NCBI GenBank assembly: GCA_965660545.1 | Contig: CBFIAF010000002.1 | Location: forward strand, 14,335-78,334 | Source of the DNA: Alphaproteobacteria bacterium | GTDB taxonomy: Bacteria; Pseudomonadota; Alphaproteobacteria; Bin95 | Direction of reading: 5' to 3' | DNA: 64,000 nt | Part shown: one piece after another, positions 1 to 64,000 of the stretch | Position numbering within the stretch: position 1 is the stretch's first letter | Layout of the letters: each line of letters starts with the position of its first letter | The notes under the pieces: generated by a model | The model's input: the letters and a program-made list of their open reading frames with translations, nothing else | Told to the model about the DNA's origin: nothing | The model's database searches: none | Program-made: the position numbers and the translations under genes

Positions 1-832
1 GGCAGCGGCGCGACTACTCACGCCGCGCGCAAGGCTCGTGTCGGGAAGTGAGGCCGTCGCCCTCTCCCCTGCCCTTAAGGCGGACTACATAGATACCGCT
101 TGCTACGATCCAGATGCAATGGACATTGACGTTGATGCCATGATGCAAGGCTATCTTGCAGGGGCCCGTCAGAATGGCGTTGAAGTATGGCTGGACGCTC
201 CGGTAAGGGGCCTCGCCCAACTCAATAGCGGTTGGCGGTTGGAGACAGCCAAAGGTCCAATCGACGCTGACATAATCGTCAATGCATCAGGTGCATGGGC
301 CAGCGCGATCGCCATAATGGCAGGCGCGCGGGCGATTAAAATTACACCGAAGAAACGGACGGCCTTTCTGGTGACTGCTCCGGAGATACCCGGCTTCGCC
401 AGTTCTGCAGCGACAATCGACGTGGACGAGCAGTTCTACTTCAAGCCGGATGCGGGTTTGGCGCTGCTCTCTCCCGCCGATGAAACGCCCATTGAACCTC
501 ACGATGCGTTCGCGGAAGAAATCGAGATCGCCATAGGTGCCGACCGCGTTCAGGCAGCGGCAAATATTCCGATCAACCACATCAATCATAGCCGCGCAGG
601 ATTACGTTGCTTCACAAACGATAAAACACCTGTCGTCGGCTTTGATGATGATGCGCCAGGATTCTTTTGGCTCGCAGGCCAAGGCGGCTATGGGATTCAG
701 ACGTCTCCTGCCATGAGCATGATCGCGGCTGCACTGATCAATGGCAAAAAAGCACCAGAGCAATTGCAGGATCGGGAGGGCCATCTCATGGCACTCAGCC
801 CGGCAAGGTTCATTGCCAATGAAGCTTGCTAA
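1..832 (+). CDS. FAD-dependent oxidoreductase (DAO/glycine oxidase-like family), C-terminal part; the 5' end lies outside the window
   Basis: ORF 38..832 reads through the window start. The C-terminal region has the DAO-family layout (…FKPDAGLALLSPADETP… GFDDDAPGFFWLAGQGGYGIQTSPAMS), which is a typical substrate/FAD C-terminal motif. Confidence 0.55.
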   Translation, partial: AAARLLTPRARLVSGSEAVALSPALKADYIDTACYDPDAMDIDVDAMMQGYLAGARQNGVEVWLDAPVRGLAQLNSGWRLETAKGPIDADIIVNASGAWASAIAIMAGARAIKITPKKRTAFLVTAPEIPGFASSAATIDVDEQFYFKPDAGLALLSPADETPIEPHDAFAEEIEIAIGADRVQAAANIPINHINHSRAGLRCFTNDKTPVVGFDDDAPGFFWLAGQGGYGIQTSPAMSMIAAALINGKKAPEQLQDREGHLMALSPARFIANEAC

Positions 833-1220
833 AAGCTTCAAGACGTCGACGGTCTGTCACCGGTTCACGTACCCGATCGGCGTACCCGCCGCCAATACCA
901 AAAATAATTTCTCCGTCCGACGTGATAGCGAAAAGCAGTTCAATAAAAGTCTCAAGTCCATGGAACTGGACAATAATGTATGCTCTCATAGCAAATGCAT
1001 TCACCGCCGGGATAATATTATTCAAGAAACAGCCATGGTCCATCCGCTGCTCACGAGGGGCATTGCGATCAATCGTGCACAGCAAACGGACAGGCGCTTC
1101 ATAAAGACGCAACCCAACGTGGCTGAGGTCACCATCATCAGTGCGGGTCGCCCGGACATCCCGTGCCCAAAGTGTCGACGCTTCTGCCGCGCGGCTTATA
1201 CCAACCGCCGTGATGTTCAC
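810..1220 (-). CDS. Hypothetical protein; strand assignment uncertain (a + strand ORF 741..1439 overlaps it)
   Basis: Only a 136-aa ORF in a 650-bp lower-GC spacer. No recognisable motifs. Confidence 0.15.
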   Translation of the reverse strand: MNITAVGISRAAEASTLWARDVRATRTDDGDLSHVGLRLYEAPVRLLCTIDRNAPREQRMDHGCFLNNIIPAVNAFAMRAYIIVQFHGLETFIELLFAITSDGEIIFGIGGGYADRVREPVTDRRRLEAFSKLHWQ

Positions 1221-1483
1221 AACATTGACGAGTGCATCTTCAGCAAATACCTGGACGCGCCCAGTTTGATTATTGCGAATGCCCGGCGTCCGACAAGCAT
1301 TCTTAAGACTGCTCTTAATCTACGACCTTGTCGGAGAACATTCGCTGAAAAATCTGACAGTCCTCCGCGTGGCTATGGCGTCCAATACAAGCATTATGCA
1401 GCATTAACCGTGTGCACAAGTCGGATTATTGGGCAATAACCGGCACGTATCCGAAATCAATTACACCATGAAAGGTTATCGCG

Positions 1484-2119
1484 ATGAGCGTGAAGGCAAT
1501 ATTATGGGACTTCGGCGGTGTGATAACAGCAAGCCCATTTGAAGGGTTTGCCCGTTATGAGAAAGCGGAAAATCTGCCTAAAGGTTTCATTCGCAAGGTT
1601 AACAGCATCAACCCGGACGCCAATGCCTGGGCTCGCTTTGAGAGAAGCGAAATTGACCGCAATGGTTTTATTGCCGCCTTTGAGGAAGAGGCAATAGCGC
1701 TGGGGCAGACAGTGTCAGGAGAAGCAATATTGGCAGGCCTGATGGGTGCGCCGCGACCAATAATGGTGCGGGCTCTCGAACGCGTTAAAGAAACCTTTCC
1801 AATCGCCTGCCTCACGAACAATGTCGCGCGGATGCCGCGCCCTCCAGAACAAGAAGCGGAAATTGGGCGAATCATGGGCCTATTCAGCCATGTGATCGAA
1901 TCCAGCAAGATTGGCAGCCGAAAGCCTGAAAAGCGCTTTTACCAGTATGCGCTTGAAGTGGTTGGTGTCGATGCACGCGAAGCCGTGTTCCTGGATGATC
2001 TCGGCGTAAACCTGAAATCCGCCCGCGAAATGGGTATGGCCACGATCAAAGTCGTTGAGCCAAAGAAAGCTCTTAAGGACCTTGGTCGGATCATCGACAT
2101 GGACCTTACTGCTGATTAG
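1484..2119 (+). CDS. HAD-superfamily hydrolase
   Basis: The N-terminus LWDFGGV is a DxG-type HAD motif I. A C-terminal FLDDLGVNLK motif III-like element is present. Length 211 aa. Confidence 0.7.
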   Translation: MSVKAILWDFGGVITASPFEGFARYEKAENLPKGFIRKVNSINPDANAWARFERSEIDRNGFIAAFEEEAIALGQTVSGEAILAGLMGAPRPIMVRALERVKETFPIACLTNNVARMPRPPEQEAEIGRIMGLFSHVIESSKIGSRKPEKRFYQYALEVVGVDAREAVFLDDLGVNLKSAREMGMATIKVVEPKKALKDLGRIIDMDLTAD

Positions 2120-2199
2120 TGCCCGCCGTCACAGCTTGACGAATGACTACGACGAGCCATTATCGACCTTAGATTTCCCAGATCTAGGATTCTGCCGCG

Positions 2200-3372
2200 A
2201 TGGACAACAATACTACCATTACCCCAGTTACCGCTGACGATGAACAGCAAATTCTTGATGCGATCGATAAATTTTTAGAACGCGATGTCCGTCCCTATGT
2301 CATGGATATCGAGCATACGGATGAATATCCGACAGATATGGTCGAGGGTATGAAAGCGCTCGGCTTATTTGGAGCAATCATACCGCAGGAATATGGTGGC
2401 CTCGGTCTGCCAACTACAACATACGCCCGAATTGTCGAGAGGGTCTCTGAAGCATGGATGTCGCTTTCTGGCATCTTTAATTCGCACTTGATCATGTGTT
2501 CAGCCGTTATTCGCCATGGCACCGAAGATCAGAAGCGTGAATGGCTACCAAAGCTGGCGACTGGTTCAATCCGCGGCGGCTTAGCGTTGACTGAGCCCAA
2601 TTGCGGTACCGACCTGCAAGCAATCCGTATGACGGCTAAACGCGATGGCGATGATTATATTGTTAACGGCACCAAGACTTGGATATCAAACGGCATTCAC
2701 GGCACGCTCTTCGCACTTCTTGTAAAAACTGACCCAAACGCCAGTCCTCGCCACGCTGGTACTAGTTTATTTTTGGCTGAAAAAGGCCCAGGCTTCACTG
2801 TATCCCGCAAGCTAGAGAAGCTTGGCTATAAAGGTATCGATTCCGCTGAGTTGCTGTTTGAAGATTTCCGCATTCCAGCAGACCGACTGATCGGACTGGA
2901 AGAAGGAATAGGCCTTCGCCATGCCCTTGGCGGACTGGAACTCGGGCGTATCAACGTAGCGGCACGCGGCGTCGGCGTTGCATCTGCTGCGATGAAGGAG
3001 GCCGTTAAATACAGTCAGCAAAGGGAAACTTTCGGCCAGCCAATCTGCGAACACCAGTCCATTCAGATCAAGCTAGCGGATATGGCGACACAGGTCGAAG
3101 CAGCACGTCACCTAACGATGGCGGCAGCAAAGGCATTTGATAGGGGCGAGCGATGCGACATGGAAGCAGGTATGGCCAAACTCTTCGCCACAGAGGCTGC
3201 AGTTTATAACTCCATGGAGGCCATGCGCGTCCACGGTGGCTACGGGTACTCCAAAGAATTCCCGGTTGAACGCTTTTACCGGGATGCGCCATTGCTTGTG
3301 ATAGGCGAAGGCACGAACGAACTGCAAAAGATTCTCATCGCGCGCCAGCTTATTGAACGGAACCCCGCCTAA
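2200..3372 (+). CDS. Acyl-CoA dehydrogenase
   Basis: The sequence is ACAD-family throughout (…GGLGL…, YGGYGYSKEFPVERFYRDAPLLVIGEGTNELQ C-terminal signature). Confidence 0.85.
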   Translation: MDNNTTITPVTADDEQQILDAIDKFLERDVRPYVMDIEHTDEYPTDMVEGMKALGLFGAIIPQEYGGLGLPTTTYARIVERVSEAWMSLSGIFNSHLIMCSAVIRHGTEDQKREWLPKLATGSIRGGLALTEPNCGTDLQAIRMTAKRDGDDYIVNGTKTWISNGIHGTLFALLVKTDPNASPRHAGTSLFLAEKGPGFTVSRKLEKLGYKGIDSAELLFEDFRIPADRLIGLEEGIGLRHALGGLELGRINVAARGVGVASAAMKEAVKYSQQRETFGQPICEHQSIQIKLADMATQVEAARHLTMAAAKAFDRGERCDMEAGMAKLFATEAAVYNSMEAMRVHGGYGYSKEFPVERFYRDAPLLVIGEGTNELQKILIARQLIERNPA

Positions 3373-4569
3373 ATGCAGCGCCCCCTGGAAGGCATTCGCA
3401 TTATCGCCATTGAACAATATGGCGCTGGGCCGCACGGGACAATGCAATTGGCGGACTTAGGCGCTGAGGTCATCAAGGTAGAGAATGCAGGCGATGGCGG
3501 CGACGTCGGGCGCCATGTTCGCCATCCGAATGAGGCCTTGCCAAAAGGCGACAGCCTGTTTTTCCAGTCATTTAATCGTAACAAGCGCTCCATTAAGCTC
3601 AATTTGAAATCGATTGGCGGGCAAGAAATCTTACGCAAATTGGCCGCGGGCGCAGAGGGTGTTTTCAACAATTTACGCGGCGACTTACCTGATAAAATGG
3701 GATTGACGTATGATGACCTGAAATCCGTCAATCCTCAAATCGTTTGCGTTCATTTATCTGCTTATGGACGAGGCAATGATCGTGCAGCATGGCCCGGCTA
3801 CGACTATTTGATGCAGGCAGAATGCGGCTATCTGTCCGTTACGGGAGAAAAAGGCGGCCCGCCCTCACGCATGGGTTTGTCTATCGTAGATTTATCGGCT
3901 GGTGTTCAAGCCGCCCTTGCGCTGGCGTCCGGCATATTGGGCGCCCGCGCAAGTGGCCAGGGCGGCGATTATGATGTCAGCCTCTATGATACGGCCATGA
4001 CCAATCTATGCTACGTCAGCGCCTGGCATATGAGCCTTGGCGAGACGGTTGGGCGTGAAAAGCGATCCGCTCACCCCAATCTCGTTCCCAGCCAGCTATA
4101 CAAAACAAAAGACGGCTGGATTTTTCTGATGTGCAACAAGCAAAAATTCTGGCCGATCCTGTGCCATAAAGTTGATCGCCCTGAATGGGTTACGGACGAC
4201 AGGTTTAAGGACTTCCAGGCACGCCTCGCCCAGCGGGATCTCATTACAGATATTCTGGACGAGGCGCTTTCTGAAAAGACGACCGATGAGTGGATGGCAG
4301 TTTTCGAAGGCTTTGTTCCAAGCGCACCCGTCTATGATGTAGGGCAGGCGCTTGACAGTACATTTACACAATCAACCGGCCAAATTGTGGATCTGGCGAC
4401 GCCGTCCGGAATGAATGTACGCACCGTTGGGCCTGCAATCCGCCAACCAGGCGTTCCGCCGAGAGCGGAAGCCGCGCCAGCCATGGCCGCTGATCAACGG
4501 GACATTTTGACGAGCCTTGGCTACACCGACGCCGACATCGGTGCCATGGAAGCCGCGGGCTCTCTGTAG
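3373..4569 (+). CDS. CoA-transferase family III (CaiB/BaiF) protein
   Basis: The N-terminus LEGIRIIAIEQYGAGPHGTMQLADLGAEVIKVE is the canonical CaiB/BaiF start. It abuts the acyl-CoA dehydrogenase stop (TAAATG). Confidence 0.8.
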   Translation: MQRPLEGIRIIAIEQYGAGPHGTMQLADLGAEVIKVENAGDGGDVGRHVRHPNEALPKGDSLFFQSFNRNKRSIKLNLKSIGGQEILRKLAAGAEGVFNNLRGDLPDKMGLTYDDLKSVNPQIVCVHLSAYGRGNDRAAWPGYDYLMQAECGYLSVTGEKGGPPSRMGLSIVDLSAGVQAALALASGILGARASGQGGDYDVSLYDTAMTNLCYVSAWHMSLGETVGREKRSAHPNLVPSQLYKTKDGWIFLMCNKQKFWPILCHKVDRPEWVTDDRFKDFQARLAQRDLITDILDEALSEKTTDEWMAVFEGFVPSAPVYDVGQALDSTFTQSTGQIVDLATPSGMNVRTVGPAIRQPGVPPRAEAAPAMAADQRDILTSLGYTDADIGAMEAAGSL

Positions 4570-4750
4570 TCCACAGCGAGCCCAGGCCTTAGCAGGTCCC
4601 AATATGAAAATTCGGTGAAAGCGTCACGACCGCCCCTCCTGGCGAGTTCTCATTCAATGATAATGTATGTAATAACATTTTGCATTGATCAGAACCCGTA
4701 GTCCGGATTATGATATCCAGTCCTCATAATTTTCTGCGACCGTTCGATAA

Positions 4751-4987
4751 GGTTATTGCACGCCTCGCCGCAAAAGGGGCGATGGTGTGGTCATAGGATT
4801 TGAAGCCGCGGTTCGAGAGCCAGTTATCGCGGATATATTACTAAGCTTTTTTCCAACGGTTGCGCGTGATACAGAACGCCTACGATTTACGCCAGGCTCA
4901 ATGCATGATGATCGCATGATCGAAGAGCTTATTACGGCGTTGCAACACGTCTGGAAAACTCTCGACCTTCCGCGCAAACGCCACTAA
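4751..4987 (+). pseudogene. Relic C-terminus of a class-II aminotransferase (ALAS/AONS/KBL family). Only about 75 codons remain, opened by a GTG and lacking an N-terminal body.
   Basis: The translation …PVIADILLSFFPTVARDTERLRFTPGSMHDDRMIEELITALQHVWKTL matches the conserved C-terminal PTVPRGTERLRITP..H..IDxL..AL motif of 5-aminolevulinate synthase/AONS-type enzymes. A stop lies immediately upstream. An AT-rich stretch precedes it. Confidence 0.5.
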
Positions 4988-4997
4988 GTTTCACCTG

Positions 4998-6044
4998 ATG
5001 TATAATCACCTCTATAGGCGGATTTATCGCCATATTGCTGAGATGACATGGGGCGCTTTGCTGTGCATCGGCATCGGTCATTTCTTAAGCTCTTGGCTAA
5101 TGGCGATAGTGTTCGAGCCAGATGGCATCAGTGCGCCGGACGTGTTCTGGTACTATTATCTAGTGACGGCTACGACGGTTGGCTACGGCGATTTCGCACC
5201 TGCCACCGCTTATGGTAGGGCTGTCGCTGTGCTTTGGATCATGCCTGGCGCCATTGCCCTTTTCACAACTGCCATCGCCAAAGCCGCCCAGGCAATGGTC
5301 GAAAAATGGCGCCGCACGCTAAGCGGCCGGGGAAACTACCACATGCTACAGGATCATATTGTTATTATCGGCTGGCGCGGTGAGCGCACCGAACGGCTGA
5401 TAGATCAGTTGACGGATGTTAGCTCTGGCGAAGCGCCGGTAATCGTCCTGATTAGCTCAACCGTCTCGCAAAACCCGTTACCAGATGTCGCCCGATTTGT
5501 GCGTGCAGAGAACACGAGCGACGCCGATGCGTATGAGCGCGCCGGGATGGCCCAAGCGAACGCCGTGATCGTCATGGAGAATACTGACCCAGACGCCCTC
5601 GCTATTTCCCTCGCTGCGGCAGCGGCAGCGCCAAACGTGCGCCTCGTAGTCTATTTTGAGGATGAGCGCATGGCCACGCTACTGAAGACTCACTGCCCTG
5701 GTGCAGAAACAGCACCATCCCTCTCAACTGAAATCTTAGCACGAACAGCCCGTGATCCAGGCTCCGCTGAGCTTTTCACAATGTTGGCCTCCAGCACTGC
5801 TGGCCCCACTGAATTCAGCATGGTCGTGCCTAACGGCGCGCCGTCACTTTCGTATTCAGCAGTCCTTGCTTCGTTGAAAGGAAAGCACGAGGCAACGCTG
5901 CTCGGAATGCGTTCGCCTCACACCATGACCCCACTATTGAACGCGCCTGGAATGGCTACAGTTAGGCCCGGCGATCAACTCTATTATATTTCAATGACGC
6001 GTATTGATGCGGATGCCATTGATTGGGATGCACTCACCGCCTGA
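4998..6044 (+). CDS. Potassium channel protein (two-TM pore with C-terminal RCK/TrkA-like domain)
   Basis: It carries the selectivity-filter signature TATTVGYGD, flanked by hydrophobic helices. A soluble C-terminal domain begins …IVIIGWRGERTERL…. Confidence 0.7.
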   Translation: MYNHLYRRIYRHIAEMTWGALLCIGIGHFLSSWLMAIVFEPDGISAPDVFWYYYLVTATTVGYGDFAPATAYGRAVAVLWIMPGAIALFTTAIAKAAQAMVEKWRRTLSGRGNYHMLQDHIVIIGWRGERTERLIDQLTDVSSGEAPVIVLISSTVSQNPLPDVARFVRAENTSDADAYERAGMAQANAVIVMENTDPDALAISLAAAAAAPNVRLVVYFEDERMATLLKTHCPGAETAPSLSTEILARTARDPGSAELFTMLASSTAGPTEFSMVVPNGAPSLSYSAVLASLKGKHEATLLGMRSPHTMTPLLNAPGMATVRPGDQLYYISMTRIDADAIDWDALTA

Positions 6045-6103
6045 CGCGCAGCCAATGTTCGTCTAAGCTTTCCCGACTGACACCCTTGGGAGGCCTATTC
6101 GAT

Positions 6104-7666
6104 ATGCTGCATACGCCCGAAACGTTCGCCATTGGAAAACCCGTTGTCCGGTCTGCCGGCGGGATTGTTTCGGCCCAGCATTGGGAGGCCGCAGTTGCAG
6201 GCGCTGCAGTGCTGCGCGAAGGCGGTAACGCAATAGACGCAGCCATTGCGACAGCGCTTGCCATTGGCGGCGTCGAGCCATGGATGAGCGGCATTGGTGG
6301 CGGCGGATACATGCTGGTGGGGCTGGTAGAAGAAAAGAAGGTGTATTGCGTAGACTACGGCATGGTCGCACCGAAAGCGCTTGATCCAGGCCGCTATGCA
6401 TTGGCCAATGATGGCAAAGCGCCAGAAGACTTTACGTTCGTCTGGCCGCGTGTGGTCGATGACCGCAATATTCTCGGCCCAGAGGCCGTTGGCATGCCAG
6501 GCTCCGTCGCTGGGTTCGCCGCTGCTCTTGAAAGATTCGGTACACTGAGCTGGCAGGAAATCATGCAGCCTGCAATTTCTCTGGCCGATAAAGGTATGCC
6601 AACGGACTGGTATCAAACCCTGCAGATCGCCTATGGCGCAGCAGCGGGGCTCGGGAAGTTTCCTGAAAGTGCGAAGACCTACCTACCCAACGGTGTGCCG
6701 CCTGTCTCACTGTCCAGCCACGCACCAAAACGCATTCAGCTAGGCAATCTGCCGCAAACGCTGCGCCGACTATCTGATGCCGGGCCGCAAGATTTCTATA
6801 CTGGAAAGCTAGCGGAGCAAGTATTGGAAGACCTTGACGCATCCGCTTTCACTGCGGAGGATTTTACGAACTACAAAGCCCAGATCGCAGAAGCGCCGGG
6901 CATCCCTTATCGCGGGAAAATGGTGCATCTAGCTGCTGGCCTGAGTGGCGGGCCGACATTTGCGCGCGCGCTCAAGGCCATTGAGAAGACGATCGACCCG
7001 GGCAAGACCATTTGCGCCGAGACCTACGTCGCTTGGGCCGACGCATTACAAGAATCCTATGCTTATCGGTTCGATACCCTTGGTCATAACGCAAAAGCTG
7101 ATGAACTGGCATGCACCACCCATATTTCCGTCGTTGATGCCGCTGGGAACATGGCCGCGCTAACGAATACTTTACTGGAGCGTTTTGGGTCCCGTTATAT
7201 GGGGCCAGAAACAGGAATTTTGTTTAACAATGGTCTAATGTGGTTTGATCCAACCCAGGGCAAGCCAAACTCCATCGCTGCAGGTGCAAAGCCGCTATCA
7301 AACATGTGCCCCACAATCGTGACCGACGGCGGCATGCCAGAGTTCGCTTGTGGAGCCTCCGGCGGGCGGCGAATTGTGCCTGCCTGCTTGCAGATGACAT
7401 CCATGGCCGTCGACTATGGCATGGACCTCGAGGCAATCTATGAAACACCGCGAATTGACGTCTCTGGCGTAGACAATGTTATCTCTGACGTACGCTTGCC
7501 AGAAAGCGTAAATGACGCGCTGAGTGCTAAGCATGAGGTTGTCCGCAGCTTTCAATCAGTAGGCATGCGGCCGTTTGCTAACCCGCAAGCTGTCATGCGC
7601 CGAAATGGGGAGAATTCAGCCGCCGCGGTAGCAGAAATGGCGACATCAGCCGCCGTTCCGGCATAA
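6104..7666 (+). CDS. ggt: Gamma-glutamyltransferase family protein (paralog 1)
   Basis: The catalytic-Thr autoprocessing motif TTHISVVDAAGNMAALTNTL is present, with GGT-family layout. The start is chosen at ATG 6104, preceded by GGAGG, rather than at 6023, which overlaps the previous gene. Confidence 0.85.
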   Translation: MLHTPETFAIGKPVVRSAGGIVSAQHWEAAVAGAAVLREGGNAIDAAIATALAIGGVEPWMSGIGGGGYMLVGLVEEKKVYCVDYGMVAPKALDPGRYALANDGKAPEDFTFVWPRVVDDRNILGPEAVGMPGSVAGFAAALERFGTLSWQEIMQPAISLADKGMPTDWYQTLQIAYGAAAGLGKFPESAKTYLPNGVPPVSLSSHAPKRIQLGNLPQTLRRLSDAGPQDFYTGKLAEQVLEDLDASAFTAEDFTNYKAQIAEAPGIPYRGKMVHLAAGLSGGPTFARALKAIEKTIDPGKTICAETYVAWADALQESYAYRFDTLGHNAKADELACTTHISVVDAAGNMAALTNTLLERFGSRYMGPETGILFNNGLMWFDPTQGKPNSIAAGAKPLSNMCPTIVTDGGMPEFACGASGGRRIVPACLQMTSMAVDYGMDLEAIYETPRIDVSGVDNVISDVRLPESVNDALSAKHEVVRSFQSVGMRPFANPQAVMRRNGENSAAAVAEMATSAAVPA

Positions 7667-7670
7667 TCTC

Positions 7671-9044
7671 ATGGCAAAGCTCACAGCTAATCCGCAAGAT
7701 ATGCGCGTGCAGGACCCAGGCGTTCGTGCGCTCTTCAACATCGAGAACCGCTGGCAAGCTTGGATGGACGTCGAAGTTGCTCTCGCTGCTACACAGGCAG
7801 ACATGGGCATTATTCCTGAAGCTGCTGCTACGGAGATCGCCGCGAAGGCTGATTTCTCAAAGTTTGACCAGGAACGATTGGCAGAAGGTTTTCTTACCAG
7901 CGGACATACCCTGACGCCTTTGGTATGGGAGCTTTCCAGGCTGTGTGACGGCGACGCAGGCGGCTTTGTGCATTGGGGTGCGACAACACAAAACATAGTA
8001 CAAACGGGCGATCTGCTGGTCCTCCGCGCAGTGCATCGCATCCTGCTCAGCCAATTTGCTTACGTGCTTGAAACCATGGCTAAGCTCGCCGAAACCCATG
8101 CCAATAGCGCTATGCCAGCCCGCACCCATGGCCAACATGCCGTTCCAACGACATTCGGCGGCAAGGTTGCTGTATGGCTGGATGAAATCGGCCGAAACGC
8201 AGATCGCCTGATTGCTTCTGAGCCACGTATCTTCCGCGCAATGTTGGGCGGTGCAGCAGGAACAATGGCGTCGTTCGCAGAAGATGGGTTTGAACTGCAA
8301 GATCGCTTTGCTGCAAAGATGGGCATGACCGCTATGGCCGTTCCGAGCAGGGCCGAGGGTGATCATCTATCGGAATATGTCCTGCTATTGGCTTTGAACG
8401 CAGCCACGACAGCAAAAATCGCTCGTGAAATCTACACGCTTCAAAAACAGGAATTTGGTGAGCTGGAGGAACCAACGCCGCCAGGGTCCGTTGGCTCGAG
8501 CACCATGCCACAGAAGCGTAACCCTTTCATGGCGCAGGATATCATCGCCCTTGCTAGCGATATCCGCATGCAGGCACCGTTGGCCCTTGAAGCAATGCAA
8601 ACGGAGCACGAAGCAGACAGGGCGACATCGCTTCAAATTCGTCAGGCGACTGAACGGTCTTGTATTGCAACAGGTGACATGCTTGCGCGGCTCAATATCA
8701 TTTTGAGCGGTTTGACCGTGAAGCCTGAACGAATGCGCAAAAACCTTGATCTGACGGATGGTCTGATAATGGGCGAACCTGTGATGCTGGCTTTAGGCGC
8801 TAAGATCGGCCGCCAAGAAGCCCATGACGTCGTATACGATGCAGCCCAGGCTGCTGCCACAGGCGATCAATCATTCCTGGCGCTGTTACAAGCGGATGAA
8901 CGCGTTTCAAGCAGGCTCAGCCCTGAGGACATCAAGACCCTTCTGGACCCGATGGCTTATGTCGGCCAGGCCCCCGAAATGGCGCGCCGTGCGGCAATGG
9001 TTGGGCGGGCGAAAGCGGCGGCATTACGGAGCTCAGTCTTCTGA
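7671..9044 (+). CDS. Class-II fumarase/aspartase-family lyase (adenylosuccinate-lyase / 3-carboxymuconate-cycloisomerase-like)
   Basis: It contains the fumarate-lyase signature GSSTMPQKRNPF. Length is 457 aa. The N-terminus resembles the PcaB/ASL family. Confidence 0.65.
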   Translation: MAKLTANPQDMRVQDPGVRALFNIENRWQAWMDVEVALAATQADMGIIPEAAATEIAAKADFSKFDQERLAEGFLTSGHTLTPLVWELSRLCDGDAGGFVHWGATTQNIVQTGDLLVLRAVHRILLSQFAYVLETMAKLAETHANSAMPARTHGQHAVPTTFGGKVAVWLDEIGRNADRLIASEPRIFRAMLGGAAGTMASFAEDGFELQDRFAAKMGMTAMAVPSRAEGDHLSEYVLLLALNAATTAKIAREIYTLQKQEFGELEEPTPPGSVGSSTMPQKRNPFMAQDIIALASDIRMQAPLALEAMQTEHEADRATSLQIRQATERSCIATGDMLARLNIILSGLTVKPERMRKNLDLTDGLIMGEPVMLALGAKIGRQEAHDVVYDAAQAAATGDQSFLALLQADERVSSRLSPEDIKTLLDPMAYVGQAPEMARRAAMVGRAKAAALRSSVF

Positions 9045-9445
9045 TTCGAAGCCAAGAGCGACCCAGTTCCGTCTTCTTCAGACAAGTCACCGATGGGGAA
9101 AATTGCCAGAACGCCACCGCCAATATAATTGAGAACTTCAACGCCAACATCGAGCAAAGCGCCGGGTGCGCACGCAAGATAGCGGTTCAACAAACACATG
9201 TATGCCGCTGTTGGAAGCCGATCTGCGAGGGCACGCGAAGCACGCAAGTCTGAATAAAGAATCACAGAATGGATAGTCTGTCCGTCCCCATGCTGAATAT
9301 TTTCTCTCAGCACCTGAGCCCTGGCTGTTGGCCCCAAATAAGCTGAGACGATATTGGTTGCGTTCTGGTTCTTGATCGCCATTTTGGCGGCAAGGCCTGA
9401 GCACTGCTTAACGCGAAACAACGCCACAATATCATCAACCCACAA
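8957..9445 (-). CDS. Class-III adenylate/guanylate cyclase domain protein; possibly truncated, as an out-of-frame ORF (9435..9629) lies upstream
   Basis: VILYSDLRASRALADRLP…LLNRYL…GGGVLAIFPIGD matches the cyclase-homology-domain pattern (FADIVGFT … LNEYF … GDGVMAVFG). Confidence 0.4.
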   Translation of the reverse strand: MWVDDIVALFRVKQCSGLAAKMAIKNQNATNIVSAYLGPTARAQVLRENIQHGDGQTIHSVILYSDLRASRALADRLPTAAYMCLLNRYLACAPGALLDVGVEVLNYIGGGVLAIFPIGDLSEEDGTGSLLASNQKTELRNAAAFARPTIAARRAISGAWPT

Positions 9446-9734
9446 AGCTTTCAGCGTGCCGTCTTGTCCAGGATGTTACAATACCGTTACCTCGAACAGT
9501 TTCATCGCTTGGCCTATCATCGAACTTGACCATTAGGGCTATACAACCTGTATACCCTTCAGCTTCTAGGGCTTCCAAAACCGAGAAATCAATCCAAACG
9601 GCAAGCCCGCTGCAAGCAAGCGCACACACGCACCTTCGAAAAGCCTATCCGTTAGGAAATCCGCAAAAGCGGGTTCGTAATCCAATTAGCAGTGCTGCCC
9701 ATAAGGGCAGATGAAAACTCGATGCTGTCGTTGC

Positions 9735-12700
9735 TCAAAAATACGCCGCTCGTTGCTGTAATTGAACCGCTGCCGTCGCTGACGCTTTTTTCTCTGATTG
9801 GTCCTCTGAAAGCTCAGCCTTGTCGTTGGGACGGCGGCGAAATAAGCGCTCGATATCGTCGCCAATCACAACAAGTGCCGGAATCAGAAATAGCACTAGA
9901 AACGTCACGACGCCTAAACCGAATACGATTGTCACCGCCATCGGGATCAAAAAACGCGCCTGAAGGCTGGTTTCCGCCATCATCGGTGCGAGGCCACCGA
10001 TTGTCGTTAAAGATGTAAGTAGCACCGGCCGCAACCGATCTACAGCGCCTTCGCGGGCAGCATTATGAATGTCTTCACCATCCTTAATCCGGCCATCAAT
10101 CGTAGTGATTAGAACAATCGAATCGTTGACCGCGATGCCAGACAGCCCCAGCAATGCAATCATGGAAAGGATCGTCAGATCATAGCCCATGACGAAATGA
10201 CCAAGCGCTGCGCCAATGAAACCAAACGGTATAATCGCCATGACGGCCAAGGGCCGCCCAAAGCTTCCAAAGACCCACGCCAGAACGATGAACATGAGGA
10301 CCACACCAATGATCGCGCCGACGCTCATATCCTGAAACGTTTCGGCCTGCTCTTCAGCCTTACCAGCGAAGCGCGCCTTCACGCCTTCTCGTGCTGCAAT
10401 GGCTTGGATCCCATCTCGCTCTAAATTAGCCAGGACGGCATTGCTGCTCGTGATACCTTCATCCACTTCAGCAGTGACGGCCACTTGGCGGGCGCCATTT
10501 TCGCGGCGGATTTGCGCAAACCCGGTCTTCTCACGGAAATACACGACTTCCGCCAACGGCGTCTCAGCCCCAGAGGGCGAACGAAGGTATAAATCCCCAA
10601 CTGCCTTGTCTCGGAGAGTGGCCGCGTCTATCCGAACACGCACAAGTACTTCATCATCGCCGCGAGCAAATCGTTTTGCCACGGCCCCAGAGTAAGCGTC
10701 ACGGACTTGGCGCGCGACGGCTTCCGTGGTGAATCCAAGCGTGCGCCCCTTATCCGTCAGCTCCATAACCAATTCAGGTTTGCCGTATGGAAGATCATCT
10801 TCGACCGCGCTGACTCCATTATAGCCGGTCAAGAGCGCTCTTACAGACGCTGCTGCTTGCTTGAGCGATGCTGGTTCACCACCCGATAACCGTACATCAA
10901 TCTCCCGGCCAGGCGGGCCGCCCTGGGCTGGGGTCAGCGTCAACGTCTCAATGCCAGCGATGGGGGGGATCGCTTGCTCCCACGCCTCAAGGAATGCATC
11001 AGTCCGCACATCGCGATGATCTGCGGGTGCTAGCTCTAAGAATACAGAGCCAATCTCATCACCACTTGTGCCGGTTCCTTGCTGGCGGCCTGACGTCGTA
11101 CCCACCATCGCCAAAGTCTGGAAAACCAGTTCACCACGCTCAAAACCGAAGTCTTTCTCAGCCTGATACGCGGCTGCTTCTACAAGCGTGATCATCTTTT
11201 TCGTGGCGGATCGCCCGCCTCCAGGCGTTAAGCGCATGTTTGCATAAGCAACGTCCGGCTCGACCGACGGGAAGAAGGTAAACCCAACCCTGTCGAACTT
11301 CACCAACCCAACCGATAGCGCCAGCGCAGCAATCGCGATGGCAACAGTGAGATACCGCATCCGGATCGCACCAGCCGCTGCTTGACGGAATTTGCCGTCA
11401 CGAAACCCATCAAACCATAGGTTAAAGCGCGCACGCATGCCTGAGGTCTTGGGAGGTGGTGCCGACAACGCGCCTTTCATATGACCGGGCAATGCCAAGA
11501 AGCATTCGATCAAGCTGGCTATCAGCGAAGCACATACTGCCATCGGGATAGCGCCAATAATCGCACCGATGATACCATCGATAACAAAGAGCGGCAGGAA
11601 AGCCGCCAGCGTGGTCAAAGTTGAGCTAAACACTGGCGCGGCCATGCGCTTCGCGCCGCGTTCTGCCGACTCGAGGGCCGAATGCCCTTTCCGCTTCAAT
11701 GCTTCCGCATGCTCTCCAACAACAATCGCGTCATCCACCACGATGCCAAGCACCAAAATGAGTCCGAACAGGCTGATCATATTGATTGACTGGCCACTGA
11801 GCGCCATCACAGCAAGCGCAGCCATTAGCGAGGCTGGAATACCTATCCCTACCCAGAACGCAACACGCGCATTCAGGAACAAAAACAAGATCAGGATAAC
11901 GAGAATAAGACCACCAATGCCGTTTTTAACCAGTAGCCATATGCGTTCCTCAACCAGCTTGCTCTCGACGCCAAACTTTTCAATGCGAAGGTCAAGCGGC
12001 AGAGTTCCAGCCGCGTCAGCAAGGTATTTATCCATGATAGCCGCTGTCTTCAGGCTGTCCTCCGTGACCGCGCGTTGCACCGTCAGCAATACGGCCGGCA
12101 GGCCGCTTCGAAGCGCCGTCACCTGCTCCTCATCGAATGTCTCACGAACAATCGCAATATCCGCGACGCGCAGTTTACCGCCCCGATCATCGCTTTTGAT
12201 CTCAATACGGCCGACATCCTCTGCTTTATCAGCGAGCCCTAGGCTACGAATTTGCTGCGCGCCGCCGCCCGCCTCACCCGATGGTGAATCCTGGGACGAG
12301 AGTCCAATTACGCTTGCAACCTCGGCCAATGTCAGGTCAGCTGCGCGTAATTTTCCGGGATCAGCAGAGACCCATATCTCCGGGTCTCGAACACCGGAAA
12401 GCACGACACGGTCAATGCCAGCTTCAATCAACTCATCTCGCATGCGCTTAGCGAAAGTCCGCAGCGAAGCCTCAGTATAAGGTCCAGACAGGGCCAACCG
12501 CGCGATGACGTCATAACGCACAACGCGGGAGACGTCGGCTGTCTCACTATCCTCCGGCAATGTCGTTGCTTGGGCGACGGCGGCTTCTACATTTGAGAGC
12601 CCGGCCTGCATATCGGCACCCTGCTCAAACTCCACTACGATCGAAGCCGCACCTTCCCGCGCTATCGAGCGCACCCCCTTAACCTCATCCAGGAAGCGCG

Positions 12701-12965
12701 TTTCTGCCTCAATCGCTTGAACTATCGCAAGGTCAACATCTTCGGCACTGGCCCCATTCCATGCGACACCAATTGTGACAATATCAATTCCGAAATCAGG
12801 GAAAAATTGCGTGGTCATTTTCCAAAGGCCAGCGAGACCGGCCACAAGCATGATCGCCATGACCAGATTGGCCGCAGTCGGATGGCGCGCAAACCGCGCA
12901 ATCAGTCCACGTGCTTCATTGGCCACAGCGTAAGCCTGAGAGTTGGTATCGAGCGCCGCCCTCAC
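9735..12965 (-). CDS. RND efflux transporter permease (AcrB/HAE1-like)
   Basis: A 1076-aa product with 12-TM topology and large periplasmic loops. The true start may be the internal GTG near 12929 (…GLIARFARHP…). Confidence 0.9.
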   Translation of the reverse strand: MRAALDTNSQAYAVANEARGLIARFARHPTAANLVMAIMLVAGLAGLWKMTTQFFPDFGIDIVTIGVAWNGASAEDVDLAIVQAIEAETRFLDEVKGVRSIAREGAASIVVEFEQGADMQAGLSNVEAAVAQATTLPEDSETADVSRVVRYDVIARLALSGPYTEASLRTFAKRMRDELIEAGIDRVVLSGVRDPEIWVSADPGKLRAADLTLAEVASVIGLSSQDSPSGEAGGGAQQIRSLGLADKAEDVGRIEIKSDDRGGKLRVADIAIVRETFDEEQVTALRSGLPAVLLTVQRAVTEDSLKTAAIMDKYLADAAGTLPLDLRIEKFGVESKLVEERIWLLVKNGIGGLILVILILFLFLNARVAFWVGIGIPASLMAALAVMALSGQSINMISLFGLILVLGIVVDDAIVVGEHAEALKRKGHSALESAERGAKRMAAPVFSSTLTTLAAFLPLFVIDGIIGAIIGAIPMAVCASLIASLIECFLALPGHMKGALSAPPPKTSGMRARFNLWFDGFRDGKFRQAAAGAIRMRYLTVAIAIAALALSVGLVKFDRVGFTFFPSVEPDVAYANMRLTPGGGRSATKKMITLVEAAAYQAEKDFGFERGELVFQTLAMVGTTSGRQQGTGTSGDEIGSVFLELAPADHRDVRTDAFLEAWEQAIPPIAGIETLTLTPAQGGPPGREIDVRLSGGEPASLKQAAASVRALLTGYNGVSAVEDDLPYGKPELVMELTDKGRTLGFTTEAVARQVRDAYSGAVAKRFARGDDEVLVRVRIDAATLRDKAVGDLYLRSPSGAETPLAEVVYFREKTGFAQIRRENGARQVAVTAEVDEGITSSNAVLANLERDGIQAIAAREGVKARFAGKAEEQAETFQDMSVGAIIGVVLMFIVLAWVFGSFGRPLAVMAIIPFGFIGAALGHFVMGYDLTILSMIALLGLSGIAVNDSIVLITTIDGRIKDGEDIHNAAREGAVDRLRPVLLTSLTTIGGLAPMMAETSLQARFLIPMAVTIVFGLGVVTFLVLFLIPALVVIGDDIERLFRRRPNDKAELSEDQSEKKASATAAVQLQQRAAYF

Positions 12966-14233
12966 GACGAAGCCGGTGCCTGGATTACGACAGAACCACG
13001 TGAGCGCGCCTTCAGACCCGGCGCAATTTCCGGAATGCGGGTCGTCACCAATTCATCGTGATTTGAGAGATCACCCGTGATCACAAGGCTGGTCCCATCC
13101 TGAGCGAGCACCGTAACGGAGCGCTCAGCCAAGCGGCCTTCGTTCAGGACAAACACCCGTTTGCCGCCATGGACAGCAGATTGCGGCACACGCACAACTC
13201 CCGAATATCGAACATCAGGCGTCTCCGCCTCAACATATGCGCCGGGTCGCAGTCCGCTGCCATTTTGACCCGCTGTAATTGGCGCATAGACCCACACACC
13301 GCCCGACGCAGCATCAAACTCACCCTCAGTCCGCGCCAGGGTCGCCTGCATCCGTACAGAGTTTGGGCCAGCCCGCCAAATAATAGTCGCCGGGCGGCCT
13401 GCAACTCCGCCGATTGTTGCCAAGCGGCCAAATTGCGTATCACTCATATGAAACAGAGCTTCGATGTGCTCGTTATCGATAATCTTAGCAAGCTTGTCAC
13501 TGGGGCTTACGCGCTTGCCGATACCTCCAGAGATCTCCGTTAGAACACCATCAAAAGGAGCCGTAAGCTTCGTTTGGCCCATGCTCCATTTGGCGCGGCT
13601 GAGACGGACTTTTGCGCGCGTTACGGAAGCCGCAAGTCGCGCAGCCTGCGCCTGCAGTCGGATGATCCCCTGCTCGCGACTGATGCGGGCTTGGCGGGTG
13701 GTCAGGTAAGCGATGTTGGAATCATCGCTTGCCTTTTGAGACACGACGCCTCTACCTGTCAGACGTTTTCGGCGGTCCAAATCACGCTTGCGCAGCTTCT
13801 CCTGCTGCCGGTCAGACCCAATCAAAGCTCGGCTAGACCGGATTTGAGCCAGCGTCTCCGCCCTCGCGGCCTTGGCTTCAGCCACCGCAGCGTTTGCATC
13901 CGCAAGTTCTGCCTCATACCAAAAAGGATCAATCGCAACCAGCAGGTCGCCTTTTTTGACCATGCCGCCAGATCGGAAATTTGGACCAACATCAACAATT
14001 GGGCCTTCGACCAGCGGACGAAGTTCTGCGTCCCGCGCGGCGACAATGCGGCCAAACAGTTTGAGCATTGGCTGAACATCGGTCTTCCGGACTGGTAGAA
14101 CATCAACCACCCATTCGCGCTCCACTACCTGACGTTGTGCTGCAACAGGCATCGTCGCATACAACATAAAACAACCGCCACCAGCGAGCATCAGAACGAT
14201 GCCAATAAGTAGCAATTGTTTCGTGCCGCGCAT
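12962..14233 (-). CDS. RND efflux periplasmic adaptor (membrane fusion protein, HlyD family)
   Basis: It has an N-terminal TM anchor, coiled-coil, and lipoyl/beta-barrel regions. It overlaps the RND start by 4 nt. Confidence 0.85.
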   Translation of the reverse strand: MRGTKQLLLIGIVLMLAGGGCFMLYATMPVAAQRQVVEREWVVDVLPVRKTDVQPMLKLFGRIVAARDAELRPLVEGPIVDVGPNFRSGGMVKKGDLLVAIDPFWYEAELADANAAVAEAKAARAETLAQIRSSRALIGSDRQQEKLRKRDLDRRKRLTGRGVVSQKASDDSNIAYLTTRQARISREQGIIRLQAQAARLAASVTRAKVRLSRAKWSMGQTKLTAPFDGVLTEISGGIGKRVSPSDKLAKIIDNEHIEALFHMSDTQFGRLATIGGVAGRPATIIWRAGPNSVRMQATLARTEGEFDAASGGVWVYAPITAGQNGSGLRPGAYVEAETPDVRYSGVVRVPQSAVHGGKRVFVLNEGRLAERSVTVLAQDGTSLVITGDLSNHDELVTTRIPEIAPGLKARSRGSVVIQAPASS

Positions 14234-14940
14234 CAGCCAGTCTCCAGATCAGATTTAAGGCCAAGCGCGCCGAGTACACCGCGCGTCGCCGCTTCAATAA
14301 TGGTTTCCAACTGGGCGGGCTCAATAACACGCCAGCCCAGTTCTTCTTGGACGACCCGCCGCGCAGCTGCGAACACCATGATCTGTCCCATAACGCCGTG
14401 GGCGGCTAGAACCGTTGCCGGCGCATCCACTTCTGTTCCAAGGCTAGCAGCCGTTAGTTTGCCCATAGCTTTGTGGAGCGGTAGCACGCGTTCATCGAGC
14501 ATTGGTCGATAATCGGGCGTCGGGTTCTGAAATTCGCGCAATATTGTCTGCGTAACCCAAGGCTCAAGATCCCCGGAGAGCATCTTTGTCAAGATGTGCC
14601 GGACGACGAAGCAAGCCGAGTCCTTAAGCGCTGATGCTGAAGGCGTATCATCGGCCATGACGGCTTCTATGCGTTCAATTACCGGGCCACCCACGGGACG
14701 CATTTCCTCAAGCAATTGCTCGAGTGCAGCAATATAGAGGCCGCGCTTCCCACCGAAGTGATACGAGACTGCAGATACGTTAACATCGGCTGCATGCGCA
14801 ATTTCCCTAACGCTCACACCATCAAAGCTGCGTTCGGCAAACATGCCGGACGACGCGGCGATCATCCGCGCCCTGCTTTCATCCCCGCCTGGACGGCCCC
14901 TAGCGGAGGTAGATGGTTTCTGGAGAGCATCTACATTCAT
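14233..14940 (-). CDS. TetR/AcrR-family transcriptional regulator
   Basis: It has the HTH VSVREIAHAADVNVSAVSYHFGGKRGLY. It is first in an operon with the MFP and RND genes. Confidence 0.85.
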   Translation of the reverse strand: MNVDALQKPSTSARGRPGGDESRARMIAASSGMFAERSFDGVSVREIAHAADVNVSAVSYHFGGKRGLYIAALEQLLEEMRPVGGPVIERIEAVMADDTPSASALKDSACFVVRHILTKMLSGDLEPWVTQTILREFQNPTPDYRPMLDERVLPLHKAMGKLTAASLGTEVDAPATVLAAHGVMGQIMVFAAARRVVQEELGWRVIEPAQLETIIEAATRGVLGALGLKSDLETG

Positions 14941-15140
14941 GAAACTGATATAGCCAGCTAGAATTATAAAACAAGCGTTTGATTAAGTTAAGAAAGCGGC
15001 ACGCACCATCAAAAGGCTAGTAACCGGACCCCCGACGCATCACATCCTGTCTTGCTATCCTGTGCCACATCCGCGACGGTGCCTGGCCAGAAAGGAGCGC
15101 CTTTTTTAATGTCTCAAATCTGGCCTCAGGCAATTTCAGA

Positions 15141-16451
15141 ATGACGCCGCTTGAACGTCCCGTGAGCCGCGGCGGTCTTTGGGGCTGGCGTTTATTTGAT
15201 TGGGCTAATTCACCCTTTCCGACCGTTATCATCACGTTCGTTTTCAGTGCCTACTACACCCAAGCTGTTGCAAATGATCAGGTAACAGGCAGCAGCTGGT
15301 GGAGTGCAGCTGTCGCTATTTCTGCCGTATGCATCGCGCTGCTAAGCCCGCTACTCGGTGCAATCGCAGACCAAACAGGGCATAGAAAGCCATGGCTCGC
15401 CGCTGCGACGGTCGTCACTATCACCGCGACTGCGATGCTTTGGTTCGTGGCACCTGAGGAACAATGGCTCCTGATGGGTGCCATTCTGATCATTATCGCC
15501 AATGTCGGCTTTGAGATTGGCATGGTGTTTTACAATGCCATGTTGCCCGACCTAGCGCCGCCAAACCGCATCGGTCGCATTTCTGGAGAGGCTTGGGCGC
15601 TTGGCTATGCTGGCGGGCTGCTGTGTCTGGTTGTAGCGCTCCTATTTTTCGTGCAGACGGATACGCCGCCCTTTGGCCTGGATAAGGCAGTGGCAGAGCA
15701 TATTAGGGTCGTGGTGCTGGTTGTCGCCTTATGGATTGCCGTTTTTTCATTGCCGACATTCCTGCTGACTACAGACCGCAAAGGCACAGATATGCCGCTA
15801 CGGCAAGCCGCCCGCAGTGGCATTAAGCAGCTTATTCAAACAGTAAGGAATGTCAGGAAATTTCCCGCCATAACACGCTATTTGATCGCGCGCCTTTTTT
15901 ACGTAGATGGTATGAATACGCTTTTCTTATTTGGCGGCATCTATGCAGCAGGAACGTTCAAGATGAGCGTTGAAGAGATCATCCATTTCGGGATCGCGTT
16001 AAATCTAGCTGCAGGCATAGGCGCTTTCGTATTCGGCCGGGTTGATGATTTGATTGGGCCGAAGAAGGTCATCCTGATTGCTATAGCTGGCATGCTCGCT
16101 GTCTCAACTCCTTTATTGATGGTGGAAGGCAAGCTGCTGTTTTGGGTGTTTGCGTTACCACTTGGCCTGTTCTTCGGCCCTGCGCAGACGGCCAGTCGGT
16201 CACTTATGGCGCGGCTAACGCCTCCGCACATGTCGACTGAAATGTTCGGCCTGTTTGCCCTTTCCGGCAAAGCAACGGCTTTCCTAGGCCCGACTCTTGT
16301 CGGAACCGTCACAATGCTGACAGATAGTCAGCGGATCGGGATGGCTACGATAGCCGTGCTGTTGATCATCGGCGGGCTCATCATGCTTACCGTTGAAGCG
16401 CCGCGTCCATTCCGCGATGAAGCGGTTGCAGATAAACCGCGCCCGTTCTAA
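15141..16451 (+). CDS. MFS transporter, UMF1 (Atg22-like) family
   Basis: The N-terminal WRLFDWANSPFPTVI motif is characteristic of UMF1. The protein has 12 TM helices. Confidence 0.75.
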   Translation: MTPLERPVSRGGLWGWRLFDWANSPFPTVIITFVFSAYYTQAVANDQVTGSSWWSAAVAISAVCIALLSPLLGAIADQTGHRKPWLAAATVVTITATAMLWFVAPEEQWLLMGAILIIIANVGFEIGMVFYNAMLPDLAPPNRIGRISGEAWALGYAGGLLCLVVALLFFVQTDTPPFGLDKAVAEHIRVVVLVVALWIAVFSLPTFLLTTDRKGTDMPLRQAARSGIKQLIQTVRNVRKFPAITRYLIARLFYVDGMNTLFLFGGIYAAGTFKMSVEEIIHFGIALNLAAGIGAFVFGRVDDLIGPKKVILIAIAGMLAVSTPLLMVEGKLLFWVFALPLGLFFGPAQTASRSLMARLTPPHMSTEMFGLFALSGKATAFLGPTLVGTVTMLTDSQRIGMATIAVLLIIGGLIMLTVEAPRPFRDEAVADKPRPF

Positions 16452-16466
16452 ACGACACGCTGATCT

Positions 16467-16868
16467 TTGGAGGCTTATTCCTTGGCGCTGGATCCCAGCC
16501 TAAACGACGTTGCAGATATCTCTGACCTAAGTGGTCCCGATTTGGCCCTGATCGTCGAACTGCAGCGGAAGGAGCTTGATCGCTTGCTCCGTGAGAATGC
16601 GCAGCTGCACGCGCGGGTCAATCAATTGATCGGCCTACAGGAGCGCGAGCAGGTCCTCCGACAGCAGATGCAGTCCATGATGGGCGCGCCCAAAGCTGAG
16701 GCACCGGCAAGTTTATTGGAAGATACCTCCGATCTGGCCGTGCGCGCTCAAACATCAGAGGCGCGTTATGAGCGGCTTAAAGGTGCGATGGCGCTGCTGA
16801 TCACGGCAATTGAACGCGAAAAAGGCACCGATCACACCGTTAGTCCAAGTGCTGAGACTTTTGATTAG
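16467..16868 (+). CDS. Hypothetical coiled-coil protein
   Basis: A 133-aa ORF rich in heptad-like Leu/Gln/Arg. It has no known domain. Confidence 0.3.
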   Translation: MEAYSLALDPSLNDVADISDLSGPDLALIVELQRKELDRLLRENAQLHARVNQLIGLQEREQVLRQQMQSMMGAPKAEAPASLLEDTSDLAVRAQTSEARYERLKGAMALLITAIEREKGTDHTVSPSAETFD

Positions 16869-18457
16869 CTCCCGGCCAAAGCCAGCACCGTTTCAAGGCG
16901 GTCGGCCTCGTCAATCGGCTTATCCCAGCGGATCCGTTTAATCCGCGGAAACCGTAGCGCAACGCCAGACTTATGACGGGTGGACCGCTGGGCTGCATCA
17001 AATGCAACCTCAAACACCAATCCGGGGGCTACTTGGCGCACCGGCCCGAAGCGATCCGTTGTGTTGGCGCGGACCCACTTATCAAGCACCGCTAATTCCT
17101 TATCTGTGAAGCCGGAATAGGCTTTGCCAACTGGAACCAGCGCGTCCTCCTCTGTCCAGGCACCGAATGTGTAGTCTGAGAAAAAGGATGAACGGCGGCC
17201 GTGGCCACGCTGTGCATACATCACCACCAAATCCAGCGTGAGCGGTGCACGTTTCCACTTAAACCAGGGGCCCTGCGGGCGTCCTGCCCTGTAAGGTGCC
17301 GAGCCCAGCTTCAGCATCAGGCCCTCTATACCATCCGCCCTCGCTCCGGCGCGTATTTCTGACAGCGCTTCCCAAGTCGCAAAAGAAACAAGCGGCGAAA
17401 TATCAAACACTTCCGGTGCCGCCGTCCCCCAGGTTTCCAGGCGTGTTCGGCGCACGTCAAAGGTTTTGCCTCGAACATCCTCATCGCCATCAAACAAAAT
17501 ATCATAGGCGCGGATCATGCCAGGTGATGACTGCTGTAACTTTAAAGATGGCCGTTTTCGTCCAAGGCGCTTTTGTAACGCATTGAAATCTGCAACGGGT
17601 GTCAAACCATCACTCCCCGGCTCGCCCTCACCCCGCACAAGGAGTTCACCATCGATAACGCCGTTAAAATCAAAGCCAGAAGTTACGTCTGGGAAACTGC
17701 CGCTTATATCATCGCCTGTGCGGGTATATAGCCGCTGCTCGCCATTTCGAGAGACCGCTTGCACGCGCACACCATCCCACTTCCATTCGGCACGATACGC
17801 CGATGGATCGAGCTTATCGAATGCTGCTTCATCCAGTGGGTTGGCCAGCATAACGGGCCGGAACCCGGCACCAGCTCCCGGGTCCGGCATTGGCCCATTG
17901 CCTTCAAGCCAATCGAACAGCGTTGGATAGGGTGGTTCAAGCCCATGCCAAACCTCCTCAATCTCCGCCGCTTCTTTATCAAACGCCGCCGCAAGCGCAA
18001 CTTTGGCCAAACGCGCAGATACACCAACTCGCAAACCTCCAGTTGCAAGCTTCAACAGCGCCCACCGGCCATCTGCATCCAGCACATCCAACCAAGCCTC
18101 AAGCAGCTTTGGCGTCTCCGCCCGCGTAGCGGCGGACAGCTTATCAACAACCGCGTCAATTGTTGGCGGTGGCGCATTGCGAGGCCGCTCAGGCCAGATC
18201 AAAGCGACGGTTTCAGCAAGGTCGCCGACATAGTCATAGGACATTGCGAACAGGCCTGGATCAACACGCTCATCCACTAAGCCACGGATCACAGAAGATT
18301 TTGCACCGATAAATAAAAGCGCACCTGTAAGCGCCGCCAGGGCGTACCCCCGCGCAGGATCAGGCGTTGTGCGCAGATAATCCCCGATCAGGCGGAGTTT
18401 AGCATTTCGAGAAGGCGTGAACGCGAGCGCATCCAGCAGGCTGGCAAATACTTGCAT
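16865..18457 (-). CDS. ATP-dependent DNA ligase (ligase-associated DNA damage response, LigC-type)
   Basis: The start MQVFASLLDAL…SRNAKLRLIGDYL is the canonical N-terminus. It contains a KWDG adenylation motif, in AEWKWDGVR. Confidence 0.85.
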   Translation of the reverse strand: MQVFASLLDALAFTPSRNAKLRLIGDYLRTTPDPARGYALAALTGALLFIGAKSSVIRGLVDERVDPGLFAMSYDYVGDLAETVALIWPERPRNAPPPTIDAVVDKLSAATRAETPKLLEAWLDVLDADGRWALLKLATGGLRVGVSARLAKVALAAAFDKEAAEIEEVWHGLEPPYPTLFDWLEGNGPMPDPGAGAGFRPVMLANPLDEAAFDKLDPSAYRAEWKWDGVRVQAVSRNGEQRLYTRTGDDISGSFPDVTSGFDFNGVIDGELLVRGEGEPGSDGLTPVADFNALQKRLGRKRPSLKLQQSSPGMIRAYDILFDGDEDVRGKTFDVRRTRLETWGTAAPEVFDISPLVSFATWEALSEIRAGARADGIEGLMLKLGSAPYRAGRPQGPWFKWKRAPLTLDLVVMYAQRGHGRRSSFFSDYTFGAWTEEDALVPVGKAYSGFTDKELAVLDKWVRANTTDRFGPVRQVAPGLVFEVAFDAAQRSTRHKSGVALRFPRIKRIRWDKPIDEADRLETVLALAGS

Positions 18458-18464
18458 CGTAGGA

Positions 18465-19478
18465 TCAGGCCGCCTCTTCCTCACGTCCCGCCAAGCGGAG
18501 CGGACGGGCGCGTTGACCGGCAGCAATGAGGGCATGGGCTAGAGCATCTTCCCTTCCATGGGTAATCCACACTTCCTCAGCCCCCGTTTCCTGGCATGTG
18601 GTGAGTAATTCGTCCCAATCCGCATGGTCTGAAATGACCAACGGCAGTTCCGCACCCCGTTGCCGCGCCCGAGCACGCACACGCATCCATCCTGAGGCAA
18701 CGGCGGTCCGCGGGTTCTGGAAACGCCTGGACCATTTATCTTGAATGGCAGACGGCGGCGCAAAAATCAGAGCTGTGGCCAGTTCTGCCTTATCCGTTCC
18801 AGCCACGGGCCGAACATCACCAAAATCAAAACCAAAGCCTTCATATAAGTCTGTCAGCTTCACCAACGCTCCATGAAGATAAATCGGCTTGCCAAACCCG
18901 GCTTCTCGAACCAGGGACAACATCCGCTGACATTTGCCTAAGCCATAGACGCCCAGTACATGCGCCTGCTCTGGAAACTGAGCTATCGACGTCAACAGCT
19001 TTTGCACTTCCTGAGCCGCTGGGGGATGGCGAAAAACAGGGAGTGCGAACGTAGCCTCTGTTATGAACAGGTCACACTTGATCACCTCAAAGGCCGCTGC
19101 GGTCGGGTCTGGTCTACGTTTATAATCACCGGAAATTACAATCCGCTCGCCGCCATACTCCAGGACTACTTGCGCGCTGCCCAATACATGCCCGGCTGGT
19201 GCCAGCCAGGTTTTCACACCGCCAATTGTGAGACGTTCACCGTAAGTTAAAGCCTGCGTCGCAGGTGTATCGTTAGGATAACGGACACCCATAATCGCGA
19301 GTGTCTCAGGCGTTGCCAGCACCTTACCATGGCCCGGGCGGGCGTGATCAGCATGGCCATGGGTGATGATGGCGTTAGGGACGCCCCGATTAGGATCAAT
19401 GAAGATATCTGCCGGGGCGCAATAGAGACCGGCGTCCCGCAGCTCTAGCCAGCCAAATTTCTGGTCCGCCCGCGCCAA
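18465..19478 (-). CDS. Ligase-associated DNA damage response exonuclease (metallo-beta-lactamase fold)
   Basis: It has the MBL motif ITHGHADH and a C-terminal SDHAD. It lies immediately upstream of the ligase on the same strand. Confidence 0.8.
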   Translation of the reverse strand: MARADQKFGWLELRDAGLYCAPADIFIDPNRGVPNAIITHGHADHARPGHGKVLATPETLAIMGVRYPNDTPATQALTYGERLTIGGVKTWLAPAGHVLGSAQVVLEYGGERIVISGDYKRRPDPTAAAFEVIKCDLFITEATFALPVFRHPPAAQEVQKLLTSIAQFPEQAHVLGVYGLGKCQRMLSLVREAGFGKPIYLHGALVKLTDLYEGFGFDFGDVRPVAGTDKAELATALIFAPPSAIQDKWSRRFQNPRTAVASGWMRVRARARQRGAELPLVISDHADWDELLTTCQETGAEEVWITHGREDALAHALIAAGQRARPLRLAGREEEAA

Positions 19479-19481
19479 GGC

Positions 19482-20354
19482 TTAGCGAGACATCAGCACT
19501 GACATTTCTGCGTACTGCAGAATATGAATTGTCGGCCCGCCAAAAATTGTTTGGCGCAACCGGCTTCGCGTGTAACCACCCTTAATCAGTAAATCGCAGT
19601 TGAGCTTTGTCGCTTCGTCAAGGATTGTAGCGCCAGCAGAACGCCCAGCCGCCTTCACTTTCAAAACATTGGGATTAACCCCGGTTGCCCGCAGATAGCG
19701 CGCCGCCGACTCAGCGTCTGGTCCCGGGGTCATGCCATTGTCGACCTCAAGCAGAGTAACTTCTTGACAATTAAGAAGAAATGGCCGGGCACAGGCCAGC
19801 GAACGTGCTGTTTCCGCACCGCCGTTCCAGGCGATAACGATCCTGTCACCAACGCTTGTCGGCGGCTTTGGCGGCGCGACCAACAGATAGCGGCCACTGT
19901 CAAAGAGCGCGGCCTCAATCAGGCCCATCGATGGTGAATCGCTCGCCTGTGCCGGACGTGACAACGCGACCAGATCAAACAGCCGTGCGTATGCACCAAT
20001 GTCCAAATCTGCCGTGCGCAATTCCGCCCAACGACATTCCGCTTTGGGAAAGGCGTCCATTGAGCCTTCGAACGCATCGCGGACCCGTTGGCTGCGCGCA
20101 GCTTCCTCATTCTCAAGGTTACGGATGAGCGCAGGTGTGGCCGCACCAGTTTCATCAGCAGCAAGCATAACGCTTGGCTCAGCACGCACATGCAGCCCTT
20201 CAATCACGGAAACATCGATGTGCATTGCAACATGTTGTAGCATTGCCGAGATACTCGGCACACCGTTTTCAGTGATTGGCGCTAAGATCGCATACATGGA
20301 CCGCTCTCCCCTATCGAAGCCATATTGAAGTTGCGCATCAGAGTGTACATGCAT
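19482..20354 (-). CDS. Universal stress protein family (tandem UspA domains)
   Basis: It has two Usp-like halves, including the C-terminal DLLIKGGYTRSRLRQTIFGGPT motif. Confidence 0.6.
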   Translation of the reverse strand: MHVHSDAQLQYGFDRGERSMYAILAPITENGVPSISAMLQHVAMHIDVSVIEGLHVRAEPSVMLAADETGAATPALIRNLENEEAARSQRVRDAFEGSMDAFPKAECRWAELRTADLDIGAYARLFDLVALSRPAQASDSPSMGLIEAALFDSGRYLLVAPPKPPTSVGDRIVIAWNGGAETARSLACARPFLLNCQEVTLLEVDNGMTPGPDAESAARYLRATGVNPNVLKVKAAGRSAGATILDEATKLNCDLLIKGGYTRSRLRQTIFGGPTIHILQYAEMSVLMSR

Positions 20355-20388
20355 AGCAGGTATGCACCAGATGCAGAACCAAGCCCCA

Positions 20389-21867
20389 TCATTGCCATTT
20401 TGTATCTGGGTCTAGCGGATAAACGGGTCTTGGTAACTGTTTAAAATTGAATCGTTCCAAGATCGGGCTGGTTAGGCCTCGCGCATCCGCTTCAATGATC
20501 TGATCTGATTCAAAGAAGATATCGAATCCGGCACGGAAGTGGCCCCGCGATTTTAAAATAACTGCCTGGAAGGACCCTGGCTCCAAGCCAAACGCTTCGA
20601 AAAATGCAGGGTCGGCCGCTTGAATGCGGCGACTCGCGAGAACGACAGCCAGCCCCGCAACTTGGATCACAGCAGCTTTGCCGAGATTAATCGTGCGCCC
20701 CGCAACGATCCCTCGCCTCCCAACCACTAAACCGTCTGAGACCGCCAGAGCCTTGGCCTTAACAGCACACTCCGCCGAATCTGTCTTTGTGGAGCCTTCG
20801 TTCAATGTCGGAGATATCTCTGTGCTTACACCAGCATTATAACATGCCTCTGCAGCTGCGGCATCGACAAACAAACCCAGCAATGCGCGATCTACGTTTG
20901 TGGCTAACAGGCTTTTTAGCAGATCCGTCGTGTTCCCGCGCTCACCCCCACCTGGATTATCCGCCACGTCGGCGATGCATAAGGGACGAAGGTTAGGGTC
21001 TGCGCCAGCAGCTTTCGCCATCGCTACAGCTTCATCCAACGGCGTCAGCGAGGCATGGTAGCGAGTACGGTCCGTCCACGCACGCTGGGCGATGTCCTCG
21101 GCTACTGCATGAGCGGTTTCGGCAGTTTGGCCATAAGTCAGGATCGCCAGGCCGTTCTCCGGTGTGTCACTCCATGCAAAGCCATCAACCACAGATACAA
21201 TTGGCAAGTCGGGAGATATTTGCGTTTGCCCATAAGTTATCAGATCAGCATAGGGGCCATCTGCCGTGAGCAGACGCACACTGGGCGAAACGATAGGTAA
21301 ACGGATAAAGCACTTCTCTAACCGCTCGCCACCAAGTAATTTGCGGATTATGCGTGCCACTTCTGCTGCCCGCTCACGCTGATCTACGTGTGGGTTGATA
21401 CGGTAGGCTATGATGGCATCAGTCGCTTCCACCAAGCGATCCGAAAGATTAGCATGTAGGTCAATTGTGGAGACGACCGGCGCATCTGGACCAGCTATTT
21501 GCCGCGCCATGGCATAGTAGGCACCGTCCGGGTCCGAACCCTCTGTCGTAGTCATGGCACCGTGATTCGACAGGTTGACAGCGTCTATGGGGCCAGCGGC
21601 GCGCAGCAGTTTCGCCATGTTAGCCAGCGTCCGTTCAAAGAACGCGTGATCCGCTGGCCCGCCGGGTTCAACACCCGTAACTAGAATTGGCACAGGCTTC
21701 CAGTCAGCACCGGTATTCATTTCATCCACGAACCCTGAAATTCCTGCTGGCGTAATTGGCGCAGGCTTTGCTACTTCATCCAGGATCGCCTGGCCTTCCA
21801 AGTAACAAGACGCTCTGAAATCTGCCTCAGTAGAAACCGGCGCGAAGGCATTGGCTTCAAGATGCAA
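20389..21867 (-). CDS. M81-family metallopeptidase (microcystinase MlrC-like)
   Basis: It has the MlrC N- and C-domain layout (…HLEANAFAPVST…). The true start is probably a non-ATG codon slightly upstream, since the N-terminus otherwise lacks the usual M-R-V-A-I-L-G opening. Confidence 0.75.
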   Translation of the reverse strand: MHLEANAFAPVSTEADFRASCYLEGQAILDEVAKPAPITPAGISGFVDEMNTGADWKPVPILVTGVEPGGPADHAFFERTLANMAKLLRAAGPIDAVNLSNHGAMTTTEGSDPDGAYYAMARQIAGPDAPVVSTIDLHANLSDRLVEATDAIIAYRINPHVDQRERAAEVARIIRKLLGGERLEKCFIRLPIVSPSVRLLTADGPYADLITYGQTQISPDLPIVSVVDGFAWSDTPENGLAILTYGQTAETAHAVAEDIAQRAWTDRTRYHASLTPLDEAVAMAKAAGADPNLRPLCIADVADNPGGGERGNTTDLLKSLLATNVDRALLGLFVDAAAAEACYNAGVSTEISPTLNEGSTKTDSAECAVKAKALAVSDGLVVGRRGIVAGRTINLGKAAVIQVAGLAVVLASRRIQAADPAFFEAFGLEPGSFQAVILKSRGHFRAGFDIFFESDQIIEADARGLTSPILERFNFKQLPRPVYPLDPDTKWQ

Positions 21868-21924
21868 TCCAAGAATTGCAACGCGTGGCTTGTTTGAAAT
21901 CAGACTTCCTGGCTTGTCGCTAGC

Positions 21925-22512
21925 ATGAATTCAAGGCTGTACACTCGCTGTCGTACAGACAAGGTGAAAGTAACGAGGATATCAATATGGCGAAAAGCTT
22001 GGACGGAAAAATCGGAGTCGTTTCTGAATACAACGGCTGCGGACTATGACTTCTGCTACAGCAACAATAAGTGGGGACTAGCACCGGCAGCACGAGAAAC
22101 CACAGCTGTGATGATCACAAGCAACGCAGCAGAATGCGGCGGCGGGCGGATAATCTACATCGCACCCGCATCTGACAGGCGTGGATCAGTCGACCGGGCC
22201 GCATATGGCTCCACCAAAGCTGCCGTTATCAATTAACCTCAGGTTATGGCGAAAGAGCTTGGGCCGATTGGGATCACGACGAAATGTGTAGCGCCGGGCC
22301 TCGTCACCACCGTTATGGTCGAAGCAGCTCACAAAGCCGGGAGCCGCGCGGCTTGGAACGATGCCGTGCCGATGCGGCGCTATGGCTCAGTGGATGAAAT
22401 CGTTGCAGCCATCTTGTTCTTAACATCACCTGCGGCCAGCTACTTCAATGGGCTTTGCATGGACGTCGATGACGGTTATGCCGGAGCTGGTCTTCAATAT
22501 ACTGGCGAATAG
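21925..22512 (+). pseudogene. Short-chain dehydrogenase/reductase relic, N-terminally truncated with an in-frame TAA
   Basis: YGSTKAAVIN-[TAA]-PQVMAKELGPIGITTKCVAPG is the SDR YxxxK active site plus the downstream PG motif, split by a stop codon. No Rossmann TGxxxGxG N-terminus is present. Confidence 0.6.
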
Positions 22513-22525
22513 GAAGTTTTGATCG

Positions 22526-23743
22526 ATGTATGATCTTTTAGACGGTATGCGCATCTTAGAAGGCTCCGCCTTTGTTGCAGCCCCATTGGGTGGCATGACG
22601 CTCGCGCAAATGGGCGCAGACGTAATCCGCTTTGATGATGTGAACGGCGGCCTGGACCATGACCGTTGGCCGGTGACCAAGGACGGCGCGTCGATCTATT
22701 GGGCTGGAATGAACAAAGGGAAACGCTCAATCCTGGTTGATGTGCGTTCTTATGAAGGCCGTGAGCTACTTTCCGCCATTGCAACCGCACCCGGTAAGGA
22801 TGCCGGGATCTTCCTTACCAATCTGCCAGCCCGCGGCTGGTCCGCCTATGAATCGCTAACAGCAAAACGTGACGACATGATCATGGTGGCCCTGACCGGT
22901 GCCAGGGATGGCGCGCCGCATGTAGATTACACCGTCAACGCGATGACTGGCTTCCCGCTCGTCACTGGGCCTGCCGACCATGGTGGCCCCGTCAACAATG
23001 TTCTGCCTGCCTGGGATGTAGGCGCTGGCTTAACAATCTCAACGGCATTATTGGCCGCTGAACGGCGCCGGAACCGAACTGGCGAAGGCCTTCTCATCAA
23101 GCTTTCTTTGCTTGATGTTGCCCTTTGGACCACGGCTAATCTTGGTTATCTCGGCGAGGCGGCAATCAATGGTGTTGATCGCGCACGGCTTGGAAATGAG
23201 ATATTCGGCACCTTTGGTCAAACCTTCAAAACCAAGGACCGCCAATGGGTTATGCTGTGCATGTTCACGCCACGCCACGTAAAAGCAGTGAAACAATTGA
23301 TGGGCGGCGAAGGGCAATTCGCGCAGATTGAGAAGGCGCGCGGCGTAAAGCTGGAGGACGAAGCGGCGCGCTATGAGGCGCGGGAGGAAATTTCCGCCAT
23401 CGTCACCGCATGGATTGCAGCACGCAATTACACAGACGTTGCATCGTCACTGGAGACCGCTGGTGCCCTTTGGTCTGGATACCAGACCTTCCGTCAGTCG
23501 CTGAATGACCCGTACCTCTACAGCGAAAATCCTATGTTCAAGCAGATGGAGCAACCGGGCCTTGGGAGCTACCCAATCCCCGGCGCGCCTATGTGGTTTG
23601 AAGGCCTAAAGCGCCTTGATCCTGCACCTGCGCCATACTTTGGACAGCACACGGACGAAGTTCTTGGCGACGTACTTGGCTTAGGCTCTGGTCAGATTGG
23701 CACGCTGCACGATAAGGGCGTTGTGCGCGGTCTTAGGGGGTGA
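22526..23743 (+). CDS. CoA-transferase family III (CaiB/BaiF) protein, second paralog
   Basis: The N-terminus is LDGMRILEGSAFVAAPLGGMTLAQMGADVIRFD. Confidence 0.8.
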   Translation: MYDLLDGMRILEGSAFVAAPLGGMTLAQMGADVIRFDDVNGGLDHDRWPVTKDGASIYWAGMNKGKRSILVDVRSYEGRELLSAIATAPGKDAGIFLTNLPARGWSAYESLTAKRDDMIMVALTGARDGAPHVDYTVNAMTGFPLVTGPADHGGPVNNVLPAWDVGAGLTISTALLAAERRRNRTGEGLLIKLSLLDVALWTTANLGYLGEAAINGVDRARLGNEIFGTFGQTFKTKDRQWVMLCMFTPRHVKAVKQLMGGEGQFAQIEKARGVKLEDEAARYEAREEISAIVTAWIAARNYTDVASSLETAGALWSGYQTFRQSLNDPYLYSENPMFKQMEQPGLGSYPIPGAPMWFEGLKRLDPAPAPYFGQHTDEVLGDVLGLGSGQIGTLHDKGVVRGLRG

Positions 23744-25116
23744 CGCCTAACACCGCCCCAGACAAAGCCTCTAACGCGAGAGCGCTTAGAACAAAGAAGC
23801 TGCTGGAAGGTCCGATTGCACCGACCCTGCTTGGTCTTGCAACTGCAAACTTGCCGTTGATGATCGGTCAAGCTGGTGCCGGAGTAATCGAAGGTTGGTA
23901 TATCGGGCAGCTCGGCGTGGGCGCATTGGCGTCGGTCGCGCTGGTCTATCCGATCCTGATTATGATGCAGATGTGTGCGGCTGGTGCGATGGGTGGTGCC
24001 GTGAATTCCGCCGTCGCCAGGGCGCTTGGCGCAGGAGCGCCAGACCGTGCCGCGAATCTCGTCATCCACGCTTGCCTGATTGCCCTTGGCGGCGCGCTAC
24101 TTTTCATCGTCCCGATGCTGGTATTCGGGCGCGAGGTAGTCGATTTCTTGGGTGCCACAGATGGGACCCGGGATAAAGCAATCGCCTATTCAAGTATTGT
24201 GTTCCTTGGCGCGCCGACGGTTTGGCTAGCTAACACATTGGCCAGCGTCGTGCGTGGATCGGGTGCCATGGCGATCTCAGCAGCAGCAATCTTCGGCGCA
24301 TTTGCGATCCAGATGGGGCTTGGCTCCGCGCTCACACTTGGCCTTGGCCCCTTCCCGCAGCTTGGGGTGCGGGGTGCTGCGTATGGTCATTTGATCGGCT
24401 TCGCTGCCGCCACACTTTTCCTTGGGTTTTATGTTGCATCTGGCAGGGTCGGACTAAACATTCATTTCGCCCGTATTCAGCTTTCGATCAGCCAATTCGC
24501 AGACATTCTGCGTGTTGGGTTGTTTGCGCTCGTCTCGCCGCTTGTGAATGTTGTAACAGTTATGTTGATCACCAGCATCGTCGCCCGCTATGGCGCAGAG
24601 GCGTTGGCAGGCTACGGTTTGGGCGCTCGGCTGGAATTCCTGATGGTGCCGATTGTGTTTGGCATAGGCACGTCTTTGACAGCAATGGTCGGCGCAAACG
24701 CTGGTGCAGGCCAATGGGACCGCGCACGGCGCACGGCGTTGACAGGTGGACTGATCGCGGGCGGTATCACCGGAACCATTGGCGTCACGGTCGCGGCCTA
24801 TCCAGGCCTATGGCTGGATATGTTCGTTAGCGATCCGGCAGCGCGAGAGGCTGGTGCATTGTATCTGGGGTATGCTGGGCCGCTCTATTTCTTCTTGGGC
24901 CTCGGCCTCGCAACATATTTCGCGAGCTTAGGTGCTGGGCGGATGAAATGGCCGACGATCAGCGTTGGATGCAGGCTGGCGTTAGTAGCTGGCGGCGGCA
25001 CGCTTGCCAGCGCTTACGGCCTTGAAGCCACATTTTTGGCAATTGGGCTAGGGTTTGTCGTGCTAGGGTGCATGAATGCCTGGGGCATCCTCTCAGGCGC
25101 GTGGACGGCGCGATGA
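23740..25116 (+). CDS. MATE-family efflux transporter
   Basis: It has 12 TM helices and the MATE N-terminal pattern. Confidence 0.8.
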   Translation: MTPNTAPDKASNARALRTKKLLEGPIAPTLLGLATANLPLMIGQAGAGVIEGWYIGQLGVGALASVALVYPILIMMQMCAAGAMGGAVNSAVARALGAGAPDRAANLVIHACLIALGGALLFIVPMLVFGREVVDFLGATDGTRDKAIAYSSIVFLGAPTVWLANTLASVVRGSGAMAISAAAIFGAFAIQMGLGSALTLGLGPFPQLGVRGAAYGHLIGFAAATLFLGFYVASGRVGLNIHFARIQLSISQFADILRVGLFALVSPLVNVVTVMLITSIVARYGAEALAGYGLGARLEFLMVPIVFGIGTSLTAMVGANAGAGQWDRARRTALTGGLIAGGITGTIGVTVAAYPGLWLDMFVSDPAAREAGALYLGYAGPLYFFLGLGLATYFASLGAGRMKWPTISVGCRLALVAGGGTLASAYGLEATFLAIGLGFVVLGCMNAWGILSGAWTAR

Positions 25117-25802
25117 AAGATAGCGATTCCGACGACCTTGAACTTACTCCTGAACTCGCGTTGCGGGCTTATTCTATCGGTGTTTTTCCGATGGCGGAGC
25201 GCAGCGACTCGGACGTTATATATTGGGTTGACCCGCGCTCGCGTGGTGTCCTGCCGCTTGATTCGTTCCACGTTTCAAAACGCCTACGTCGCACAGTCCG
25301 CCAGGGCGCATTTGATGTCCGCACGGATACAGACTTCGATGGCGTAATCGAAGGCTGCGCCGCCTTAAGCAGTATGGCCGGGCGGGAAGACACGTGGATC
25401 AATCCGCCAATAGCAAGGGTCTTCCAGGAACTTCACGACATGGGCCACGCGCATTCTGTTGAATGCTGGTTGGATGACGAGTTAGTCGGTGGCTTGTATG
25501 GCTTAGCGATTGGCGGCGCGTTCTTCGGCGAGAGCATGTTCAGCCGTGCGACTGATGCAAGCAAAGTGGCCCTCGTTCACCTAGCTGCGAGGCTAACCTA
25601 TGGCGGCTTTACCCTTCTCGACTCGCAATTCCCAAATCCGCATCTCAACCAGTTCGGAGCCGAGGATATTGGGCGTGCGGAATTCCGGCGGCGGCTTGAT
25701 GCAGCACTAGATCAGCCGGCCCAATGGCCCGTGAAGCTGCCAGAAGCCGCGCTGCATCAATTCTTCAGCAGACCTGCCACGCAGCCAAAAAAGAAGCCTT
25801 AG
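25113..25802 (+). CDS. aat: Leucyl/phenylalanyl-tRNA--protein transferase
   Basis: It contains GVFPMAE…IYWVDPRSRGVLPL…ECWLDDELVGGLYGLAIGGAFFGESMF, the Aat signature. The start is set at ATG 25113. Confidence 0.85.
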   Translation: MKDSDSDDLELTPELALRAYSIGVFPMAERSDSDVIYWVDPRSRGVLPLDSFHVSKRLRRTVRQGAFDVRTDTDFDGVIEGCAALSSMAGREDTWINPPIARVFQELHDMGHAHSVECWLDDELVGGLYGLAIGGAFFGESMFSRATDASKVALVHLAARLTYGGFTLLDSQFPNPHLNQFGAEDIGRAEFRRRLDAALDQPAQWPVKLPEAALHQFFSRPATQPKKKP

Positions 25803-25805
25803 CAG

Positions 25806-27539
25806 CTACCAACCAAGCGCATATGCGACGCGGCGCGGATCGGCGCCAGCAGCCTTCATACCTGACTCCCGATCGTCCAAGATCATGCAGATTGAGCCTG
25901 CGAGCCATGTTCGGTCCGGCCACCAGTCAATCCTGTGACCACGCCCGGCCAAATCATCACCAGCCGCCTTATCCACCTTGCCCTCAAGCCGAAGCAGGCC
26001 TGGGTGATAGTCATGCGGCTCGAAGCTGGATGGGAAGGAATAGCTGGCAAAACGCGGTGCCTCGACAGCCGCCTGCGGGCCCATGCCAAACACGGCGACA
26101 TTGGCGAAAGTTTGCGCCATCGCCTGGGTTTGCACATCTCCTCCAGGCGTGCCGAACGGCAGAAATGCCTTACCGTTATCCCGAACGGCAATCGCAGGGT
26201 TCGGCGTCAAACGTGGGCGCTTGCCGGGCGCGATCGATGACGGATGCGTTGGGTCCGTCCATGACTGCACTCCGCGCGGGCTAACATTCATACCTGTCCC
26301 CGGCACCACAGCACCGTTGTATGACCCATCCGATGGCGTAGCAGAAAACACGTTGCCCTTTCTATCCGCGACACAAAGATACGTCGTATCGAGCGCACCG
26401 CCTGGATGTGGATTGTCCGTTATTGGGCTTGACACATTTGCGCCACGCCATGGATTGCCAGATGCATCGCCAGGAGGCGGCATCTCCGGAAACGCTTCGC
26501 CCATTTTAATACGTGCCATCTGCGCTTCAGCATATTCTTCCGACAAAAGCGTTTCGATTGGAACGTCAATGTAGCGGGGGTCGCCGAAATAGGCGTCCCG
26601 GTCGGCCATGACGAGCTTGGTGGCTTCAACCTGCGCATGGATATAATCGGCGCTGTTGTGACCCATGCCTTTAAGGTCAAAGCGTTTCAGAAGGTTCAGC
26701 TTCTCCATCAATACTGGGCCTTGGCACCATGGGCCACAGCCGAATACCTGCCAGTCGCCAAAGCCGGATGAGACAGGTGGTTCGAGAGCCACATGAAATC
26801 CCGCCAAATCTTGCATCGTCAGCCAACCGCCGACATCCTTGTGGTAATCCGTGAATGCCTTCGCCAGATCACCTTTGTAGAAGGCATTGCGCGCCGCTTG
26901 CAGACCGGCCTTCCGGTCTACGCCATTGCTCAGTGCCGTCGCTTCTTGATCAATCATATATTGAAGAGAAGCACCTAACTCTTTCTGGTAGAACAGCTCA
27001 CCTATATCAGCAGGCTGGCCAGCCTTTGGCAGATAGATCGCAGCTGCATGCGGATATGCCAGATAGTTTTCGCGGTTCTGGGTTATCGTCTGCCGGAGCA
27101 GTGCATTCATCGGGAAGCCATCACGGGCGAAGCGAACGGCATGGTGCGCCACATCCCCGAAGCTCATAGTGCCGTAGCGATCAAGCGCCATGATCCAGGC
27201 TGCAGGTGCCGATGGAATGACTGTTCGCATCGGGCCAATCGGGATTGCACCATTGTACTCTCGGCGGAAATAATCAATGTCTGCCGCTTTCGGCCAACCA
27301 CCAAGGCCAGAAATTGTTTGCATCTCCGCCCGCTCTGCATCCCACACGATTATCGGCGCAACGCCAGCGACGCTCACAAGATCAGACTGCAATACACCAA
27401 GCGCTAAGCCTGCGGCGACGCCAGCATCCGTGGCGTTTCCGCCGGCTTGCAGCACCTCGAAAGCGGCTTGGCTGGAATAGTAATGACCTGTCGATACAGC
27501 AAATTGGCTGCCTTGGATTTCTGGACGTTCGGTGGACAT
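25806..27539 (-). CDS. Gamma-glutamyltransferase family protein (paralog 2)
   Basis: The catalytic-Thr motif TTYLCVADRKGNVFSATPS is present, with GGT architecture. Confidence 0.85.
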   Translation of the reverse strand: MSTERPEIQGSQFAVSTGHYYSSQAAFEVLQAGGNATDAGVAAGLALGVLQSDLVSVAGVAPIIVWDAERAEMQTISGLGGWPKAADIDYFRREYNGAIPIGPMRTVIPSAPAAWIMALDRYGTMSFGDVAHHAVRFARDGFPMNALLRQTITQNRENYLAYPHAAAIYLPKAGQPADIGELFYQKELGASLQYMIDQEATALSNGVDRKAGLQAARNAFYKGDLAKAFTDYHKDVGGWLTMQDLAGFHVALEPPVSSGFGDWQVFGCGPWCQGPVLMEKLNLLKRFDLKGMGHNSADYIHAQVEATKLVMADRDAYFGDPRYIDVPIETLLSEEYAEAQMARIKMGEAFPEMPPPGDASGNPWRGANVSSPITDNPHPGGALDTTYLCVADRKGNVFSATPSDGSYNGAVVPGTGMNVSPRGVQSWTDPTHPSSIAPGKRPRLTPNPAIAVRDNGKAFLPFGTPGGDVQTQAMAQTFANVAVFGMGPQAAVEAPRFASYSFPSSFEPHDYHPGLLRLEGKVDKAAGDDLAGRGHRIDWWPDRTWLAGSICMILDDRESGMKAAGADPRRVAYALGW

Positions 27540-27597
27540 CTTTCGGCTCCCCGGTTATTCGGCACATGTAGTTTGCCCGAAACTGGATGCTCCCGTG

Positions 27598-28635
27598 AAG
27601 CTCATAGATTTTGACTTCAATCTGCCCGACGGCCTGATCGCCCAAACGCCTGCCCGTCCCCGCGACGCAGCGCGCATGTTGGCGGTAACCCCAGACGCGC
27701 TTTTCGACAAAGGCGTGATGGATTTACCGGGCCTGCTCCAGCCTGGCGATCTGATAGTTGTGAATAACACGCGGGTCATTCCAGCGCGCCTTCGGGGGCT
27801 GCGTGGCCAAATGCGTGTTGATGCAACACTGCACAAGGCTGTCGACGCATCCCACTGGCTAGCCTTCGCGCGCCCCGGGCGTCGATTGCGTGTTGGCGAC
27901 CGCGTTACGTTCGCAACAGGGTTCGAGTGTACCGTCGAGGAAAAGCACGATGGTGGGGAGTTTCTGTTGGCATTTGACGCCAGCGGGTCTGAGTTGATTG
28001 AGGCTCTGCACCGTCACGGCGCGCCGCCATTGCCCCCTTACGTAAAACGCCCAGATGGTGCGTTGGATGAGGATGTGGCAGATTACCAAAGTCCTTTTGC
28101 TGCGCGCGACGGTGCAGTGGCTGCCCCTACCGCATCCCTACATTTCACGGATAGACTGCTAAAAGCGATCGCAGACCGCGGCGCCAAACAGGCGATTGTA
28201 ACTTTGCATGTGGGTGCCGGCACGTTCCTGCCAGTAAAAACGGATAATATTGCGGAACACCAGATGCATAGCGAATGGGGCGAAGTTTCAAACGCCGTTG
28301 TCAAAGCCGTCGCTGAAACAAAGGACAAGGGCGGACGGGTTGTTCCGATAGGCACAACAGCATTGCGGATATTGGAAGCCGCAAGCCAATCCGGCGCACT
28401 AAAGCCCTTCCAAGGCGATACGGATATATTCATCACACCCGGTTATTCATTCCGCACTGTCGATGCGCTGATGACAAACTTTCATTTACCGAAATCGACG
28501 CTATTCATGCTGGTCTCCGCAATGATGGGCCGCGAAACCATGCTCAGCGCCTATGCCCACGCCATCTACGAGCATTATCGCTTTTTCTCATATGGGGATG
28601 CCAGCTTGCTCCTCCCCGGAGGCCTCGCGCCATGA
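27598..28635 (+). CDS. queA: tRNA preQ1(34) S-adenosylmethionine ribosyltransferase-isomerase
   Basis: The GTG-start N-terminus [20 protein letters not shown] is the canonical QueA start. Confidence 0.9.
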
Positions 28636-29732
28636 CCATTAAATTCGATCTTCTGGCCGAGGACGGTGCCGCTCGCCGTGGCCGCATTACGACCGCCCAC
28701 GGGACCATTGAGACCCCAGCGTTCATGCCCGTTGGCACTGCCGGTACGGTTAAAGCCATGCGGCCAGAAGAGGTTGAGGCAGCGGGCGCTGAGATCATCC
28801 TCGGCAACACTTACCATCTGATGCTGCGGCCTGGTGCCGAGCGGGTCAACCGCCTTGGGGGACTGCATAACTTCATGCGCTGGCCAGGGCCAATCCTGAC
28901 CGATTCAGGGGGGTTTCAGGTGATGTCGCTTTCTGAACTTCGCAAGATTACAGAGGACGGTGTCCGTTTTCGCAGCCACATAAATGGTTCCTATATCGAT
29001 CTGACCCCAGAGCGGTCGATCCAGATCCAAAACCTATTGGACGCCACCATCACAATGGCGTTTGATGAATGCACCCCCTTTCCGGCGGAACATGCCGTTG
29101 CGGCAAAGTCCATGCAGCTCTCGATGCGTTGGGCCAAGCGCAGCAGCTATGCATTTGAAGCCAGGCCTGGATATGGCCTGTTCGGCATCGTCCAAGGCGG
29201 GGTTTATGAGGATTTGCGGGTTGAAAGCGCTGGCATGCTGCAAGACATAGGCTTTGATGGTTATGCCGTTGGGGGGCTTGCGGTCGGCGAAGGCCAGGAG
29301 CAAATGTTCGAAACCTTGCAGGCCACCACGCCACATCTGGCCCGTGAGCGCCCGCGATACTTGATGGGAGTCGGCAAACCGGCGGATATCATCGGTGCGG
29401 TTGCGCGCGGTGTGGACATGTTTGATTGCGTTCTGCCGACGCGGTCTGGCCGTACCGGCCAGGCCTGGACATGGGATGGACCGCTCAACCTTCGCAATGC
29501 CAAACATCGGGATGACGCAAACACGCCGCTAGACCCTAATTGCGTATGCCCTGTATGCCAAAAATATGACCGAGCTTACCTCCACCATCTGACTAAAGCG
29601 CAAGAGGTACTCGGCCTCATGCTACTAACCCAGCACAATCTTTGGCATTATCAAGATCTAATGCGACGAACGCGTGCTGCGATTGAAGCAGGTACATTTA
29701 GCACATTTTTAGCGAAATACAGCATTAAATAA
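28632..29732 (+). CDS. tgt: Queuine tRNA-ribosyltransferase (tRNA-guanine transglycosylase)
   Basis: It has the Tgt N-terminus …[22 protein letters not shown] and the zinc-site CxCxxC…H. It overlaps queA by 4 nt. Confidence 0.9.
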
Positions 29733-30096
29733 AATATCTAACTAAAATAATTATAAAAAAATTCTATATTATACAATAATAAAACTACAATAAAATTAAT
29801 ATTTTTTGCTTTTTATACGATAAAATTTTGGTAAATTATAATATATAAAAATTATTTTTAGTTAACTCCTTGTTAAATTGATTTCTACATTATTTGAGCA
29901 TACTATGCACCGCGAAAACATTTTTATGCGGCAGCGTGATGAAGCTTCAGGCAACACTCAGGCCCTCTCACGAAGCAAAGGAATTCACACTATGGGTTTG
30001 ACCGTAAGGTGTACATGAGCTTTACCAGCCGAAAATTCGCATTAGCGTCGCGAACTGAGCGCTGATATGATTCTCTGACGTCACGGCAGTGTAGTC

Positions 30097-31075
30097 ATGA
30101 AGCCCAACAGTCTTTTCAGACTTTCGGATCATCTGGCCATACTTAGCAAGCACGGCGATCCGCTTGAGGTTCTCCATGTGACGTCGGACTTCAAGTGTTT
30201 CTGGGACTGGCTGGTTGAGGGACTCGGTTACGGGGACGGCGCCAAGGACGGCCGGCCGCCGTTCGATCCGGTGTCTATGTTCAAGGCGCTGATCCTGCAG
30301 GCGCAGCGCAATCTATCGGACGTGCGGATGGAGTTCATGATCCGGGGCCGTTTGTCGTGGATGCACTTCCTGGGCTTCGACTGGCAATTGAGGAAGAAAG
30401 GCTACATCCCCCCTCTCAGCGATTGCGCGCAATCGCCTGCCGGGCAACGCATGTCCGGCCAGAGCGTGGGCGCCTCCTTGGTTCCAGCCCCGAAGCAGCG
30501 GAACACGGAGGATGAGAAGGCGGCCATCAAGGCGGCTCAGAAGGACACAAATGCCCGCTGGACATTGAAGATCAGCGGCAAGGTCCGCTACCGCCTTGAC
30601 GGAACGGCGTTGCCGATGATCGCGATCCCGACCTTCGGCTACAAATCGCACATTGCGATCGACCGTCGATACAGCTTTATCCGCAGCTTCGCCGTGACAT
30701 CGGCAGCCCACGGCGATGGCAAAGTGCTGCGCCGAGTCGTGACCACGGATAATACCAGCGGCAATGTATGGGCGGACAGCGCCTATCGCTCCAAGGCGAA
30801 TGAGGCATGGTTCTCGAGCTAGGTGCCGCGCAGCCAGATCCATCGTCGCAAGCTTAAAGGCAGGCCGATGTCATCGGCCACATCTCGTGCCAATGGCAAG
30901 AAGTCGAGTATCCGTGCCGGTGTGGAGCATGTCTTCGCCCATTAGAAGAACCACTATGGGCTGTTCATTCGCACGATCGGCCTGACGCGGGCCGAGGCGA
31001 AACTGACTCTCGCCAATCTCGCCCATAATATGGACCGGCTCGTGTTCCATGAACGGCGCGTCGCCACAGGATAAA
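30097..31075 (+). mobile_element. IS5-family insertion sequence remnant; the transposase ORF is disrupted by in-frame stops and an internal deletion
   Basis: The N-terminal part (30097..30822) matches IS5/IS4-type DDE transposases (…APKQRNTEDEKAAIKA…). The C-terminal motifs KGRPMSS…VEHVFAH*KNHYGLFIRTIGLTRAEAKLTLANLAHNMDRL continue in another frame, with TAG stops at about 30820 and about 30942. The GC content is about 60%, against the surrounding AT-rich DNA. Confidence 0.7.
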
Positions 31076-32004
31076 TCCGCCTGACTTTAGAGAAATCCGC
31101 CATTCTACGGCGGAAATACCCGATCAGCACATAATAGATGCGTCCTCACCCGCGCAGCTTTGCCTTATTGGCTTGTACCGCAATCAGAATAAACGGTTGA
31201 TACAGGTGTCCTGCTGGTATCTTTGAAACACCAGTCGCATTCACCATTGTTTGTGCTACATTTGGCACGCCGTGCATGGCATTCTGGACATTATTTGGCG
31301 CAGCATTTGCCCGCGTTTTCCAGAATCCGAAGGCCCGCCGCATTATCGGCTGTACGCTGCCGATCATCCTTCTCGCAACAATCCCATTCATGTTCCGCTG
31401 AATAGAAAAAGGCCGGGCCTCCTTGGTGGAGGCGCGGCCCATCGATAGCCGTAAAGATGAAAGTGTCGTTTGGCGCTTACAGAACTGGAATATAAAATAA
31501 ATGAATATCTAACAGTATGTTAATGCTATTCATAAAATAACGTATTTTATACGTACTTTTAAGTTTTATCGAGAAAAATCATAAAACCAACCTGCAATCT
31601 AGTATTTATACATATTCTTTTCATGCGCATCAGGTTGTTTTCAAGCTCATTCAATCGATTAAATAGCCGATTGGGACCAGCATAACTTAGTGCGCTATGA
31701 CGAACGATCGCACGTATATCAGTTTCCGGTTCCTAGGTTCGGTCGCTTATTTGATCGGCTGTTTCTGAGAAGGGTGATACGTTCTGTCATTGCTATGAGC
31801 CAGGTGCCGCTCTTCTGGGATGTATTTCGGACTGGTAGGCGTTCAATCCGAGACAGAGCGCTCTGTGACTTCATACTCAGGGCTTCGATCACAATTCCTG
31901 CTTTGCCAGCAACCATCCGTCATTCAGTAACGCATGCTCCGAGACACCTATCGCGCTACCAAAAGTGTATTTCATTCATTTGCACTTTCTGCCAGACTCT
32001 TCGT

Positions 32005-33036
32005 ATGAAAAACCTAACAGCCACGATCTGCCTCGGCGTTGCCCTGCTTCTTGGAAGTAAGGGAATGGCTTGGAGCCAAGATTTTGAAAAGGGTCTAACC
32101 GCTGCTAAAAGTGGAGATTATTCAACTGCTCTGTGGGAATGGACGCCTCTTGCGAAACAGGGGTATTCCGATGCCCAATACAATCTGGGAGTGATGTACG
32201 AAAATGGGCAAGGTGTTCCAAAGAACTATGTGACTGCTGTAAAATGGTACAGACTTGCCGCCGAACAAGGGGTTGCCGATGCCCAGTTCAATCTGGGTAA
32301 TGCATACCGCCACGGACTAGGTGTTCCACAAAACGATAAGACTGCTGTGAAATGGTACAAACTTGCCGCCGAACAGGGGAATGCCACTGTCCAGTACATT
32401 CTGGGACAGATATACCGCCAAGGAAAAGGTGTTCCCCAGGATTATAAGACAGCAGTGAAGTGGTACACACTTGCTGCCGAACAGGGGGGTGCCAATGCCC
32501 AAGGAAATCTGGGTGTTATGTACAGCGCAGGACAAGGTGTTCCCGCGGACAATAAGACAGCAGTGAAGTTATTCAAACTTGCTGCCGAACAAAGGTACGC
32601 CGATTCCCAGTACAATCTGGGTGTGATGTACAGCAAAGGACAAGGTGTTCCCCAGGATTATAAGACAGCGGTGAAGTGGTATACACTTGCTGCCGAACAG
32701 GGGGATGCCTCTGCACAGTACAATCTTGGTGTGATGTGCGAAAATGGACAAGGCATTCCCCAAGATTATAAGACAGCGGTGAAGTGGTACACACTTGCTG
32801 CTAAACAGGGCGATGCTGATGCCCAGACCAATCTCGGTGTGATGTATGGAACGGGAAGAGGGGTCATGCAGAATTTTGTTTATGCCCATATGTGGGGAAA
32901 TCTTGGTGCCTCTAATGGGAGTGAGAATGGAGGTAAGTTGCGAGAAATCGCCGCTAAAAAAATAACCCCGTCCCAACTTGAAACCGCTCAGAAACTTGCC
33001 CTTGAATGTGTCCGTAAGAAGTATTTAGGGTGTTGA
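32005..33036 (+). CDS. Secreted Sel1-like repeat (SLR/TPR-like) protein, about 7 repeats (family paralog A)
   Basis: It has the signal peptide MKNLTATICLGVALLLGSKGMAWS. It carries tandem 36-aa units AQYNLGVMYxxGQGVPQDYKTAVKWYxLAAEQG. It has a cysteine-containing C-terminal tail …ECVRKKYLGC. The start is chosen at ATG 32005; the 31690 ORF start is an upstream read-through. Confidence 0.8.
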   Translation: MKNLTATICLGVALLLGSKGMAWSQDFEKGLTAAKSGDYSTALWEWTPLAKQGYSDAQYNLGVMYENGQGVPKNYVTAVKWYRLAAEQGVADAQFNLGNAYRHGLGVPQNDKTAVKWYKLAAEQGNATVQYILGQIYRQGKGVPQDYKTAVKWYTLAAEQGGANAQGNLGVMYSAGQGVPADNKTAVKLFKLAAEQRYADSQYNLGVMYSKGQGVPQDYKTAVKWYTLAAEQGDASAQYNLGVMCENGQGIPQDYKTAVKWYTLAAKQGDADAQTNLGVMYGTGRGVMQNFVYAHMWGNLGASNGSENGGKLREIAAKKITPSQLETAQKLALECVRKKYLGC

Positions 33037-33210
33037 GTAAAACCTAACTGAGTGCCCGATATGCAATCGCTCGTCCTATTCCCATCCGCTTCGCAGTTGC
33101 AGACGCACTTAAGTCACTAACGCCCAGCATTAATCCCCCCAATTTGCGAGATGCCCATAGCGCTCCCACAAGGGTATTTGCTCCAATCCCACTTTCTGCA
33201 AACTTTTTGC

Positions 33211-33315
33211 ATGAGAAATCTGACTGCCACCATCTGCCTCGCCGTTGCCCTGCTCCTTGGAAGTGCGAGGGTAGCTTGGAGTGCTGGTTTTCAAAGGGGA
33301 TATGCTGGATACCAG
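33211..33315 (+). pseudogene. Orphan 5' module of the Sel1 family (leader, signal peptide, about 35 codons), with no repeat body
   Basis: MRNLTATICLAVALLLGSARVAWSAGFQRGYAGY is near-identical to the paralog B start. The reading frame then runs into unrelated or antisense sequence. Confidence 0.5.
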
Positions 33316-33450
33316 AGGAGTTGCGTAATCACCACTTTTGTATGCGATTACACCCTTTCTAAACTCTGGCTCCAAGACCCTCCCGCACTTCCAAGAAGCA
33401 GGACAACGGCCAGGCAGGGTCTGGCGGTCAGTTTTTTAGACGGAGAGTCT
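33301..33450 (-). pseudogene. Second orphan 5' module of the Sel1 family in inverted orientation, start codon lost and frameshifted, abutting the + strand orphan head-to-head
   Basis: The reverse-strand translation KKLTARPCLAVVLLLGSAGGSWSQS, then (frameshift) EFRKGVIAYKSGDYATPL, parallels the paralog A start MKNLTATICLGVALLLGSKGMAWSQDFEKGLTAAKSGDYSTAL. Confidence 0.45.
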
Positions 33451-33549
33451 GACAGAGAATATTTAGAATGGGTAGAGAGAAAGGGGTGTGGGTAGAGTTA
33501 TGGGAAATAGGAAGGGCGCGCGTGTATCGGGCACTCGGTTATATTTTAC

Positions 33550-34149
33550 TCAACATCCTTTGTAGTTTTTGCGGGCACATTCACGGGCAAGTTTCTTTGC
33601 GGTAGAGATTTCGGCGGGGGTCATCTTTTTCCCAAAATCATCCATCAAATTCGCACCCAACTTATTTCCATTGGTCGCAGCGATGCTTCCCCACATGTGA
33701 GCATATATATACCCTTTTAGCACTCCCCGTCCCAATGCGTACATCAAACCTAGACCAAACTGGGCATCGGCATCACCTTGTTCGGCGGCAAGTTTGTACC
33801 ACTTCACCGCAGTCTTATAATCCTGCGGAACACCTTGCCCGTTGGCGTACATCACACCCAGATTGTACTGGGCAAAGGCATTCCCCTGTTCGGCAGCAAG
33901 TTTGTACCATTTCACCGCAGTCTTATAATTCTTGGGAACACCTTGTCCGTTGGCGTACATCAAACCTAGATTGTACTGGGCATCGGAATGCCTCTGTTCG
34001 GCAAGAGGTGTCCATTCACGCAAAGCAGTTGCGAAGTCACCGCTCTTGTATCCCGCATACCCCCTTTGAAAATCAGCACTCCAAGCTACCCCCGCACCTC
34101 CAAGAAGCAGGGTAACGGCGATACAGATGGTAGCGGTCAAGTTTCTCAT
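33550..34149 (-). CDS. Secreted Sel1-like repeat protein, about 3 repeats (family paralog B)
   Basis: It has the signal peptide MRNLTATICIAVTLLLGGAGVAWS, Sel1 units AQYNLGLMYANGQGVPKNYKTAVKWYKLAAEQG, and the same C-terminal tail …ECARKNYKGC as paralog A. Confidence 0.8.
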   Translation of the reverse strand: MRNLTATICIAVTLLLGGAGVAWSADFQRGYAGYKSGDFATALREWTPLAEQRHSDAQYNLGLMYANGQGVPKNYKTAVKWYKLAAEQGNAFAQYNLGVMYANGQGVPQDYKTAVKWYKLAAEQGDADAQFGLGLMYALGRGVLKGYIYAHMWGSIAATNGNKLGANLMDDFGKKMTPAEISTAKKLARECARKNYKGC

Positions 34150-35361
34150 ACGGAAAGTTTCGCAGAAAGTGGAATTGGTGCAAATAGCCTTGTGGAAGCG
34201 CCATCGACAGGCAAGTGTATCTCGTAACGTAGGTGGGTCACATGCTGGGCGTCGGTGACTAAATCGTATCAGCAGCCCCCTAGAGGGCTTTGTCGCACAT
34301 TCTCATGGGGCTTTTTGTACTTCTAAGATTTTAACAGCGGGCATAAATTTATTGGTGGTAGCTTTGATCTAAACTCCTGAAATAATGTGATATCTTAATA
34401 CAATTCGAACAAAAAAATTTTGCTTTTATAAATAATTCCTGGTTATTATGATTATGTCGAATTGGTTTGTTTATTTATAACTACAATTTTTTCGGCGGCA
34501 ATTTAATATTCGATCGTATACAAAGTTATATTCTAAAGATATTCAAATACAATATACTGAGTAATTTTTAAAATATAGGCATATATTTATGTAAAAAAGC
34601 CATATTTAATACTGCAATGAAGTAAAATATGGTCCTTGTAAACAATGATAAAAATAATAAATTTTTACCAACACTCTCTGTTATAGCGCGAGTTGCCTCT
34701 TCTATATTTTGATTAATTTCAATTATTGATTTAAGAGACTCTTTCGTAAGTGCGCCTTGGAGGCAGCAGAAAGGCATTGAATGTCCCTCTTCCGGTTACC
34801 AAATTAATGATGTGATTTAATTGCAGGGGTTCTTTTTAGCAATTATGCAATTAAAATTGCGTTTCTCTGCGGACGGAGGCTATTCAAGCAGTGCTGGCGC
34901 ATTATCACCTCTCCAATGCGCCTCAACACTCCTCTGAAAGTTTAGCGATACGGCACCAGAGACAGCCCAATCTCCAAAGCTTTGAGTTACGTTTCATTCG
35001 TTTAACCTTCTTATATCACGACCTGATAATCGTAAGCCCAGCATCTAACGATTGACCAGACGCTTTATCTTCAGATTACTCGCAGGATCGCGCCTCGTTC
35101 AGCGGAGGAGGGCACGATGGTCGTCCTTGAACTTGTGAGCGTCTAACACCCGTTTCTCTATGGAAATATCAAAAATCATGGCGTTAGCGTAGAAATCGGT
35201 CAAAATGCTATGTAAGCGCCCGTGAAGCGGTGAGCTGCCAGTAAGCGCTCTCACCGCTCATTTGTAGCCCTGAGTGCAGCTTATCGGAGCTGTCTGTATT
35301 TTTCAGCAACGCATACCAAAGTCGTGACGGTTGACGAACTCTGATTCATCCTTTGAGTTAA

Positions 35362-35565
35362 CCCATTGAGCGCATCAGTATTTGGGCAAAAATACCAGAA
35401 AAACTTACTTTTCCACAACTTGAGTCCTTCCTATGGGAAAGCGCAGACATCTTTCGTGGAAATATGGATGCGTCAGAGTTCGAGGACTACATTTTTGGGA
35501 TGATGGTCCTGAAGCATCTTTCGGACCCGTTCGAGGAAGAGCGAGTAGTTAGTCTTAAATTATGA
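35362..35565 (+). pseudogene. hsdM: Relic N-terminus of a type I restriction-modification methyltransferase (HsdM), about 65 codons, with no start and a premature stop
   Basis: …TFPQLESFLWESADIFRGNMDASEFEDYIFGMMVLKHLSDPFEEER matches the conserved HsdM N-terminal domain (LWxxADxLRGxMDASEYKxYIxGLxFLKxLSDxFEE). A stop lies 5 codons upstream and a TGA follows after RVVSLKL. Confidence 0.65.
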
Positions 35566-35831
35566 CTGAGCAATTCCAGGAACTTTCGAATTTCGTAGAG
35601 GAAGAAATGCGCATGATGCTTTTGTATAAGTCAGTGATGCTTAAGGGACATGACCACCATCTGTAACCGATATCAGATGAACGAATGAGACCTAATGAGA
35701 CGTGCTATCGTGGAGTTCATCACTGACATCCAAAAGGACCCGAGTAATACCTCACGTCATATGTTTCTCTGAGGTCCCACTCGGACATTACATGCCTGAA
35801 AGACCCCGCAGCATGGTGTCTGAGCCATCTC

Positions 35832-36590
35832 CTATTTCATAAATTTTTTAAAGAACTCTATCGTTCGTTTATGAGAGTCTTTGGTGACAAAATCATTATA
35901 AATATATTTTCTATGGTTCTTTCGATCCCAAGCATGACCAACGCCAGTGTAAATATGAGTATTAATTGTTGCACCTCTGCTTTTTATTTCACTCCAGGCT
36001 TCCTGTGCAAAATTTAGACTTTGTATTTTATCAACATCACCATGCAACGCCAATATTGGATTGCTAGATTTGGAGAAATAATTCATAGGGTAGGGGTTGG
36101 TTATCTCTCTACCAAAATTTGCCTTCCAAACTCCATAGTGAGAAACACCGGCGCTCACTTTCGAACTACCCGTTAGATAACCAACCCAGAACCCCCCGTT
36201 GGAAAAACCTGTGGCAAAAATGTTTTCTTTCTCGACCTTAGGTTCATTGTGCATGAGACCAACAACTTCAGATAAATCGTTTTCGATGTCCTCCCTAAAC
36301 CGATCGAATGTGCTCATCCTCGACCGAGTGGTTATGCCATATTTAACAAAGAAATTTGGAGCATAAACAGCGAAACCATCATCTACATAGCGCTGGATAA
36401 GATGTCCTACTGTCTTAAATCCTCCGCTGGTATGAAGTGCTATTACCGCTGGGAATGGACCGGAACCATTAGGAAAGAATTTTTCATGGTAAATTGCTTC
36501 TGCTCGGACGCTGCTAGCAAAGAATAAATAAACTACCAAAGCCAAATAAAATTTAGTGCATATGTACATTTTTACATTCCTCTGAATCAA
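35832..36590 (-). CDS. Secreted alpha/beta hydrolase, dienelactone-hydrolase-like
   Basis: It has an N-terminal signal peptide, the nucleophile elbow GFSNGG, an acid residue in LHGDVD, and a histidine in GVGHAW. The gene has very low GC relative to the genome. Confidence 0.65.
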   Translation of the reverse strand: MIQRNVKMYICTKFYLALVVYLFFASSVRAEAIYHEKFFPNGSGPFPAVIALHTSGGFKTVGHLIQRYVDDGFAVYAPNFFVKYGITTRSRMSTFDRFREDIENDLSEVVGLMHNEPKVEKENIFATGFSNGGFWVGYLTGSSKVSAGVSHYGVWKANFGREITNPYPMNYFSKSSNPILALHGDVDKIQSLNFAQEAWSEIKSRGATINTHIYTGVGHAWDRKNHRKYIYNDFVTKDSHKRTIEFFKKFMK

Positions 36591-36592
36591 AA

Positions 36593-36672
36593 TTGCTTTT
36601 ACCTCAACTTACTCCGCACTTCCAAAAAACAGTGCAACTGCAAAGCATGTGGTGGCAGTCAAGTTTATCATA
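36593..36672 (-). pseudogene. Third orphan Sel1-family leader/signal-peptide start (MINLTATTCFAVALFFGSAE*), sitting directly upstream of the hydrolase gene
   Basis: The reverse-strand ATG at 36672 is followed by a 19-codon SP-like ORF. The roughly 135 bp upstream (36655-36790) is about 80% identical to the region upstream of paralog B (34134-34270). Confidence 0.5.
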
Positions 36673-36859
36673 CGGAAAGTCTGGTAGACCGTGGGAATGC
36701 AGAAAATACCCTTGTGAAAGCGCCATCGGCGGGCAAGGGCATCTCGCAGCGTGGGCGAGTCAATGCTGGGCGTCAGTGACTAAAGTGCGTCTGCGATTGC
36801 GAAGGAAATGGGGATAGGCAGAGCGAGCGTGTATCTGGCATTAGGGTGGTAGAGGTCAG

Positions 36860-37688
36860 TCGAGATTTTGGAAGATAGCCTTCTTGGTCCGCATCTCTTC
36901 AATCTGAGCAGTCGTCATCCAGCAAGATAAATAATAGGTTCCATCAGATATCATCTTCCCAAGAGCAGTCTTGGAGATTGATGCTCTATTGGATTTGCGA
37001 GAAGTGATGTTTTTACTCTCCAAAATGCTTCTTACCACACTCGTCTGATGCCAAAGTTGGTATTCTCCGGTAGTGAGCCGAATTCCTCGAGTGTCTTTGT
37101 TATGTGCCCTTCATCCGTCGCAACACGAAGAAACTCATTGATCAGGGATGCTTAAGCTCGAAGCGTTGCAAAGCAGGGGTCTACAACAATGTTACGGGAT
37201 GCTGTGCCTTTTGCCCCAATACGCTTCTCGTTCACCTCTATGCGCTTTTTGCGCTTGAGGTCTTTCCAGTAGTTCAGGCGATAATCCTAGTAGCCATCGC
37301 AGAAGGGCTTTGTGAGATTGCCGAGAACCTTCTTTCCCATGAACTCTGAGACGTAGCGTTCATAGACACTGCGCTTCCATTCGAGGCGTTTCTCAGTGAC
37401 GTGATGCTGTTTACGATCAAGCCAGTCATGGAAGAACTTATCGACTGTGACCTCTGTCAGAGAGAAGCCACCCTTATGTTTCACTAAGAGATCGACATAA
37501 GCAGCTTGCGCTTTGAGGATTACCTCGCTGGCATCTGATGTGCCGCAGCTTCGTCGTATGTAACCGGCAATGCCTTCGACCTTTGCTCGGAAAAAGAACC
37601 TATCGCTATCTAGGTCGTTACGCCGAAAGATAATCAGCCTGCTGCCGTGAAGAGGGCTCTTTTGGCGGTCTTTATAAGCCTCAGGCAT
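36860..37688 (-). pseudogene. Relic of a P4-type tyrosine integrase; an N-terminal arm-binding/SAM-like region of about 133 aa is intact (37287..37688), and the remainder is interrupted by stops
   Basis: The N-terminus has the DUF4102-like pattern (…GSRLIIFRRNDLDSDRFFFRAKVEG…) and the core-binding-like pattern (…FFHDWLDRKQHHVTEKRLEWKRSVYERYVSEFMGKKVLGNLTKP). A TAG after …CDGY is followed by unrelated frames, and no R..HxxR..Y catalytic box was found. Confidence 0.4.
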
Positions 37689-37804
37689 GACGTCCGTGCT
37701 TTTTTGAGAACTGCTGGTCTGAAACGAGAACTGGTAACGGAACGTGCTTGATTCGTGCCTTTCTCATCAACCCAGTAAAGCAGGAATCGCAGAGTTCTGC
37801 GAGT

Positions 37805-37842
37805 CGTGCGTCAGACGTGCCTCCAAAGAAAAAGAGCTTCGC
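37805..37842 (-). terminator. Intrinsic terminator downstream of rpsI
   Basis: On the minus strand, a GC hairpin GCTTCGCTTCGGCGAAGC is followed by TCTTTTTCTTTGG, about 50 nt after the rpsI stop. Confidence 0.5.
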
Positions 37843-37887
37843 CGAAGCGAAGCCCTTGATACATATAAATATATTGTAGTATTTGTC

Positions 37888-38391
37888 CTAGCGCTTCGAG
37901 AACTGAAAGCTACGACGGGCTTTAGCCCGACCATACTTCTTACGCTCTACCATGCGGCTATCACGTGTAACGAAACCTGCAGCTTTCAGCGCAGGGCGGA
38001 GGCCCGGCTCAAAAGCCATCAGCGCGCGTGTCAGGCCATGGCGCACTGCGCCAGCTTGGCCAGACAATCCACCGCCTTTAACGGTGCATATCAGGTCATA
38101 CTGATTGAGGCGGTTCGCAACATCGAACGGGGACAGTGCGAGCATCTGCAAGTTGGCCCGGGAGAAATATTCGGTCACGGTCTTGCCGTTTACCGTCATC
38201 CTGCCGGAACCAGGCTTGATCCAAACGCGTGCGACTGATTCTTTACGACGACCTGTGCCATAGGAACGGCCATGCTCGTCGATCTTCGGATCGGGCAGAG
38301 CATCGCTGGACATTTCAGCACCGCCGCCTTGGGCACCATCTTCACCGAGCGCGTCTTTCAAGTCCGCGAGAGTGCGTGTTTCATCAGCCAT
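37888..38391 (-). CDS. rpsI: 30S ribosomal protein S9
   Basis: The C-terminus …[19 protein letters not shown]…[25 protein letters not shown] is the S9 signature. Confidence 0.95.
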
Positions 38392-38870
38392 TAGCTGGAC
38401 CTCCGAGCGCGGAACGCGTTCTTATTGTTCATAGATGCGACATCCAGGGGCTGAGGCTCCTGGGCTGCATGGGGATGATCTGGACCAGAATAAACGTGCA
38501 ACTTTTTGATCGATGCACGGGCAAGCTTGGTTTTAGGCAGCATCCGCTCGACAGCTTTTTCGATCACGCGCTCCGGGAAGCGGCCTTCGAGAATTTCATG
38601 TGCGGTGACACTCTTAATGCCACCTGGGTAGCCGGTGTGGCGATAATAGGTTTTGTCTTGACGCTTGTTGTTGCCTGTCATGGCAACTTTTTCAGCGTTA
38701 ATGACGACGATGTGATCGCCGCAATCAACATGCGGTGTGAATTGGGGCTTGTGCTTGCCGCGGAGGCGCATCGCGATGACGCTTGCGAGACGGCCTAGAA
38801 CAAGGCCTTCCGCATCAATCACGTTCCATGCACGCGCGACCTCGCCCGGTTTGGCTGAGACCGTTGACAT
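38391..38870 (-). CDS. rplM: 50S ribosomal protein L13
   Basis: [30 protein letters not shown]… is the canonical L13. The start is set at the internal ATG, and TAATG overlaps rpsI. Confidence 0.95.
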
Positions 38871-39017
38871 TGGGATGTTGCTCCAGTGGAAATTCCGTTG
38901 AACCGGACGCAATGCAAGAGCCCGGCCGAGGCCAGGGTATACCGGCGTCTTGTATGCAATGTCAACGCAAAAAATTCCGCGTTTTCCGTCATTTATGTAT
39001 GGGGTATTATAATACCG

Positions 39018-39464
39018 CTATCTCGGAAGCGCATACGAACCCGTTACGTGAGCAACTATTACATCTGGTGCAGACTTATTGAATATCGCGACTGTAAAAA
39101 CAACGAGCCGCCGACCAAACCTGAGTGGTGTCGCATCAGCCACAAGTTCTTCAAGTTTCGGCGGTTTTAGGAAAGTCGTGTTCTGGGCTGAGGTCATCGC
39201 CATAGGTGTCCAGCCGAGTTTCCCATTAATGCCTGCGAACATTGCGACGTCCGCCATGGCCATCATTGCAGGGCCGGAGATTGATCCGCCAGGGCGGGAG
39301 AAGCTTGGCGTAAAGGGCAAAATGACGCGGGCGCAGCCGTCGCCGCGCATCTCTGTCGCGATAACGCCGATCTCGCCGGATAGCGGAACAAGTTGATGCA
39401 TGCGCCGTGTGAACTCAGCGGCGTCAAGCATATCGCCGATGGGCAAGTCCGCCAGATCAGTCAT
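39018..39464 (-). CDS. PaaI-family hotdog-fold thioesterase
   Basis: A 148-aa product with …GGSISGPAMMAMADVAMFAG…, typical of the PaaI/YbgC family. Confidence 0.75.
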   Translation of the reverse strand: MTDLADLPIGDMLDAAEFTRRMHQLVPLSGEIGVIATEMRGDGCARVILPFTPSFSRPGGSISGPAMMAMADVAMFAGINGKLGWTPMAMTSAQNTTFLKPPKLEELVADATPLRFGRRLVVFTVAIFNKSAPDVIVAHVTGSYALPR

Positions 39465-39543
39465 GATGCATCTCCATTGGCCGATTGGTCGCTGAACGGC
39501 TATCGTTAGGCTGTCATTATAATTCAGCTTGCGGAAATCATAC

Positions 39544-40339
39544 TATGCCAGACGTATCTCCTACTGCCGATGTTCTCTTGCGCGAAGATCGAGGTGCGGT
39601 CGCCATCCTCACGCTGAACCGCCCTGCTGCTCGTAACCCACTATCCGAAGCGATGTTGGCTGCCCTCGCATCTAGCCTAGACGGTATCGCGGCGGATACA
39701 TCTATCCGTGCTGTGGTGTTGCAGGCAGAAGGAAAGGCGTTCTCAGCCGGGCATGATCTTAAAGAGGTGCAGGCGAACCGAAACCGGGAGTATTATGATT
39801 GGCTGCTGAAAGAATGCGCTGGTGTTATGAAACGCATTGTGCAATTGCCGCAGCCTGTCATTGCCGCAGTTGAAGGCATTGCGACAGCGGCAGGATGCCA
39901 GCTTGTTGCTAGCTGCGATATTGCATTTGCTTCAGAAGAAGCGCGGTTTGCGACGCCCGGCGTCAATATCGGGCTGTTTTGTTCTACTCCGATGGTGGCG
40001 CTATCCCGCAATGTAGCTCCAAAACATGCAATGGAGATGCTGCTGTCTGGCGAATTGATGGAAGCAGATCACGCCATGCGCATTGGCCTGATTAATCGGG
40101 TGGTGCCTGTTGGTGAAACGCGGTCGGCAGCGCTTGCTTTCGCTGAAAGTGTGGCGAGCCGTTCCGGATATACGGTCAAGAGCGGCAAGCATGCGTTCTA
40201 CAAGCAGCAGGAACTAGGCCTCGACGATGCCTACGATTATGCGTCAGGCGTTATGGCGGAAAACATGATGGCGCGGGATGCAGAAGAAGGCATTGGCGCA
40301 TTTATCGAAAAACGTGATCCTGAATGGGAAGGTCAATAA
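39544..40339 (+). CDS. Enoyl-CoA hydratase/isomerase (crotonase) family protein
   Basis: …AVAILTLNRPAARNPLS…KAFSAGHDLKE…AAVEGIATAAGCQLVASCDIAFAS is the crotonase fold signature. Confidence 0.85.
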
Positions 40340-40343
40340 ATCA

Positions 40344-41303
40344 ATGAGCGGTATAAATTTCGGCTTACAGGTTCCCCATCGTGGCCCCATGACGGACCCA
40401 CACTGTATCCGCGCGATCGTGACTGAGACGGAGAAACTTGGCTACGGCACGCTCATTGTTTCAGATCACGTCGTAGTGCCAAAGGATATCTCATCACGAT
40501 ACCCCTATTCCGAAGAAGGTAGCTTTCCCGGCCAGGCAGGTGGCGAGTGCATGGAGCAGTTGACCCTGATAGCCTATGTCGCAGCGCTGACAAACAAAGT
40601 AAAATTGCTGACGTCTGTCATGGTTGTTCCGCACCGGGAGCCGCTGTTGGCGGCCAAATCTTTGGCGACGACGGACCAGCTATCCGGCGGGCGTTTAATT
40701 GTTGGCTGCGGGACGGGCTGGATGCGTGAGGAATTTGAGGCATTAGGTGCACCAGATTTCGATAAGCGCGGCGAAGTGACGGATGATTATATCCGTATTT
40801 TTAAGAAGGTATGGACGGATGATCACGCCGCCCACGACAGCCCATATTCCAAGTTCTCTAATATCACGTTCCAGCCGAAGCCAATTCAAAAGCCGCACCC
40901 GCCAGTCTGGATCGGTGGCGAATCTGGCCGCGCCCAGCGCCGTGTGGCGGAGCTTGGGGATGGTTGGTACCCGCTCGGTGCCAATCCACGGTCACCGCTC
41001 GATTCATCTGAACGGTACGCAGCTGGCCGCGATAAGCTTTATGAAAGAGTCGAGGCGGCTGGCCGGGATCCTGCAGATATCGCGCTTGGCTACAACGCGC
41101 CATTTCATAGCCAAACCGAAACCAAGAACCGCGAAGGTGGCCGTTTGATCCTCACTGGCAGTGCTGCAGATCGCGCCGCTGATATCGCAAGCCTGAAAGA
41201 AGTCGGCGTCGGCACAATTATCCTAAACCTCCACGGCCAGACCTTGCCGGAGACGCTGGATCGCATGCGCGAATTCCAGGCGGAGGTGGCACCGCTTGTT
41301 TAG
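40344..41303 (+). CDS. LLM-class (luciferase-like) flavin/F420-dependent oxidoreductase
   Basis: …GTLIVSDHVVVP…LLTSVMVVPHREPLLAAKSLATTDQLSGGRLIVGCGTGWMREEFEALG is the LLM family pattern. Confidence 0.75.
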   Translation: MSGINFGLQVPHRGPMTDPHCIRAIVTETEKLGYGTLIVSDHVVVPKDISSRYPYSEEGSFPGQAGGECMEQLTLIAYVAALTNKVKLLTSVMVVPHREPLLAAKSLATTDQLSGGRLIVGCGTGWMREEFEALGAPDFDKRGEVTDDYIRIFKKVWTDDHAAHDSPYSKFSNITFQPKPIQKPHPPVWIGGESGRAQRRVAELGDGWYPLGANPRSPLDSSERYAAGRDKLYERVEAAGRDPADIALGYNAPFHSQTETKNREGGRLILTGSAADRAADIASLKEVGVGTIILNLHGQTLPETLDRMREFQAEVAPLV

Positions 41304-41685
41304 GCTAGTTTTAGTCCAATCACGCCGACAATGATCAATCTGACAAATACCATGCGGAGAGCGCTTGCTGAATTGCCGTAAATGGTCACGCCAACGATGA
41401 AAGTGCCAGCAGCGCCTATTCCTGTCCAAACCGCGTAAGCAATGCCTTTGGGGGATGTTTTGCTACGCATAGAGAAGAAGTGTTCCGCTAACACCTATGC
41501 AGATGCAGCCAAACGCGATCCAACCCCAATGAAGCCCTTTGGTCGGTATAACCTTGCTTTAATCCGATAGGCCACCCGATCCTAAATAGTCCGGCTGCCA
41601 AAAGTGCCGCCCATGCATGGTTTATTGCCTCATCTCCGCCAGCGCCCTGCTGTGCGAAGTTCTGGCACGGTCCAGAATATGACAA
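41300..41685 (-). pseudogene. SMR-family (SugE/EmrE-like) small multidrug transporter gene with at least two frameshifts
   Basis: The N-terminal frame reads …HAWAALLAAGLFRIGWPIGLKQGYT. A middle frame reads …LHWGWIAFGCICIGVSGTLLLYA. The C-terminal frame reads …FSMRSKTSPKGIAYAVWTGIGAAGTFIVGVTIYGNSASALRMVFVRLIIVGVIGLKLA. Joined, these match the roughly 105-aa SugE pattern. Confidence 0.55.
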
Positions 41686-42853
41686 CGGGGATGGAAATAG
41701 CGCCTAAAGCTAAAGCGATGACGGCGGCGTAACCGTCTGTCACGTCATGGATTAGGCCGCCCAATGTCGCGCCAACGGCGGCACCTGCGCCCATGCCCAT
41801 GAAGATTGCGCCCATGATCAGACCCAGATCTGGACCGCGGCCGAATATTCGGGCGGTGAGGGCGGAGATGACAGGGCCGCGGCTGCCAAAGCTGGCACCA
41901 TAAAGGGTCACAAACGCCCATAGCAGGAATGTGCTGGGCGCGATGGCAAGGGCTGTTAACAGGATATAGCCGAATATCGTCAGGCTGTAGGAGAGCGTTA
42001 CAGAAATCAGCGCGCCGTATCTATCTGCGATCACACCGAAGACCAGTAGGCCCACCGTGGCTGATATGCCAGAAACCCCAAAGGCGCTCGCCGCTGTGAT
42101 CGGATTGACGCCATTCTCTACCAGGAACGCCACGATCTGTGGCTGGACGGAAAACATGGAAATGGCCGTAATGAAATGGACGGCTGTTAACGCCCAATAC
42201 GGCCGGGAGCGGACGGCACGCTTAAATGTCCAAGCTTCAAGCGGCGCAGATGATAGGCCCCTCTGCTGGTCCATTAAATCTGGGTGGCCGCGGGCGATTT
42301 TTCGCCACGGCGCGAAAATGGTGATCACGCCGAGTGAAGCCACGATGATGGCAATACCGACGTAAGCGTTGCGCCAACCCAGACCATCAATCAGATATTG
42401 CGTAACCGGTGAGAATGTCATCACGCCGATGCCGGCTGCACCGGATACGATGGCGATAGCGGTCGTCAAAGAACGCCCGAACCAACGCGCCAGCAGCGTC
42501 GACTGTACAGCGATGCCGAGTGCGGCCGCACCAAATCCCACGATTAGGCTGAGCCCTAGATAGAACTGCCAAAGCGTTGTCAACTGTGATGCCAAAAATG
42601 GCCCAAGCGCCAGGCATGCCATCCCGAGCGGAAACAATACCGCAGGCCCGAATCTATCGAACAGGCGTCCCGCGACTGGCGAGAAGACGCCAAGGCCCAG
42701 CATGCCGAGCGCGTAGATGCTGTTCGCTTCCGCCCGCGACCAGCCCAGATCAGCGCTGACCGGCAGCAAGAACACGGCAAACGTCTCGCTGACGCCGCGC
42801 GCGCTTGCACTCGTAATAACGAAGAGCACAAGTGCGACAAGGCCCAGTGTCAT
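41630..42853 (-). CDS. MFS transporter
   Basis: It has 12 TM segments with the GRxxDRxGxR-like loop (…AGRLFDRFGPA…). Confidence 0.8.
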   Translation of the reverse strand: MTLGLVALVLFVITSASARGVSETFAVFLLPVSADLGWSRAEANSIYALGMLGLGVFSPVAGRLFDRFGPAVLFPLGMACLALGPFLASQLTTLWQFYLGLSLIVGFGAAALGIAVQSTLLARWFGRSLTTAIAIVSGAAGIGVMTFSPVTQYLIDGLGWRNAYVGIAIIVASLGVITIFAPWRKIARGHPDLMDQQRGLSSAPLEAWTFKRAVRSRPYWALTAVHFITAISMFSVQPQIVAFLVENGVNPITAASAFGVSGISATVGLLVFGVIADRYGALISVTLSYSLTIFGYILLTALAIAPSTFLLWAFVTLYGASFGSRGPVISALTARIFGRGPDLGLIMGAIFMGMGAGAAVGATLGGLIHDVTDGYAAVIALALGAISIPVVIFWTVPELRTAGRWRR

Positions 42854-42894
42854 GCCTTTGCGTGCGATAGAAGGTCCGGTAGTGGGCGTACTGG

Positions 42895-43503
42895 TCAGCG
42901 GGGCTGAACACCGAGCAGGCGCTCCCGGAACCTATGCTTCAAGTAGACGCCGTCCTGCGGAGGCAATGCCATGCCAGCGGCTTCTGCGCTGATTTTGACA
43001 ACAGCACAGGCGGGGCCTTGAACCGTTTTAATCCAGTCATGCAGCTCTTCTGCTTCATCCGGTGTTTTGATGTCCCGAACGGCCCGATAGCCAAGACCAA
43101 TAGCCGTCTGTGCTAGATTAACGCCGCGCGCAGTGTGTGTGGTCTGCTGACCTGTTTCACCGTAGCGCTCATTGTCGAGTATGACGACAATCAGGTTCTC
43201 AAGCCCTTCAGCGCCTGCGGCTGCGAGCCCCGTTAACCCCATCAGCACTTCACCATCGCCTGTCAACGCTATAACGCGCTTTTCTGGCTGTGCAGCTGCA
43301 AGGCCCATTGCCATTGGTACCGCCCCGCCCATGGCACCATAAAGGTAGAAGTTCAGCGGATGATCGCCCGCGGCTTTCAGGTCGTAACAAGGTGAGCCGA
43401 GACCAGCGACAATGCACAGGTCATCTTCGCGGTACGCTACAAGGTGGCCGACAAATGTGCGGCGGTCAATAAGGCCGTCCGGTTTGGTTCTAATCACGCT
43501 CAT
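42895..43503 (-). CDS. TPP-dependent decarboxylase, beta (TPP-binding) subunit; sulfopyruvate/phosphonopyruvate-decarboxylase (ComE)-like
   Basis: It has the GDG…N TPP-binding motif (ALTGDGEVLMGL…LIVVILDNERYGETGGQ). It is a short 202-aa protein overlapping the alpha subunit by 4 nt. Confidence 0.7.
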   Translation of the reverse strand: MSVIRTKPDGLIDRRTFVGHLVAYREDDLCIVAGLGSPCYDLKAAGDHPLNFYLYGAMGGAVPMAMGLAAAQPEKRVIALTGDGEVLMGLTGLAAAGAEGLENLIVVILDNERYGETGQQTTHTARGVNLAQTAIGLGYRAVRDIKTPDEAEELHDWIKTVQGPACAVVKISAEAAGMALPPQDGVYLKHRFRERLLGVQPR

Positions 43504-44054
43504 TTCTTGTTGTCTCCAAGACCGCCGTCAGAGAATTTCTTGGTGCCGACTAGCTTCTGCGCCAGCAGAACCGCCGTTTGGCAATTGCCGTTATAGGCTT
43601 GATCAATTGCAACGCGGACGGTTTCAGCCACGTCTTCAGGTGTTTCGCAGCGATAACATTTCACGCCGGAAAGCTCCAAATGCGCTTGGGTCGTTTCGCC
43701 CATCTGCATCTGCCAGGAATTAAACTCGCCCCATTCGCCACGCATTGTGATGAACATTGGCATTGGGAACTGGCAAGTTTTAGCCAAGCTCAACATATTA
43801 ATGGTATTGCCCACACCACTGGACTGCATCAGCAGCGCGCCTTTTTGCCCGCCGAGCCACGCGCCAGCCAGGCAGGCAACAGCGTCTTCTTCCGTTGCTA
43901 CAGACATGGCGCGTATGCCGTTGGCAGTGTGGGTGCGTTCGATCAGCCTTTTGTGGCCGGCATCTGGCACATAGGCGACCTGGGCGATGTTGGCGTCTTG
44001 GAATGCGTCAAAGATCGCATCCCGCCAGGCATCAGCTTGGGCTTGGTCAGTCAA
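43500..44054 (-). CDS. TPP-dependent decarboxylase, alpha (pyrimidine-binding) subunit; ComD-like
   Basis: A 184-aa TPP_enzyme_N-like product (…LLMQSSGVGNTINMLSLAKTCQFPMPMFITMRGEWGE…). Confidence 0.7.
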   Translation of the reverse strand: MTDQAQADAWRDAIFDAFQDANIAQVAYVPDAGHKRLIERTHTANGIRAMSVATEEDAVACLAGAWLGGQKGALLMQSSGVGNTINMLSLAKTCQFPMPMFITMRGEWGEFNSWQMQMGETTQAHLELSGVKCYRCETPEDVAETVRVAIDQAYNGNCQTAVLLAQKLVGTKKFSDGGLGDNKK

Positions 44055-44138
44055 TGGGATGATTTCCTTCGGATAGGCAGGCGTGTTAAGTCTATCGAAA
44101 TTTTTGTATCACGCAGACTAGGGCATATACTGGCCACA

Positions 44139-45365
44139 ATGTCAGCCCCTTTAAACATGGCAGACCTGCCCCAGGCGCTGGTCTCGACAGCGAGGGCGGT
44201 AAAATATCCGTCCGCCCGTATAATTTTTTATTACGTGGCCATGTTCGGGACCGTCGCGATCATTGGCCCGTTCTTGCCGCTATGGATGGAGGGCAGGGGC
44301 CTTTCGCCGGTAGAGATAGGCTACATCCTGGCCGCAATGTCATGGGTGCGGGTGACTGTGAACCCACTGGCAGCCCATGTGGCGGACATAACAGGCCGTC
44401 GTAAACGCTTAGCAATGCTTTGTGCTGGCTTCGCTTTCATAGCAATGGCGGTGTTGACGCAAACCTACGGTTTTTGGGGAATTTTGGCGGTTCTTGCGGT
44501 TGGCAATGCATTGCAAGGGCCGGTGCTCCCAGTAGGTGAAAACCTATGCTTACTTACAATACGGGCGCGCGGCCTGGAGTACGGGTTCCTGCGTTCTTGG
44601 GGGTCGGTCGCGTTCATCGTTGTGGTGACGGCGGCCGGGTTCTGGCTTGAAGGCGGCTCATCTGACGATGTGATTTATATGTTGGTCGGCGGCCTTATGC
44701 TGATTTTTGTGGCCGTGGCTTTCTTGCCTGACCTCCGTTCTCCGCCGCGAGGGGACGCAGGCCGAAAGTTTGCCTCTGCCCCCGCATGGGCGCTGTTGCG
44801 CGACCGCCGTTTCCAATTGCTGCTGCTGGCCGCCGCTGCCAATATGAGCGCCCATGCAGCTCTGAACGGCTATTCTACGATCTACTGGAAGGCGGCAGGG
44901 ATCACCGAAAGCCAGATCAGTATGCTCTGGTCCATCGGTGTCGTGGCGGAGATTTTGCTGTTCTGGGCCAGCGTATTCCTGGTGCGGAAATTTGGGCCTG
45001 GCGGCCTGATGGCTTTGGGCGCTGCAGGCGGCGTAATCCGCTGGATCGGCCTTGGCCTGACGACCGATTACGAGCTGCTCTTGGTGTTCCAATCCCTCCA
45101 CGGCCTGACATTCGGCGCGGCCCATCTGGGTGCGATGACCTACCTCCAACGCCATGTGCCGACGAGCTCATCCGCCACTGGCCAGGCCCTTTATTCGGCC
45201 CTCGGCATGGGCATGGCGATAGCGATCATGCAGCCCATAACCGGTGGCATCTTCGAAGATCACGGCGGCTCCACGGCATTTCTCATGATGGCGGGACTAG
45301 CCGGATTAGGCCTGACATTTGCGCTTGGATTGGCAAGGCGATTGCGGCGAGAGGGTTCTGAATAG
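44139..45365 (+). CDS. MFS transporter (YbjJ/PPP-like subfamily)
   Basis: It has 12 TM helices. The start is chosen at ATG 44139 (MSAPLNMADL…); the longer 43578 ORF runs antisense through the ComD-like gene. Confidence 0.75.
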   Translation: MSAPLNMADLPQALVSTARAVKYPSARIIFYYVAMFGTVAIIGPFLPLWMEGRGLSPVEIGYILAAMSWVRVTVNPLAAHVADITGRRKRLAMLCAGFAFIAMAVLTQTYGFWGILAVLAVGNALQGPVLPVGENLCLLTIRARGLEYGFLRSWGSVAFIVVVTAAGFWLEGGSSDDVIYMLVGGLMLIFVAVAFLPDLRSPPRGDAGRKFASAPAWALLRDRRFQLLLLAAAANMSAHAALNGYSTIYWKAAGITESQISMLWSIGVVAEILLFWASVFLVRKFGPGGLMALGAAGGVIRWIGLGLTTDYELLLVFQSLHGLTFGAAHLGAMTYLQRHVPTSSSATGQALYSALGMGMAIAIMQPITGGIFEDHGGSTAFLMMAGLAGLGLTFALGLARRLRREGSE

Positions 45366-45399
45366 CGCGTAAGGCCTGCTCATTTTCTGTTGGCGCGCT

Positions 45400-45520
45400 C
45401 CTCTACCTGCCCCCTTGAGGGGGCGAGGGGACCCTCACGCAGGCTTCCTCATTACAGGCAGTGCTTACGGGTGACCTAAATCGCCACTAAGTCTCCTCCC
45501 CCTACATCGGGGGAGAGGAA
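45400..45520. repeat. Pair of GC-rich palindromic hairpins in the intergenic region (REP-like, possible bidirectional terminators)
   Basis: CCCCCTTGAGGGGG at about 45408 and CTCCTCCCCCTACATCGGGGGAGAGGA at about 45490. Confidence 0.35.
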
Positions 45521-45666
45521 ACAAGGTGAGGGGGCTCTTGCAGGATGGAACAAAATTCGGATTCTAGGGTCGGGCTCAACAATCCGCCTACCGCGCTGCG
45601 GCTTAACTTGCATAAAAGCCCTTTTAGCTGATACGAACTTATAAATGACTCACGAGAAAGAGGACG

Positions 45667-46611
45667 ATGACCGCGAGCATATTTATCGACGGCGAGGCTG
45701 GGACTACTGGCCTGCAGATCTTTGAGCGGCTGAATGGACGGACGGATATCGAAATCATCCGTTTGGACGATGCTGAGCGCAAAGATGATGGCCGCCGACG
45801 GGATGCGCTGAACGCAGCTGATGTCGCGATCCTCTGCCTACCGGATCTCGCAGCGCGCGAAGCCGTCAGCCTGATTGATAACTCTGCCACACGGGTGATC
45901 GACGCTTCCACCGCCCATCGGACGGCGGATGATTGGGTCTATGGCTTTCAGGAATATGCGCCCGACCAGCGCCAGCGCATCAGTGGTGCGACGCGGATCA
46001 GTAATCCTGGCTGCTATTCGCTGACATCTATCGCGATGCTGCATTCGTTGGTGAAGACGGGGCTGGTGGCTAAAGATTGGCCTATTACGATTAATGCCGT
46101 ATCCGGCTATTCAGGCGGTGGGAAGTCCTTGATCGCGGAGTTTGAAGGCCCGGAAGCTCAGCGTTGCGAAAGCACGATCTTTAGCTATGCGCTAAGCCTG
46201 AAGCATAAGCATCTGCCTGAGATAAAGCGTTGGGCGAACCTCGACCATGCGCCGATCTTTGAGCCCCATGTTGGCAGCTACCGTCAAGGGATGCTTGTCC
46301 AGGTGCCATTGCCGCTTTGGGCGATGGCTGGAAACCCTACGCCTGAACGAGTTCATGAAGTGCTAGCGGAACACTATGAGGACGAGCAATTTGTCGAGGT
46401 GGCCCCACTTGGTCCGCCTGAAGGGAATGACAGGCTTGATCCAGAGTGTCTTAATGGCACGAATAAGCTGCGCCTGCATGTGCTGAGTAATCCAGACGGC
46501 GATGCGGCTGTAGTCGCGGGGCTTCTAGATAATCTGGGCAAAGGTGCTTCTGGCCAAGCTGTTCAGACGCTCAACATGCTAATCGGCGTTGACGAAGCAA
46601 CAGGACTTTAA
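45667..46611 (+). CDS. argC: N-acetyl-gamma-glutamyl-phosphate reductase (short type-2 form)
   Basis: MTASIFIDGEAGTTGLQI…NPGCYSLTSI is the catalytic-Cys motif. The 314-aa length is typical of the alphaproteobacterial ArgC. Confidence 0.9.
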   Translation: MTASIFIDGEAGTTGLQIFERLNGRTDIEIIRLDDAERKDDGRRRDALNAADVAILCLPDLAAREAVSLIDNSATRVIDASTAHRTADDWVYGFQEYAPDQRQRISGATRISNPGCYSLTSIAMLHSLVKTGLVAKDWPITINAVSGYSGGGKSLIAEFEGPEAQRCESTIFSYALSLKHKHLPEIKRWANLDHAPIFEPHVGSYRQGMLVQVPLPLWAMAGNPTPERVHEVLAEHYEDEQFVEVAPLGPPEGNDRLDPECLNGTNKLRLHVLSNPDGDAAVVAGLLDNLGKGASGQAVQTLNMLIGVDEATGL

Positions 46612-46614
46612 GTA

Positions 46615-47172
46615 TTGATGCAAGGTAGTAGCCTTCCGGCCCCTAAGGGGCTGATCTTACCGCATGAGGGCATCCTGCCCCGCGTGGCGGACGATGTATT
46701 TTTGGCGCCGGGCGTCATTGTCGTTGGCGACGTTGAAATCGGAGTGCGGTCTAGCCTTTGGTACAACGTCGTCGTCCGCGCCGATGTTGGGTTGGTCCGT
46801 ATCGGGTCGGGCACGAACATTCAGGACGGTAGCGTCGTGCATGTGACGGGTGGGCAATTTGATACGTTCATCGGTGATGACGTGTTGATCGGCCACTTGG
46901 CGATGATCCACGGCTGTCAAATCCACGATCGTGCATTCATCGGTATGAAGGCAACTATCCTTGATGGGGCGGTTGTCGAGTCGGACGCTATGGTCGCGGC
47001 TGGTGCCGTCGTAACGCCAAATAAGGTCGTTAAATCGGGCGAGCTTTGGGCGGGCGCTCCTGCAAAGAAAATGCGGGATATGGGTGCTGATGAGATCGCG
47101 CACCGGGCCAAGTCCGCGCCCAATTATGCGCTCAATGCAGCACAACACCGCCGCGCGCTAGGCCACGACTGA
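46615..47172 (+). CDS. Gamma-carbonic-anhydrase-like hexapeptide-repeat protein
   Basis: It has left-handed beta-helix repeats and the conserved HxxxxH (…VHVTGG…IGHLAMIHGCQIHD…). Confidence 0.8.
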   Translation: MMQGSSLPAPKGLILPHEGILPRVADDVFLAPGVIVVGDVEIGVRSSLWYNVVVRADVGLVRIGSGTNIQDGSVVHVTGGQFDTFIGDDVLIGHLAMIHGCQIHDRAFIGMKATILDGAVVESDAMVAAGAVVTPNKVVKSGELWAGAPAKKMRDMGADEIAHRAKSAPNYALNAAQHRRALGHD

Positions 47173-47200
47173 CGTTTATCGATTTCAGGAGATTCGCTCC

Positions 47201-48376
47201 ATGGCTTTGGATTATGCTCTGACGCCTGAAGGCGCGCTTCCGGCAGACGGAACAGCAGGCACACTCGTCGCTCGCATCTCGCTCCCCGGGAAGGGACCGG
47301 CTGTCGTGCGAATCGATGCTGATGGCGTCTATGATCTAACGCGGCGCTTTCCCACAATTGTAGATATATTGAGCAAGGCGGATCCTGCTACAGCAGTTAA
47401 TGCTGTTACACCGAGCGGACGTATTGGTGCGCTCGAAGATATTCTGGCTGCCAGCGCGCCAGATCGGCGAACGGCTGACGAAGCGCATTTTCTGGCCCCA
47501 CAGGATATCCAACCAGTCAAAGCTGCGGGCGTAACGTTCGCGGCTTCCATGCTGGAGCGTGTTATTGAGGAGCAAGCCAAAGGCGATCCAGCGCGGGCGG
47601 AAGCTGTCCGTGAGGCGGTGCGTGAGAAGGTTGGCGATGACCTTTTAAAGGTCGAGCCAGGGTCCCAGGCTGCGGAAGAGCTGAAGCTTCGCCTGATCGA
47701 GCTCGGTGTATGGTCGCAATATCTGGAAGTTGGCATTGGCCCCTATGCCGAAATCTTCACCAAATGCCCACCAATGGCTGCTGTCGGAACGGGCGCATTG
47801 ATTGGTTTGCACCCAGATTCGGACTGGAACAATCCAGAACCTGAGATCGTGCTGGTGATCGCGCCTTCAGGCCAAATTGTCGGTGCAACGCTCGGTAATG
47901 ATGTGAATTTGCGAGATATCGAAGGCCGGTCAGCGCTGTTGCTGGGGCGGGCGAAGGACAACAACGCCTCTTGCGCGCTTGGGCCATTTATCCGGCTTTT
48001 TGACCAGTCTTTTAGCATTGATGACGTGCGCCAAGCCGTGGTGTCTTTGTTGCTAACCGGCGAAGACAATTTCCGCATGGAAGGTGCATCTTCTATGAGG
48101 GAAATCAGCCGAGACCCTGAAGCCTTAGCCAGGGCTACGCTTTCCTCCGCGCACCAATACCCGGATGGCGCGTTTTTAATGTGCGGTACCATGTTCGCGC
48201 CGACTGACCTTCGTGACGGCGATGGATTTACTCATAAAATGGGCGACGTTGTTGAAATCGCGACGCCGACGCTGGGTCGCCTCGTCAATAAAGTTACGGC
48301 CACTGATAAGGCACCGCCATGGACGTTTGGCGTGCGTGACCTCATCAGGAGTCTGGCCGCGCGCGGGTTGGGCTGA
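47201..48376 (+). CDS. Fumarylacetoacetate-hydrolase (FAH) family protein
   Basis: The C-terminus …CGTMFAPT…GDVVEIATPTLGRLVNKV fits the FAH-fold pattern GTPxGxG…GDxVxxxIxGIGxLxNxV. Confidence 0.6.
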   Translation: MALDYALTPEGALPADGTAGTLVARISLPGKGPAVVRIDADGVYDLTRRFPTIVDILSKADPATAVNAVTPSGRIGALEDILAASAPDRRTADEAHFLAPQDIQPVKAAGVTFAASMLERVIEEQAKGDPARAEAVREAVREKVGDDLLKVEPGSQAAEELKLRLIELGVWSQYLEVGIGPYAEIFTKCPPMAAVGTGALIGLHPDSDWNNPEPEIVLVIAPSGQIVGATLGNDVNLRDIEGRSALLLGRAKDNNASCALGPFIRLFDQSFSIDDVRQAVVSLLLTGEDNFRMEGASSMREISRDPEALARATLSSAHQYPDGAFLMCGTMFAPTDLRDGDGFTHKMGDVVEIATPTLGRLVNKVTATDKAPPWTFGVRDLIRSLAARGLG

Positions 48377-48855
48377 TGTCGTTTGCAGCATATTAGCAAC
48401 CCGGGCCTTGCCGCTGGGTCTCCTCGCTCTCCAACGGGGGGAAGGAGGCGCTTACAGAAACCCCTGGGTATAAAGGCTTGCTAACCTAGTAGTGATTCGG
48501 TCCTTGTCACCGATGTAGTTGAATTACAGAGATTAAACAGACATCCATCGCCCTCGCGGCGGCGCTTGCCCCAATCATCTCTCTGTCAGCCAAAGCTGCT
48601 TCTGCTCGGTCAGTCGCCTTGGAGTTGTTCATGTCGCAAGGGTGTCATTCCTGTCCGCACGCATAGCAATACCTAGGCAAGTTAGCGAAACGTCCAGAAT
48701 TTGTAGCGCTCGAATGGCATTTCGATTATTGTAATAAACTGGACTATGGCGGGGCTCGAAATGGGAAGAATCCATTTTCGAGTGCTGAAGTGACAACTCG
48801 GCAGTGAGATCATAACTAATCCATTCGCGGCCAGCGACGGGTCTACACGCCATAA

Positions 48856-49233
48856 ATGATTGTTGCTGGCGTCAGCGAATCCGTTGGCTCAAATAGAGCG
48901 GATTTGGAACGGGCGATCCGTCAGATGCGCAAAGCGGCATCACAGGAAACACTGGATGTCCGTTGGTACGGCAATGATCTCGTTACCAGTGCTCAAGGGG
49001 TGAAGGCCACGCTATGGCGCGTTGATTTCATCAAAGAACAGATAACCGTTATCCGCAGTGGCGAAAATAAAGGCAAAGCATTGGCGAGCCATAATATCGT
49101 CCGTTCCAAAACACGCCTGCAATGCCGGAACGTAGACGGTGCGCACCGGTGCTTCGGCAGCAGGAATAGGCTGCGCTATTATCGCCCAGGAAAGGCGGAC
49201 GCGCCAAGTCTGGCAGCGAAATACTGTCCTTGA
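48856..49233 (+). CDS. Hypothetical protein
   Basis: A 125-aa ORF in a gene-poor gap with no recognisable domain. Confidence 0.2.
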   Translation: MIVAGVSESVGSNRADLERAIRQMRKAASQETLDVRWYGNDLVTSAQGVKATLWRVDFIKEQITVIRSGENKGKALASHNIVRSKTRLQCRNVDGAHRCFGSRNRLRYYRPGKADAPSLAAKYCP

Positions 49234-49252
49234 ATTGCGGCCTCAAGCTAAC

Positions 49253-50890
49253 TCAGGCTGTCGGCAGCTTGTAATCCTTGAAGCGCTGGCGAAGTTGCAG
49301 CTTTGATAGCTTGCCGGTTGCTGTATGCGGCAGGTCTTTGGCAAAGGCGACATCGTCCGGCATCCACCATTTAGCGATTTTGCCCTCTAAGTATCCCAGC
49401 ACGTCTTCTTTCGTAAGGCTTTGGCTATTTGCAGTCGGAACAACCACTAACAATGGTCGCTCGTCCCATTTGGGGTGATGGACGCCGATGGCGGCGGCTT
49501 CAGCGATTTGGGGGTGGCCGACAGCGACGTTTTCCAGATCGATAGAGCTGATCCATTCGCCGCCAGATTTAATGACGTCTTTCAGCCTGTCCGTGATCCA
49601 GATGTAGCCATCCTGATCGATTGCGCATACATCGCCGGTGCTAAACCAGCCATTTTCGGCATGGGCTGGCGCTTTCTCTGACAGATTGAAGTAGTCCGCA
49701 ATGATCCAGGGGCCGCGGACCCTTAGCTCGCCGGTGGTCTCGCCGTCATTTGGCAGCGTGTTGCCATCTTCATCGACGATTTTCATGTCCACGCCATAGA
49801 GAACACGACCAGCACTCTGCTGCAGGTCAACCTTCTGCGTTTTGGAAAGGGTTTCGTGCTTGGCTTTTGGCGTGTTTACTGTGCCAAGCGGCGACATTTC
49901 AGTCATGCCCCAAGCATGCAGAACCTGGACATTATATTCGTCCTGGAAGGTCTCCATCATGGCTCGCGGGCAGGCAGAGCCGCCGATGACCACCCGTTCC
50001 AGATCATCCAGCTTACCGTTTGCCTCTTTCATGTACGCCAGTAGCATCATCCAGATCGTCGGCACGGCGGCAGTGAATGATACTTTTTCCTGGGTCAGCA
50101 GCTCGTAGATGCTTTTGCCGTCCAGGTCCCGGCCCGGCAGGACTAACTTGCAGCCCACAGCTGCCGTTGCGTAGGGCAGGCCCCAAGCATTTACGTGGAA
50201 CATGGGCACTACAGGCAAAACTGTATCGCGGGCGGCAAGGCCCATGCAGTCAGGCGCGATCTCAGTCAGTGTGTGCAGTACCGTCGAGCGATGGCTATAG
50301 AGCGCGCCTTTCGGGTTGCCGGTCGTCCCGCTGGTATAGCAAAGCGCTGCTGCTGAATTCTCATCGAACGTGGGCCACACGTACTCGCCGTTCTCGCGTT
50401 TCAGTAAGTCTTCGTAACACAAGGCACCGGGGAGTTTGGCATCACTAGGCATGTTGGCTTTGTCTGCAAGCACAATGACTCCGCGAATGTTCGGAAACTT
50501 ATCCTGCATTCCAGCGACTAGATCGACAAAACTGGTGTCAATCACGAGATATTGGTCGTCCGCGTGGTTGATGATGTACTCAAGCTGCTCCGGGAACAGG
50601 CGTGGGTTTATGGTGTGAGTGACTGCGCCAATACCCGCTACGCTGTAATAGGCCTCAACATGGCGGTAGGTGTTCCAAGCGATGGTGCCTATTCGGTCAC
50701 CATCTTTGACGCCTAGTCGGATAAGCGCCTGCCCAAATTTCCGCGCCCTAAGTTCAGCATTGCGCCAATCGTAACGATGGATCGGGCCTTCAAGTGTGCG
50801 AGTAACGATCTCTGTATCGCCATGCCATTTGGCGGCATGGCCGATCAAGGAGGAGATCAGCAGCGGTTGGTCCATCATTTGGGCGAGCAT
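49253..50890 (-). CDS. AMP-dependent synthetase/ligase (long/medium-chain acyl-CoA synthetase)
   Basis: It has the AMP-binding signature [11 protein letters not shown] and the downstream …GEL…GY motifs. Confidence 0.85.
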
Positions 50891-50981
50891 CGCAGTCTAT
50901 TCCCTAGTATGGTTTTGGTGCAGTGTTAAGCATATTCATGCCGGGCGTATAGCAGCTCGGCAAGGGGTTTGATCGTCAAAA

Positions 50982-52184
50982 ATGCAACAGGCTGCTCCTT
51001 TGGGCGAAATCCGCCAGCATTGGCGCGTCATCGCTGTCAGTTTTGCCATGGCTTTCTTCGCCTGGGGGTCAATCTTCTACGCCCACGGTGTTTTTAAGGC
51101 AGCACTTGAGGCAAAACATGGCTGGTCGGGGTTGATGCTGTCTTCGGCTCAGGCGTGGTTCTGGGCGGTTGGGGCATTGACGGCCTTTGGCGTTGGCGCT
51201 GCCGCAGACCGTTTCGGTCCACGCGCCGTCGCCTGCTATGGAGCTTATGCGACCGCGATTGGTCTCACGGCAGTGGGCTTAGTCATGACGCCTTGGCAGC
51301 TGTTCCTTGCTTATGCAGTTTTGGCGACAGCATATCCGACAATCGGAAATCTAGGCATCAGCGCAGCCCTGGCACCGCTTTTCCAGCAACGCTATGCGGC
51401 AGCACTCGGGTATGCGTTGACGGGCGCTAGCTTCGGTGGGGCGATTGTTACGCCGGTGTATATTTGGCTGACAGCAAAACTCGGCTTTGATTGGGCATCC
51501 GCAGTTATCGCCGCTGCAACTCTGTTATGCCTAACGCCCTTACTCCGGTGGGCTCCAGCCCGACGAGCCACAGGCTCAGCGTCGGATGATGCGCGTGGCC
51601 TTGCGCGGTTTCGCTCAGCGCGACGTTCCCCGGTGTTCTGGGCGATATGGGTGACCGGTTTTTTATCGTTCACTGGCCAGGTAGGCTTTCTCTTTCATGA
51701 GATTTCGATCTTCACGCCGCGCATAGGGCTGGTCATGGCTGGATATGCTGTCAGCGTCACCGTAATTTCAGCAGCGATTGGCCGGTTTGTCGTTGGTTGG
51801 GCGGCTAACTATGTGCCGCTGGGACTTTTGGCGGCGACGATGTATCTGGTTCAGGTCGCTGGGTTCGTTACAGCGAATATCGCAGGTACCATCTTTTTAA
51901 ATTTTGCGGCGGCTGCAATTGTCGGCTTCGTCGTTGGTCCGCTAGTGATGCTTCCCGCAATGTTAGCCCGCGCTGCCTTTGGTGCAGACGGGTTCGGCAA
52001 AACCTTCGGCGTTATCAATATAGGGATGTTCGCAGGTATGACAGTTGGCCCGTGTCTAGCCGGGGTTGTGGCGTATCAATCCGGGTATGCAACAGCGATC
52101 TGGATGTTCGCTGGGTGCCTTGCCGCCGCAGCCCTTGTCATCGCGTTGGGGTTTAGACCTTCGCGGATTTCGGATGCGCTTTGA
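50982..52184 (+). CDS. MFS transporter
   Basis: A 400-aa product with 12 TM segments. Confidence 0.75.
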   Translation: MQQAAPLGEIRQHWRVIAVSFAMAFFAWGSIFYAHGVFKAALEAKHGWSGLMLSSAQAWFWAVGALTAFGVGAAADRFGPRAVACYGAYATAIGLTAVGLVMTPWQLFLAYAVLATAYPTIGNLGISAALAPLFQQRYAAALGYALTGASFGGAIVTPVYIWLTAKLGFDWASAVIAAATLLCLTPLLRWAPARRATGSASDDARGLARFRSARRSPVFWAIWVTGFLSFTGQVGFLFHEISIFTPRIGLVMAGYAVSVTVISAAIGRFVVGWAANYVPLGLLAATMYLVQVAGFVTANIAGTIFLNFAAAAIVGFVVGPLVMLPAMLARAAFGADGFGKTFGVINIGMFAGMTVGPCLAGVVAYQSGYATAIWMFAGCLAAAALVIALGFRPSRISDAL

Positions 52185-53409
52185 CGAAATCTGAAACGCG
52201 CGGCTGAATTTCTTCGCGCCAACGGCGACCATTGAAAACGCCATAATGACCAACACCGGGCTGCACCCAATCGGTCTTCATATCGTCGGTCAGGCCAGAA
52301 CAGATGTCATGGGCAGCTTGGGTTTGGCCGATTCCAGAGATATCGTCATTTTCGCCTTCGACTGTCATCAACGCTGTATTTTTGATCAACTCAGGCTTCA
52401 CCAGCTGGCCGCGCCAATGGAATTTACCATCTGCTAGGTGGTGATCCTGGAAAACGCGCTGGATGGTATCAAGGTAGAATTCAGCGGTCATATCCATGAC
52501 AGATAGATACTCATCATAAAAGTGCTTGTGCTGATCAACACTGTCGCCGTCGCCGGTGACGAGGTTGTCATAAAGCTTCACATGGGCATCGATGTGACGG
52601 TCCATATTCATGGTCATGAAGCCGGTAAGCTGCAAGAAGCCTGGATAGACACGGCGCATCGCACCTGGGTAAATCAAAGGTACGTTGTAAATAACATTTT
52701 CTTCGAACCAGCTGAGCTCGCGGGATGTCGCAAGATTATTGGGAACTGTAGGGCTCTTCCGCGCGTCAACTGGACTGCCCATCAATGTGAGCGTTGCAGG
52801 CTGTGCAGGATCATTCGCCTCTGCCAACAGCGCGGTCGCGGCGATAGCTGCAGGGCCGGGCTGGCACACTGCCATTACGTGCAAGTCCGGGCCAAGGGTA
52901 CGAATAAATGTCATCAAATATTCAACGTAACAATCAAGGTCAAAGCGTCCCGCAGTTAGCGGTACTTCGCGAGCATCCGTCCAATCCGTGATGTATACAT
53001 CGTGATTGCTGAGCATCGCGCGGACTGTGCCACGGAGTAATGATGCATAATGACCAGACATCGGTGCAACGATCAGCACTTTTGGTGCCTTCTTTTGCCT
53101 CTTGGGCAATGCCTTCTGGTTCCGGACAAAGTGAAGAAGATTGCCAAATGGCATCTGCAACGCGCTGACCTCAGTGACTGGAACGGGCGCAGAGCTGCCC
53201 ACAACTGTCACTTCATCAATGCCGAATTCAGGCTTGCCATAGTGTTTTGTGACGCTTTCAAATACTTCGCAGGCAGCAGCCAATGCACGATTTGTAGGCA
53301 TCATGGCGAATGGATTGGTTGTCGCTTGCAGAATCTGCCGGGTGGCATTCGCCGCGCCACGATAGGGGCGAAGGGCGGCGCGGGTCATCTCATAAGCGTG
53401 ATACAACAA
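52153..53409 (-). CDS. phaZ: Intracellular polyhydroxyalkanoate (PHB) depolymerase
   Basis: The N-terminus MLYHAYEMTRAALRPYR… is characteristic of the PhaZ (TIGR01849-type) family. Length 418 aa. Confidence 0.8.
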   Translation of the reverse strand: MLYHAYEMTRAALRPYRGAANATRQILQATTNPFAMMPTNRALAAACEVFESVTKHYGKPEFGIDEVTVVGSSAPVPVTEVSALQMPFGNLLHFVRNQKALPKRQKKAPKVLIVAPMSGHYASLLRGTVRAMLSNHDVYITDWTDAREVPLTAGRFDLDCYVEYLMTFIRTLGPDLHVMAVCQPGPAAIAATALLAEANDPAQPATLTLMGSPVDARKSPTVPNNLATSRELSWFEENVIYNVPLIYPGAMRRVYPGFLQLTGFMTMNMDRHIDAHVKLYDNLVTGDGDSVDQHKHFYDEYLSVMDMTAEFYLDTIQRVFQDHHLADGKFHWRGQLVKPELIKNTALMTVEGENDDISGIGQTQAAHDICSGLTDDMKTDWVQPGVGHYGVFNGRRWREEIQPRVSDFVKAHPKSAKV

Positions 53410-53566
53410 CGATCAAACTCCATTCTCGGAAATACCTGAGTATAGGTAAAATTTGTGCAACGCACAAGTTCATGCTGCAATTGCGCAGAGTGACCACTGA
53501 AGACCTAGCATTGGGTCACACATTAACCAATAAACGTTAAATATGAGCCTTCTTCCGGTCTGTGAG

Positions 53567-55093
53567 TTAGTCGAGGAAGAACGCGCCCCAGCCCATAGCT
53601 GCAACGATCAGCCAGAATTGCCATTGCTTAAAAATGGGTCTGTTCTGACTTGGGCTATGCAGAGGGGCGTTAGTCCGGTCGTCTAGCAATGCTTCCATGC
53701 GTACTAATACGCGAGGCAGACGAAGTACTGCGTCGTTCACATCAGCCAGCACGCCTGCGACGCGGGCTTCAGGGCCGCGATGGTCGCGCATCCACTCCTC
53801 GATAAGAGGTTGGGACAGTGTCCACATATTTACGTTCGGATCGAGGCGGCGTCCCATACCCTCCGCCATCAGCAGCGTTTTTTGAAGCAGGAGTAGTTGC
53901 GGCTGCGTCTCCATTTCAAAGGCTTCGGTGATCTGAAAAAGCTGCTGCAGCAACCGACCTAGTGAAATTTCATGTAATGGTCGGCCTAGAATCGGTTCCG
54001 CAATAGACCGGACTGCTTGCGCGAAGGCCGCGCGGGATTGATGGGCTGGCACATACCCAGCTCGGAAATGCACATCCGCGACCAATTCATAGTCCCGTGT
54101 AAGCATGCCAAGCAGCATGTCCGCCAGATATTCCCGGGTGTTGCGATCAAGCCGACCCATAATGCCGAAATCAATCACCACTAACCCGCCACCGTCCGTG
54201 ACGAAGACATTGCCGGGATGCATGTCAGCATGAAAAAAGCCGTGCTCAAAAACTTGACGGAAGAATGCGCCTGCTGCAATACGCATGATGGCGTGACGAT
54301 CATGGCCCTTGCCGTCAAGCGCGGCGGTATCGTCAACGCGGGCACCGGCAACCCTTTCCAGCGTCAAAACCCGGCGCCCAGTTCGTACCCAATCGATTTC
54401 AGGCGTGTCGAAGTCGTGCGCATCGCGGAAATTATCACCAAGTTCACTTGCGGCCGCTGCTTCCAGGCGCAAGTCCATCTCGGCGCGGACGGTTTCAGCA
54501 AATGCTTCAACTACCTCAATTGGCTTGAGACGCCGGCCCTTACGGGAGAGCCGCCAGGCCCAGTGTGCCAACCAGCGCAACATAGCGATATCACGCTCAA
54601 ATTCGTGCTCGACGCCGGGGCGTAGCACTTTGACGGCGACAGCGCGCCCGTCCGTCGTTTCCGCTAGATGTACCTGGGCGATTGAAGCTGCTGCGACGGC
54701 TACGGGATCAATTTCAGCAAACAGCTCAGCGACGGGCTTGCCAAGCTCGGCCTCGATCGTATCGAAAGCAATGTGGCTAGGGAAGGGCGGCAGGCGGTCT
54801 TGAAGTAGTGCCAAGTCGTCTGCCACCTGAGCGCCGAAAAGGTCTGACCGTGTTGAGAGCGTTTGGCCGAGCTTAATAAAACTGGGCCCGAGTACCGTGA
54901 GGGCCGTTGCAAGCCGTTCGCCTGGCCTGCCGTCTGCCTCCCGTCGGCGCAGCAGCCAGTTTGCCGTGCGTGCAGCGCCGCGCGCAAAGGCTGGTGCTGG
55001 TGGGTCATACAATGGGAATAGCGCATCATGCCGTGCCAGCACAAAGCCGATACGCATTAAGCGCGTGGTATGGCGGATCGCAGATATCATCAA
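53567..55093 (-). CDS. ubiB: Ubiquinone biosynthesis protein kinase UbiB (ABC1/ADCK family)
   Basis: …LGPSFIKLGQTLSTRSDLF…AASIAQVH… plus kinase-like motifs and C-terminal TM segments. Confidence 0.9.
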   Translation of the reverse strand: MMISAIRHTTRLMRIGFVLARHDALFPLYDPPAPAFARGAARTANWLLRRREADGRPGERLATALTVLGPSFIKLGQTLSTRSDLFGAQVADDLALLQDRLPPFPSHIAFDTIEAELGKPVAELFAEIDPVAVAAASIAQVHLAETTDGRAVAVKVLRPGVEHEFERDIAMLRWLAHWAWRLSRKGRRLKPIEVVEAFAETVRAEMDLRLEAAAASELGDNFRDAHDFDTPEIDWVRTGRRVLTLERVAGARVDDTAALDGKGHDRHAIMRIAAGAFFRQVFEHGFFHADMHPGNVFVTDGGGLVVIDFGIMGRLDRNTREYLADMLLGMLTRDYELVADVHFRAGYVPAHQSRAAFAQAVRSIAEPILGRPLHEISLGRLLQQLFQITEAFEMETQPQLLLLQKTLLMAEGMGRRLDPNVNMWTLSQPLIEEWMRDHRGPEARVAGVLADVNDAVLRLPRVLVRMEALLDDRTNAPLHSPSQNRPIFKQWQFWLIVAAMGWGAFFLD

Positions 55094-55222
55094 TCACGAC
55101 AATCTGATGGAACGGGACGGCAAGGACTTCTAGCCTCTATTGAATGGTCGTGCTACGCCCCTAAATCAAGATGGCTACGCTGCTCTCCGCCTTAAACAGG
55201 GCCTTAAGATGGGATTTTCCGC

Positions 55223-56593
55223 ATGAGCCAGTATGACTATGATCTTTTTGTAATCGGCGCTGGCTCTGGTGGCGTCCGGGCTGCACGCATGGCATCAGCT
55301 GAAGGTATTCGGGTTGGAATTGGTGAAGGGCGGCGGATTGGCGGCACGTGCGTGCTGCGCGGATGTGTACCAAAGAAGCTGCTCGTTTACGCAAGCCACT
55401 TCCATCACGATTTCGAAGATGCGACGGGCTATGGCTGGCGCTCCCGCGTCCCGTCACACGATTGGGCGGCCTTGATCGCTAAAAAGAACGAGGAAACGGA
55501 CAGGCTGAACGGCATTTATATCAATCTGCTCAAGAACGCCAATGTCTCCATGCACGAAGGCTATTGCTCGTTCATTGATGCCAACACGCTGAAGGTTGGT
55601 GAGAAAACGATCACGGCTAAGCGCATTCTGATTGCATCAGGCGCTGCGCCCTTTGTGCCGCATATTCCTGGTGCAGAGCATGGCATCACCTCTGATGAAG
55701 CGCTTGACCTCATGAGCATGCCGGATCGCATTGTTATCGTGGGCGGCGGCTATATTGCTGTTGAGTTCGCAGGCATTTTCGCTGGTCTCGGCGCGAATGT
55801 GACGCTGATGGTGCGCTCCCGCGTGCTGCGTGAATTCGAGGGCGAAGTGGCGGATGAACTGACTGTGGCGATGAAAGCCGAAGGCATCAATGTTGTCGTT
55901 GGCGAAAGCCCGACAGCTGTGAAGTCAGTTGATGGTGGTTATATGCTAACAACGAATGCGGGGAATGAATTCCTAACGGACCTTGTCATGTTCGCGACGG
56001 GCCGCGATCCAAATTCCAAAGGCATGGGCCTTGAAAAAATTGGTGTTGAGCTTGGAAAAAAGGGCATGATTGTTGTCGATGAATTCTCTAAGACGACCGT
56101 CGATAATGTTTATGCGATTGGCGACGTGACGGACCGCATGGCGCTAACGCCGGTCGCAATCCACGAAGCGATGTGCCTGGTCGATACGCTCTATAAAAAC
56201 AATCCACGCTCACCGGACTATGAATTTGTACCCACGGCCATTTTCAGCCAGCCGCCAATTGGAACCATTGGCCTGGATGAGGTAACAGCGCGGGAACAGT
56301 TCGGCGATATTGATGTTTACGCCTCGCGCTTCCGTCCCATGAAGCATACGCTAACAGGCCGGCAGTGCTTCAGCTTCATGAAGCTGCTGGTCGATCCAAA
56401 AACCGATAAAGTCCTCGGCTGTCATATGCTCGGCGATGATGCGCCAGAGATCGCACAAGGTCTCGGTATTGCTCTTAAATGTGGTGCTACCAAAGCTGAT
56501 TTTGATGCGACCATCGGTATTCATCCGACGGCAGCGGAAGAATTCGTTACCATGCGCCAGAAGCGTGAGCCCGTGAAGCAAGCCGCAGAATGA
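55223..56593 (+). CDS. gor: Glutathione-disulfide reductase
   Basis: MSQYDYDLFVIGAGSGGVRAAR…GGTCVLRGCVPKK is the redox-active disulfide. It has the pyridine-nucleotide-disulfide oxidoreductase class I layout with a C-terminal HPT motif. Confidence 0.8.
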   Translation: MSQYDYDLFVIGAGSGGVRAARMASAEGIRVGIGEGRRIGGTCVLRGCVPKKLLVYASHFHHDFEDATGYGWRSRVPSHDWAALIAKKNEETDRLNGIYINLLKNANVSMHEGYCSFIDANTLKVGEKTITAKRILIASGAAPFVPHIPGAEHGITSDEALDLMSMPDRIVIVGGGYIAVEFAGIFAGLGANVTLMVRSRVLREFEGEVADELTVAMKAEGINVVVGESPTAVKSVDGGYMLTTNAGNEFLTDLVMFATGRDPNSKGMGLEKIGVELGKKGMIVVDEFSKTTVDNVYAIGDVTDRMALTPVAIHEAMCLVDTLYKNNPRSPDYEFVPTAIFSQPPIGTIGLDEVTAREQFGDIDVYASRFRPMKHTLTGRQCFSFMKLLVDPKTDKVLGCHMLGDDAPEIAQGLGIALKCGATKADFDATIGIHPTAAEEFVTMRQKREPVKQAAE

Positions 56594-56695
56594 CTTTTGC
56601 GGCTTTAAGGCCAGCGTAAAAGGGCGTATACCGTCTTTCTTTCTGCTTGTGTATAACCTACCGCGTGTAAGCGTTCGGTGGGCAATGAGGATATT

Positions 56696-58069
56696 ATGGG
56701 TGACACCTGGACGCCGCAAAGCTGGCGCGCAAAGCCGATTCGCCAAGTCCCGCACTATGCGGACGAAGGCGCGCTGAATTCTGCTCTTGGCACAATCAAG
56801 GGCTATCCGCCTTTGGTTTTTGCAGGGGAGGCTCGGCGGCTGAAGGAAAGGCTCGCACAGGTCGCGCAAGGTAAGGCGTTCCTATTGCAGGGCGGTGACT
56901 GCGCAGAAAGCTTCGCGGAGTTCCATGCGGACAATATCCGCGATACCTTTCGTGTGCTGTTGCAAATGGCGGTGGTGCTGACCTACGGCAGCGGCTTGCC
57001 TGTCGTGAAGGTTGGCCGTATTGCAGGGCAGTTCGCCAAGCCGCGGTCTTCGGACCTGGAAACGGTTGGCGATGTCGCTTTGCCATCGTATCGCGGTGAT
57101 ATTATCAACGGCGCGGATTTTACTGCTGATGACAGGAATCCTGATCCGGCACGGATGGTGACGGCCTACACCCAGGCTTCCGCCACGCTGAACCTGCTTC
57201 GGGCATTCGCGCAGGGCGGCTATGCCGATCTGCATCAGGTGCATCGGTGGAACTTGGATTTTGTCAATGAAAGCCCCCAGGGCGACAAATACAAAGCGCT
57301 CGCGGATAGCTTGTCGGAAACGCTGAAATTCATGGCGGCTTGTGGGCTTACCTCTGAGACGACCCCGCAGATCCGTGAGACAGAATTCTTCACGTCTCAC
57401 GAAGCGCTGCTTTTGCCTTTTGAAGAAGCTATGACCCGTGTCGATAGCACCTCTGGCGATTGGTATGATGTGTCTGCGCATCTGCTCTGGATCGGCGATC
57501 GGACTCGTGATCTGGATGAGGCCCATGTAGAGTTCCTGCGTGGTGTCGAAAATCCGCTTGGCCTCAAATGCGGCCCAAGCACAGATCCCAATACGCTGCT
57601 CAAGCTGATTGATATGCTGAACCCAGAAAATGATCCGGGCCGGCTTACTTTGATCTGTCGCATGGGTGCAGAGCATGCTGGAAAGCATTTGCCATCGATT
57701 GTTCGGGCGGTTGAAGCTGCGGGCAAGTCCGTTGTTTGGTCTTGCGACCCGATGCATGGAAACACGGTCAAGGCGGCGTCTGGGTACAAAACTCGTCCGT
57801 TCGACTTGATCCGCCGCGAAGTTCAGATCTTCTTTGAAGTCGCACGGGCGGAAGGAGCGCATCCGGGTGGCATCCACCTCGAGATGACGGGCAAGGATGT
57901 CACCGAATGCACCGGCGGTGCGCAGGCGATTTCGGACGATAATCTTGGCGACCGGTATCACACCCATTGCGACCCGCGGCTGAATGCTTCCCAAGCGCTT
58001 GAATTGGCCTTTATGGTGGCGGAAGAACTGAAGGCGGAGCGCGACTCTCAAAGTAGCGCCGTTGCGTAG
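56696..58069 (+). CDS. 3-deoxy-7-phosphoheptulonate (DAHP) synthase, class II
   Basis: …[17 protein letters not shown]…[11 protein letters not shown] is the class-II DAHPS signature. The ATG at 56696 is preceded by GAGGA. Confidence 0.9.
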
Positions 58070-58109
58070 CTCTGCCTGCGCCCCACGGGGCCATTTGCCT
58101 GGATTGCTG

Positions 58110-59270
58110 ATGTCGAACCATCCTATACGGCCTAACGTGGAAGAAATTTCACGTTTCACAGACGCTTACTTTCGTAAGACCAAGGAAACCGTGGGGCGCT
58201 TCGGCGATGTTACGGCGACTTATGCCGTCTTCATGCGTCGCCCAGTGTTGTTCACAGGCCAGATGACGGTTGATTGGCTGCACAGCGTAGCGAAAGCGCG
58301 AGGTGTGGAATTTGAGATCGAAGCACCTCACGCCGAGGGTGAGTTCGTTGGCGCTGGTGAACCGATGCTCTATCTCACCGGTTCGCTCTACCATTTGGCA
58401 GATACTGAGACGCTGTATCTCCAGAAGCTAGGTGCCGCCAGCGTGGCTGCTTACAATGCTTACATGATGGCGATGGCCTTGCCGAAAACGGCGTTCCTGG
58501 CGATGGACGCGCGCCATTGCGCTGGTGCCGATATGGCGGAATTGATGGCCTATGCCGCCAGCGTCGGATCAAAGGCGGCGCAAGCAAAGGGGGCTGTCGG
58601 CTTTATTGGCAACGCAACGGATGCGACAGCACATTTCTTTGGCCAGGAGCAGGGCCTTGGCACAATGCCGCACGCGCTGATTGGTTATGCCGGATCGACA
58701 TTGCGTGCGTCCGAAATGCTGCATGAGACCTTCCCGGATGAGAATCTGACAGTACTGGTGGATTACTATGGGTCTGAGGTTACGGACTCGCTTGCGGTTG
58801 CCAATCGCTTCCCGGACCTAGCTGCTGCTGGGCGTCTCGCGTTCCGCCTCGATACCCATGGTGGGCGTTATCTCGAGGGTATGGACCTACAGGCCTCATA
58901 CGCAATCCTGGACAAATATGCGCCAAACGCGATCCGCAATTACCGAACCGAAAATGAGCTCCGGCACTTGGTCGGAACGGGTGTTTCGGCCGCTGCAGTT
59001 TGGCGGTTGCGTGAGGCATTGGATGGGGCGGGGTTCGATAAAGTGAAGGTTGTTGCCAGTTCTGGTTTTAATGTCGAGAAATGCAAGACCATGGCGATTG
59101 CGGATGCCCCGCTAGACCTTGTAGGCACAGGTTCATACCTGCCAGACCGGTGGAGTGAGACCTACGCAACCGCAGATATTATTCAGTATGACGGTAAGCC
59201 AAGTGTGAAGGTTGGCCGTGAATTCCTGCTCTCCAAGCGCCGCGCCATGCTTAAAGGCGGCGGCTCCTGA
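58110..59270 (+). CDS. Nicotinate phosphoribosyltransferase-like (type II PRTase, short archaeal-type form)
   Basis: The N-terminus …FTDAYFRKTKETV…VFMRRPVLFTG resembles the short NAPRTase family. Its genomic pairing with nadE supports a NAD-salvage role. Confidence 0.55.
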   Translation: MSNHPIRPNVEEISRFTDAYFRKTKETVGRFGDVTATYAVFMRRPVLFTGQMTVDWLHSVAKARGVEFEIEAPHAEGEFVGAGEPMLYLTGSLYHLADTETLYLQKLGAASVAAYNAYMMAMALPKTAFLAMDARHCAGADMAELMAYAASVGSKAAQAKGAVGFIGNATDATAHFFGQEQGLGTMPHALIGYAGSTLRASEMLHETFPDENLTVLVDYYGSEVTDSLAVANRFPDLAAAGRLAFRLDTHGGRYLEGMDLQASYAILDKYAPNAIRNYRTENELRHLVGTGVSAAAVWRLREALDGAGFDKVKVVASSGFNVEKCKTMAIADAPLDLVGTGSYLPDRWSETYATADIIQYDGKPSVKVGREFLLSKRRAMLKGGGS

Positions 59271-59290
59271 ATGAAAGGACGGCCAGTCTC

Positions 59291-60946
59291 ATGACGGACC
59301 GTTTGCGCATCGGCATCGCCCAATTGAACGCAGTTGTTGGCGATATCGCAGGCAATATTTTGAAGCTGAAAGCAGCGCGGGATGAGCTCGCGGGGGCAGA
59401 TCTTATTGTCTATCCAGAGCTTTTCCTCTCAGGCTATCCGCCAGAAGATCTGGTGATGAAGCCAGTCTTCGTCAAAGAATGCCGGCGCGCGATTGAGACT
59501 TTAGCTGCAGAAACTGCTGAAGGTTCGGCGCTGCTTGTCGGCACGCCCTGGGCTGAAGACGGGAAGCTCTACAATGCAGTGGCGTTGCTGGCAGACGGTG
59601 CCGTTAGCGCCATTCGTTACAAGGCTGACCTGCCGAACTATGAAGTGTTCGATGAAAAACGTGTGTTTGATTCTGGCCCATTGCCAGGGCCAGTAAACTT
59701 TAAAGACGTTCGCATCGGCGTGCCGATCTGTGAAGATATCTGGTCGCCGGATGTGGTCGAGTGCTTGGAAGAAAGCGGTGCTGAATTGCTGCTGGTGCCG
59801 AACGGGTCGCCTTTCCAAGTTGGAAAGCCAGAAGTGCGCCTCAATCTTGTTGTCGAACGGGTTGTGGAAAGCGGGTTACCGCTGGTCTACGTGAACCAGG
59901 TAGGCGGCCAGGATGAGCTGGCGTTTGACGGTGCATCATTCGTAATCGACGGCGATCGTCGCTTGCGAGCCCAACTGCCGGGCTGGCGTGAAGCCTGCGT
60001 TATGACGGAGTGGACGCGCGGGGCAGATGGTCGCTGGACATGTGCTGAAGGTCCAATCGAGGATGTGCCTGAGGGGCTTCCGGCGATGTATCACGCGGCA
60101 ATGCTGTGTCTCCGCGATTACGTCAACAAGAATGGCTTTCCGGGCGTTGTGCTCGGCCTTTCAGGCGGGATTGATTCGGCTATCTCGGCGGCGATAGCAG
60201 TTGATGCGCTGGGTGCAGACCGGGTGCGTTGTGTGATGATGCCGTCGCCCTATACATCCCCGGAAAGCTTGGAAGATGCCGAAGGTGTGGCCAAAATGCT
60301 TGGCGTCTCCTATGAAAGCATCAATATTGGCCCGGCGATGAACGCCTTTACTGCGATGCTTGGTCCGGCTTTCGAAGGCACAGAAGCTGGCATTACGGAA
60401 GAAAATATCCAGTCCCGATCTCGCGGATTGGCATTGATGGCACTGTCCAATAAGTTTGGACACATTGTGCTTTCGACTGGCAATAAGTCTGAAATGGCTG
60501 TCGGTTACGCTACGATCTATGGTGATATGTGCGGCGGTTACAATGCCATAAAGGATATGTACAAGACCGTCGTTTTCGATCTTTGCCGTTGGCGGAATGT
60601 TCATTCGCCAACCGGAGCTTTGGGGCCTGCGGGTCCGGTTATGCCAAAGCGCGTAATTGCCAAACCGCCATCTGCCGAACTCCGGCCTGATCAAAAAGAT
60701 GAAGATTCTTTGCCGCCCTATGATGTTTTGGATGGCATTTTGAATCAGTTGATTGAGCAAGAGCAATCGGTGGAAGAGATTGTCAGTGCTGGGTACGAGG
60801 AAGAGACAGTGAGGCGCATTTGGCGTTTGCTCGATATTTCTGAGTATAAGCGGAGGCAAGCGCCGCCAGGTGCTAAAATTACTGCCAAGAATTTTGGCCG
60901 CGATCGTCGTTATCCAATTACCAGTGGTTTTCGGCGGATGATATAA
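59291..60946 (+). CDS. nadE: Glutamine-dependent NAD+ synthetase
   Basis: It has an N-terminal nitrilase/CN-hydrolase domain (IAQLN…YPELFLSGY) and a C-terminal PP-loop GLSGGIDSA. Confidence 0.9.
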   Translation: MTDRLRIGIAQLNAVVGDIAGNILKLKAARDELAGADLIVYPELFLSGYPPEDLVMKPVFVKECRRAIETLAAETAEGSALLVGTPWAEDGKLYNAVALLADGAVSAIRYKADLPNYEVFDEKRVFDSGPLPGPVNFKDVRIGVPICEDIWSPDVVECLEESGAELLLVPNGSPFQVGKPEVRLNLVVERVVESGLPLVYVNQVGGQDELAFDGASFVIDGDRRLRAQLPGWREACVMTEWTRGADGRWTCAEGPIEDVPEGLPAMYHAAMLCLRDYVNKNGFPGVVLGLSGGIDSAISAAIAVDALGADRVRCVMMPSPYTSPESLEDAEGVAKMLGVSYESINIGPAMNAFTAMLGPAFEGTEAGITEENIQSRSRGLALMALSNKFGHIVLSTGNKSEMAVGYATIYGDMCGGYNAIKDMYKTVVFDLCRWRNVHSPTGALGPAGPVMPKRVIAKPPSAELRPDQKDEDSLPPYDVLDGILNQLIEQEQSVEEIVSAGYEEETVRRIWRLLDISEYKRRQAPPGAKITAKNFGRDRRYPITSGFRRMI

Positions 60947-61054
60947 CGAATTCGAATTAGCTGAGAGGGGCTAGCTACGAATAATTTGCAGATGAACCAA
61001 AATGATAGTGATCAGCCATCAAGCAAAGTTTTTTAAATCGAATGCGGTGATATC

Positions 61055-61324
61055 ATGTCCCCAAAGGCACCAAATTGTCCATCCTGCGGCGCGCCGAATA
61101 GGGCCGCTATGGAACCGGTATCCCAGAAAGGTATGATTCCGGCAGCTCTGCTTTGCTTTTTCCTAGGCACGTTTGGCATACACCGGTTCTATGTCGGTAA
61201 GATCATCACTGGAATTTTTATGACCCTTACACTTGGCGGCCTTGGTATTTGGGTCCTGATTGATTTTGTAATGATCATTATCGGTAGCTTCCGGGATAAA
61301 ATCGGCCCGCCGTTGTGCCGTTAG
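61055..61324 (+). CDS. TM2-domain membrane protein with N-terminal zinc-ribbon-like CPSCG
   Basis: …FLGTFGIHRFYVGKIITGIFMTLTLGGLGIWVLIDFVMI is the TM2 domain pattern. Confidence 0.7.
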   Translation: MSPKAPNCPSCGAPNRAAMEPVSQKGMIPAALLCFFLGTFGIHRFYVGKIITGIFMTLTLGGLGIWVLIDFVMIIIGSFRDKIGPPLCR

Positions 61325-61725
61325 TACCGTTAGCGCAGCGCAATGCCTTTTTGTGTGAAATGTGGGATCGCTATGGCCGATACCGCGGCCGCTGCGGTTT
61401 TATGCCACCAGTTGACACTGGCCGGCCTCAGGCAGATGCAACTGATAAAAGCTTCGGCATTGCAGTGAGGCTCTGTGGAATTTTTGGAACCGTCAGCATG
61501 CACCATTCCTATCTGGGCAATATCGTGCGTGGGCTCTTCGATCCCTGGTTGTTTGTTGGCTCGATACTCTGCTTTTTCAGCGGTGATCCATCGCTTCAGA
61601 TGCTTGGGCTTATCCTTATCCTGATGGACGCGTTGCATACCCTCTTTGTTTTCTACAAGCTGATTGTTGGTCAACAATTAGATGGAGCAAGCCGGTTAGT
61701 CACATATCCCAGGCAATTCGGGTAG
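61315..61725 (+). CDS. Second TM2-domain-like membrane protein; start uncertain
   Basis: …GIFGTVSMHHSYLGNIVRGLF…MLGLILILMDALHTLF repeats the GxHxxYLG…G…D TM2 pattern. Confidence 0.45.
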   Translation: MPLVPLAQRNAFLCEMWDRYGRYRGRCGFMPPVDTGRPQADATDKSFGIAVRLCGIFGTVSMHHSYLGNIVRGLFDPWLFVGSILCFFSGDPSLQMLGLILILMDALHTLFVFYKLIVGQQLDGASRLVTYPRQFG

Positions 61726-62600
61726 TGACCTTAACTTGGCTTGATCAAAACATGGGTGATGAAGCTAATAGACGGGTTGCGCTGATAACTGGCTGCGGCA
61801 AGCAAAACGGCATCGGTGCGGCGACTGCACGTCGATTGGCAGCGGACGATGTAATTGTAGCGGTGTCTGATGTCGCTTCAGGCGGCGTCGCCAATGATCA
61901 GACACTATTGGGTGTACACCCGGCTGCTTGGCAGGGCTTAGATACCCTCACCGCAGAGATCGAAGCGGCCGGCGGCCAGGCGACAAGCTTTGTTGGCGAT
62001 GTCTCTGATGAGGCGGACGCAGCGCGGTTGGTTGCACAAACGATTGAGCAGTTTGGGCGGTTAGACATTCTGGTGAATAACGCTGGTGCGCCACATGGCA
62101 AAGATCGCGGCCAGATTGAAGATATCCCGCTGGATGCTTGGCAAAAGACGATGAGGGTCAATGCATTAGGGCCATTCCTTATGATCCGGTCTGCTGTGCC
62201 TCATATGAAGACGGCGGGCTATGGCCGGATCGTGTCGTTGTCATCTGTGGCCGGTCTGTATGCCTTGCCAGAACGCGGCGTCTATTCAGCGTCCAAAGCG
62301 GCTGTACTTGGCCTCACGAGGTCTATTGCGCATGATCTGGCACCTCATGGGGTAACCGTGAATGCAGTCTGCCCGGGGTCCATCAAGACTGATCGCGCTA
62401 TTTCCAGCACGTTGCGCGCTGGATGGAGCGATGTTGAAGCTGGTTTGAAAGAACGCGCTCAGGCCATCCCTATGCAGCGCCACGGGCTGCCGCAAGAGAT
62501 CGCAGCAACAATTGCTCATCTTGTATCCGAAGATGCAGGGTTCATCACTGGCCAGGCCTTTGTCGTTGACGGTGGCGGCCTGCCGCCAAGCGCTTTCTAG
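61725..62600 (+). CDS. SDR-family oxidoreductase
   Basis: VALITGCGKQNGIGAATA is the Rossmann motif, …NNAG… is present, and the active site YSASKAAVLGLTRSIAHDLAPHGVTVNAVCPG is intact. Confidence 0.85.
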   Translation: MTLTWLDQNMGDEANRRVALITGCGKQNGIGAATARRLAADDVIVAVSDVASGGVANDQTLLGVHPAAWQGLDTLTAEIEAAGGQATSFVGDVSDEADAARLVAQTIEQFGRLDILVNNAGAPHGKDRGQIEDIPLDAWQKTMRVNALGPFLMIRSAVPHMKTAGYGRIVSLSSVAGLYALPERGVYSASKAAVLGLTRSIAHDLAPHGVTVNAVCPGSIKTDRAISSTLRAGWSDVEAGLKERAQAIPMQRHGLPQEIAATIAHLVSEDAGFITGQAFVVDGGGLPPSAF

Positions 62601-63377
62601 TTAACGGGACACGCGCCGCCTCAATGCCGCCATGCGCGCGACAATGCCGCGGAGGGTTCGAACTTCCTGCTCAGTGATACGCGCGCGTGCGAAAATATTA
62701 CGGAGATTCTGCTTCATCGCCGGCTTCTGGTTTGGGGATCGATAAAACTTCGCCACTTCTAGTTCTACGTCTAGATGGTCCATCAGGGCGTTCACAGAGC
62801 CTTGGGCCGCAAATTCGCTTTCGCCAAGCGGTAATTCCTCGGCCGGAGTTTCGTCTTCAGCCTTTAGCCATTCCCAAGCGACCAAGAGTACAGATTGGCC
62901 AAGGTTCAGCGAACTATAGGCCGGGTTTAGCGGCGCCGTAATAATCGCCTGTGCTCGCATAACATCATGATTCGCCAGGCCAGATCGCTCGCGGCCAAAT
63001 AGGATGCCGGCGTTATTACCATTCGCGACTTCTGCTCGCATGACTTCCGCCGCTCGTGTTGGTGTGAAAATCGGCTTCACCATATCTCGACGGCGCGCGG
63101 TGGTCGCCAGAACGACCTGCAAATCGGCGATAGCGTCTGCGGTTGTTGGATATACGCGGGCGGCATCGACGACGATGTCGGCGCCAGCGGATGAGGACGC
63201 CGCTTTCTGATTTGGCCAGCCATCCCGGGGGCGGACAAGGCGAAGATCTGTCAGCCCGCAATTCAGCATGGCGCGCGCAGCAGCCCCAATATTCTCCCCC
63301 ATTTGCGGCTCGACCAGGATGATGGCCGGGCCTACATGCAGTTCGGAGGTCTTTGACGAATTGGTGCCAGCCATCAA
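62601..63377 (-). CDS. SpoU/TrmH-family tRNA 2'-O-methyltransferase (TrmJ-like)
   Basis: …ILVEPQMGENIGAAARAMLNCGL…LFGRERSGL… is the SPOUT-class motif set. Confidence 0.8.
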   Translation of the reverse strand: MMAGTNSSKTSELHVGPAIILVEPQMGENIGAAARAMLNCGLTDLRLVRPRDGWPNQKAASSSAGADIVVDAARVYPTTADAIADLQVVLATTARRRDMVKPIFTPTRAAEVMRAEVANGNNAGILFGRERSGLANHDVMRAQAIITAPLNPAYSSLNLGQSVLLVAWEWLKAEDETPAEELPLGESEFAAQGSVNALMDHLDVELEVAKFYRSPNQKPAMKQNLRNIFARARITEQEVRTLRGIVARMAALRRRVSR

Positions 63378-64000
63378 CTTGGCGCGTTGACGCCGTCCGC
63401 CATCAGCTTGTAAATCAGCCCGTCGGTCAGCGCTTCGTAGGATGCGGAAATAATGTCACCGGAAAGACCGACCGTCGTCCAGCGTCTGCCCTTACTATCG
63501 GCGCTTTCAAGCATAACGCGGGTTACGGCGGCGGTGCCGTCACCTGAATTCAAAATCCGCACCCGATAATCTGTCAGACGGACGTCAGCCAGGCCGGGAT
63601 AGAATGGGGCTAGCGCTTTTCGGAGCGCGTGGTCGAGCGCATTTACGGGGCCATTGCCCTCAGCCACTTCAAGCACTCGGGTCTCGCCGACGGAGACCTT
63701 CACTGTGGCCTCGGAAAGCGCTGGCTGCTGTGAACCAGCTTCCATCCTGTGTTCATCTAAGACACGGAATGTGTCCATGCTGAAATAGTCTGGCACGCCT
63801 GATGTCAGCTTGCGGGCCAGAAGTTCAAAACTGGCTTCGGCACCGTCATAGGAGTAGCCCTGATATTCGCGTTGCTTCACTTCCTCAACGATCTTCAGCA
63901 CGCGCGGGTCCTTGCCATCAATTTCGATGCCTAAGTCGCGGAACCGAGAAAGGATATTGGCGCGCCCAGCCTGATCTGAAACAAGGATTAGGCGGCTGTT
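63374..64000 (-). CDS. 2-isopropylmalate/citramalate synthase family protein, C-terminal regulatory domain; N-terminal part lies beyond the window end
   Basis: …YQGYSYDGAEASFELL…GNGPVNALDHALRKAL… matches the LeuA/CimA C-terminal allosteric domain. The ORF is open to the window edge. Confidence 0.7.
   Translation of the reverse strand, partial: NSRLILVSDQAGRANILSRFRDLGIEIDGKDPRVLKIVEEVKQREYQGYSYDGAEASFELLARKLTSGVPDYFSMDTFRVLDEHRMEAGSQQPALSEATVKVSVGETRVLEVAEGNGPVNALDHALRKALAPFYPGLADVRLTDYRVRILNSGDGTAAVTRVMLESADSKGRRWTTVGLSGDIISASYEALTDGLIYKLMADGVNAPS

Follow-up and report, generated by a model that had tools for sequence, protein, structure and literature searches.

What kind of DNA separates tgt from the rplM-rpsI operon in this alphaproteobacterium, and where does it begin and end? 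An earlier note on the window (the whole 64,000-nucleotide stretch that was analysed) had proposed a single AT-rich island of about 8 kb reaching from tgt to rpsI. A sliding 1-kb GC check confirms that the AT-rich region is real: 29733-37887 has 46.7% GC versus 55.5% for the remaining window, in which 1-kb windows have a mean of 55.5% (sd 2.2%), and nearly all 1-kb windows between 31001 and 37001 lie more than 2 sd below that mean. The flanks measure about 55-58% GC rather than the 58-60% claimed. The proposal of horizontally acquired accessory DNA with a dead integrase is supported, and so is the island itself, but not its extent. The integrase-defined island comprises 31491-37887 (6.4 kb, 45.3% GC) and is very probably the immobilised remnant of an integrative island that a tyrosine recombinase inserted by site-specific recombination at the terminal ~20-25 nt of rpsI. 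The three extreme-AT tracts of the note are all present and share no similarity beyond chance:

29733-29900, unstranded: AT-rich tract 1, 168 nt, 13.7% GC, abutting tgt and outside the island
31491-31660, unstranded: AT-rich tract 2, 25.9% GC, the element's distal arm, adjoining attR
34291-34780, unstranded: AT-rich tract 3, 28.8% GC, containing a 69-aa ORF (34568-34777, minus strand)

The boundaries are set by the following features:

37888-37908, minus strand: attL core and right island boundary, the final 21 nt of rpsI, stop codon included, TTTCAGTTCTCGAAGCGCTAG
31470-31490, minus strand: attR core and left island boundary, a degenerate copy of the rpsI 3′ end, TTCCAGTTCTGTAAGCGCCAA
37832-37857, minus strand: element-borne intrinsic terminator of the rplM-rpsI operon, an 11-pair hairpin and T-run
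31405-31442, minus strand: displaced ancestral rpsI terminator, a GC-rich hairpin and U5 (fold), about 27 nt past the attR core

The attachment site, previously considered not obvious, is identifiable as the rpsI 3′ end with a second, degenerate copy at 31470-31490, and the integrase-defined island is therefore 31491-37887 and not 29733-37887. As the note had it, no tRNA or tmRNA gene occurs at the edges, nor does any Rfam match. The family-consensus rpsI 3′ 21-mer, allowing up to 3 mismatches, matches only the two cores in the 64 kb, both on the same strand, and none of 100 shuffled sequences gave any match. The attR core has 3 mismatches to the consensus and coincides with a step in GC. Its alignment score is 27, where the 95th percentile of the whole-window null is 26; taken alone, it falls between the 95th and 99th percentiles, which counts against site-specific integration. 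Between 40004 and 37892, a contig of a co-occurring strain variant (L092) matches the window at 100% identity (2.1 kb); from 37891, in the last rpsI codon, it diverges densely. The terminator at 37832-37857 lies within the zone that diverges between the strain alleles, and each family member printed has a hairpin and T-run at the equivalent place (read by eye). This rpsI-proximal terminator belongs to the element, and the ancestral one lies outside the island; the right edge proposed earlier, an rpsI terminator at 37805-37842, thus gives way to a terminator inside the element. An empty attB, in which rpsI would run directly into the 31442-31405 terminator, was recovered from no close relative, and this also counts against integration at rpsI.

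An intact counterpart is found in another metagenome context, L192, where a 10.2-kb low-GC island carries int, hsdMSR, and a resolvase gene. Direct repeats of 28 bp (26/28) that contain the rpsI end bracket this island, with the native terminator just past the distal one, the same core-then-terminator layout as at 31470-31490 and 31405-31442. On a second metagenome contig, L191, homologues of both island ends are joined through one core, as attP would be, and window positions 31481-31919 are homologous (79.7%) to its left arm. Two points count against this comparison: the integrase of L191 is itself interrupted by an IS-like end, and the contig could be a tandem-element junction instead of an excised circle.

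A similar layout is known from the McRImecD islands of Macrococcus, in which the integrase gene follows directly after rpsI, the rpsI end forms part of imperfect direct repeats, and the displaced rpsI 3′ end is located in the distal one. McRImecD-2 is without the distal repeat and cannot excise, paralleling the decayed state of the window island, and the related Macrococcus strain JCSC5402 likewise carries a restriction-modification (R-M) system as cargo. The likeness is one of layout. The McRImecD hosts are Firmicutes, in contrast to the marine Alphaproteobacteria here; their cargo is mecD rather than Sel1, dienelactone-hydrolase (DLH), or R-M genes; and their repeats measure about 160 bp and have a 61-bp core, as opposed to about 21-28 bp.

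The left edge had been placed at the tgt stop (29732), giving one 8.2-kb island up to the rpsI terminator. Low GC does start directly after tgt with tract 1, and the last ~10 tgt codons are AT-rich, unlike those of relatives at least 92% identical. Directly beside an IS5 relic, at 30042-30057, a third, weak core-like match could mean older tandem accretion, but it scores under the null median. The core repeat, the displaced terminator, and the L191 junction all put the end at 31490, and 29901-31469 has 49-59% GC, making the 8.2-kb island unlikely. One feature lies in this segment:

30071-31094, plus strand: IS5-family element relic, 58.7% GC, with a frameshifted transposase, outside the rpsI island

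The relic retains DUF772 and a partial DDE_Tnp_1 domain, so the decayed IS5 transposase of the note stands, although it is neither AT-rich nor in the island. The tgt-side population contigs, whose overall identity to the window is at least 99.9%, include tract 1, and a break at 30067 is seen in five of the six population contigs shown. Tract 1, the IS5 relic, and unassigned DNA, together the leftmost 1.74 kb, are a matter separate from the rpsI island. Among 160 more distant loci, none has tgt and rplM close together.

Next to rpsI, the island contains the remains of its recombinase:

37092-37688, minus strand: tyrosine-integrase pseudogene retaining about 198 N-terminal codons, interrupted in frame by two stops (W to TAG, E to TAA)
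37816-37820, 37805-37809, 37754-37758, 37743-37747, and 37695-37699 (within 37695-37820), minus strand: five GCACG repeats, putative arm-type sites
37726-37733 and 37706-37713, minus strand: two core-like CAGTTCTC copies just upstream of the integrase start

The pseudogene lacks the catalytic domain. It aligns colinearly with homologues P0001-P0012 to about aa 198, with stops where these have W and E, and is a member of a divergent clade of about 480-aa proteins. PF00589 is present in the full-length relatives at scores of 22-36 bits, with marginal similarity to characterised integrases; the family has no PDB match. The note had seen a P4-type N-terminal relic with its 5′ end toward the right boundary. 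Relic and orientation next to rpsI are both borne out; the P4 assignment is rejected, as neither the relic nor its full-length homologues contain PF13356 (DUF4102/Arm-DNA-bind_3). P4-type islands at tRNA or tmRNA genes share the integrase gene at the edge facing the att site and the low-GC cargo, but the window island has neither such an RNA gene nor that domain.

In its build, the family resembles Lambda-type integrases, with an N-terminal domain of about 70 aa followed by a core-binding (SAM-like) domain; unlike in the Lambda type, no excisionase was recognised. Nine other family members have a lineage-specific 5-mer at the corresponding points of the spacer: a pair 11 nt apart at about 67 and 78, then 117-130, and finally about 188. 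Copies resembling CAGTTCTC also occur in L097, L098, L099, L117, L154, L173, and L192. The variant-allele integrase P0001, which has TCACG as its repeat motif where the window has GCACG, shares 57% identity with the window relic over aa 1-72 and 95% over aa 73-198. Short repeats at fixed arm positions, 11 nt apart, that vary together with the integrase N-terminal region (57% versus 95% identity, two alleles) are again Lambda-like, and on this sequence pattern the GCACG repeats are putative arm-type binding sites of the integrase.

Nine other metagenome contexts (L097, L098, L099, L117, L154, L173, L174, L176, and L192), most of which differ in gene neighbourhood, have a co-directional integrase homologue 160-200 nt downstream of rplM-rpsI. 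Among 57 arbitrary metagenome rpsI loci with at least 500 nt downstream, five have such a homologue. The island type is ordinary, but it comes from a common family landing at the rpsI end in marine bacteria. This family is apparently little described; targeting of the rpsI end is already known in Firmicutes. The dusA-associated integrase islands (PMC4482086) are comparable in that a dedicated integrase clade uses one site in a conserved housekeeping gene across many genomes with variable cargo, except that their target is the dusA 5′ end and their integrases form another clade.

These contexts also bear on whether any site-specific element existed. A low-GC hypervariable region could have been swapped by homologous recombination in the conserved flanks, the integrase fragment being incidental; the abrupt change at the rpsI end, from 100% identity to divergence, also fits a recombination breakpoint, and the interior is nearly identical across samples. 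Such exchange, however, has to be set against the duplicated rpsI end at the far boundary, the intact L192 island within 28-bp direct repeats, the attP-type L191 junction, and an integrase at equal distance from rpsI in ten contexts, and it is very improbable.

The integrase remnant ends at a junction with the tail of another gene:

37092-37098, unstranded: deletion junction, 7-nt microhomology AAAGACA, integrase fused to a protease gene tail
36856-37091, minus strand: MORN-repeat/trypsin-like serine protease 3′ remnant, about 80 codons, frameshifted

The junction follows from a three-way comparison of the window with L191, in which the integrase continues, and L181, in which the protease continues. 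The L181 protease gene has at least 450 codons, is 99.7% identical to the window from 37105 leftwards, and encodes a product matching MORN and Trypsin_2.

The same junction is consistent with a composite origin, in which a second, related element integrated at rpsI beside a resident island, after which a deletion took out the inner att site together with the catalytic regions of both integrases and the intervening genes. Window and variant share 99-100% identity in rpsI and 99.7% in the cargo (37105 to 34841), but only about 80% in the att-arm-integrase segment; L191, too, is compatible with a tandem-element junction. An equal pattern would result, however, if homologous recombination had exchanged the integrase module for another allele, and no contig was obtained running from the variant's integrase to the protease gene. 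A composite is possible, at rather less than even odds. On this reading the integrase/arm module and the cargo would differ in history; it refines, and is compatible with, insertion of an integrative island at rpsI.

The remaining interior consists of cargo and its debris:

36784-36852, plus strand: resolvase C-terminal (HTH) relic, translation SASAIAKEMGIGRASVYLALGW
36614-36780, minus strand: orphan Sel1-gene leader and signal-peptide fragment, a 77% direct repeat of 34092-34240
35832-36569, minus strand: DLH-family alpha/beta hydrolase, intact cargo gene, 39% GC, N-terminal signal-like sequence
35398-35559, plus strand: hsdM N-terminal relic (type I R-M methylase), inverted relative to the integrase
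33550-34149, minus strand: secreted Sel1-repeat protein, 199 aa, Pfam Sel1 E = 2.6e-34
33501-33539, plus strand, and 33044-33109, minus strand: further resolvase C-terminal relics
33211-33315, plus strand, and 33353-33437, minus strand: two head-to-head Sel1 signal-peptide fragments (within 33211-33437)
32005-33036, plus strand: secreted Sel1-repeat protein, 343 aa, Pfam Sel1 E = 2.5e-83, 108-nt units

Several of these relics correspond to genes of related islands. SASAIAKEMGIGRASVYLALGW shares 19/21 residues with the L174 island resolvase tail (read from printed translations). The hsdM relic, correctly recognised in the note, matches HsdM_N (E = 6.5e-12) at model positions 1-47 of 135 only and is identical to the N-terminus of the island-borne L192 HsdM at 36/49 residues (73%). 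Its inversion relative to the integrase is unlike L192 and counts against the integrative-island reading, for which internal rearrangements must be assumed.

That the region derives from a prophage, a phage satellite, or an ICE/IME (conjugative or mobilisable element) is very unlikely. IMESag-rpsI and other streptococcal IMEs/ICEs are integrated in rpsI (PMC5704250, PMC4701971, PMC5357655), and Firmicute rpsI elements include mobilisable ones (IMESag-rpsI, PMC5704250); a large part of the window's element is deleted, so modules could have been lost. The IMESag-rpsI type resembles the window island in its tyrosine integrase targeting the rpsI 3′ end, its small size (about 9 kb), and its miscellaneous cargo, but has relaxase/mobilisation and Rep_Trans modules that were seen neither in the window nor in intact L192. 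Six-frame Pfam scans of the unassigned parts revealed no phage, relaxase, coupling-protein, or replication genes; L192 holds only an integrase, two small ORFs, a type I R-M system, a YgjP-like gene, and a resolvase; and no close relative of the family integrase turned up among 50,697 phage and 72,556 plasmid records.

The build and decay of the integrative island at rpsI can be summarised as follows. The element brings its own copy of the rpsI end, such that the integrated rpsI finishes in element DNA, followed by a strong terminator of its own, a ~200-nt arm with short repeated motifs, and an integrase gene co-directional with rpsI. The original rpsI tail (31470-31490) and terminator (31405-31442) are displaced to the far island end; strand exchange would occur inside the core. 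The element-borne terminator may shield the integrase gene from ribosomal-operon read-through. Decay then introduced the two nonsense mutations, removed the catalytic half of the integrase by deletion over the 7-nt microhomology with fusion to the protease tail, cut a type I R-M module like that of L192 to a 50-codon hsdM fragment, reduced the resolvase gene to three C-terminal scraps, multiplied and recombined the secreted Sel1-repeat genes, and left the attR core 3 mismatches from the consensus. The island is presumably now unable to move by itself.

The multi-copy secreted Sel1 family of the note is confirmed as two intact genes, both with signal-peptide-like N-termini, and three 5′ fragments. 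The gene at 32005-33036 has six in-register copies, 108 nt start-to-start, and the orphan leader at 36614-36780 forms inverted repeats with 33153-33267. The secreted DLH-like enzyme is likewise upheld (PF01738, E = 5e-22, 79 bits) and has a nucleophile motif GFSNGG (read from sequence). Its GC3 of 35% contrasts with 58-60% in the core genes nearby; 11 population contigs encode exactly this protein, and at least 180 homologues share 48-82% identity. The two secreted Sel1-repeat proteins and the secreted DLH-family hydrolase look functional. The 69-aa ORF in tract 3 has no family match and is called in population contigs too.

The DNA between tgt and the rplM-rpsI operon harbors a well-resolved, ordinary decayed integrative island. 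A degenerate distal copy of the rpsI terminus, an intact relative on one metagenome contig (L192), and a junction on another (L191) together place the island proper at 31491-37887 (6397 nt, 45.3% GC). The earlier note had treated 29733-37887 as one AT-rich island of about 8 kb; its reading of the region as an island stands, whereas its left edge, its use of the terminator, and its integrase type do not.

Features of the island and its flanks (window coordinates)
37888-37908 (-): 3′ end of rpsI, attL core
37832-37857: rpsI-proximal terminator
37092-37688 (-): integrase relic, about 198 codons
37092-37098: 7-nt microhomology AAAGACA
36784-36852 (+): resolvase C-terminal helix-turn-helix relic, adjoining a Sel1 unit
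34568-34777 (-): 69-aa ORF in the third AT-rich tract
33501-33539 (+): resolvase C-terminal helix-turn-helix relic, adjoining a Sel1 unit
33044-33109 (-): resolvase C-terminal helix-turn-helix relic, adjoining a Sel1 unit
31470-31490 (-): degenerate copy of the rpsI end, attR core
31405-31442 (-): GC-rich hairpin followed by U5
About 30071-31094: IS5 relic

The right edge is apparent from a second allele of the same population. Exact-protein look-ups recovered many seawater-metagenome contigs of this population, 99.3–100% identical to the window, among which L092, L094, and L096 carry the second allele. Over 2.1 kb of rplM-rpsI and the DNA upstream, L092 matches the window at every base; it first differs at 37891 in the final sense codon of rpsI, and beyond that mismatches at about one base per five to six. 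The rpsI-proximal terminator falls within this divergent zone. Thus, the stop codon of rpsI is where the island starts; the terminator, previously taken as the marker of the right edge, is itself island DNA.

The left edge is afforded by the core. Among the compared genomes, the rpsI terminus has the 21-nt consensus TTCCAGTTCTCGAAGCGCTAA, and only two matches with three or fewer mismatches occur in the 64 kb, one at the rpsI end and one on the same strand at 31470-31490, which reads TTCCAGTTCTGTAAGCGCCAA; none of 100 shuffles gave any match. With gaps allowed, the distal copy scores 27, above the 95th but below the 99th percentile of a null computed over both strands of the whole window. The copy coincides with a GC step from 52% to the 26% tract and translates as ...FQFCKRQ, where a single substitution would turn the CAA codon into the stop TAA. 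The hairpin with U5 lies about 27 nt beyond the copy, and the pair has the appearance expected of the original rpsI tail and terminator after displacement. The rpsI-core copy moves the left edge from the tgt stop codon to 31490 and identifies the attachment site, formerly described as not obvious, as the rpsI terminus. This copy was recognized only after the core had been defined from relatives; a generic repeat finder on 29000-38500 returned no flanking direct repeat, and a 53-nt Smith-Waterman query was not significant. A third core-like match, at 30042-30057, was not significant and was rejected.

L192, a 62.5-kb contig, shares with the window the upstream order ECH-4HBT-rplM-rpsI and has an intact 10.2-kb island with the order int, 66-aa ORF, hsdM, hsdS, hsdR, YgjP-like gene, 84-aa ORF, and resolvase. 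Its GC is 41–47% versus 49–58% in the flanks. The island is bounded by 28-bp direct repeats (26 of 28 positions identical) containing the rpsI end, with the native terminator just past the distal repeat. L191 brings the two island ends together: nt 3-441 correspond to window 31919 → 31481 at 79.7% identity and nt 425-1265 to 37915 → 37086 at 79.6%, joined by a single core, TTCCAGTTCTCGAAACGTTAG. Starting 22 nt past the core, the right arms of L191 and L092 are identical. Judged from this arrangement, L191 would represent an attP configuration, i.e., an excised circle or the junction of tandem elements. An empty site would read rpsI...TTCCAGTTCTC-AAGCGCTAA, followed by the homologue of 31469 → 31405 with its terminator. 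In a metagenome scan with the N-terminal part of RpsI, neither an empty site among the rpsI loci nor the same species was found among the matches listed; these loci served for an rpsI survey.

GC is 46.7% over 29733-37887 versus 55.5% over the remaining 55.8 kb of the window. Nearly all 1-kb windows from 31001 to 37001 lie more than two standard deviations below the mean of those outside the interval (55.5%, sd 2.2%), in agreement with the low-GC region described in the earlier note. The three AT-rich tracts it listed are real (GC 13.7%, 25.9%, and 28.8%), and sequence comparison among them revealed no similarity above chance. The flanks, claimed at 58–60% GC, measure about 55–58%, and the IS5 relic, counted as part of the AT-rich island, has 58.7% GC.

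The gene list proposed earlier is borne out, with an IS5 relic, Sel1 genes, an HsdM_N fragment, a dienelactone hydrolase-like (DLH) protein, and an integrase N-terminal fragment, as well as tgt, queA, rpsI, and rplM. Two Sel1 genes are intact with signal-peptide-like N-termini, and three are 5′ fragments; the tandem PF08238 repeats score 272 bits (seven repeats) in one protein and 117 bits (three repeats) in the second. The hydrolase is a predicted DLH-family member, with 79 bits against PF01738 (cut-off 21) and a GFSNGG nucleophile motif, while its NCBIfam equivalog scores fall far under the cut-offs. The HsdM_N fragment retains only model positions 1-47 and lacks the combination of HsdM_N and N6_Mtase; it is a type I restriction-modification relic. 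The 69-aa ORF has no family match, and the gene is also called in population contigs.

The integrase relic was searched as a conceptual translation leftwards from 37688, yielding 12 homologues (P0001-P0012). Alignment with these shows colinearity over about 198 residues, except that a conserved Trp is replaced by TAG and a conserved Glu by TAA. Past residue 198 or so, the window is unrelated to the homologues, and therefore the entire catalytic domain is missing; neither the R-K-H-R-H/W-Y residues nor PF00589 are found in the window copy. The relic is a nonfunctional pseudogene fragment of a tyrosine recombinase. Full-length family members have about 480 residues and match PF00589, with 31–36 bits (cut-off 27.1) in L174, L192, and P0011. 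PF14659 is matched at 27 bits (cut-off 22.6) by residues 82-131 of the L192 integrase, in this one member only. A 133-aa ORF of the window has no Pfam or NCBIfam match and is 95% identical to P0001 over residues 73-198. The earlier assignment to an integrase N-terminal relic holds, whereas the P4 type was rejected, as PF13356 (DUF4102/Arm-DNA-bind_3) has no match in the relic, P0005, P0011, L174, or L192, and a tRNA or tmRNA target is absent. As first noted for the two edges, no such gene was recognized; ARAGORN called none in the 64 kb, and Rfam gave no hit at E ≤ 1 across 29000-39000.

Decay of the island involved nonsense mutations, a microhomology deletion, and the reduction of restriction-modification and resolvase genes to relics. 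L181 and L186, from the two samples that also yielded the variant contigs L094 and L096, are 99.7% identical to the window from 37105 and 37070, respectively, down to 34841. Upstream, L181 carries an intact MORN-repeat/trypsin-like protease gene of at least 450 codons, of which the window holds the last 80 or so codons only. In the window, integrase and protease are fused across AAAGACA, which marks the deletion that brought the tail of the protease gene up against the integrase. In L191, the related integrase is cut about 16 codons beyond AAAGACA by an apparent IS end, and the inverted reading of this interruption gives a transposase-like C-terminus at the end.

The hsdM relic, which is inverted relative to the integrase, is identical to the N-terminus of the L192 island HsdM at 36 of 49 positions (73%). 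Remnants of a resolvase C-terminus occur in three places beside the Sel1 cassettes, the best one agreeing with the resolvase of the L174 island at 19 of 21 residues; the cassettes seem to have been copied along with part of a resolvase gene. The Sel1 genes are duplicated, truncated, and arranged head-to-head; at 33147-33437, two truncated 5′ ends, each with leader and signal peptide, oppose one another across a 54-nt gap. The island's lowest-GC 2.5 kb, containing the DLH gene, the hsdM relic, and the third AT-rich tract, is enclosed by direct repeats: the Sel1-199 leader (34092-34240) on one side and an orphan Sel1 leader (36614-36780) on the other. The DLH gene and the interior from 36814 to 33880 are 99.9–100% identical in many samples, indicating that the island remnant is common in the population. 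Exact-protein look-ups returned matches for the ATG-start DLH protein and none for its 252-aa TTG-start form or for either Sel1 protein.

The segment left of the island (29733-31469) comprises the displaced terminator, 349 nt without a family match, the IS5 relic, and the 13.7% GC tract abutting tgt. The IS5 relic has weak terminal repeats (14 of 17 nt) and a broken reading frame. DUF772 scores 47.9 bits, above its cut-off, while DDE_Tnp_1 lies just under its own (21 versus 23) and NF033581 reaches 72 versus 140. It is best regarded as a relic of an IS5-family element separate from the island. A LysE-type gene fragment considered at 31140-31400 (+) was rejected for absence of Pfam support. The same Tgt is carried by 14 metagenome contigs; of six tgt-side contigs inspected, five end exactly at 30067, just 4 nt ahead of the relic's weak left inverted repeat, suggesting that the genome has further IS copies.

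The 168-nt, 13.7% GC tract begins at the tgt stop codon, outside the att-bounded island. The last 10 or so codons of tgt are AT-rich, unlike those of relatives at least 92% identical, among them the Tgt proteins P0236 and P0237 at 92–94%, and Tgt of the window has 366 residues versus 371–376 in these relatives, ending 5–10 residues earlier. The tgt end and the tract may together be a scar left by an earlier insertion or deletion. Both metagenomes and an NCBI ‘Alphaproteobacteria bacterium’ MAG contain Tgt relatives at least 90% identical; among the matches listed from the species-representative genome collection, identity peaks at 70–71% (a Rhodospirillales MAG and Caenispirillum). Neither rpsI nor rplM lies within 10 kb of tgt at any of 80 loci examined among the Tgt matches listed (best 71% identical).

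Use of the rpsI 3′ end by tyrosine-recombinase islands is established in Firmicutes (PMC5341023, PMC5704250, PMC4701971). The direct repeats of McRImecD from Macrococcus contain the rpsI end, and its excision has been demonstrated, while a variant without the distal repeat does not excise (PMC5341023). IMESag-rpsI and other streptococcal elements also occupy the rpsI 3′ end (PMC5704250, PMC4701971), and TIGER mapping lists rpsI among its targets (PMC7192596 supplement). With the McRImecD/IMESag-rpsI type, the present islands share an integrase gene immediately downstream of rpsI (window and nine other contexts) and flanking direct repeats with the rpsI 3′ end, the displaced end being distal (window and L192). 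A possible counterpart of an excised circle with a single attP is the L191 junction, which a tandem array could also produce; the window has no functional integrase. No alphaproteobacterial counterpart is described in the literature searched, a negative that carries little weight. The elements work by the standard mechanism, and the understanding of such elements is unchanged. What is gained is annotation: exact boundaries, an identified att site, a decay history, and the separation of an unrelated IS relic. Only the wider integrase family and its arm repeats possibly merit further work.

The window integrase ATG lies 200 nt past the rpsI stop codon, and in every homologue with readable context, the gene is co-directional with rplM-rpsI and 160–200 nt downstream of it. 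The nine other contexts are L097, L098, L099, L117, L154, L173, L174, L176, and L192, and the neighboring genes differ among most of them. Of 57 metagenomic rpsI loci sampled arbitrarily, each with 500 nt or more downstream, five (about 9%) have a family integrase. In uncultured marine Alphaproteobacteria, as in Firmicutes, the rpsI stop-codon region is a hotspot for recurrent integration; metagenome assemblies routinely break at the rpsI end, such that these islands are under-reported. A full-length query recovered at least 98 clusters at 90% identity, nearly all metagenomic. The full-length integrase has no specific NCBIfam model and no PDB relative, and phage and plasmid collections gave only remote or spurious matches, those in the phage collection being limited to Lactiplantibacillus phage integrases (30% identity over 36% of the query).

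A tentative suggestion is that the clade is a widespread family of minimal islands in marine Alphaproteobacteria, not formally described. Such elements may use the universally conserved rpsI terminus as attB, replace the terminator of the essential rplM-rpsI operon with their own, and shuttle mainly restriction-modification and other accessory genes; transcription running from the ribosomal operon through the element's terminator might tie integrase expression to growth rate. At 10405-19630 of L174, a 303-kb contig of about 60% GC, a distant family integrase (about 27% identical) follows rpsI, and after it at least 8 kb of DNA with 36–53% GC carries a resolvase, an MmeI-type restriction-modification enzyme, and an IS3-family element. 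Within the contig DNA examined, no distal att repeat was found in L174, L154, L173, or L099.

All members share one arm layout, in which the rpsI stop codon is followed by about 45 nt and then by a hairpin and T-run. A short motif pair 11 nt apart occupies spacer positions of about 67 and 78, and one or two further copies lie at about 117-141. These are followed by core-like CAGTTCTC sequences, a final motif at about 188, and the integrase ATG. The motif itself varies by lineage.

Arm motifs of the window and related contigs
GCACG: window
TCACG: L092, L191, and L097; overlapping GAGTC in L154
GCGCA: L098, L099, L117, L173, and L192
(TT)GACAA: L174
GTAGC: L176

We infer that the N-terminal domain of the integrase binds these motifs as arm-type sites. 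In the coexisting alleles, L092/L191 have TCACG where window 37689-37887 has GCACG, with positions unchanged. P0001, the variant-allele integrase, is 57% identical to that of the window over residues 1-72 versus 95% over residues 73-198. The N-terminal domain and the arm repeats appear to co-vary and could constitute a natural specificity code; fixed-position, lineage-specific repeats with a mosaic N-terminal domain amount to a small natural experiment on arm-site specificity. In most members, one or two copies of a core-like (T)TCCAGTTCTC lie 25–45 nt upstream of the integrase start, and these may be core-type sites of the integrase within the promoter region of its own gene. The window copies fall within 37706-37733, and the L191 copy is inverted.

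What the first reader, a model, noticed from the sequence alone, without database searches (positions are those of the whole stretch)
31870..36790. Multi-copy cassette-like family: five copies of a conserved leader + signal-peptide module, but only two intact Sel1-repeat genes
The motif cactttctgc-(a/g)aaactt…gtATGA(A/G)AAAYCTGACTGCCACCATCTGCCT…, encoding M(K/R)NLTATICLxVALLLGS, recurs at 32005(+), 33211(+), about 33445(-), 34149(-) and 36672(-). Only the first and fourth copies continue into Sel1-repeat bodies, and both of those end in the same Cys-containing tail (…AHMWG…KxTP…TAxKLAxECxRKxYxGC). The other three are orphans. One of the orphans sits immediately in front of the unrelated hydrolase gene. 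A conserved 5' module plus conserved 3' tail with variable repeat bodies and silent orphan copies is the architecture of recombinational variation systems, but no recombinase partner is evident here. Sel1-repeat secreted proteins commonly mediate host or surface interactions.
Basis: seen in the sequence. Interest (0 to 1): 0.75.

Follow-up and report, generated by a model that had tools for sequence, protein, structure and literature searches.

The report
Decayed Sel1 gene array on island
The five repeated "leader plus signal peptide" pieces are the starts of five tandemly duplicated secreted Sel1-repeat genes on a decaying mobile island; two genes are intact and three are wrecks. There is no sign of a switching system, but related loci reuse the same start module on unrelated secreted proteins.

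Summary
There are five copies of a leader plus signal-peptide (SP) head: A 32005+, B 33211+, C ~33445-, D 34149-, E 36672-. Only A (343 aa, 7 Sel1 repeats) and D (199 aa, 3 repeats) are intact, and they share a Cys-containing tail.

The interpretation as a recombinational switch is not supported.
- The region is the remnant of a strain-variable, integrase-borne island next to rpsI (~31.1-37.7 kb, low GC). An empty site and different cargo occur in sister strains.
- The ~175-nt leader is composite. Its distal ~77 nt is an antisense fossil of the 3' end of a small serine recombinase gene (..AIAKEMGIGRASVYRALG*). This gene is intact and abuts the last Sel1 gene in related elements.
- B and C are two convergent heads fused at a 9-nt quasi-palindrome (33313-33321).
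- E lost its body to AT-rich DNA carrying a GYD pseudogene, with a later 1.7-kb insertion that includes the hydrolase.
- Independent assemblies are collinear (100 % and 93.6 % identity). Orphans and leaders drift at roughly the neutral rate. Heads share at most 18 identical bases.

Across ~100 marine loci the same junction module flanks foreign, co-oriented ORFs, and its SP has replaced the native SP of at least one unrelated protein family. That indicates evolutionary cassette-like shuffling, not programmed variation.

The parts
30038..31083 (+). IS5-family transposase pseudogene at the far edge of the island. It is homologous to the IS5 that interrupts the serine-recombinase gene next to the Sel1 array in L013.
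   Evidence: Pfam DUF772 plus DDE_Tnp_1. tblastn gives 71.5 % identity to the L013 IS5 over 30097-31071, and blastn gives 80-83 %.
31223..31923 (.). Distal end segment of the rpsI island. It is conserved in sister-strain islands.
   Evidence: blastn gives 81 % identity to L129 18760-19461, which lies just before LysE/COQ9, the genes that follow rpsI in the empty site. It also gives 92 % to the end of L031.
31920..32004 (+). Proximal leader of copy A. It has no recombinase fossil, as in first units of arrays elsewhere.
   Evidence: nhmmer unit profile positions 152-236. Homology to L013 starts right after that locus's integrase stop codon.
32005..33036 (+). Gene A: intact secreted Sel1-repeat protein, 343 aa. 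It comprises an SP, 7 Sel1 repeats and a Cys-containing tail.
   Evidence: ORF. Pfam Sel1 at 2e-84 with 7 stretches. 108-nt periodic repeats (D1).
33037..33210 (+). Full composite leader of copy B.
   Evidence: Alignment. nhmmer profile positions 4-347 map to 32984-33321.
33050..33118 (-). Fossil of the 3' end of a small serine recombinase (HTH_7) gene inside leader B: ..SASATAKRMGIGRAIAYRALS*
   Evidence: tblastn against the L013 HTH_7 ORF, aa 44-66, E=2e-4. The same fossil occurs in about 17 unit junctions of other loci.
33211..33321 (+). Orphan head B. It has the start codon, the SP and about 12 further codons, then runs into inverted copy C.
   Evidence: 86 % identical to the D head over 118 nt (I9). 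Profile homology ends at position 347, which is 33321.
33313..33321 (.). B|C junction. CAGAGGAGT is at once the left arm of B's quasi-palindrome (codons for ..KSG..) and the reverse complement of the right arm of C's (..T(A/P)L..).
   Evidence: The B hit ends at 33321 and the C hit ends at 33313. Sequence read directly. The same 9-nt overlap is present in L031 and L033.
33313..33461 (-). Orphan head C. The start codon is lost and there is a 1-nt deletion. It retains the SP and about 20 codons of the mature N-terminus.
   Evidence: Alignment. nhmmer profile positions 215-365. Only 81 % identical to its orthologue in L033.
33503..33549 (+). Recombinase fossil downstream of gene D (..EIGRARVYRALG), part of the short-type leader of C.
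   Evidence: tblastn aa 57-67. nhmmer profile positions 5-108 map to 33601-33503.
33550..34149 (-). Gene D: intact secreted Sel1-repeat protein, 199 aa, with 3 repeats and the tail.
   Evidence: ORF. Pfam Sel1 at 2.6e-34. Identical to P0002. 95.2 % identical to the L033 orthologue, with 13 synonymous and 14 nonsynonymous codon changes.
34150..34273 (-). Leader of D. It is cut at profile position 124, so only about the last 10 nt of the recombinase fossil remain.
   Evidence: nhmmer profile positions 124-395 map to 34273-33991.
34274..34864 (-). AT-rich segment with a decayed GYD-domain gene (ORF 34568-34777). The gene is intact in L031.
   Evidence: blastn gives 78.6 % over 770 nt to L031 4490-5246. 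Pfam GYD matches the L031 ORF but not the window ORF.
34865..36584 (.). 1.7-kb insertion that is absent from L031. It contains the dienelactone-hydrolase gene (35832-36569, -, with its own SP) and an HsdM N-terminal fragment (35380-35566, +).
   Evidence: Comparison with L031. Pfam DLH at 4.5e-22 and HsdM_N at 3.5e-13.
36609..36672 (-). Orphan head E: MINLTATTCFAVALFFGSAE followed by a stop.
   Evidence: The same dead head and the same break are present in L031.
36673..36856 (-). Full composite leader of E. It includes the recombinase fossil 36787-36846 (..SAIAKEMGIGRASVYLALGW*, coding sense on the + strand).
   Evidence: tblastn gives 95 % over 20 aa, E=2e-7. nhmmer profile positions 62-300.
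36856..37105 (-). 3' end of a MORN-repeat/trypsin-like protease gene. It is the unit that preceded E and is intact in L021 and L031.
   Evidence: L021 1104-3369 matches window 37105-34841 at 99.7 %. Translation. Pfam MORN, Trypsin_2 and Sel1 on the L031 705-aa protein.
37086..37688 (-). First ~200 codons of the island's tyrosine integrase gene, which is 478 aa when intact. It is truncated and fused to the protease remnant.
   Evidence: 95 % identical to the 5' part of intact integrase genes that follow rpsI in L129-L135. Weak Pfam Phage_int_SAM_3 match.

Best explanation
**What it is.** The region is the decayed remnant of a tandem array of paralogous genes for Sec-exported Sel1-like-repeat (SLR) proteins. 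The array is cargo of an integrase-borne, strain-variable genomic island inserted beside rpsI in an uncultured marine alphaproteobacterium.

**The repeat unit.** The unit is a whole gene plus its spacer. The spacer (the 'leader') is a historical mosaic:
- About 77 nt is the antisense fossil of the last ~25 codons of a small serine recombinase gene. In intact relatives this gene lies tail-to-tail against the last Sel1 gene.
- About 95 nt is the native upstream region.

A founding duplication with one end inside the recombinase gene created this junction (inferred). Unequal homologous recombination then multiplied units, changed the number of 108-nt Sel1 repeats, and kept exchanging sequence with the live recombinase gene.

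**State of the five units.**
- A and D still encode working proteins. They are probably periplasmic or surface protein-binding scaffolds, with a disulphide in the tail.
- B and C are the heads of two convergent units, joined by a rearrangement at a 9-nt quasi-palindrome within codons 33-42. This could have been an inversion or a fold-back template switch; the mechanism is inferred.
- E's body was replaced by AT-rich DNA carrying a GYD gene. A 1.7-kb segment carrying the hydrolase was later inserted into that DNA.

The island's integrase is truncated and its recombinase is gone, so the locus is now static.
For: **Island**
- GC falls to 39-49 % across ~29-38 kb, against 55-58 % in the flanks.
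- Sister strains with the same S9 protein have an intact 478-aa integrase and different cargo after rpsI. One strain has no island at all, with LysE/COQ9/def directly after rpsI.
- The window keeps 95 %-identical integrase 5' sequence and the island's distal end.

**Unit structure**
- The alignments show tail, spacer and head all homologous.
- The fossil matches the HTH_7 end of a Resolvase/HTH_7 protein.
- That gene is intact and starts 15-20 nt beyond the last Sel1 stop codon in L047, L057 and L094. L059 and L079 show the gene's full 3' end at the same position, and in L013 the gene is IS5-disrupted.

**Exchange with the live gene**
- Variation among fossils is 3-periodic in the recombinase reading frame: codon position 2 at 0.94, position 1 at 0.85, position 3 at 0.76, p=0.007.
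- Each fossil is closer to its own array's live gene than to others in 4 of 4 loci.

**Family**
- 7962 protein hits were found, with lengths stepping by 36 aa (163/199/235/...343).
- Direct tandem arrays are the rule.

**Stasis and decay**
- L022 is 100 % collinear over 36814-33880. L033 is 93.6 % collinear over 34251-32108 with the same junction.
- Genes are 95-96 % identical, leaders 87-91 %, and orphan C 81 %.
- C lacks a start codon.

**E history:** comparison with L031.

**Protein class**
- Pfam Sel1.
- The nearest solved structures are SLR proteins: 6ok3, EsiB 4bwr, 8sxq and HcpC 1ouv.
Against: - Among paralogous units the leader (83 %) and SP third codon positions (79 %) are better conserved than third positions of the tail (72 %) and the mature N-terminus (66 %). 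Some homogenisation or constraint therefore acts on the 5' module, so it is not pure decay.
- Dead heads and tail ends persist in many loci rather than being deleted.
- The second breakpoint of the proposed inversion is not present in the window.
- No reads were available, so rare rearrangements cannot be excluded.
- Export, disulphide formation and function of A and D are inferred from sequence only.
Confidence: 0.75

Rival explanations
1. Programmed recombinational variation. A recombinase, or RecA, inverts or exchanges DNA between the oppositely oriented 5' modules. Different Sel1 bodies would then be expressed, with B, C and E acting as silent or donor cassettes.
For: - Heads occur in both orientations (A and B on +; C, D and E on -).
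- A small serine recombinase that scores best against the PHROG 'DNA invertase' family (3.8e-61) is the conserved neighbour of these arrays elsewhere.
- In two distant loci (L041, L104) the Sel1 gene has the opposite orientation relative to the recombinase gene.
Against: - There is no intact recombinase in or near the locus.
- Every copy has its own leader and start, so inversion would not switch expression.
- The longest identical run between any two heads is 8-18 nt, and no site is shared by all five.
- All independent contigs are collinear with the window, including a lineage 6 % diverged.
- Orphan C has no start codon and drifts fastest.
- No inverted repeat pair brackets the arrays next to intact recombinase genes in L013, L047, L057 or L094.
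Confidence: 0.05
2. The conserved ~290-nt junction is a selected, portable expression-and-export module. It consists of the tail end, the leader, the start codon and the SP. On evolutionary time, foreign ORFs are captured between junctions, or fused to the SP, by recombination in the conserved flanks. The arrays would then act as a platform that equips incoming genes with a promoter, a start and a Sec signal. The window's E/GYD/hydrolase segment would be one such capture. This is compatible with the best explanation for the present state of the window.
For: - More than 15 independent non-Sel1, mostly AT-rich ORFs sit after truncated heads. 18 of 20 are co-oriented with the array.
- 8-9 are long in-frame fusions to the SP, 131-457 aa.
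- A Cys-rich 150-160-aa family has members with its own unrelated SPs and members carrying the Sel1-family SP, with homology starting at the cleavage region.
- Tail ends resume after the foreign ORF in L013, L047, L053, L057, L065 and L097.
- MORN and MORN-trypsin proteins use the same head.
Against: - Break points are clustered but not at one nucleotide: head at CDS nt ~47-82, tail at 6-43 nt into the profile. No motif is shared at the breaks. This argues for illegitimate events filtered by selection rather than a dedicated mechanism.
- The leader evolves at about the neutral rate between orthologues.
- No promoter consensus, Rfam family or conserved RNA fold was found in the leader.
- In the window the hydrolase has its own start and SP and is not fused to E.
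Confidence: 0.2
3. The leader is a structured cis-regulatory RNA (riboswitch or 5'-UTR element) that is duplicated together with its gene.
For: High sequence conservation of ~175 nt upstream of many family members. No Shine-Dalgarno-like sequence is evident upstream of the ATG (seen directly in the sequence).
Against: - No Rfam match up to E=1.
- RNAalifold on 17 leaders gives -9.7 kcal/mol, with 0 of 17 pairs showing compensatory change.
- Almost half of the leader is demonstrably a gene fossil with codon-periodic variation on the other strand.
Confidence: 0.03
4. The mirror arrangement and the orphans are artefacts of assembling a repeat-rich region.
For: Short-read assemblies break at these repeats. 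Contigs L022-L030 start inside leader E, and L001 ends at 37015.
Against: The B|C junction, the dead E head and the D/A mirror are reproduced in independent assemblies from other projects and samples. These are JGI 3300032047 (L033), JGI 3300031774 (L032) and ENA ERZ27250999 (L031), at 76-94 % identity, so they are not copies of one assembly.
Confidence: 0.02

Closest known systems
Haemophilus influenzae msf (SlrVA) locus: tandem Sel1-like-repeat genes (PMC13556256)
   Same: Several tandem SLR genes. Each has an N-terminal SPI-type signal peptide, a variable number of Sel1 repeats and a short conserved C-terminus. Copy number differs between strains and short ORFs lie between copies. The paper describes this architecture, which is the same as units A and D here.
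   Different: A different phylum-level host and habitat. No association with an integrase/recombinase island is described in the passages read. No inverted copies, dead heads or recombinase fossil in the spacers are described. Sequence orthology was not tested.
Solved bacterial SLR proteins: EsiB (4bwr), Legionella SLR proteins (6deh, 8sxq), H. pylori HcpC (1ouv)
   Same: The same repeat fold class by sequence, E 1e-30 to 1e-79. All are secreted or periplasmic protein-binding scaffolds.
   Different: Hcp proteins have a disulphide in every repeat. Here only the C-terminal tail has two cysteines. No functional data exist for this family.
Site-specific inversion and shufflon systems: Hin/Gin/Cin/Min, R64 shufflon, Mycoplasma vsa/vsp (from general knowledge)
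   Same: A gene family with a conserved 5' end present in both orientations. A small serine recombinase of the invertase/resolvase family is the habitual neighbour of the arrays in related elements.
   Different: These systems have identical short crossover sites, an intact recombinase, and usually one expression site with silent partial genes. None of these features is present here.
Borrelia erp/ospE/ospF/elp 'upstream homology box' genes (from general knowledge, not checked in the library)
   Same: A conserved promoter/leader and signal peptide is joined by recombination to unrelated mature proteins on mobile (prophage) DNA. This resembles what the wider family shows.
   Different: Those are lipoprotein signals on cp32 plasmid-prophages of a spirochaete. 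Here a Sec SPI-type signal sits on chromosomal islands of marine alphaproteobacteria, with Sel1 arrays as the main cargo.
Integron gene-cassette arrays (from general knowledge)
   Same: Co-oriented ORFs separated by a repeated boundary element and adjacent to a tyrosine recombinase. Foreign, AT-rich cargo is present.
   Different: There is no attC-like hairpin and no precise junctions. The integrase is a phage-type island integrase in tandem rather than divergent orientation. The boundary element contains coding sequence (tail and SP).

Membership tests
Sel1-like repeat (SLR) proteins, Pfam PF08238 | Several ~36-aa Sel1 repeats scoring above the Pfam gathering threshold | tested here: met
   A scores 275 bits with 7 stretches. 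D scores 117 bits with 3 stretches. The cut-off is 30.7.
Sel1-like repeat (SLR) proteins, Pfam PF08238 | Sequence relatives with a solved SLR solenoid fold | tested here: met
   phmmer against PDB: 6ok3 at 1e-79, 4bwr at 4.5e-73, 1ouv at 4.7e-30. No structure was predicted here.
Tandem SP-SLR-conserved-C-terminus loci (msf-like) | Adjacent paralogues, each with a signal peptide, a variable number of repeats and a shared short C-terminus | tested here: met
   The signal peptide is inferred from its n/h/c-region pattern (MRN-LTATICLAVALLLG-SAGVAWS); no SignalP tool was available.
Integrase-borne genomic island | Integrase at one edge, atypical composition, presence/absence and cargo polymorphism among close strains | tested here: met
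   GC dip. Integrase fragment 95 % identical to intact genes at the same site in L129-L135. Empty site in JGI 3300072015.
Site-specific DNA inversion / shufflon systems | Intact cognate recombinase gene at the locus | tested here: not met
   Only a ~25-codon fossil with stop codons or frameshifts and a 201-codon integrase fragment.
Site-specific DNA inversion / shufflon systems | Identical short crossover sites in inverted orientation | tested here: not met
   Longest exact run between heads is 8-18 nt, and none is common to all. No bracketing inverted repeats occur in intact relatives.
Site-specific DNA inversion / shufflon systems | Both orientations, or alternative junctions, present in a population | tested here: inconclusive
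   All assembled contigs from several samples are collinear.
Site-specific DNA inversion / shufflon systems | One expression site with promoterless silent cassettes | tested here: not met
   Each copy has its own leader. A, B, D and E also have a start codon.
Integrons | attC-type imperfect palindromes bounding each cassette, with precise junctions | tested here: not met
   No conserved structure in the junction element. Break points are spread over ~35 nt and share no motif.
Small serine recombinase (Resolvase + HTH_7) | Catalytic N-terminal domain plus C-terminal HTH in one ORF | tested here: not met
   This applies to the window fossils. The window has no match to the catalytic domain. Intact 178-aa genes with both domains occur in L094, L047 and L057.
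Known RNA families (Rfam 15) | Covariance-model match | tested here: not met
   0 matches up to E=1 in 29000-38000.

The most novel reading that the evidence does not exclude
The ~290-nt junction (Sel1 tail end, recombinase-fossil leader, start codon and signal peptide) may be a portable module that marine alphaproteobacterial islands use to capture and export foreign proteins. Incoming ORFs would be recombined in between junctions, always co-oriented. They would either be driven by the leader or be fused in frame to its signal peptide. This would be an 'export cassette array' that works by flanking homology rather than by attC-type sites. The neighbouring integrase and serine recombinase would move the whole array between genomes.
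Probability: 0.2. Interest if true: 0.75.

Novelty: new member of a known kind. Interest (0 to 1): 0.4.

Why it matters
For this window, an apparent variation system turns out to be the fossil record of an island. The record can be read in unusual detail:
- a founding duplication, dated by a recombinase gene fragment;
- a rearrangement pinned to a 9-nt quasi-palindrome;
- nested insertions.

More broadly, the family is very abundant in ocean metagenomes, and its start module has demonstrably been transplanted onto unrelated secreted proteins. If that reuse is selected rather than accidental, it would be a simple route by which free-living marine bacteria diversify their secreted and surface proteins. 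It would also supply a ready-made natural promoter and signal-peptide cassette.

Tried and rejected
- **Exact-protein look-ups of A, D and P0002.** These found no contigs. Context came instead from rplM, rpsI, the hydrolase and close relatives.
- **SP-coding DNA pattern in species-representative genomes.** Only two true loci turned up, L011 and L012, both alphaproteobacterial MAGs. The other four hits were chance.
- **Regulatory signals in the leader.** Rfam, a sigma-70 and terminator scan (counts no higher than in shuffled sequence and none of the sites lies in a leader) and RNAalifold on 17 leaders gave no support for a regulatory RNA or a consensus promoter.
- **Is the proximal half of the leader also recombinase-derived?** The local alignment score was 20 against shuffles averaging 16.8; 117 of 1000 shuffles reached it. 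Rejected.
- **Do head and tail break points mark a site-specific crossover?** They are clustered but not at a single position, and no motif is shared. Rejected as evidence for a dedicated recombinase site.
- **Inverted repeats bracketing arrays next to intact recombinase genes.** None found, apart from stray inverted tail fragments in L047.
- **NCBIfam.** There is no model for the conserved signal peptide. The best whole-protein match was MerG, far below its cut-off.
- **'Cassette replacement' at the E site.** The window carries the hydrolase and L031 carries GYD, which first looked like alternative cassettes. It resolved into a nested 1.7-kb insertion in the window.
- **Literature searches.** These found the H. 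influenzae msf analogue, but nothing on this marine family.

Full report
**1. The observation**

Reading 31500-37300 and aligning the five stated places confirms five copies of one module. In the sense of the gene these are A (ATG at 32005, +), B (33211, +), C (about 33445, -), D (34149, -) and E (36672, -).

The degenerate motif itself matches only A and B at up to 3 mismatches, with none expected by chance. The other three are more diverged. A nucleotide profile of the unit nevertheless finds them at E = 1e-32 to 1e-63, and finds nothing else in the 64-kb window.

- A encodes 343 aa with seven Pfam Sel1 repeats and D encodes 199 aa with three. Both end in the same tail with two cysteines.
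- B keeps about 36 family-like codons.
- C has lost its ATG and carries a 1-nt deletion.
- E is 20 codons followed by a stop.
- E does lie just upstream of a dienelactone-hydrolase gene that has its own start and signal peptide.

**2. What the repeat unit really is**

Homology is not limited to a short leader. It runs from the tail of the preceding gene through about 175 nt of spacer into the next gene. The layout is therefore A->B on the + strand and D->C on the - strand: two short tandem arrays facing each other.

The distal part of the spacer, read on the opposite strand, translates to ..SASAIAKEMGIGRASVYRALG*. In a related contig (L013) this is the end of an ORF with a Pfam HTH_7 hit. tblastn places it at 36787-36846 (95 % over 20 aa), at 33050-33118 and at 33507-33539. 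D's leader keeps only about the last 10 nt of the fossil and A's leader has none.

The corresponding intact gene is a 178-aa Resolvase+HTH_7 protein whose best PHROG family is 'DNA invertase'. It sits tail-to-tail 15-20 nt beyond the last Sel1 stop codon in L047, L057 and L094. L059 and L079 show its full 3' end at the same position, and L013 has it disrupted by an IS5.

In the unit profile the fossil occupies positions 57-133. The native upstream region starts at about position 142. First units of arrays (window A, L011, L012, L013, L035) begin there. In L013 that point is the stop codon of a 422-aa tyrosine integrase.

The simplest history is one tandem duplication whose right end fell inside the recombinase gene, followed by unit multiplication. 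This step is inferred.

**3. The fossil has kept exchanging with the live gene**

Among 11 distinct full units the fossil's column conservation is 3-periodic, exactly in the recombinase reading frame. Codon position 2 is 0.94, position 1 is 0.85 and position 3 is 0.76, with permutation p = 0.007. The proximal leader shows no such pattern.

In all four loci that hold both a fossil and a live gene end, the fossil is closer to its own live gene (0.79-0.87) than to others (0.75-0.84). The two share variants. Unequal crossing-over or gene conversion between junctions and the recombinase gene explains this without any special mechanism.

**4. The setting is a decaying island**

- GC falls from 55-58 % to 39-49 % across about 29-38 kb.
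- The ribosomal genes rplM and rpsI lie at 37888-38870.
- Contigs of the same strain end just beyond them, at 37015.
- In sister strains carrying the same S9 protein, rpsI is followed by an intact 478-aa phage-type integrase and then by cargo that differs from strain to strain. In one sample rpsI is followed directly by LysE/COQ9/def, which is an empty site.
- The window keeps only the first ~200 codons of that integrase (37086-37688, 95 % identical). These are fused to the 3' end of a MORN/trypsin protease gene that is intact in L021 and L031.
- The island's distal end (31223-31923) is recognisable. It is followed by an IS5 pseudogene homologous to the one that splits the recombinase gene in L013.
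- Beyond the IS5 the window has tgt/queA rather than LysE/COQ9, so the flank has been rearranged.
- The organism is an uncultured marine alphaproteobacterium.

**5. How the three orphans arose**

*B and C.* B's homology ends at 33321 and C's ends at 33313. The shared nine bases are CAGAGGAGT. They are simultaneously the left arm of a quasi-palindrome in B (family consensus CAGAGTGGT-N9-ACTGCTCTG, codons ..KSGD(F/Y)ATAL..) and the complement of the right arm in C.

A break at a short inverted repeat inside the gene is what an inversion within a direct array would leave. A fold-back template switch would leave the same mark. The mechanism is inferred, and the reciprocal junction is not in the window.

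*E.* L031 has the same dead head and the same break, followed by an intact GYD gene and then the D leader. The window has a decayed GYD gene (34274-34864) plus an extra 1.7 kb (34865-36584) that carries the hydrolase and an HsdM fragment. So E lost its body to AT-rich DNA first, and the hydrolase segment was a later nested insertion.

**6. Test of the switching hypothesis**

- No intact recombinase is present.
- Each copy carries its own leader, and A, B, D and E carry a start codon.
- The longest identical run between any two heads is 8-18 nt. That is short for homologous recombination and unlike the identical crossover sites of known inversion systems.
- Eleven contigs read from several sequencing runs carry the hydrolase. 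The longest compared runs at 100 % identity from leader E to inside D (L022).
- L033 and L031, from other projects, keep D, C|B and A in the same order with the same junction at 93.6 % identity.
- Between these orthologous loci A and D are 95.7 % and 95.2 % identical. D has 13 synonymous and 14 nonsynonymous codon changes, which indicates moderate purifying selection.
- By contrast the leaders are 87-91 % identical and orphan C is 81 %. The orphans and leaders are therefore drifting.
- Next to intact recombinase genes in four relatives, no inverted repeats bracket the arrays.

Assemblies are consensus sequences, so rare variants cannot be excluded.

**7. The leader as RNA or promoter**

There is no Rfam hit and no sigma-70 consensus in any leader. 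The consensus fold is weak at -9.7 kcal/mol and has no compensatory pair among 17 leaders. A possible recombinase origin for the proximal half of the leader was tested and rejected.

**8. The wider family**

The D protein has 7962 relatives at E < 1e-10. Their lengths step by one 36-aa repeat. Twenty-five 199-aa members are uniformly conserved, with a mean column identity of 83 %. The SP is not an island of conservation in an otherwise variable protein.

Eighty metagenome loci and fifteen IMG/VR loci were fetched. Direct tandem arrays dominate among them.

Among paralogous units, some homogenisation or constraint on the 5' module is likely:

| Segment | Identity among paralogous units |
|---|---|
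| Leader | 83 % |
| SP, third codon positions | 79 % |
| Tail, third codon positions | 72 % |
| Mature N-terminus, third codon positions | 66 % |

**9. An unexpected pattern outside the window**

Twenty-three truncated heads in other loci break at CDS nt ~16-82, and 21 of them at nt ~47-82, around the end of the SP. In several, the last 15-45 nt of the Sel1 tail resume after a foreign, mostly AT-rich segment.

In 18 of 20 such segments the longest ORF is co-oriented with the array. Eight or nine are long in-frame fusions of the family SP to unrelated bodies. These include MORN proteins, two lipoprotein-like proteins and several unknowns of 131-457 aa.

For one of them the swap is explicit. A Cys-rich ~155-aa family has members with three different native SPs and members with the Sel1-family SP. 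Homology begins at the cleavage region.

The break points are not at one nucleotide and share no motif. This looks like illegitimate or homology-assisted exchange filtered by selection, not a dedicated site-specific reaction.

**10. Comparison with known systems**

The closest described architecture is the H. influenzae msf locus. It has tandem SLR genes, each with an SPI signal peptide, a variable number of repeats and a conserved short C-terminus (PMC13556256).

By sequence, A and D are ordinary SLR proteins related to EsiB, Legionella SLR proteins and HcpC. The best NCBIfam match is MerG, far below its cut-off.

The locus fails the defining tests for inversion or shufflon systems and for integrons (see the membership table). 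From general knowledge, the SP swapping resembles the Borrelia upstream-homology-box lipoprotein genes.

**11. Verdict**

- The best explanation is a decayed tandem array of secreted SLR genes on a defunct integrase island, with a composite leader that preserves a recombinase gene fossil. Confidence is about 0.75.
- The locus itself is a new member of a known kind and of modest interest.
- The family-wide reuse of its junction module is the part worth following up.

Noticed in passing
L079:719-1380, with P0151-P0168: A Cys-rich ~155-aa secreted protein family exists with at least three different native signal peptides. In L079, P0151 and P0153 it carries the Sel1-family leader and signal peptide instead. 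Homology starts at ..SADSSQQ. This is a clean case of signal-peptide and leader replacement.
   Followed up: yes
L013:10783-11110; L047:6880-7460; L053:2258-2763; L057:9079-9450; L065:7234-7790 and 10039-; L097:2760-3188; L114:7740-, 9157-: A recurrent pattern: a dead or fused Sel1 head (the first ~20-25 codons in most; about 10 in L013), then an AT-rich foreign ORF in the same orientation. In several of these loci (L013, L047, L053, L057, L065, L097) the last 15-45 nt of the Sel1 tail then resume, followed by the next leader. 18 of 20 inserts are co-oriented.
   Followed up: partly
Unit profile positions 57-133, e.g. window 33050-33118 and 36787-36846: Variation among copies of the recombinase fossil is 3-periodic in the recombinase reading frame (p=0.007). 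Each fossil resembles the live recombinase gene of its own array. This implies ongoing exchange between junctions and the live gene.
   Followed up: yes
window 33313-33321 (also L031 6027-6035, L033 934-942): The junction of the two convergent orphan heads falls on a 9-nt arm of a quasi-palindrome that lies within the coding sequence of every family member (CAGAGTGGT-N9-ACTGCTCTG).
   Followed up: partly
window 37086-37105: A deletion joins the 5' 40 % of the island integrase gene to the last ~84 codons of a MORN/trypsin protease gene. Close relatives of this strain (L021, L026) carry the protease gene's coding sequence upstream of this point; L021's ORF reaches its contig edge.
   Followed up: yes
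window 35380-35566 and surroundings (34865-35830): An N-terminal fragment of a type I restriction-modification HsdM gene, with other short broken ORFs, lies inside the 1.7-kb insertion. Its origin was not traced.
   Followed up: no
window 27532-29732 compared with L129 19548-20504: Beyond the island and IS5 the window has queA/tgt. Sister strains, and the empty site, have LysE/COQ9/def there. This suggests a larger rearrangement at the IS5.
   Followed up: no
L041:47-520 and L104:80-300: In two distant relatives the serine recombinase gene is upstream of, and co-oriented with, the Sel1 gene, with its stop codon ~25 nt before the ATG. This is the opposite relative orientation to the usual tail-to-tail arrangement.
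   Followed up: partly
L015-L020, L043: One family member sits in a prophage-like context. The neighbours are a 195-aa invertase-like serine recombinase, a 422-aa integrase, an endonuclease VII/HNH protein and a tail-fibre-like repeat protein. Fifteen family loci are on IMG/VR contigs.
   Followed up: partly
window 31980-32004, 33186-33210, 34150-34175: No Shine-Dalgarno-like sequence precedes the start codons of these genes (..CTTTCTGCCAGACTTTCCGTATG). How they initiate translation is open.
   Followed up: no
window 33462-33502; L036 183-224; L041 1769-: A second, shorter leader type exists, in which profile positions 109-214 are replaced by ~40 unrelated bases. It is shared by several loci.
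   Followed up: no

Follow-up and report, generated by a model that had tools for sequence, protein, structure and literature searches.

The window, which is the whole 64-kb stretch of DNA analyzed here, contains a genomic island at ~29.8-37.7 kb, whose GC content is 0.42-0.53 against ~0.55 elsewhere. The island is bounded by tgt (28632-29732) and rpsI/rplM (37888-38912), and the genes around it are tgt, queA, ggt, rpsI, rplM, a thioesterase gene and similar ones. No tRNA or tmRNA integration target was found. Two intact genes for secreted Sel1-repeat proteins, designated A and B, lie in the island in opposite orientations. Between them, two truncated gene starts, F1 and F2, abut at a junction. 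The features of the locus, together with remnants found elsewhere in the island, are the following.

30097-30822: remnant of an IS5-type transposase, not intact
32005..33036, plus strand: gene A, intact, encoding a secreted Sel1-repeat protein of 343 aa with a signal peptide and seven Sel1 repeats
33037..33108, plus strand: 3' family flank of gene A, the first 49 nt of which are an inverted copy of the gene-B 3' flank
33109..33210, plus strand: F1 leader, a complete copy of the ~100-nt conserved upstream leader of family members
33211..33312, plus strand: F1 stub, ATG and 34 codons of a gene-B-type paralogue, cut at the junction
33216-33435, no strand: imperfect palindrome with arms at 33216-33298 and 33353-33435 and a 54-nt spacer that contains the junction 33312/33313
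33313..33439, minus strand: F2 stub, remnant of codons 1-42, with the start codon lost (CTA), a 1-nt deletion and a frameshift
33440..33549, minus strand: shortened intergenic region between B and F2, consisting of the B 3' flank (33500-33549) and a residual stretch from upstream of F2
33550..34149, minus strand: gene B, intact, encoding a secreted Sel1-repeat protein of 199 aa with three Sel1 repeats
34150..34264, minus strand: gene-B leader, homologous to the F1 and F3 leaders
36609..36671, minus strand: F3 orphan head, 20 codons and then a stop, with leader and 3' flank at 36672-36840
37287-37688, minus strand: integrase fragment of 133 aa, corresponding to the N-terminus of a tyrosine integrase of 476 aa (92% identity to L090)

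Both genes match the Pfam Sel1 profile (PF08238, cut-off 30.7), gene A with seven repeats (E = 2e-84, 275 bits) and gene B with three (E = 3e-34, 117 bits). Compared with L086, a related metagenome contig, the coding sequences of A and B are each 4.8% diverged. The pN and pS values are 0.035 and 0.095 for gene A, whose orthologue in L086 is intact, and 0.032 and 0.107 for gene B. Gene B orthologues show 95% identity in L086 and 92% in another contig, L089. One NCBI protein in the public collection (P0002) is 100% identical to gene B, and the 90% cluster of gene B was also found. Among GTDB representatives, a set that does not include the source species, the best relatives of gene B show 61-68% amino-acid identity. 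Exact-protein look-ups returned no record for genes A and B, the hydrolase encoded beside F3, both junction-spanning ORFs, or P0002.

The 3' flanks of the two genes are related to each other. The sequence 33037-33085 downstream of gene A is an inverted copy of 33500-33549 downstream of gene B, and an inverted repeat with 75% identity was observed between 32956-33083 and 33503-33630. The same 3' flank follows Sel1 genes in L013, L025, L098, L104, and L118. Sel1 genes with both the leader and the 3' flank are seen in many genomic contexts at 70-80% DNA identity, in MAGs assigned to different phyla. The conserved intergenic region shows no significant structure (z = -1.5). An integron cassette (attC) reading of the flanks was considered and rejected: ACCTAAC is present, no complementary GTTAGGT was seen by eye within the flank, and the fold score is the one just given.

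F1 is related to gene B. The sequence 33211-33312 on the plus strand translates as MRNLTATICLAVALLLGSARVAWSAGFQRGYAGY, a signal peptide followed by ..FQRGYAGY, and the motif VAWSA.FQRGYAGY is common to F1 and gene B. By blastn, 33109-33317 is 79% identical to the upstream region and 5' coding end of gene B (34263-34043), and the coding heads of F1 and gene B are 87% identical over the first 101 nt. F2 is of another type. The sequence 33313-33372 on the minus strand translates as EPEFRKGVIAYKSGDYATPL, and F2 retains its own ..AYKSGDYATPL and ends after codon 42. The region 33313-33456 matches the 5' end of gene A on the minus strand with 77% identity (blastn). F2 is 76-77% identical to the gene-A head, 78-81% to a head in L089 (designated Y, see below), and 71% to F1. 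The motif SWSQ is common to F2, gene A, and Y, and F2 is classified as an SWSQ-type head. For both stubs, homology to the paralogues ends abruptly at the junction, as in a pseudogene scar: that of F1 to gene B stops at ~33317, and that of F2 to A, B, and Y stops at 33313.

The order of the locus is A -> F1 -> junction <- F2 <- B, a nested imperfect palindrome. The mirror order was confirmed as A, 3' flank, stub on one side and stub, 3' flank, B on the other, with gene A as the outer left arm and gene B as the outer right arm. The inner arms detected by the repeat search (33216-33298 and 33353-33435) are 83 nt each and 75% complementary, with 54 nt between them. When the intergenic region was compared with the window by blastn, 33216-33435 aligned to its own reverse complement with E = 4e-19. 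As RNA, 33200-33450 (251 nt) folds into a single long hairpin. The folding energy is -133.1 kcal/mol for the plus strand, against a shuffle mean of -78 (z = -11.3), and -128.6 kcal/mol for the minus strand (z = -10.4). The DNA fold of the same 251-nt stretch gives z = -8.6. A strand-specific RNA structure was rejected, as both strands fold equally well. The 8-kb island contains 16 inverted-repeat pairs, of which F1/F2 is one, and all of them are explained by Sel1 paralogy. The arms resemble each other because every member of the family shares a conserved signal-peptide coding head.

A preliminary description of this DNA had reported an imperfect palindrome of ~250 bp and proposed to examine it for a hairpin. 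The palindrome is real, as the complementarity of the arms, the self-alignment, and the z score of about -11 all indicate, and the predicted hairpin is strong on both strands. Its two peptide readings were also right, and the junction 33312/33313 falls within the interval it gave, 33300-33315. It had called the arrangement head-to-head, and this must be reversed: the stubs are convergent, each starting on the outside and running to a cut 3' end at the junction. It had also placed one shared breakpoint between the YAGY and KSGDY codons. There are two different ones, after codon 34 in F1 and after codon 42 in F2, so that the breakpoints at the axis are offset by 8 codons.

To compare related lineages, contigs carrying members of the 90% protein cluster of gene B were aligned to the window. 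L086 (ENA) is collinear with window positions 31905-34864 at 89.7% over 2967 nt, and L088 (JGI) with 32108-34251 at 93.6%. L087 (JGI) covers 33285-34864 and is collinear as far as it reaches. These three contigs represent one lineage in the region, 5-19% diverged from the window. Three assemblies cover the junction at the same nucleotide, with substitutions on either side, and two of them (L086 and L088) span it fully. The window, L086, and L088 share one orientation across the junction, which amounts to only two lineages.

These comparisons bear on whether the junction could be a collapsed or chimeric repeat produced by assembly, a test named in the preliminary description. The island is repeat-rich, and every short-read contig from six Logan assemblies breaks off at the IS remnant (~30067). 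The exact 24-mer across the junction also has no match in JGI metagenomes, and this failed search is explained by substitutions in the JGI lineage. Against these points, the same junction nucleotide is found in L086 (ENA) and L088 (JGI), which come from different samples and differ from the window by 6 substitutions in F1 and 24 in F2. The same junction in independent, diverged assemblies excludes an artefact for practical purposes, leaving it a negligible chance, and places the junction before the split of the two lineages.

The contig L089 (ENA) shows an older arrangement. Downstream of its gene-B orthologue come, in tandem, the 3' flank typical of the family, a leader of full length, and head Y. 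Y has an intact ATG and begins MRNLTATICFAVALLLGSAGVSWSQDFQKGNAAYKSGDFATALREW..., and its homology to F2 runs to CTCTG, which is the junction. L089 thus has the tandem B -> Y without a mirror arm. Since the match of Y to F2 breaks off precisely at the junction, F2 is the remnant of the gene that followed B, namely the first 42 codons of an SWSQ-type paralogue formerly in tandem after gene B. The spacer between B and F2 in the window lacks ~125 nt, including the leader, that L089 has. Since L089 keeps the tandem B -> Y, with Y continuing past the breakpoint, the junction arose after the L089 lineage had split off. Judged from these alignments, the scar dates to after the split of L089 and before the split of the window and L086, and has a single origin in the common ancestor of the latter two. 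The survey of the family agrees with this. In 57 fetched loci with 79 heads, 20 tandem neighbor pairs were observed, and convergent heads were seen only in the orthologous L086 and L088. The restriction of convergence to these two contigs in a normally tandem family indicates a single historical event.

The two stubs have evolved differently since then. The divergence between the window and L086 is 8-10% in the intergenic pieces, 9.8% in the live heads of A and B, 15% in the gene-B leader, and 24% in the flank beyond gene B. F2 is 18.9% diverged (24/127). This is faster than synonymous sites (pS ~0.10 in A and B; p = 0.011) and indistinguishable from the fast unconstrained flank. Each lineage is disabled in its own way: in the window the ATG is gone and an indel and a frameshift are present, and in L086 the start is CTG and a TAG lies in frame. 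The derived changes, polarized by Y of L089, number 10 in each lineage, which led to the rejection of one-sided gene conversion as an explanation of the fast F2 rate. By its lesions and its rate, F2 is dead and decaying like unconstrained DNA.

F1 is truncated, but its divergence is only 5.9% (6/102; 4 non-synonymous and 2 synonymous changes). This rate is on a par with that of the live heads of A and B and far below those of F2 (p = 0.005) and the fast flank (p = 1e-5), although rate tests of this kind, like the covariation test below, rest on two lineages and have little power. The F1 leader is 92% identical to that of L086, and the leader and ATG are intact in both lineages. The ORF that reads through from F1 is 94 aa long in the window and 49 aa in L086, so that its end is not conserved, and the F1 junction ORF has no NCBIfam match. 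On these data F1 is not obviously dead. Its slow divergence suggests that the F1 promoter or leader may still be used, or that the similarity is kept by gene conversion. Recent gene conversion between F1 and B was rejected, as F1 of the window is more similar to F1 of L086 (94%) than to B (87%).

The pairing of the arms is being lost. Watson-Crick pairs form at 57 of the 83 arm positions in both lineages, at 5 in the window only, at 6 in L086 only, and at 15 in neither; a single change is compensatory. The pairing is eroding symmetrically in both lineages from an ancestral level of ~82%. The symmetric loss and the single compensatory change indicate that the pairing is not maintained.

This result weighs on the idea that the palindrome acts through RNA. 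The still-intact F1 leader and promoter would transcribe into F2, and the product, a hairpin RNA with a stem of ~100 bp, would serve as a bidirectional terminator or insulator between the convergent genes A and B; alternatively, its antisense-head part could regulate other genes of the family through their common head. The hairpin is indeed very stable on both strands, with a T6 run (33432-33437) after its 3' arm and a site at 33409-33425 that the search marked as terminator-like. Conservation of the F1 leader and stub matches that of live heads and significantly exceeds that of F2, and the arrangement has persisted through 5-19% divergence. However, complementarity is decreasing in both lineages with only one compensatory change, and F2, the would-be antisense part, evolves like unconstrained DNA. 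Among Rho-independent terminator patterns, the match at 33409-33425 carries a T run, and T6 comes after the large hairpin, but the region has about as many such matches as chance would give (3, with 2.8 expected). The leader yielded no promoter-like site. Rfam gave no match at E <= 1 on the island, nor at the gathering score on the whole window. Finally, tandem members of the family manage without such a hairpin. A functional RNA of this kind is therefore considered improbable.

The preliminary description had also raised the possibility of an invertible or recombinogenic element that controls the flanking Sel1 genes by phase variation. Inverted repeats between two genes for surface or secreted proteins in a variable island would suit such a switch, and so would a tyrosine-integrase remnant 4 kb away. 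L087, moreover, ends ~28 nt past the junction. The integrase is, however, a 133-aa N-terminal fragment without the catalytic domain, and no other recombinase is present within about 10 kb. The earlier statement that the window contains no recombinase was not strictly true, given this fragment and the IS5-type remnant, although neither is intact. An invertible switch is expected to have an intact site-specific recombinase nearby and short conserved inverted sites around a promoter or the 5' end of a gene. Neither was found here. The arms are 75% identical with a longest exact inverted match of 12 nt, and no promoter-like site is present in the 54-nt spacer or anywhere in 31600-34376. F2 has neither a start codon nor a leader. 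The repeats are decaying and the arms diverge between lineages, and all assemblies spanning the junction have the same orientation. A control element is thus unsupported, and its chance is very slight.

The palindrome is probably not a device but the scar of an old rearrangement, inherited and now eroding, in which two pseudogene stubs meet. The scar is an object of an ordinary type: pseudogene stubs in an island of paralogous repeat-protein genes, which happen to form a quasi-palindrome. It would have arisen by one illegitimate joining, in which a break in a gene X, after codon 34, was fused to a break in the gene Y, after codon 42. With B and Y of L089 as proxies for the lost sequence, the microhomology at the junction is 0-1 nt.

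Two routes to this joining may be envisaged. In the first, the convergent paralogues X and Y would have lost their 3' parts in a deletion that also took any sequence between them. By analogy with Escherichia coli, the loss may have been centered on a hairpin or cruciform formed by the convergent paralogues, stimulated by the palindrome and processed in the manner of SbcCD. The nearly symmetric breakpoints (codon 34 and codon 42) fit a deletion centered on such a structure. In the second, part of a tandem Sel1 array would have been inverted; the junction would mark one end of that segment, and its reciprocal would have been lost or would lie beyond the window. Neither a reciprocal inversion junction nor any other Sel1 DNA was found in the 64 kb, which mildly favors the deletion, and a large inversion is also compatible with it. 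If the locus is a scar, the deletion is the route with a slightly better than even chance, the inversion end is a good deal less likely, and the remainder falls to other histories of several steps. No collection searched contained the haplotype expected before the rearrangement (A -> full X, full Y <- B), and a scan of metagenome contigs with gene A returned many tandem Sel1 arrays but not this haplotype. The deletion is accordingly inferred.

The mirror geometry could also suggest a fold-back inverted duplication, in which template switching or a hairpin-capped break would have turned a single unit (a Sel1 gene, the intergenic region, and the 5' end of the gene after it) into both arms in one step. 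The nested mirror order of gene bodies, 3' flanks, and stubs is what such an event would leave, and the asymmetry of 8 codons resembles the spacer typical of fold-back junctions. A mirror with a short asymmetric spacer is also expected from deletion between convergent tandem pairs. After a fold-back, the two arms should be each other's closest relatives, and they are not. F1 is closest to B (87%), F2 is of the SWSQ type (76% to A and 78-81% to Y), and F1 and F2 are 71% identical. This pattern indicates that the arms derive from two paralogues that had already diverged. Genes A and B differ in their number of repeats (7 and 3), and their first 101 nt are only ~70% alike. B and its L089 orthologue match at 92%, and L089 has B -> Y without a mirror arm. 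A fold-back origin could be saved only by invoking several gene conversions from outside donors, and is very unlikely. Of the earlier proposal of a footprint of palindromic duplication or deletion, the rearrangement footprint is retained, and the palindromic (fold-back) duplication is contradicted by the identities of F1 to B and to F2. The scar is not assigned to the class of invertible switches or of fold-backs because defining features of each were looked for and are missing. Any present-day effect of the scar would be a by-product; for example, transcripts from gene A or from the F1 promoter may be terminated or insulated at the long hairpin with T6.

The proposed deletion has a counterpart in E. 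coli, where palindromes drive rearrangements (PMC3315005, PMC4245961) and SbcCD cuts off cruciform tips and cleaves the stem stepwise (PMC4787754). As in palindrome-stimulated deletion there (PMC4787754, PMC3315005, PMC4245961), inverted homologous stretches can extrude a hairpin, the center is lost, and the outer parts of the arms are joined nearly symmetrically, here at codons 34 and 42. The E. coli models use near-perfect palindromes, whereas the arms in this case were probably only 70-80% alike. In addition, the event here is deduced from sequence, and an inversion end gives the same local picture.

Orphan heads are not limited to F1 and F2. F3 translates as MINLTATTCFAVALFFGSAE followed by a stop, and lies directly upstream of a dienelactone-hydrolase gene (DLH Pfam match). 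The sequence 33053-33267 is 74% identical to 36840-36615 in the F3 region by blastn. The ~100-nt leader and the signal-peptide coding region show 70-92% nucleotide identity across genes with different bodies. The bodies that carry the shared head are Sel1 only, Sel1-MORN-trypsin, and an unrelated 161-aa protein, the last found in L166. In L169, the head is followed by a foreign membrane ORF and then by the tail. Head-only fragments recur, with truncation points at codons 20, 23, 34, 42, 52, and 88. The orphan heads F1, F2, and F3 might be footprints of a recurrent process in a horizontally spread family of marine secreted Sel1 proteins, in which the conserved head (leader and signal peptide) and the conserved tail with its 3' flank act as homology handles and bodies are swapped, replaced by foreign ORFs, or lost. 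This broader view is tentative and rather unlikely.

Gene families in which the promoter, leader, and signal-peptide head are conserved while the bodies vary are known from the vsa/vsp/vlp lipoproteins of Mycoplasma and the "upstream homology box" families of Borrelia. These systems switch expression by a dedicated recombinase, defined sites, or slipped-strand tracts. The Sel1 family resembles them in that its members share the leader and signal-peptide head and differ in their bodies. Unlike them, it shows no recombinase, no defined site, variable truncation points, and no observed orientation polymorphism. In Rhs/CDI polymorphic-toxin loci, orphan 3' ends of toxin and immunity genes occur without heads. 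As there, displaced family fragments pile up beside intact genes as footprints of past recombination. The present case is the mirror image: its orphans are 5' heads without bodies, and toxin or immunity functions play no part.

The result is mainly a negative one: a 250-bp quasi-palindrome that looks like a switch turns out, on comparison with two related lineages, to be an inherited and eroding scar. It provides a dated example of the breakdown of a paralogous repeat-protein array in a genomic island. The conserved signal-peptide head of the family suffices to produce long hairpin-forming inverted repeats when two members oppose each other. For annotation, 33109-33439 is best entered as a pair of pseudogene fragments, with no gene called for the 94-aa or the 114-aa read-through ORF. 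The more interesting material is peripheral to the palindrome: the leader and 3' flank that accompany the Sel1 genes through many contexts, the head on non-Sel1 cargo, and the recurring orphan heads. If the recurrent process outlined above is real, the conserved F1 head could be a live "landing pad" or promoter and not debris.

Head-only remnants are recurrent in the Sel1 family. The head, the conserved leader and signal-peptide-coding 5' end common to family members, is also found orphaned or truncated in other marine metagenome contigs, with truncation points varying from about codon 18 to codon 88.

Orphan or truncated heads in other contigs
L166, 1454-1609
L118, 2295-2357
L169, 1320-1397
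L089, 1584-1850

Two convergent orphan heads are observed only in the window lineage. Between the window and L086, an ENA contig of a related lineage with the same junction, the F1 stub (33211-33312) shows 5.9% divergence, against 18.9% for the adjoining F2 stub (33313-33439) (p = 0.005). The F1 value resembles that of live heads in the same comparison. Constraint may still act on F1 and its leader, or paralogues may be homogenising them. L087 (JGI 3300031774), another contig of that lineage, ends at window 33285, within the F1 arm and about 28 nt beyond the junction; either the assembly may have broken at the inverted repeat, or the end may hint at a heterogeneous population.

The window contains a third orphan Sel1 head, with a dienelactone-hydrolase gene directly downstream.

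36609-36840, F3, including leader and 3' flank; 20 codons, then a stop

The low-GC 1.7-kb segment bearing the hydrolase gene (34865-36584) is missing in the orthologous L086, where F3 borders directly on the region in which an intact GYD-domain gene lies (L086 4572-4898). In the window, the GYD-domain gene region is reduced to a 69-aa ORF (34568-34777). L086 also lacks a 441-nt stretch (31464-31904) immediately 5' of the leader of gene A, an intact secreted Sel1-repeat gene. Both sides of this stretch (31098-31463, and from 31905 on) are collinear with L086 at 90-92%; the stretch is an indel between the two. The predicted ORF 31690-33036, which lengthens gene A upstream from a GTG and crosses the stretch, is probably spurious.

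Sel1 paralogues share a ~100-nt leader and a ~50-70-nt 3' flank, 70-90% conserved. Copies are also present in L086, L089, L090, L099, and L127.

Leader and 3' flank copies in the window
33037-33210
34150-34264
36672-36840

The leader and 3' flank accompany Sel1 genes into unrelated contexts, beside an integrase, an IS, a resolvase, and a trypsin-like gene. Neither a significant fold (z = -1.5) nor a sigma-70-like match was seen in the leader. The same leader and signal-peptide head also precedes non-Sel1 cargo.

Heads on non-Sel1 cargo
L166, 895-1380, head with an unrelated 161-aa protein
L086, 2115-4232, head with a Sel1-MORN-trypsin protein
L169, 1320-1962, head cut at codon 23, followed by a foreign membrane ORF of 146 aa and by the 3'-terminal ~30 nt of a Sel1 gene along with its 3' flank

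The L169 arrangement is equivalent to exchanging the gene body while keeping head and tail.

A lower-GC genomic island occupies 29733-37700 of the window, bounded by tgt and rpsI/rplM. Mobile-element remnants are located at its edges.

30097-30822, possibly to ~30985, IS5-type transposase remnant, left edge
37287-37688, minus strand, truncated tyrosine integrase, right edge

The integrase remnant retains the 133 N-terminal residues of a protein that is 476 aa long and intact in L090. Six Logan metagenome contigs whose Tgt is identical all stop at window ~30067.

Sel1 genes from loci L007-L085 show 70-80% DNA identity to genes A and B of the window across hundreds of bases. Their MAG labels include Alpha- and Gammaproteobacteria, Thermodesulfobacteriota, Binatia, Planctomycetaceae, and others. 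Such identity to the window genes under varied labels suggests that the Sel1 family has spread horizontally, or that binning noise lies behind the labels.
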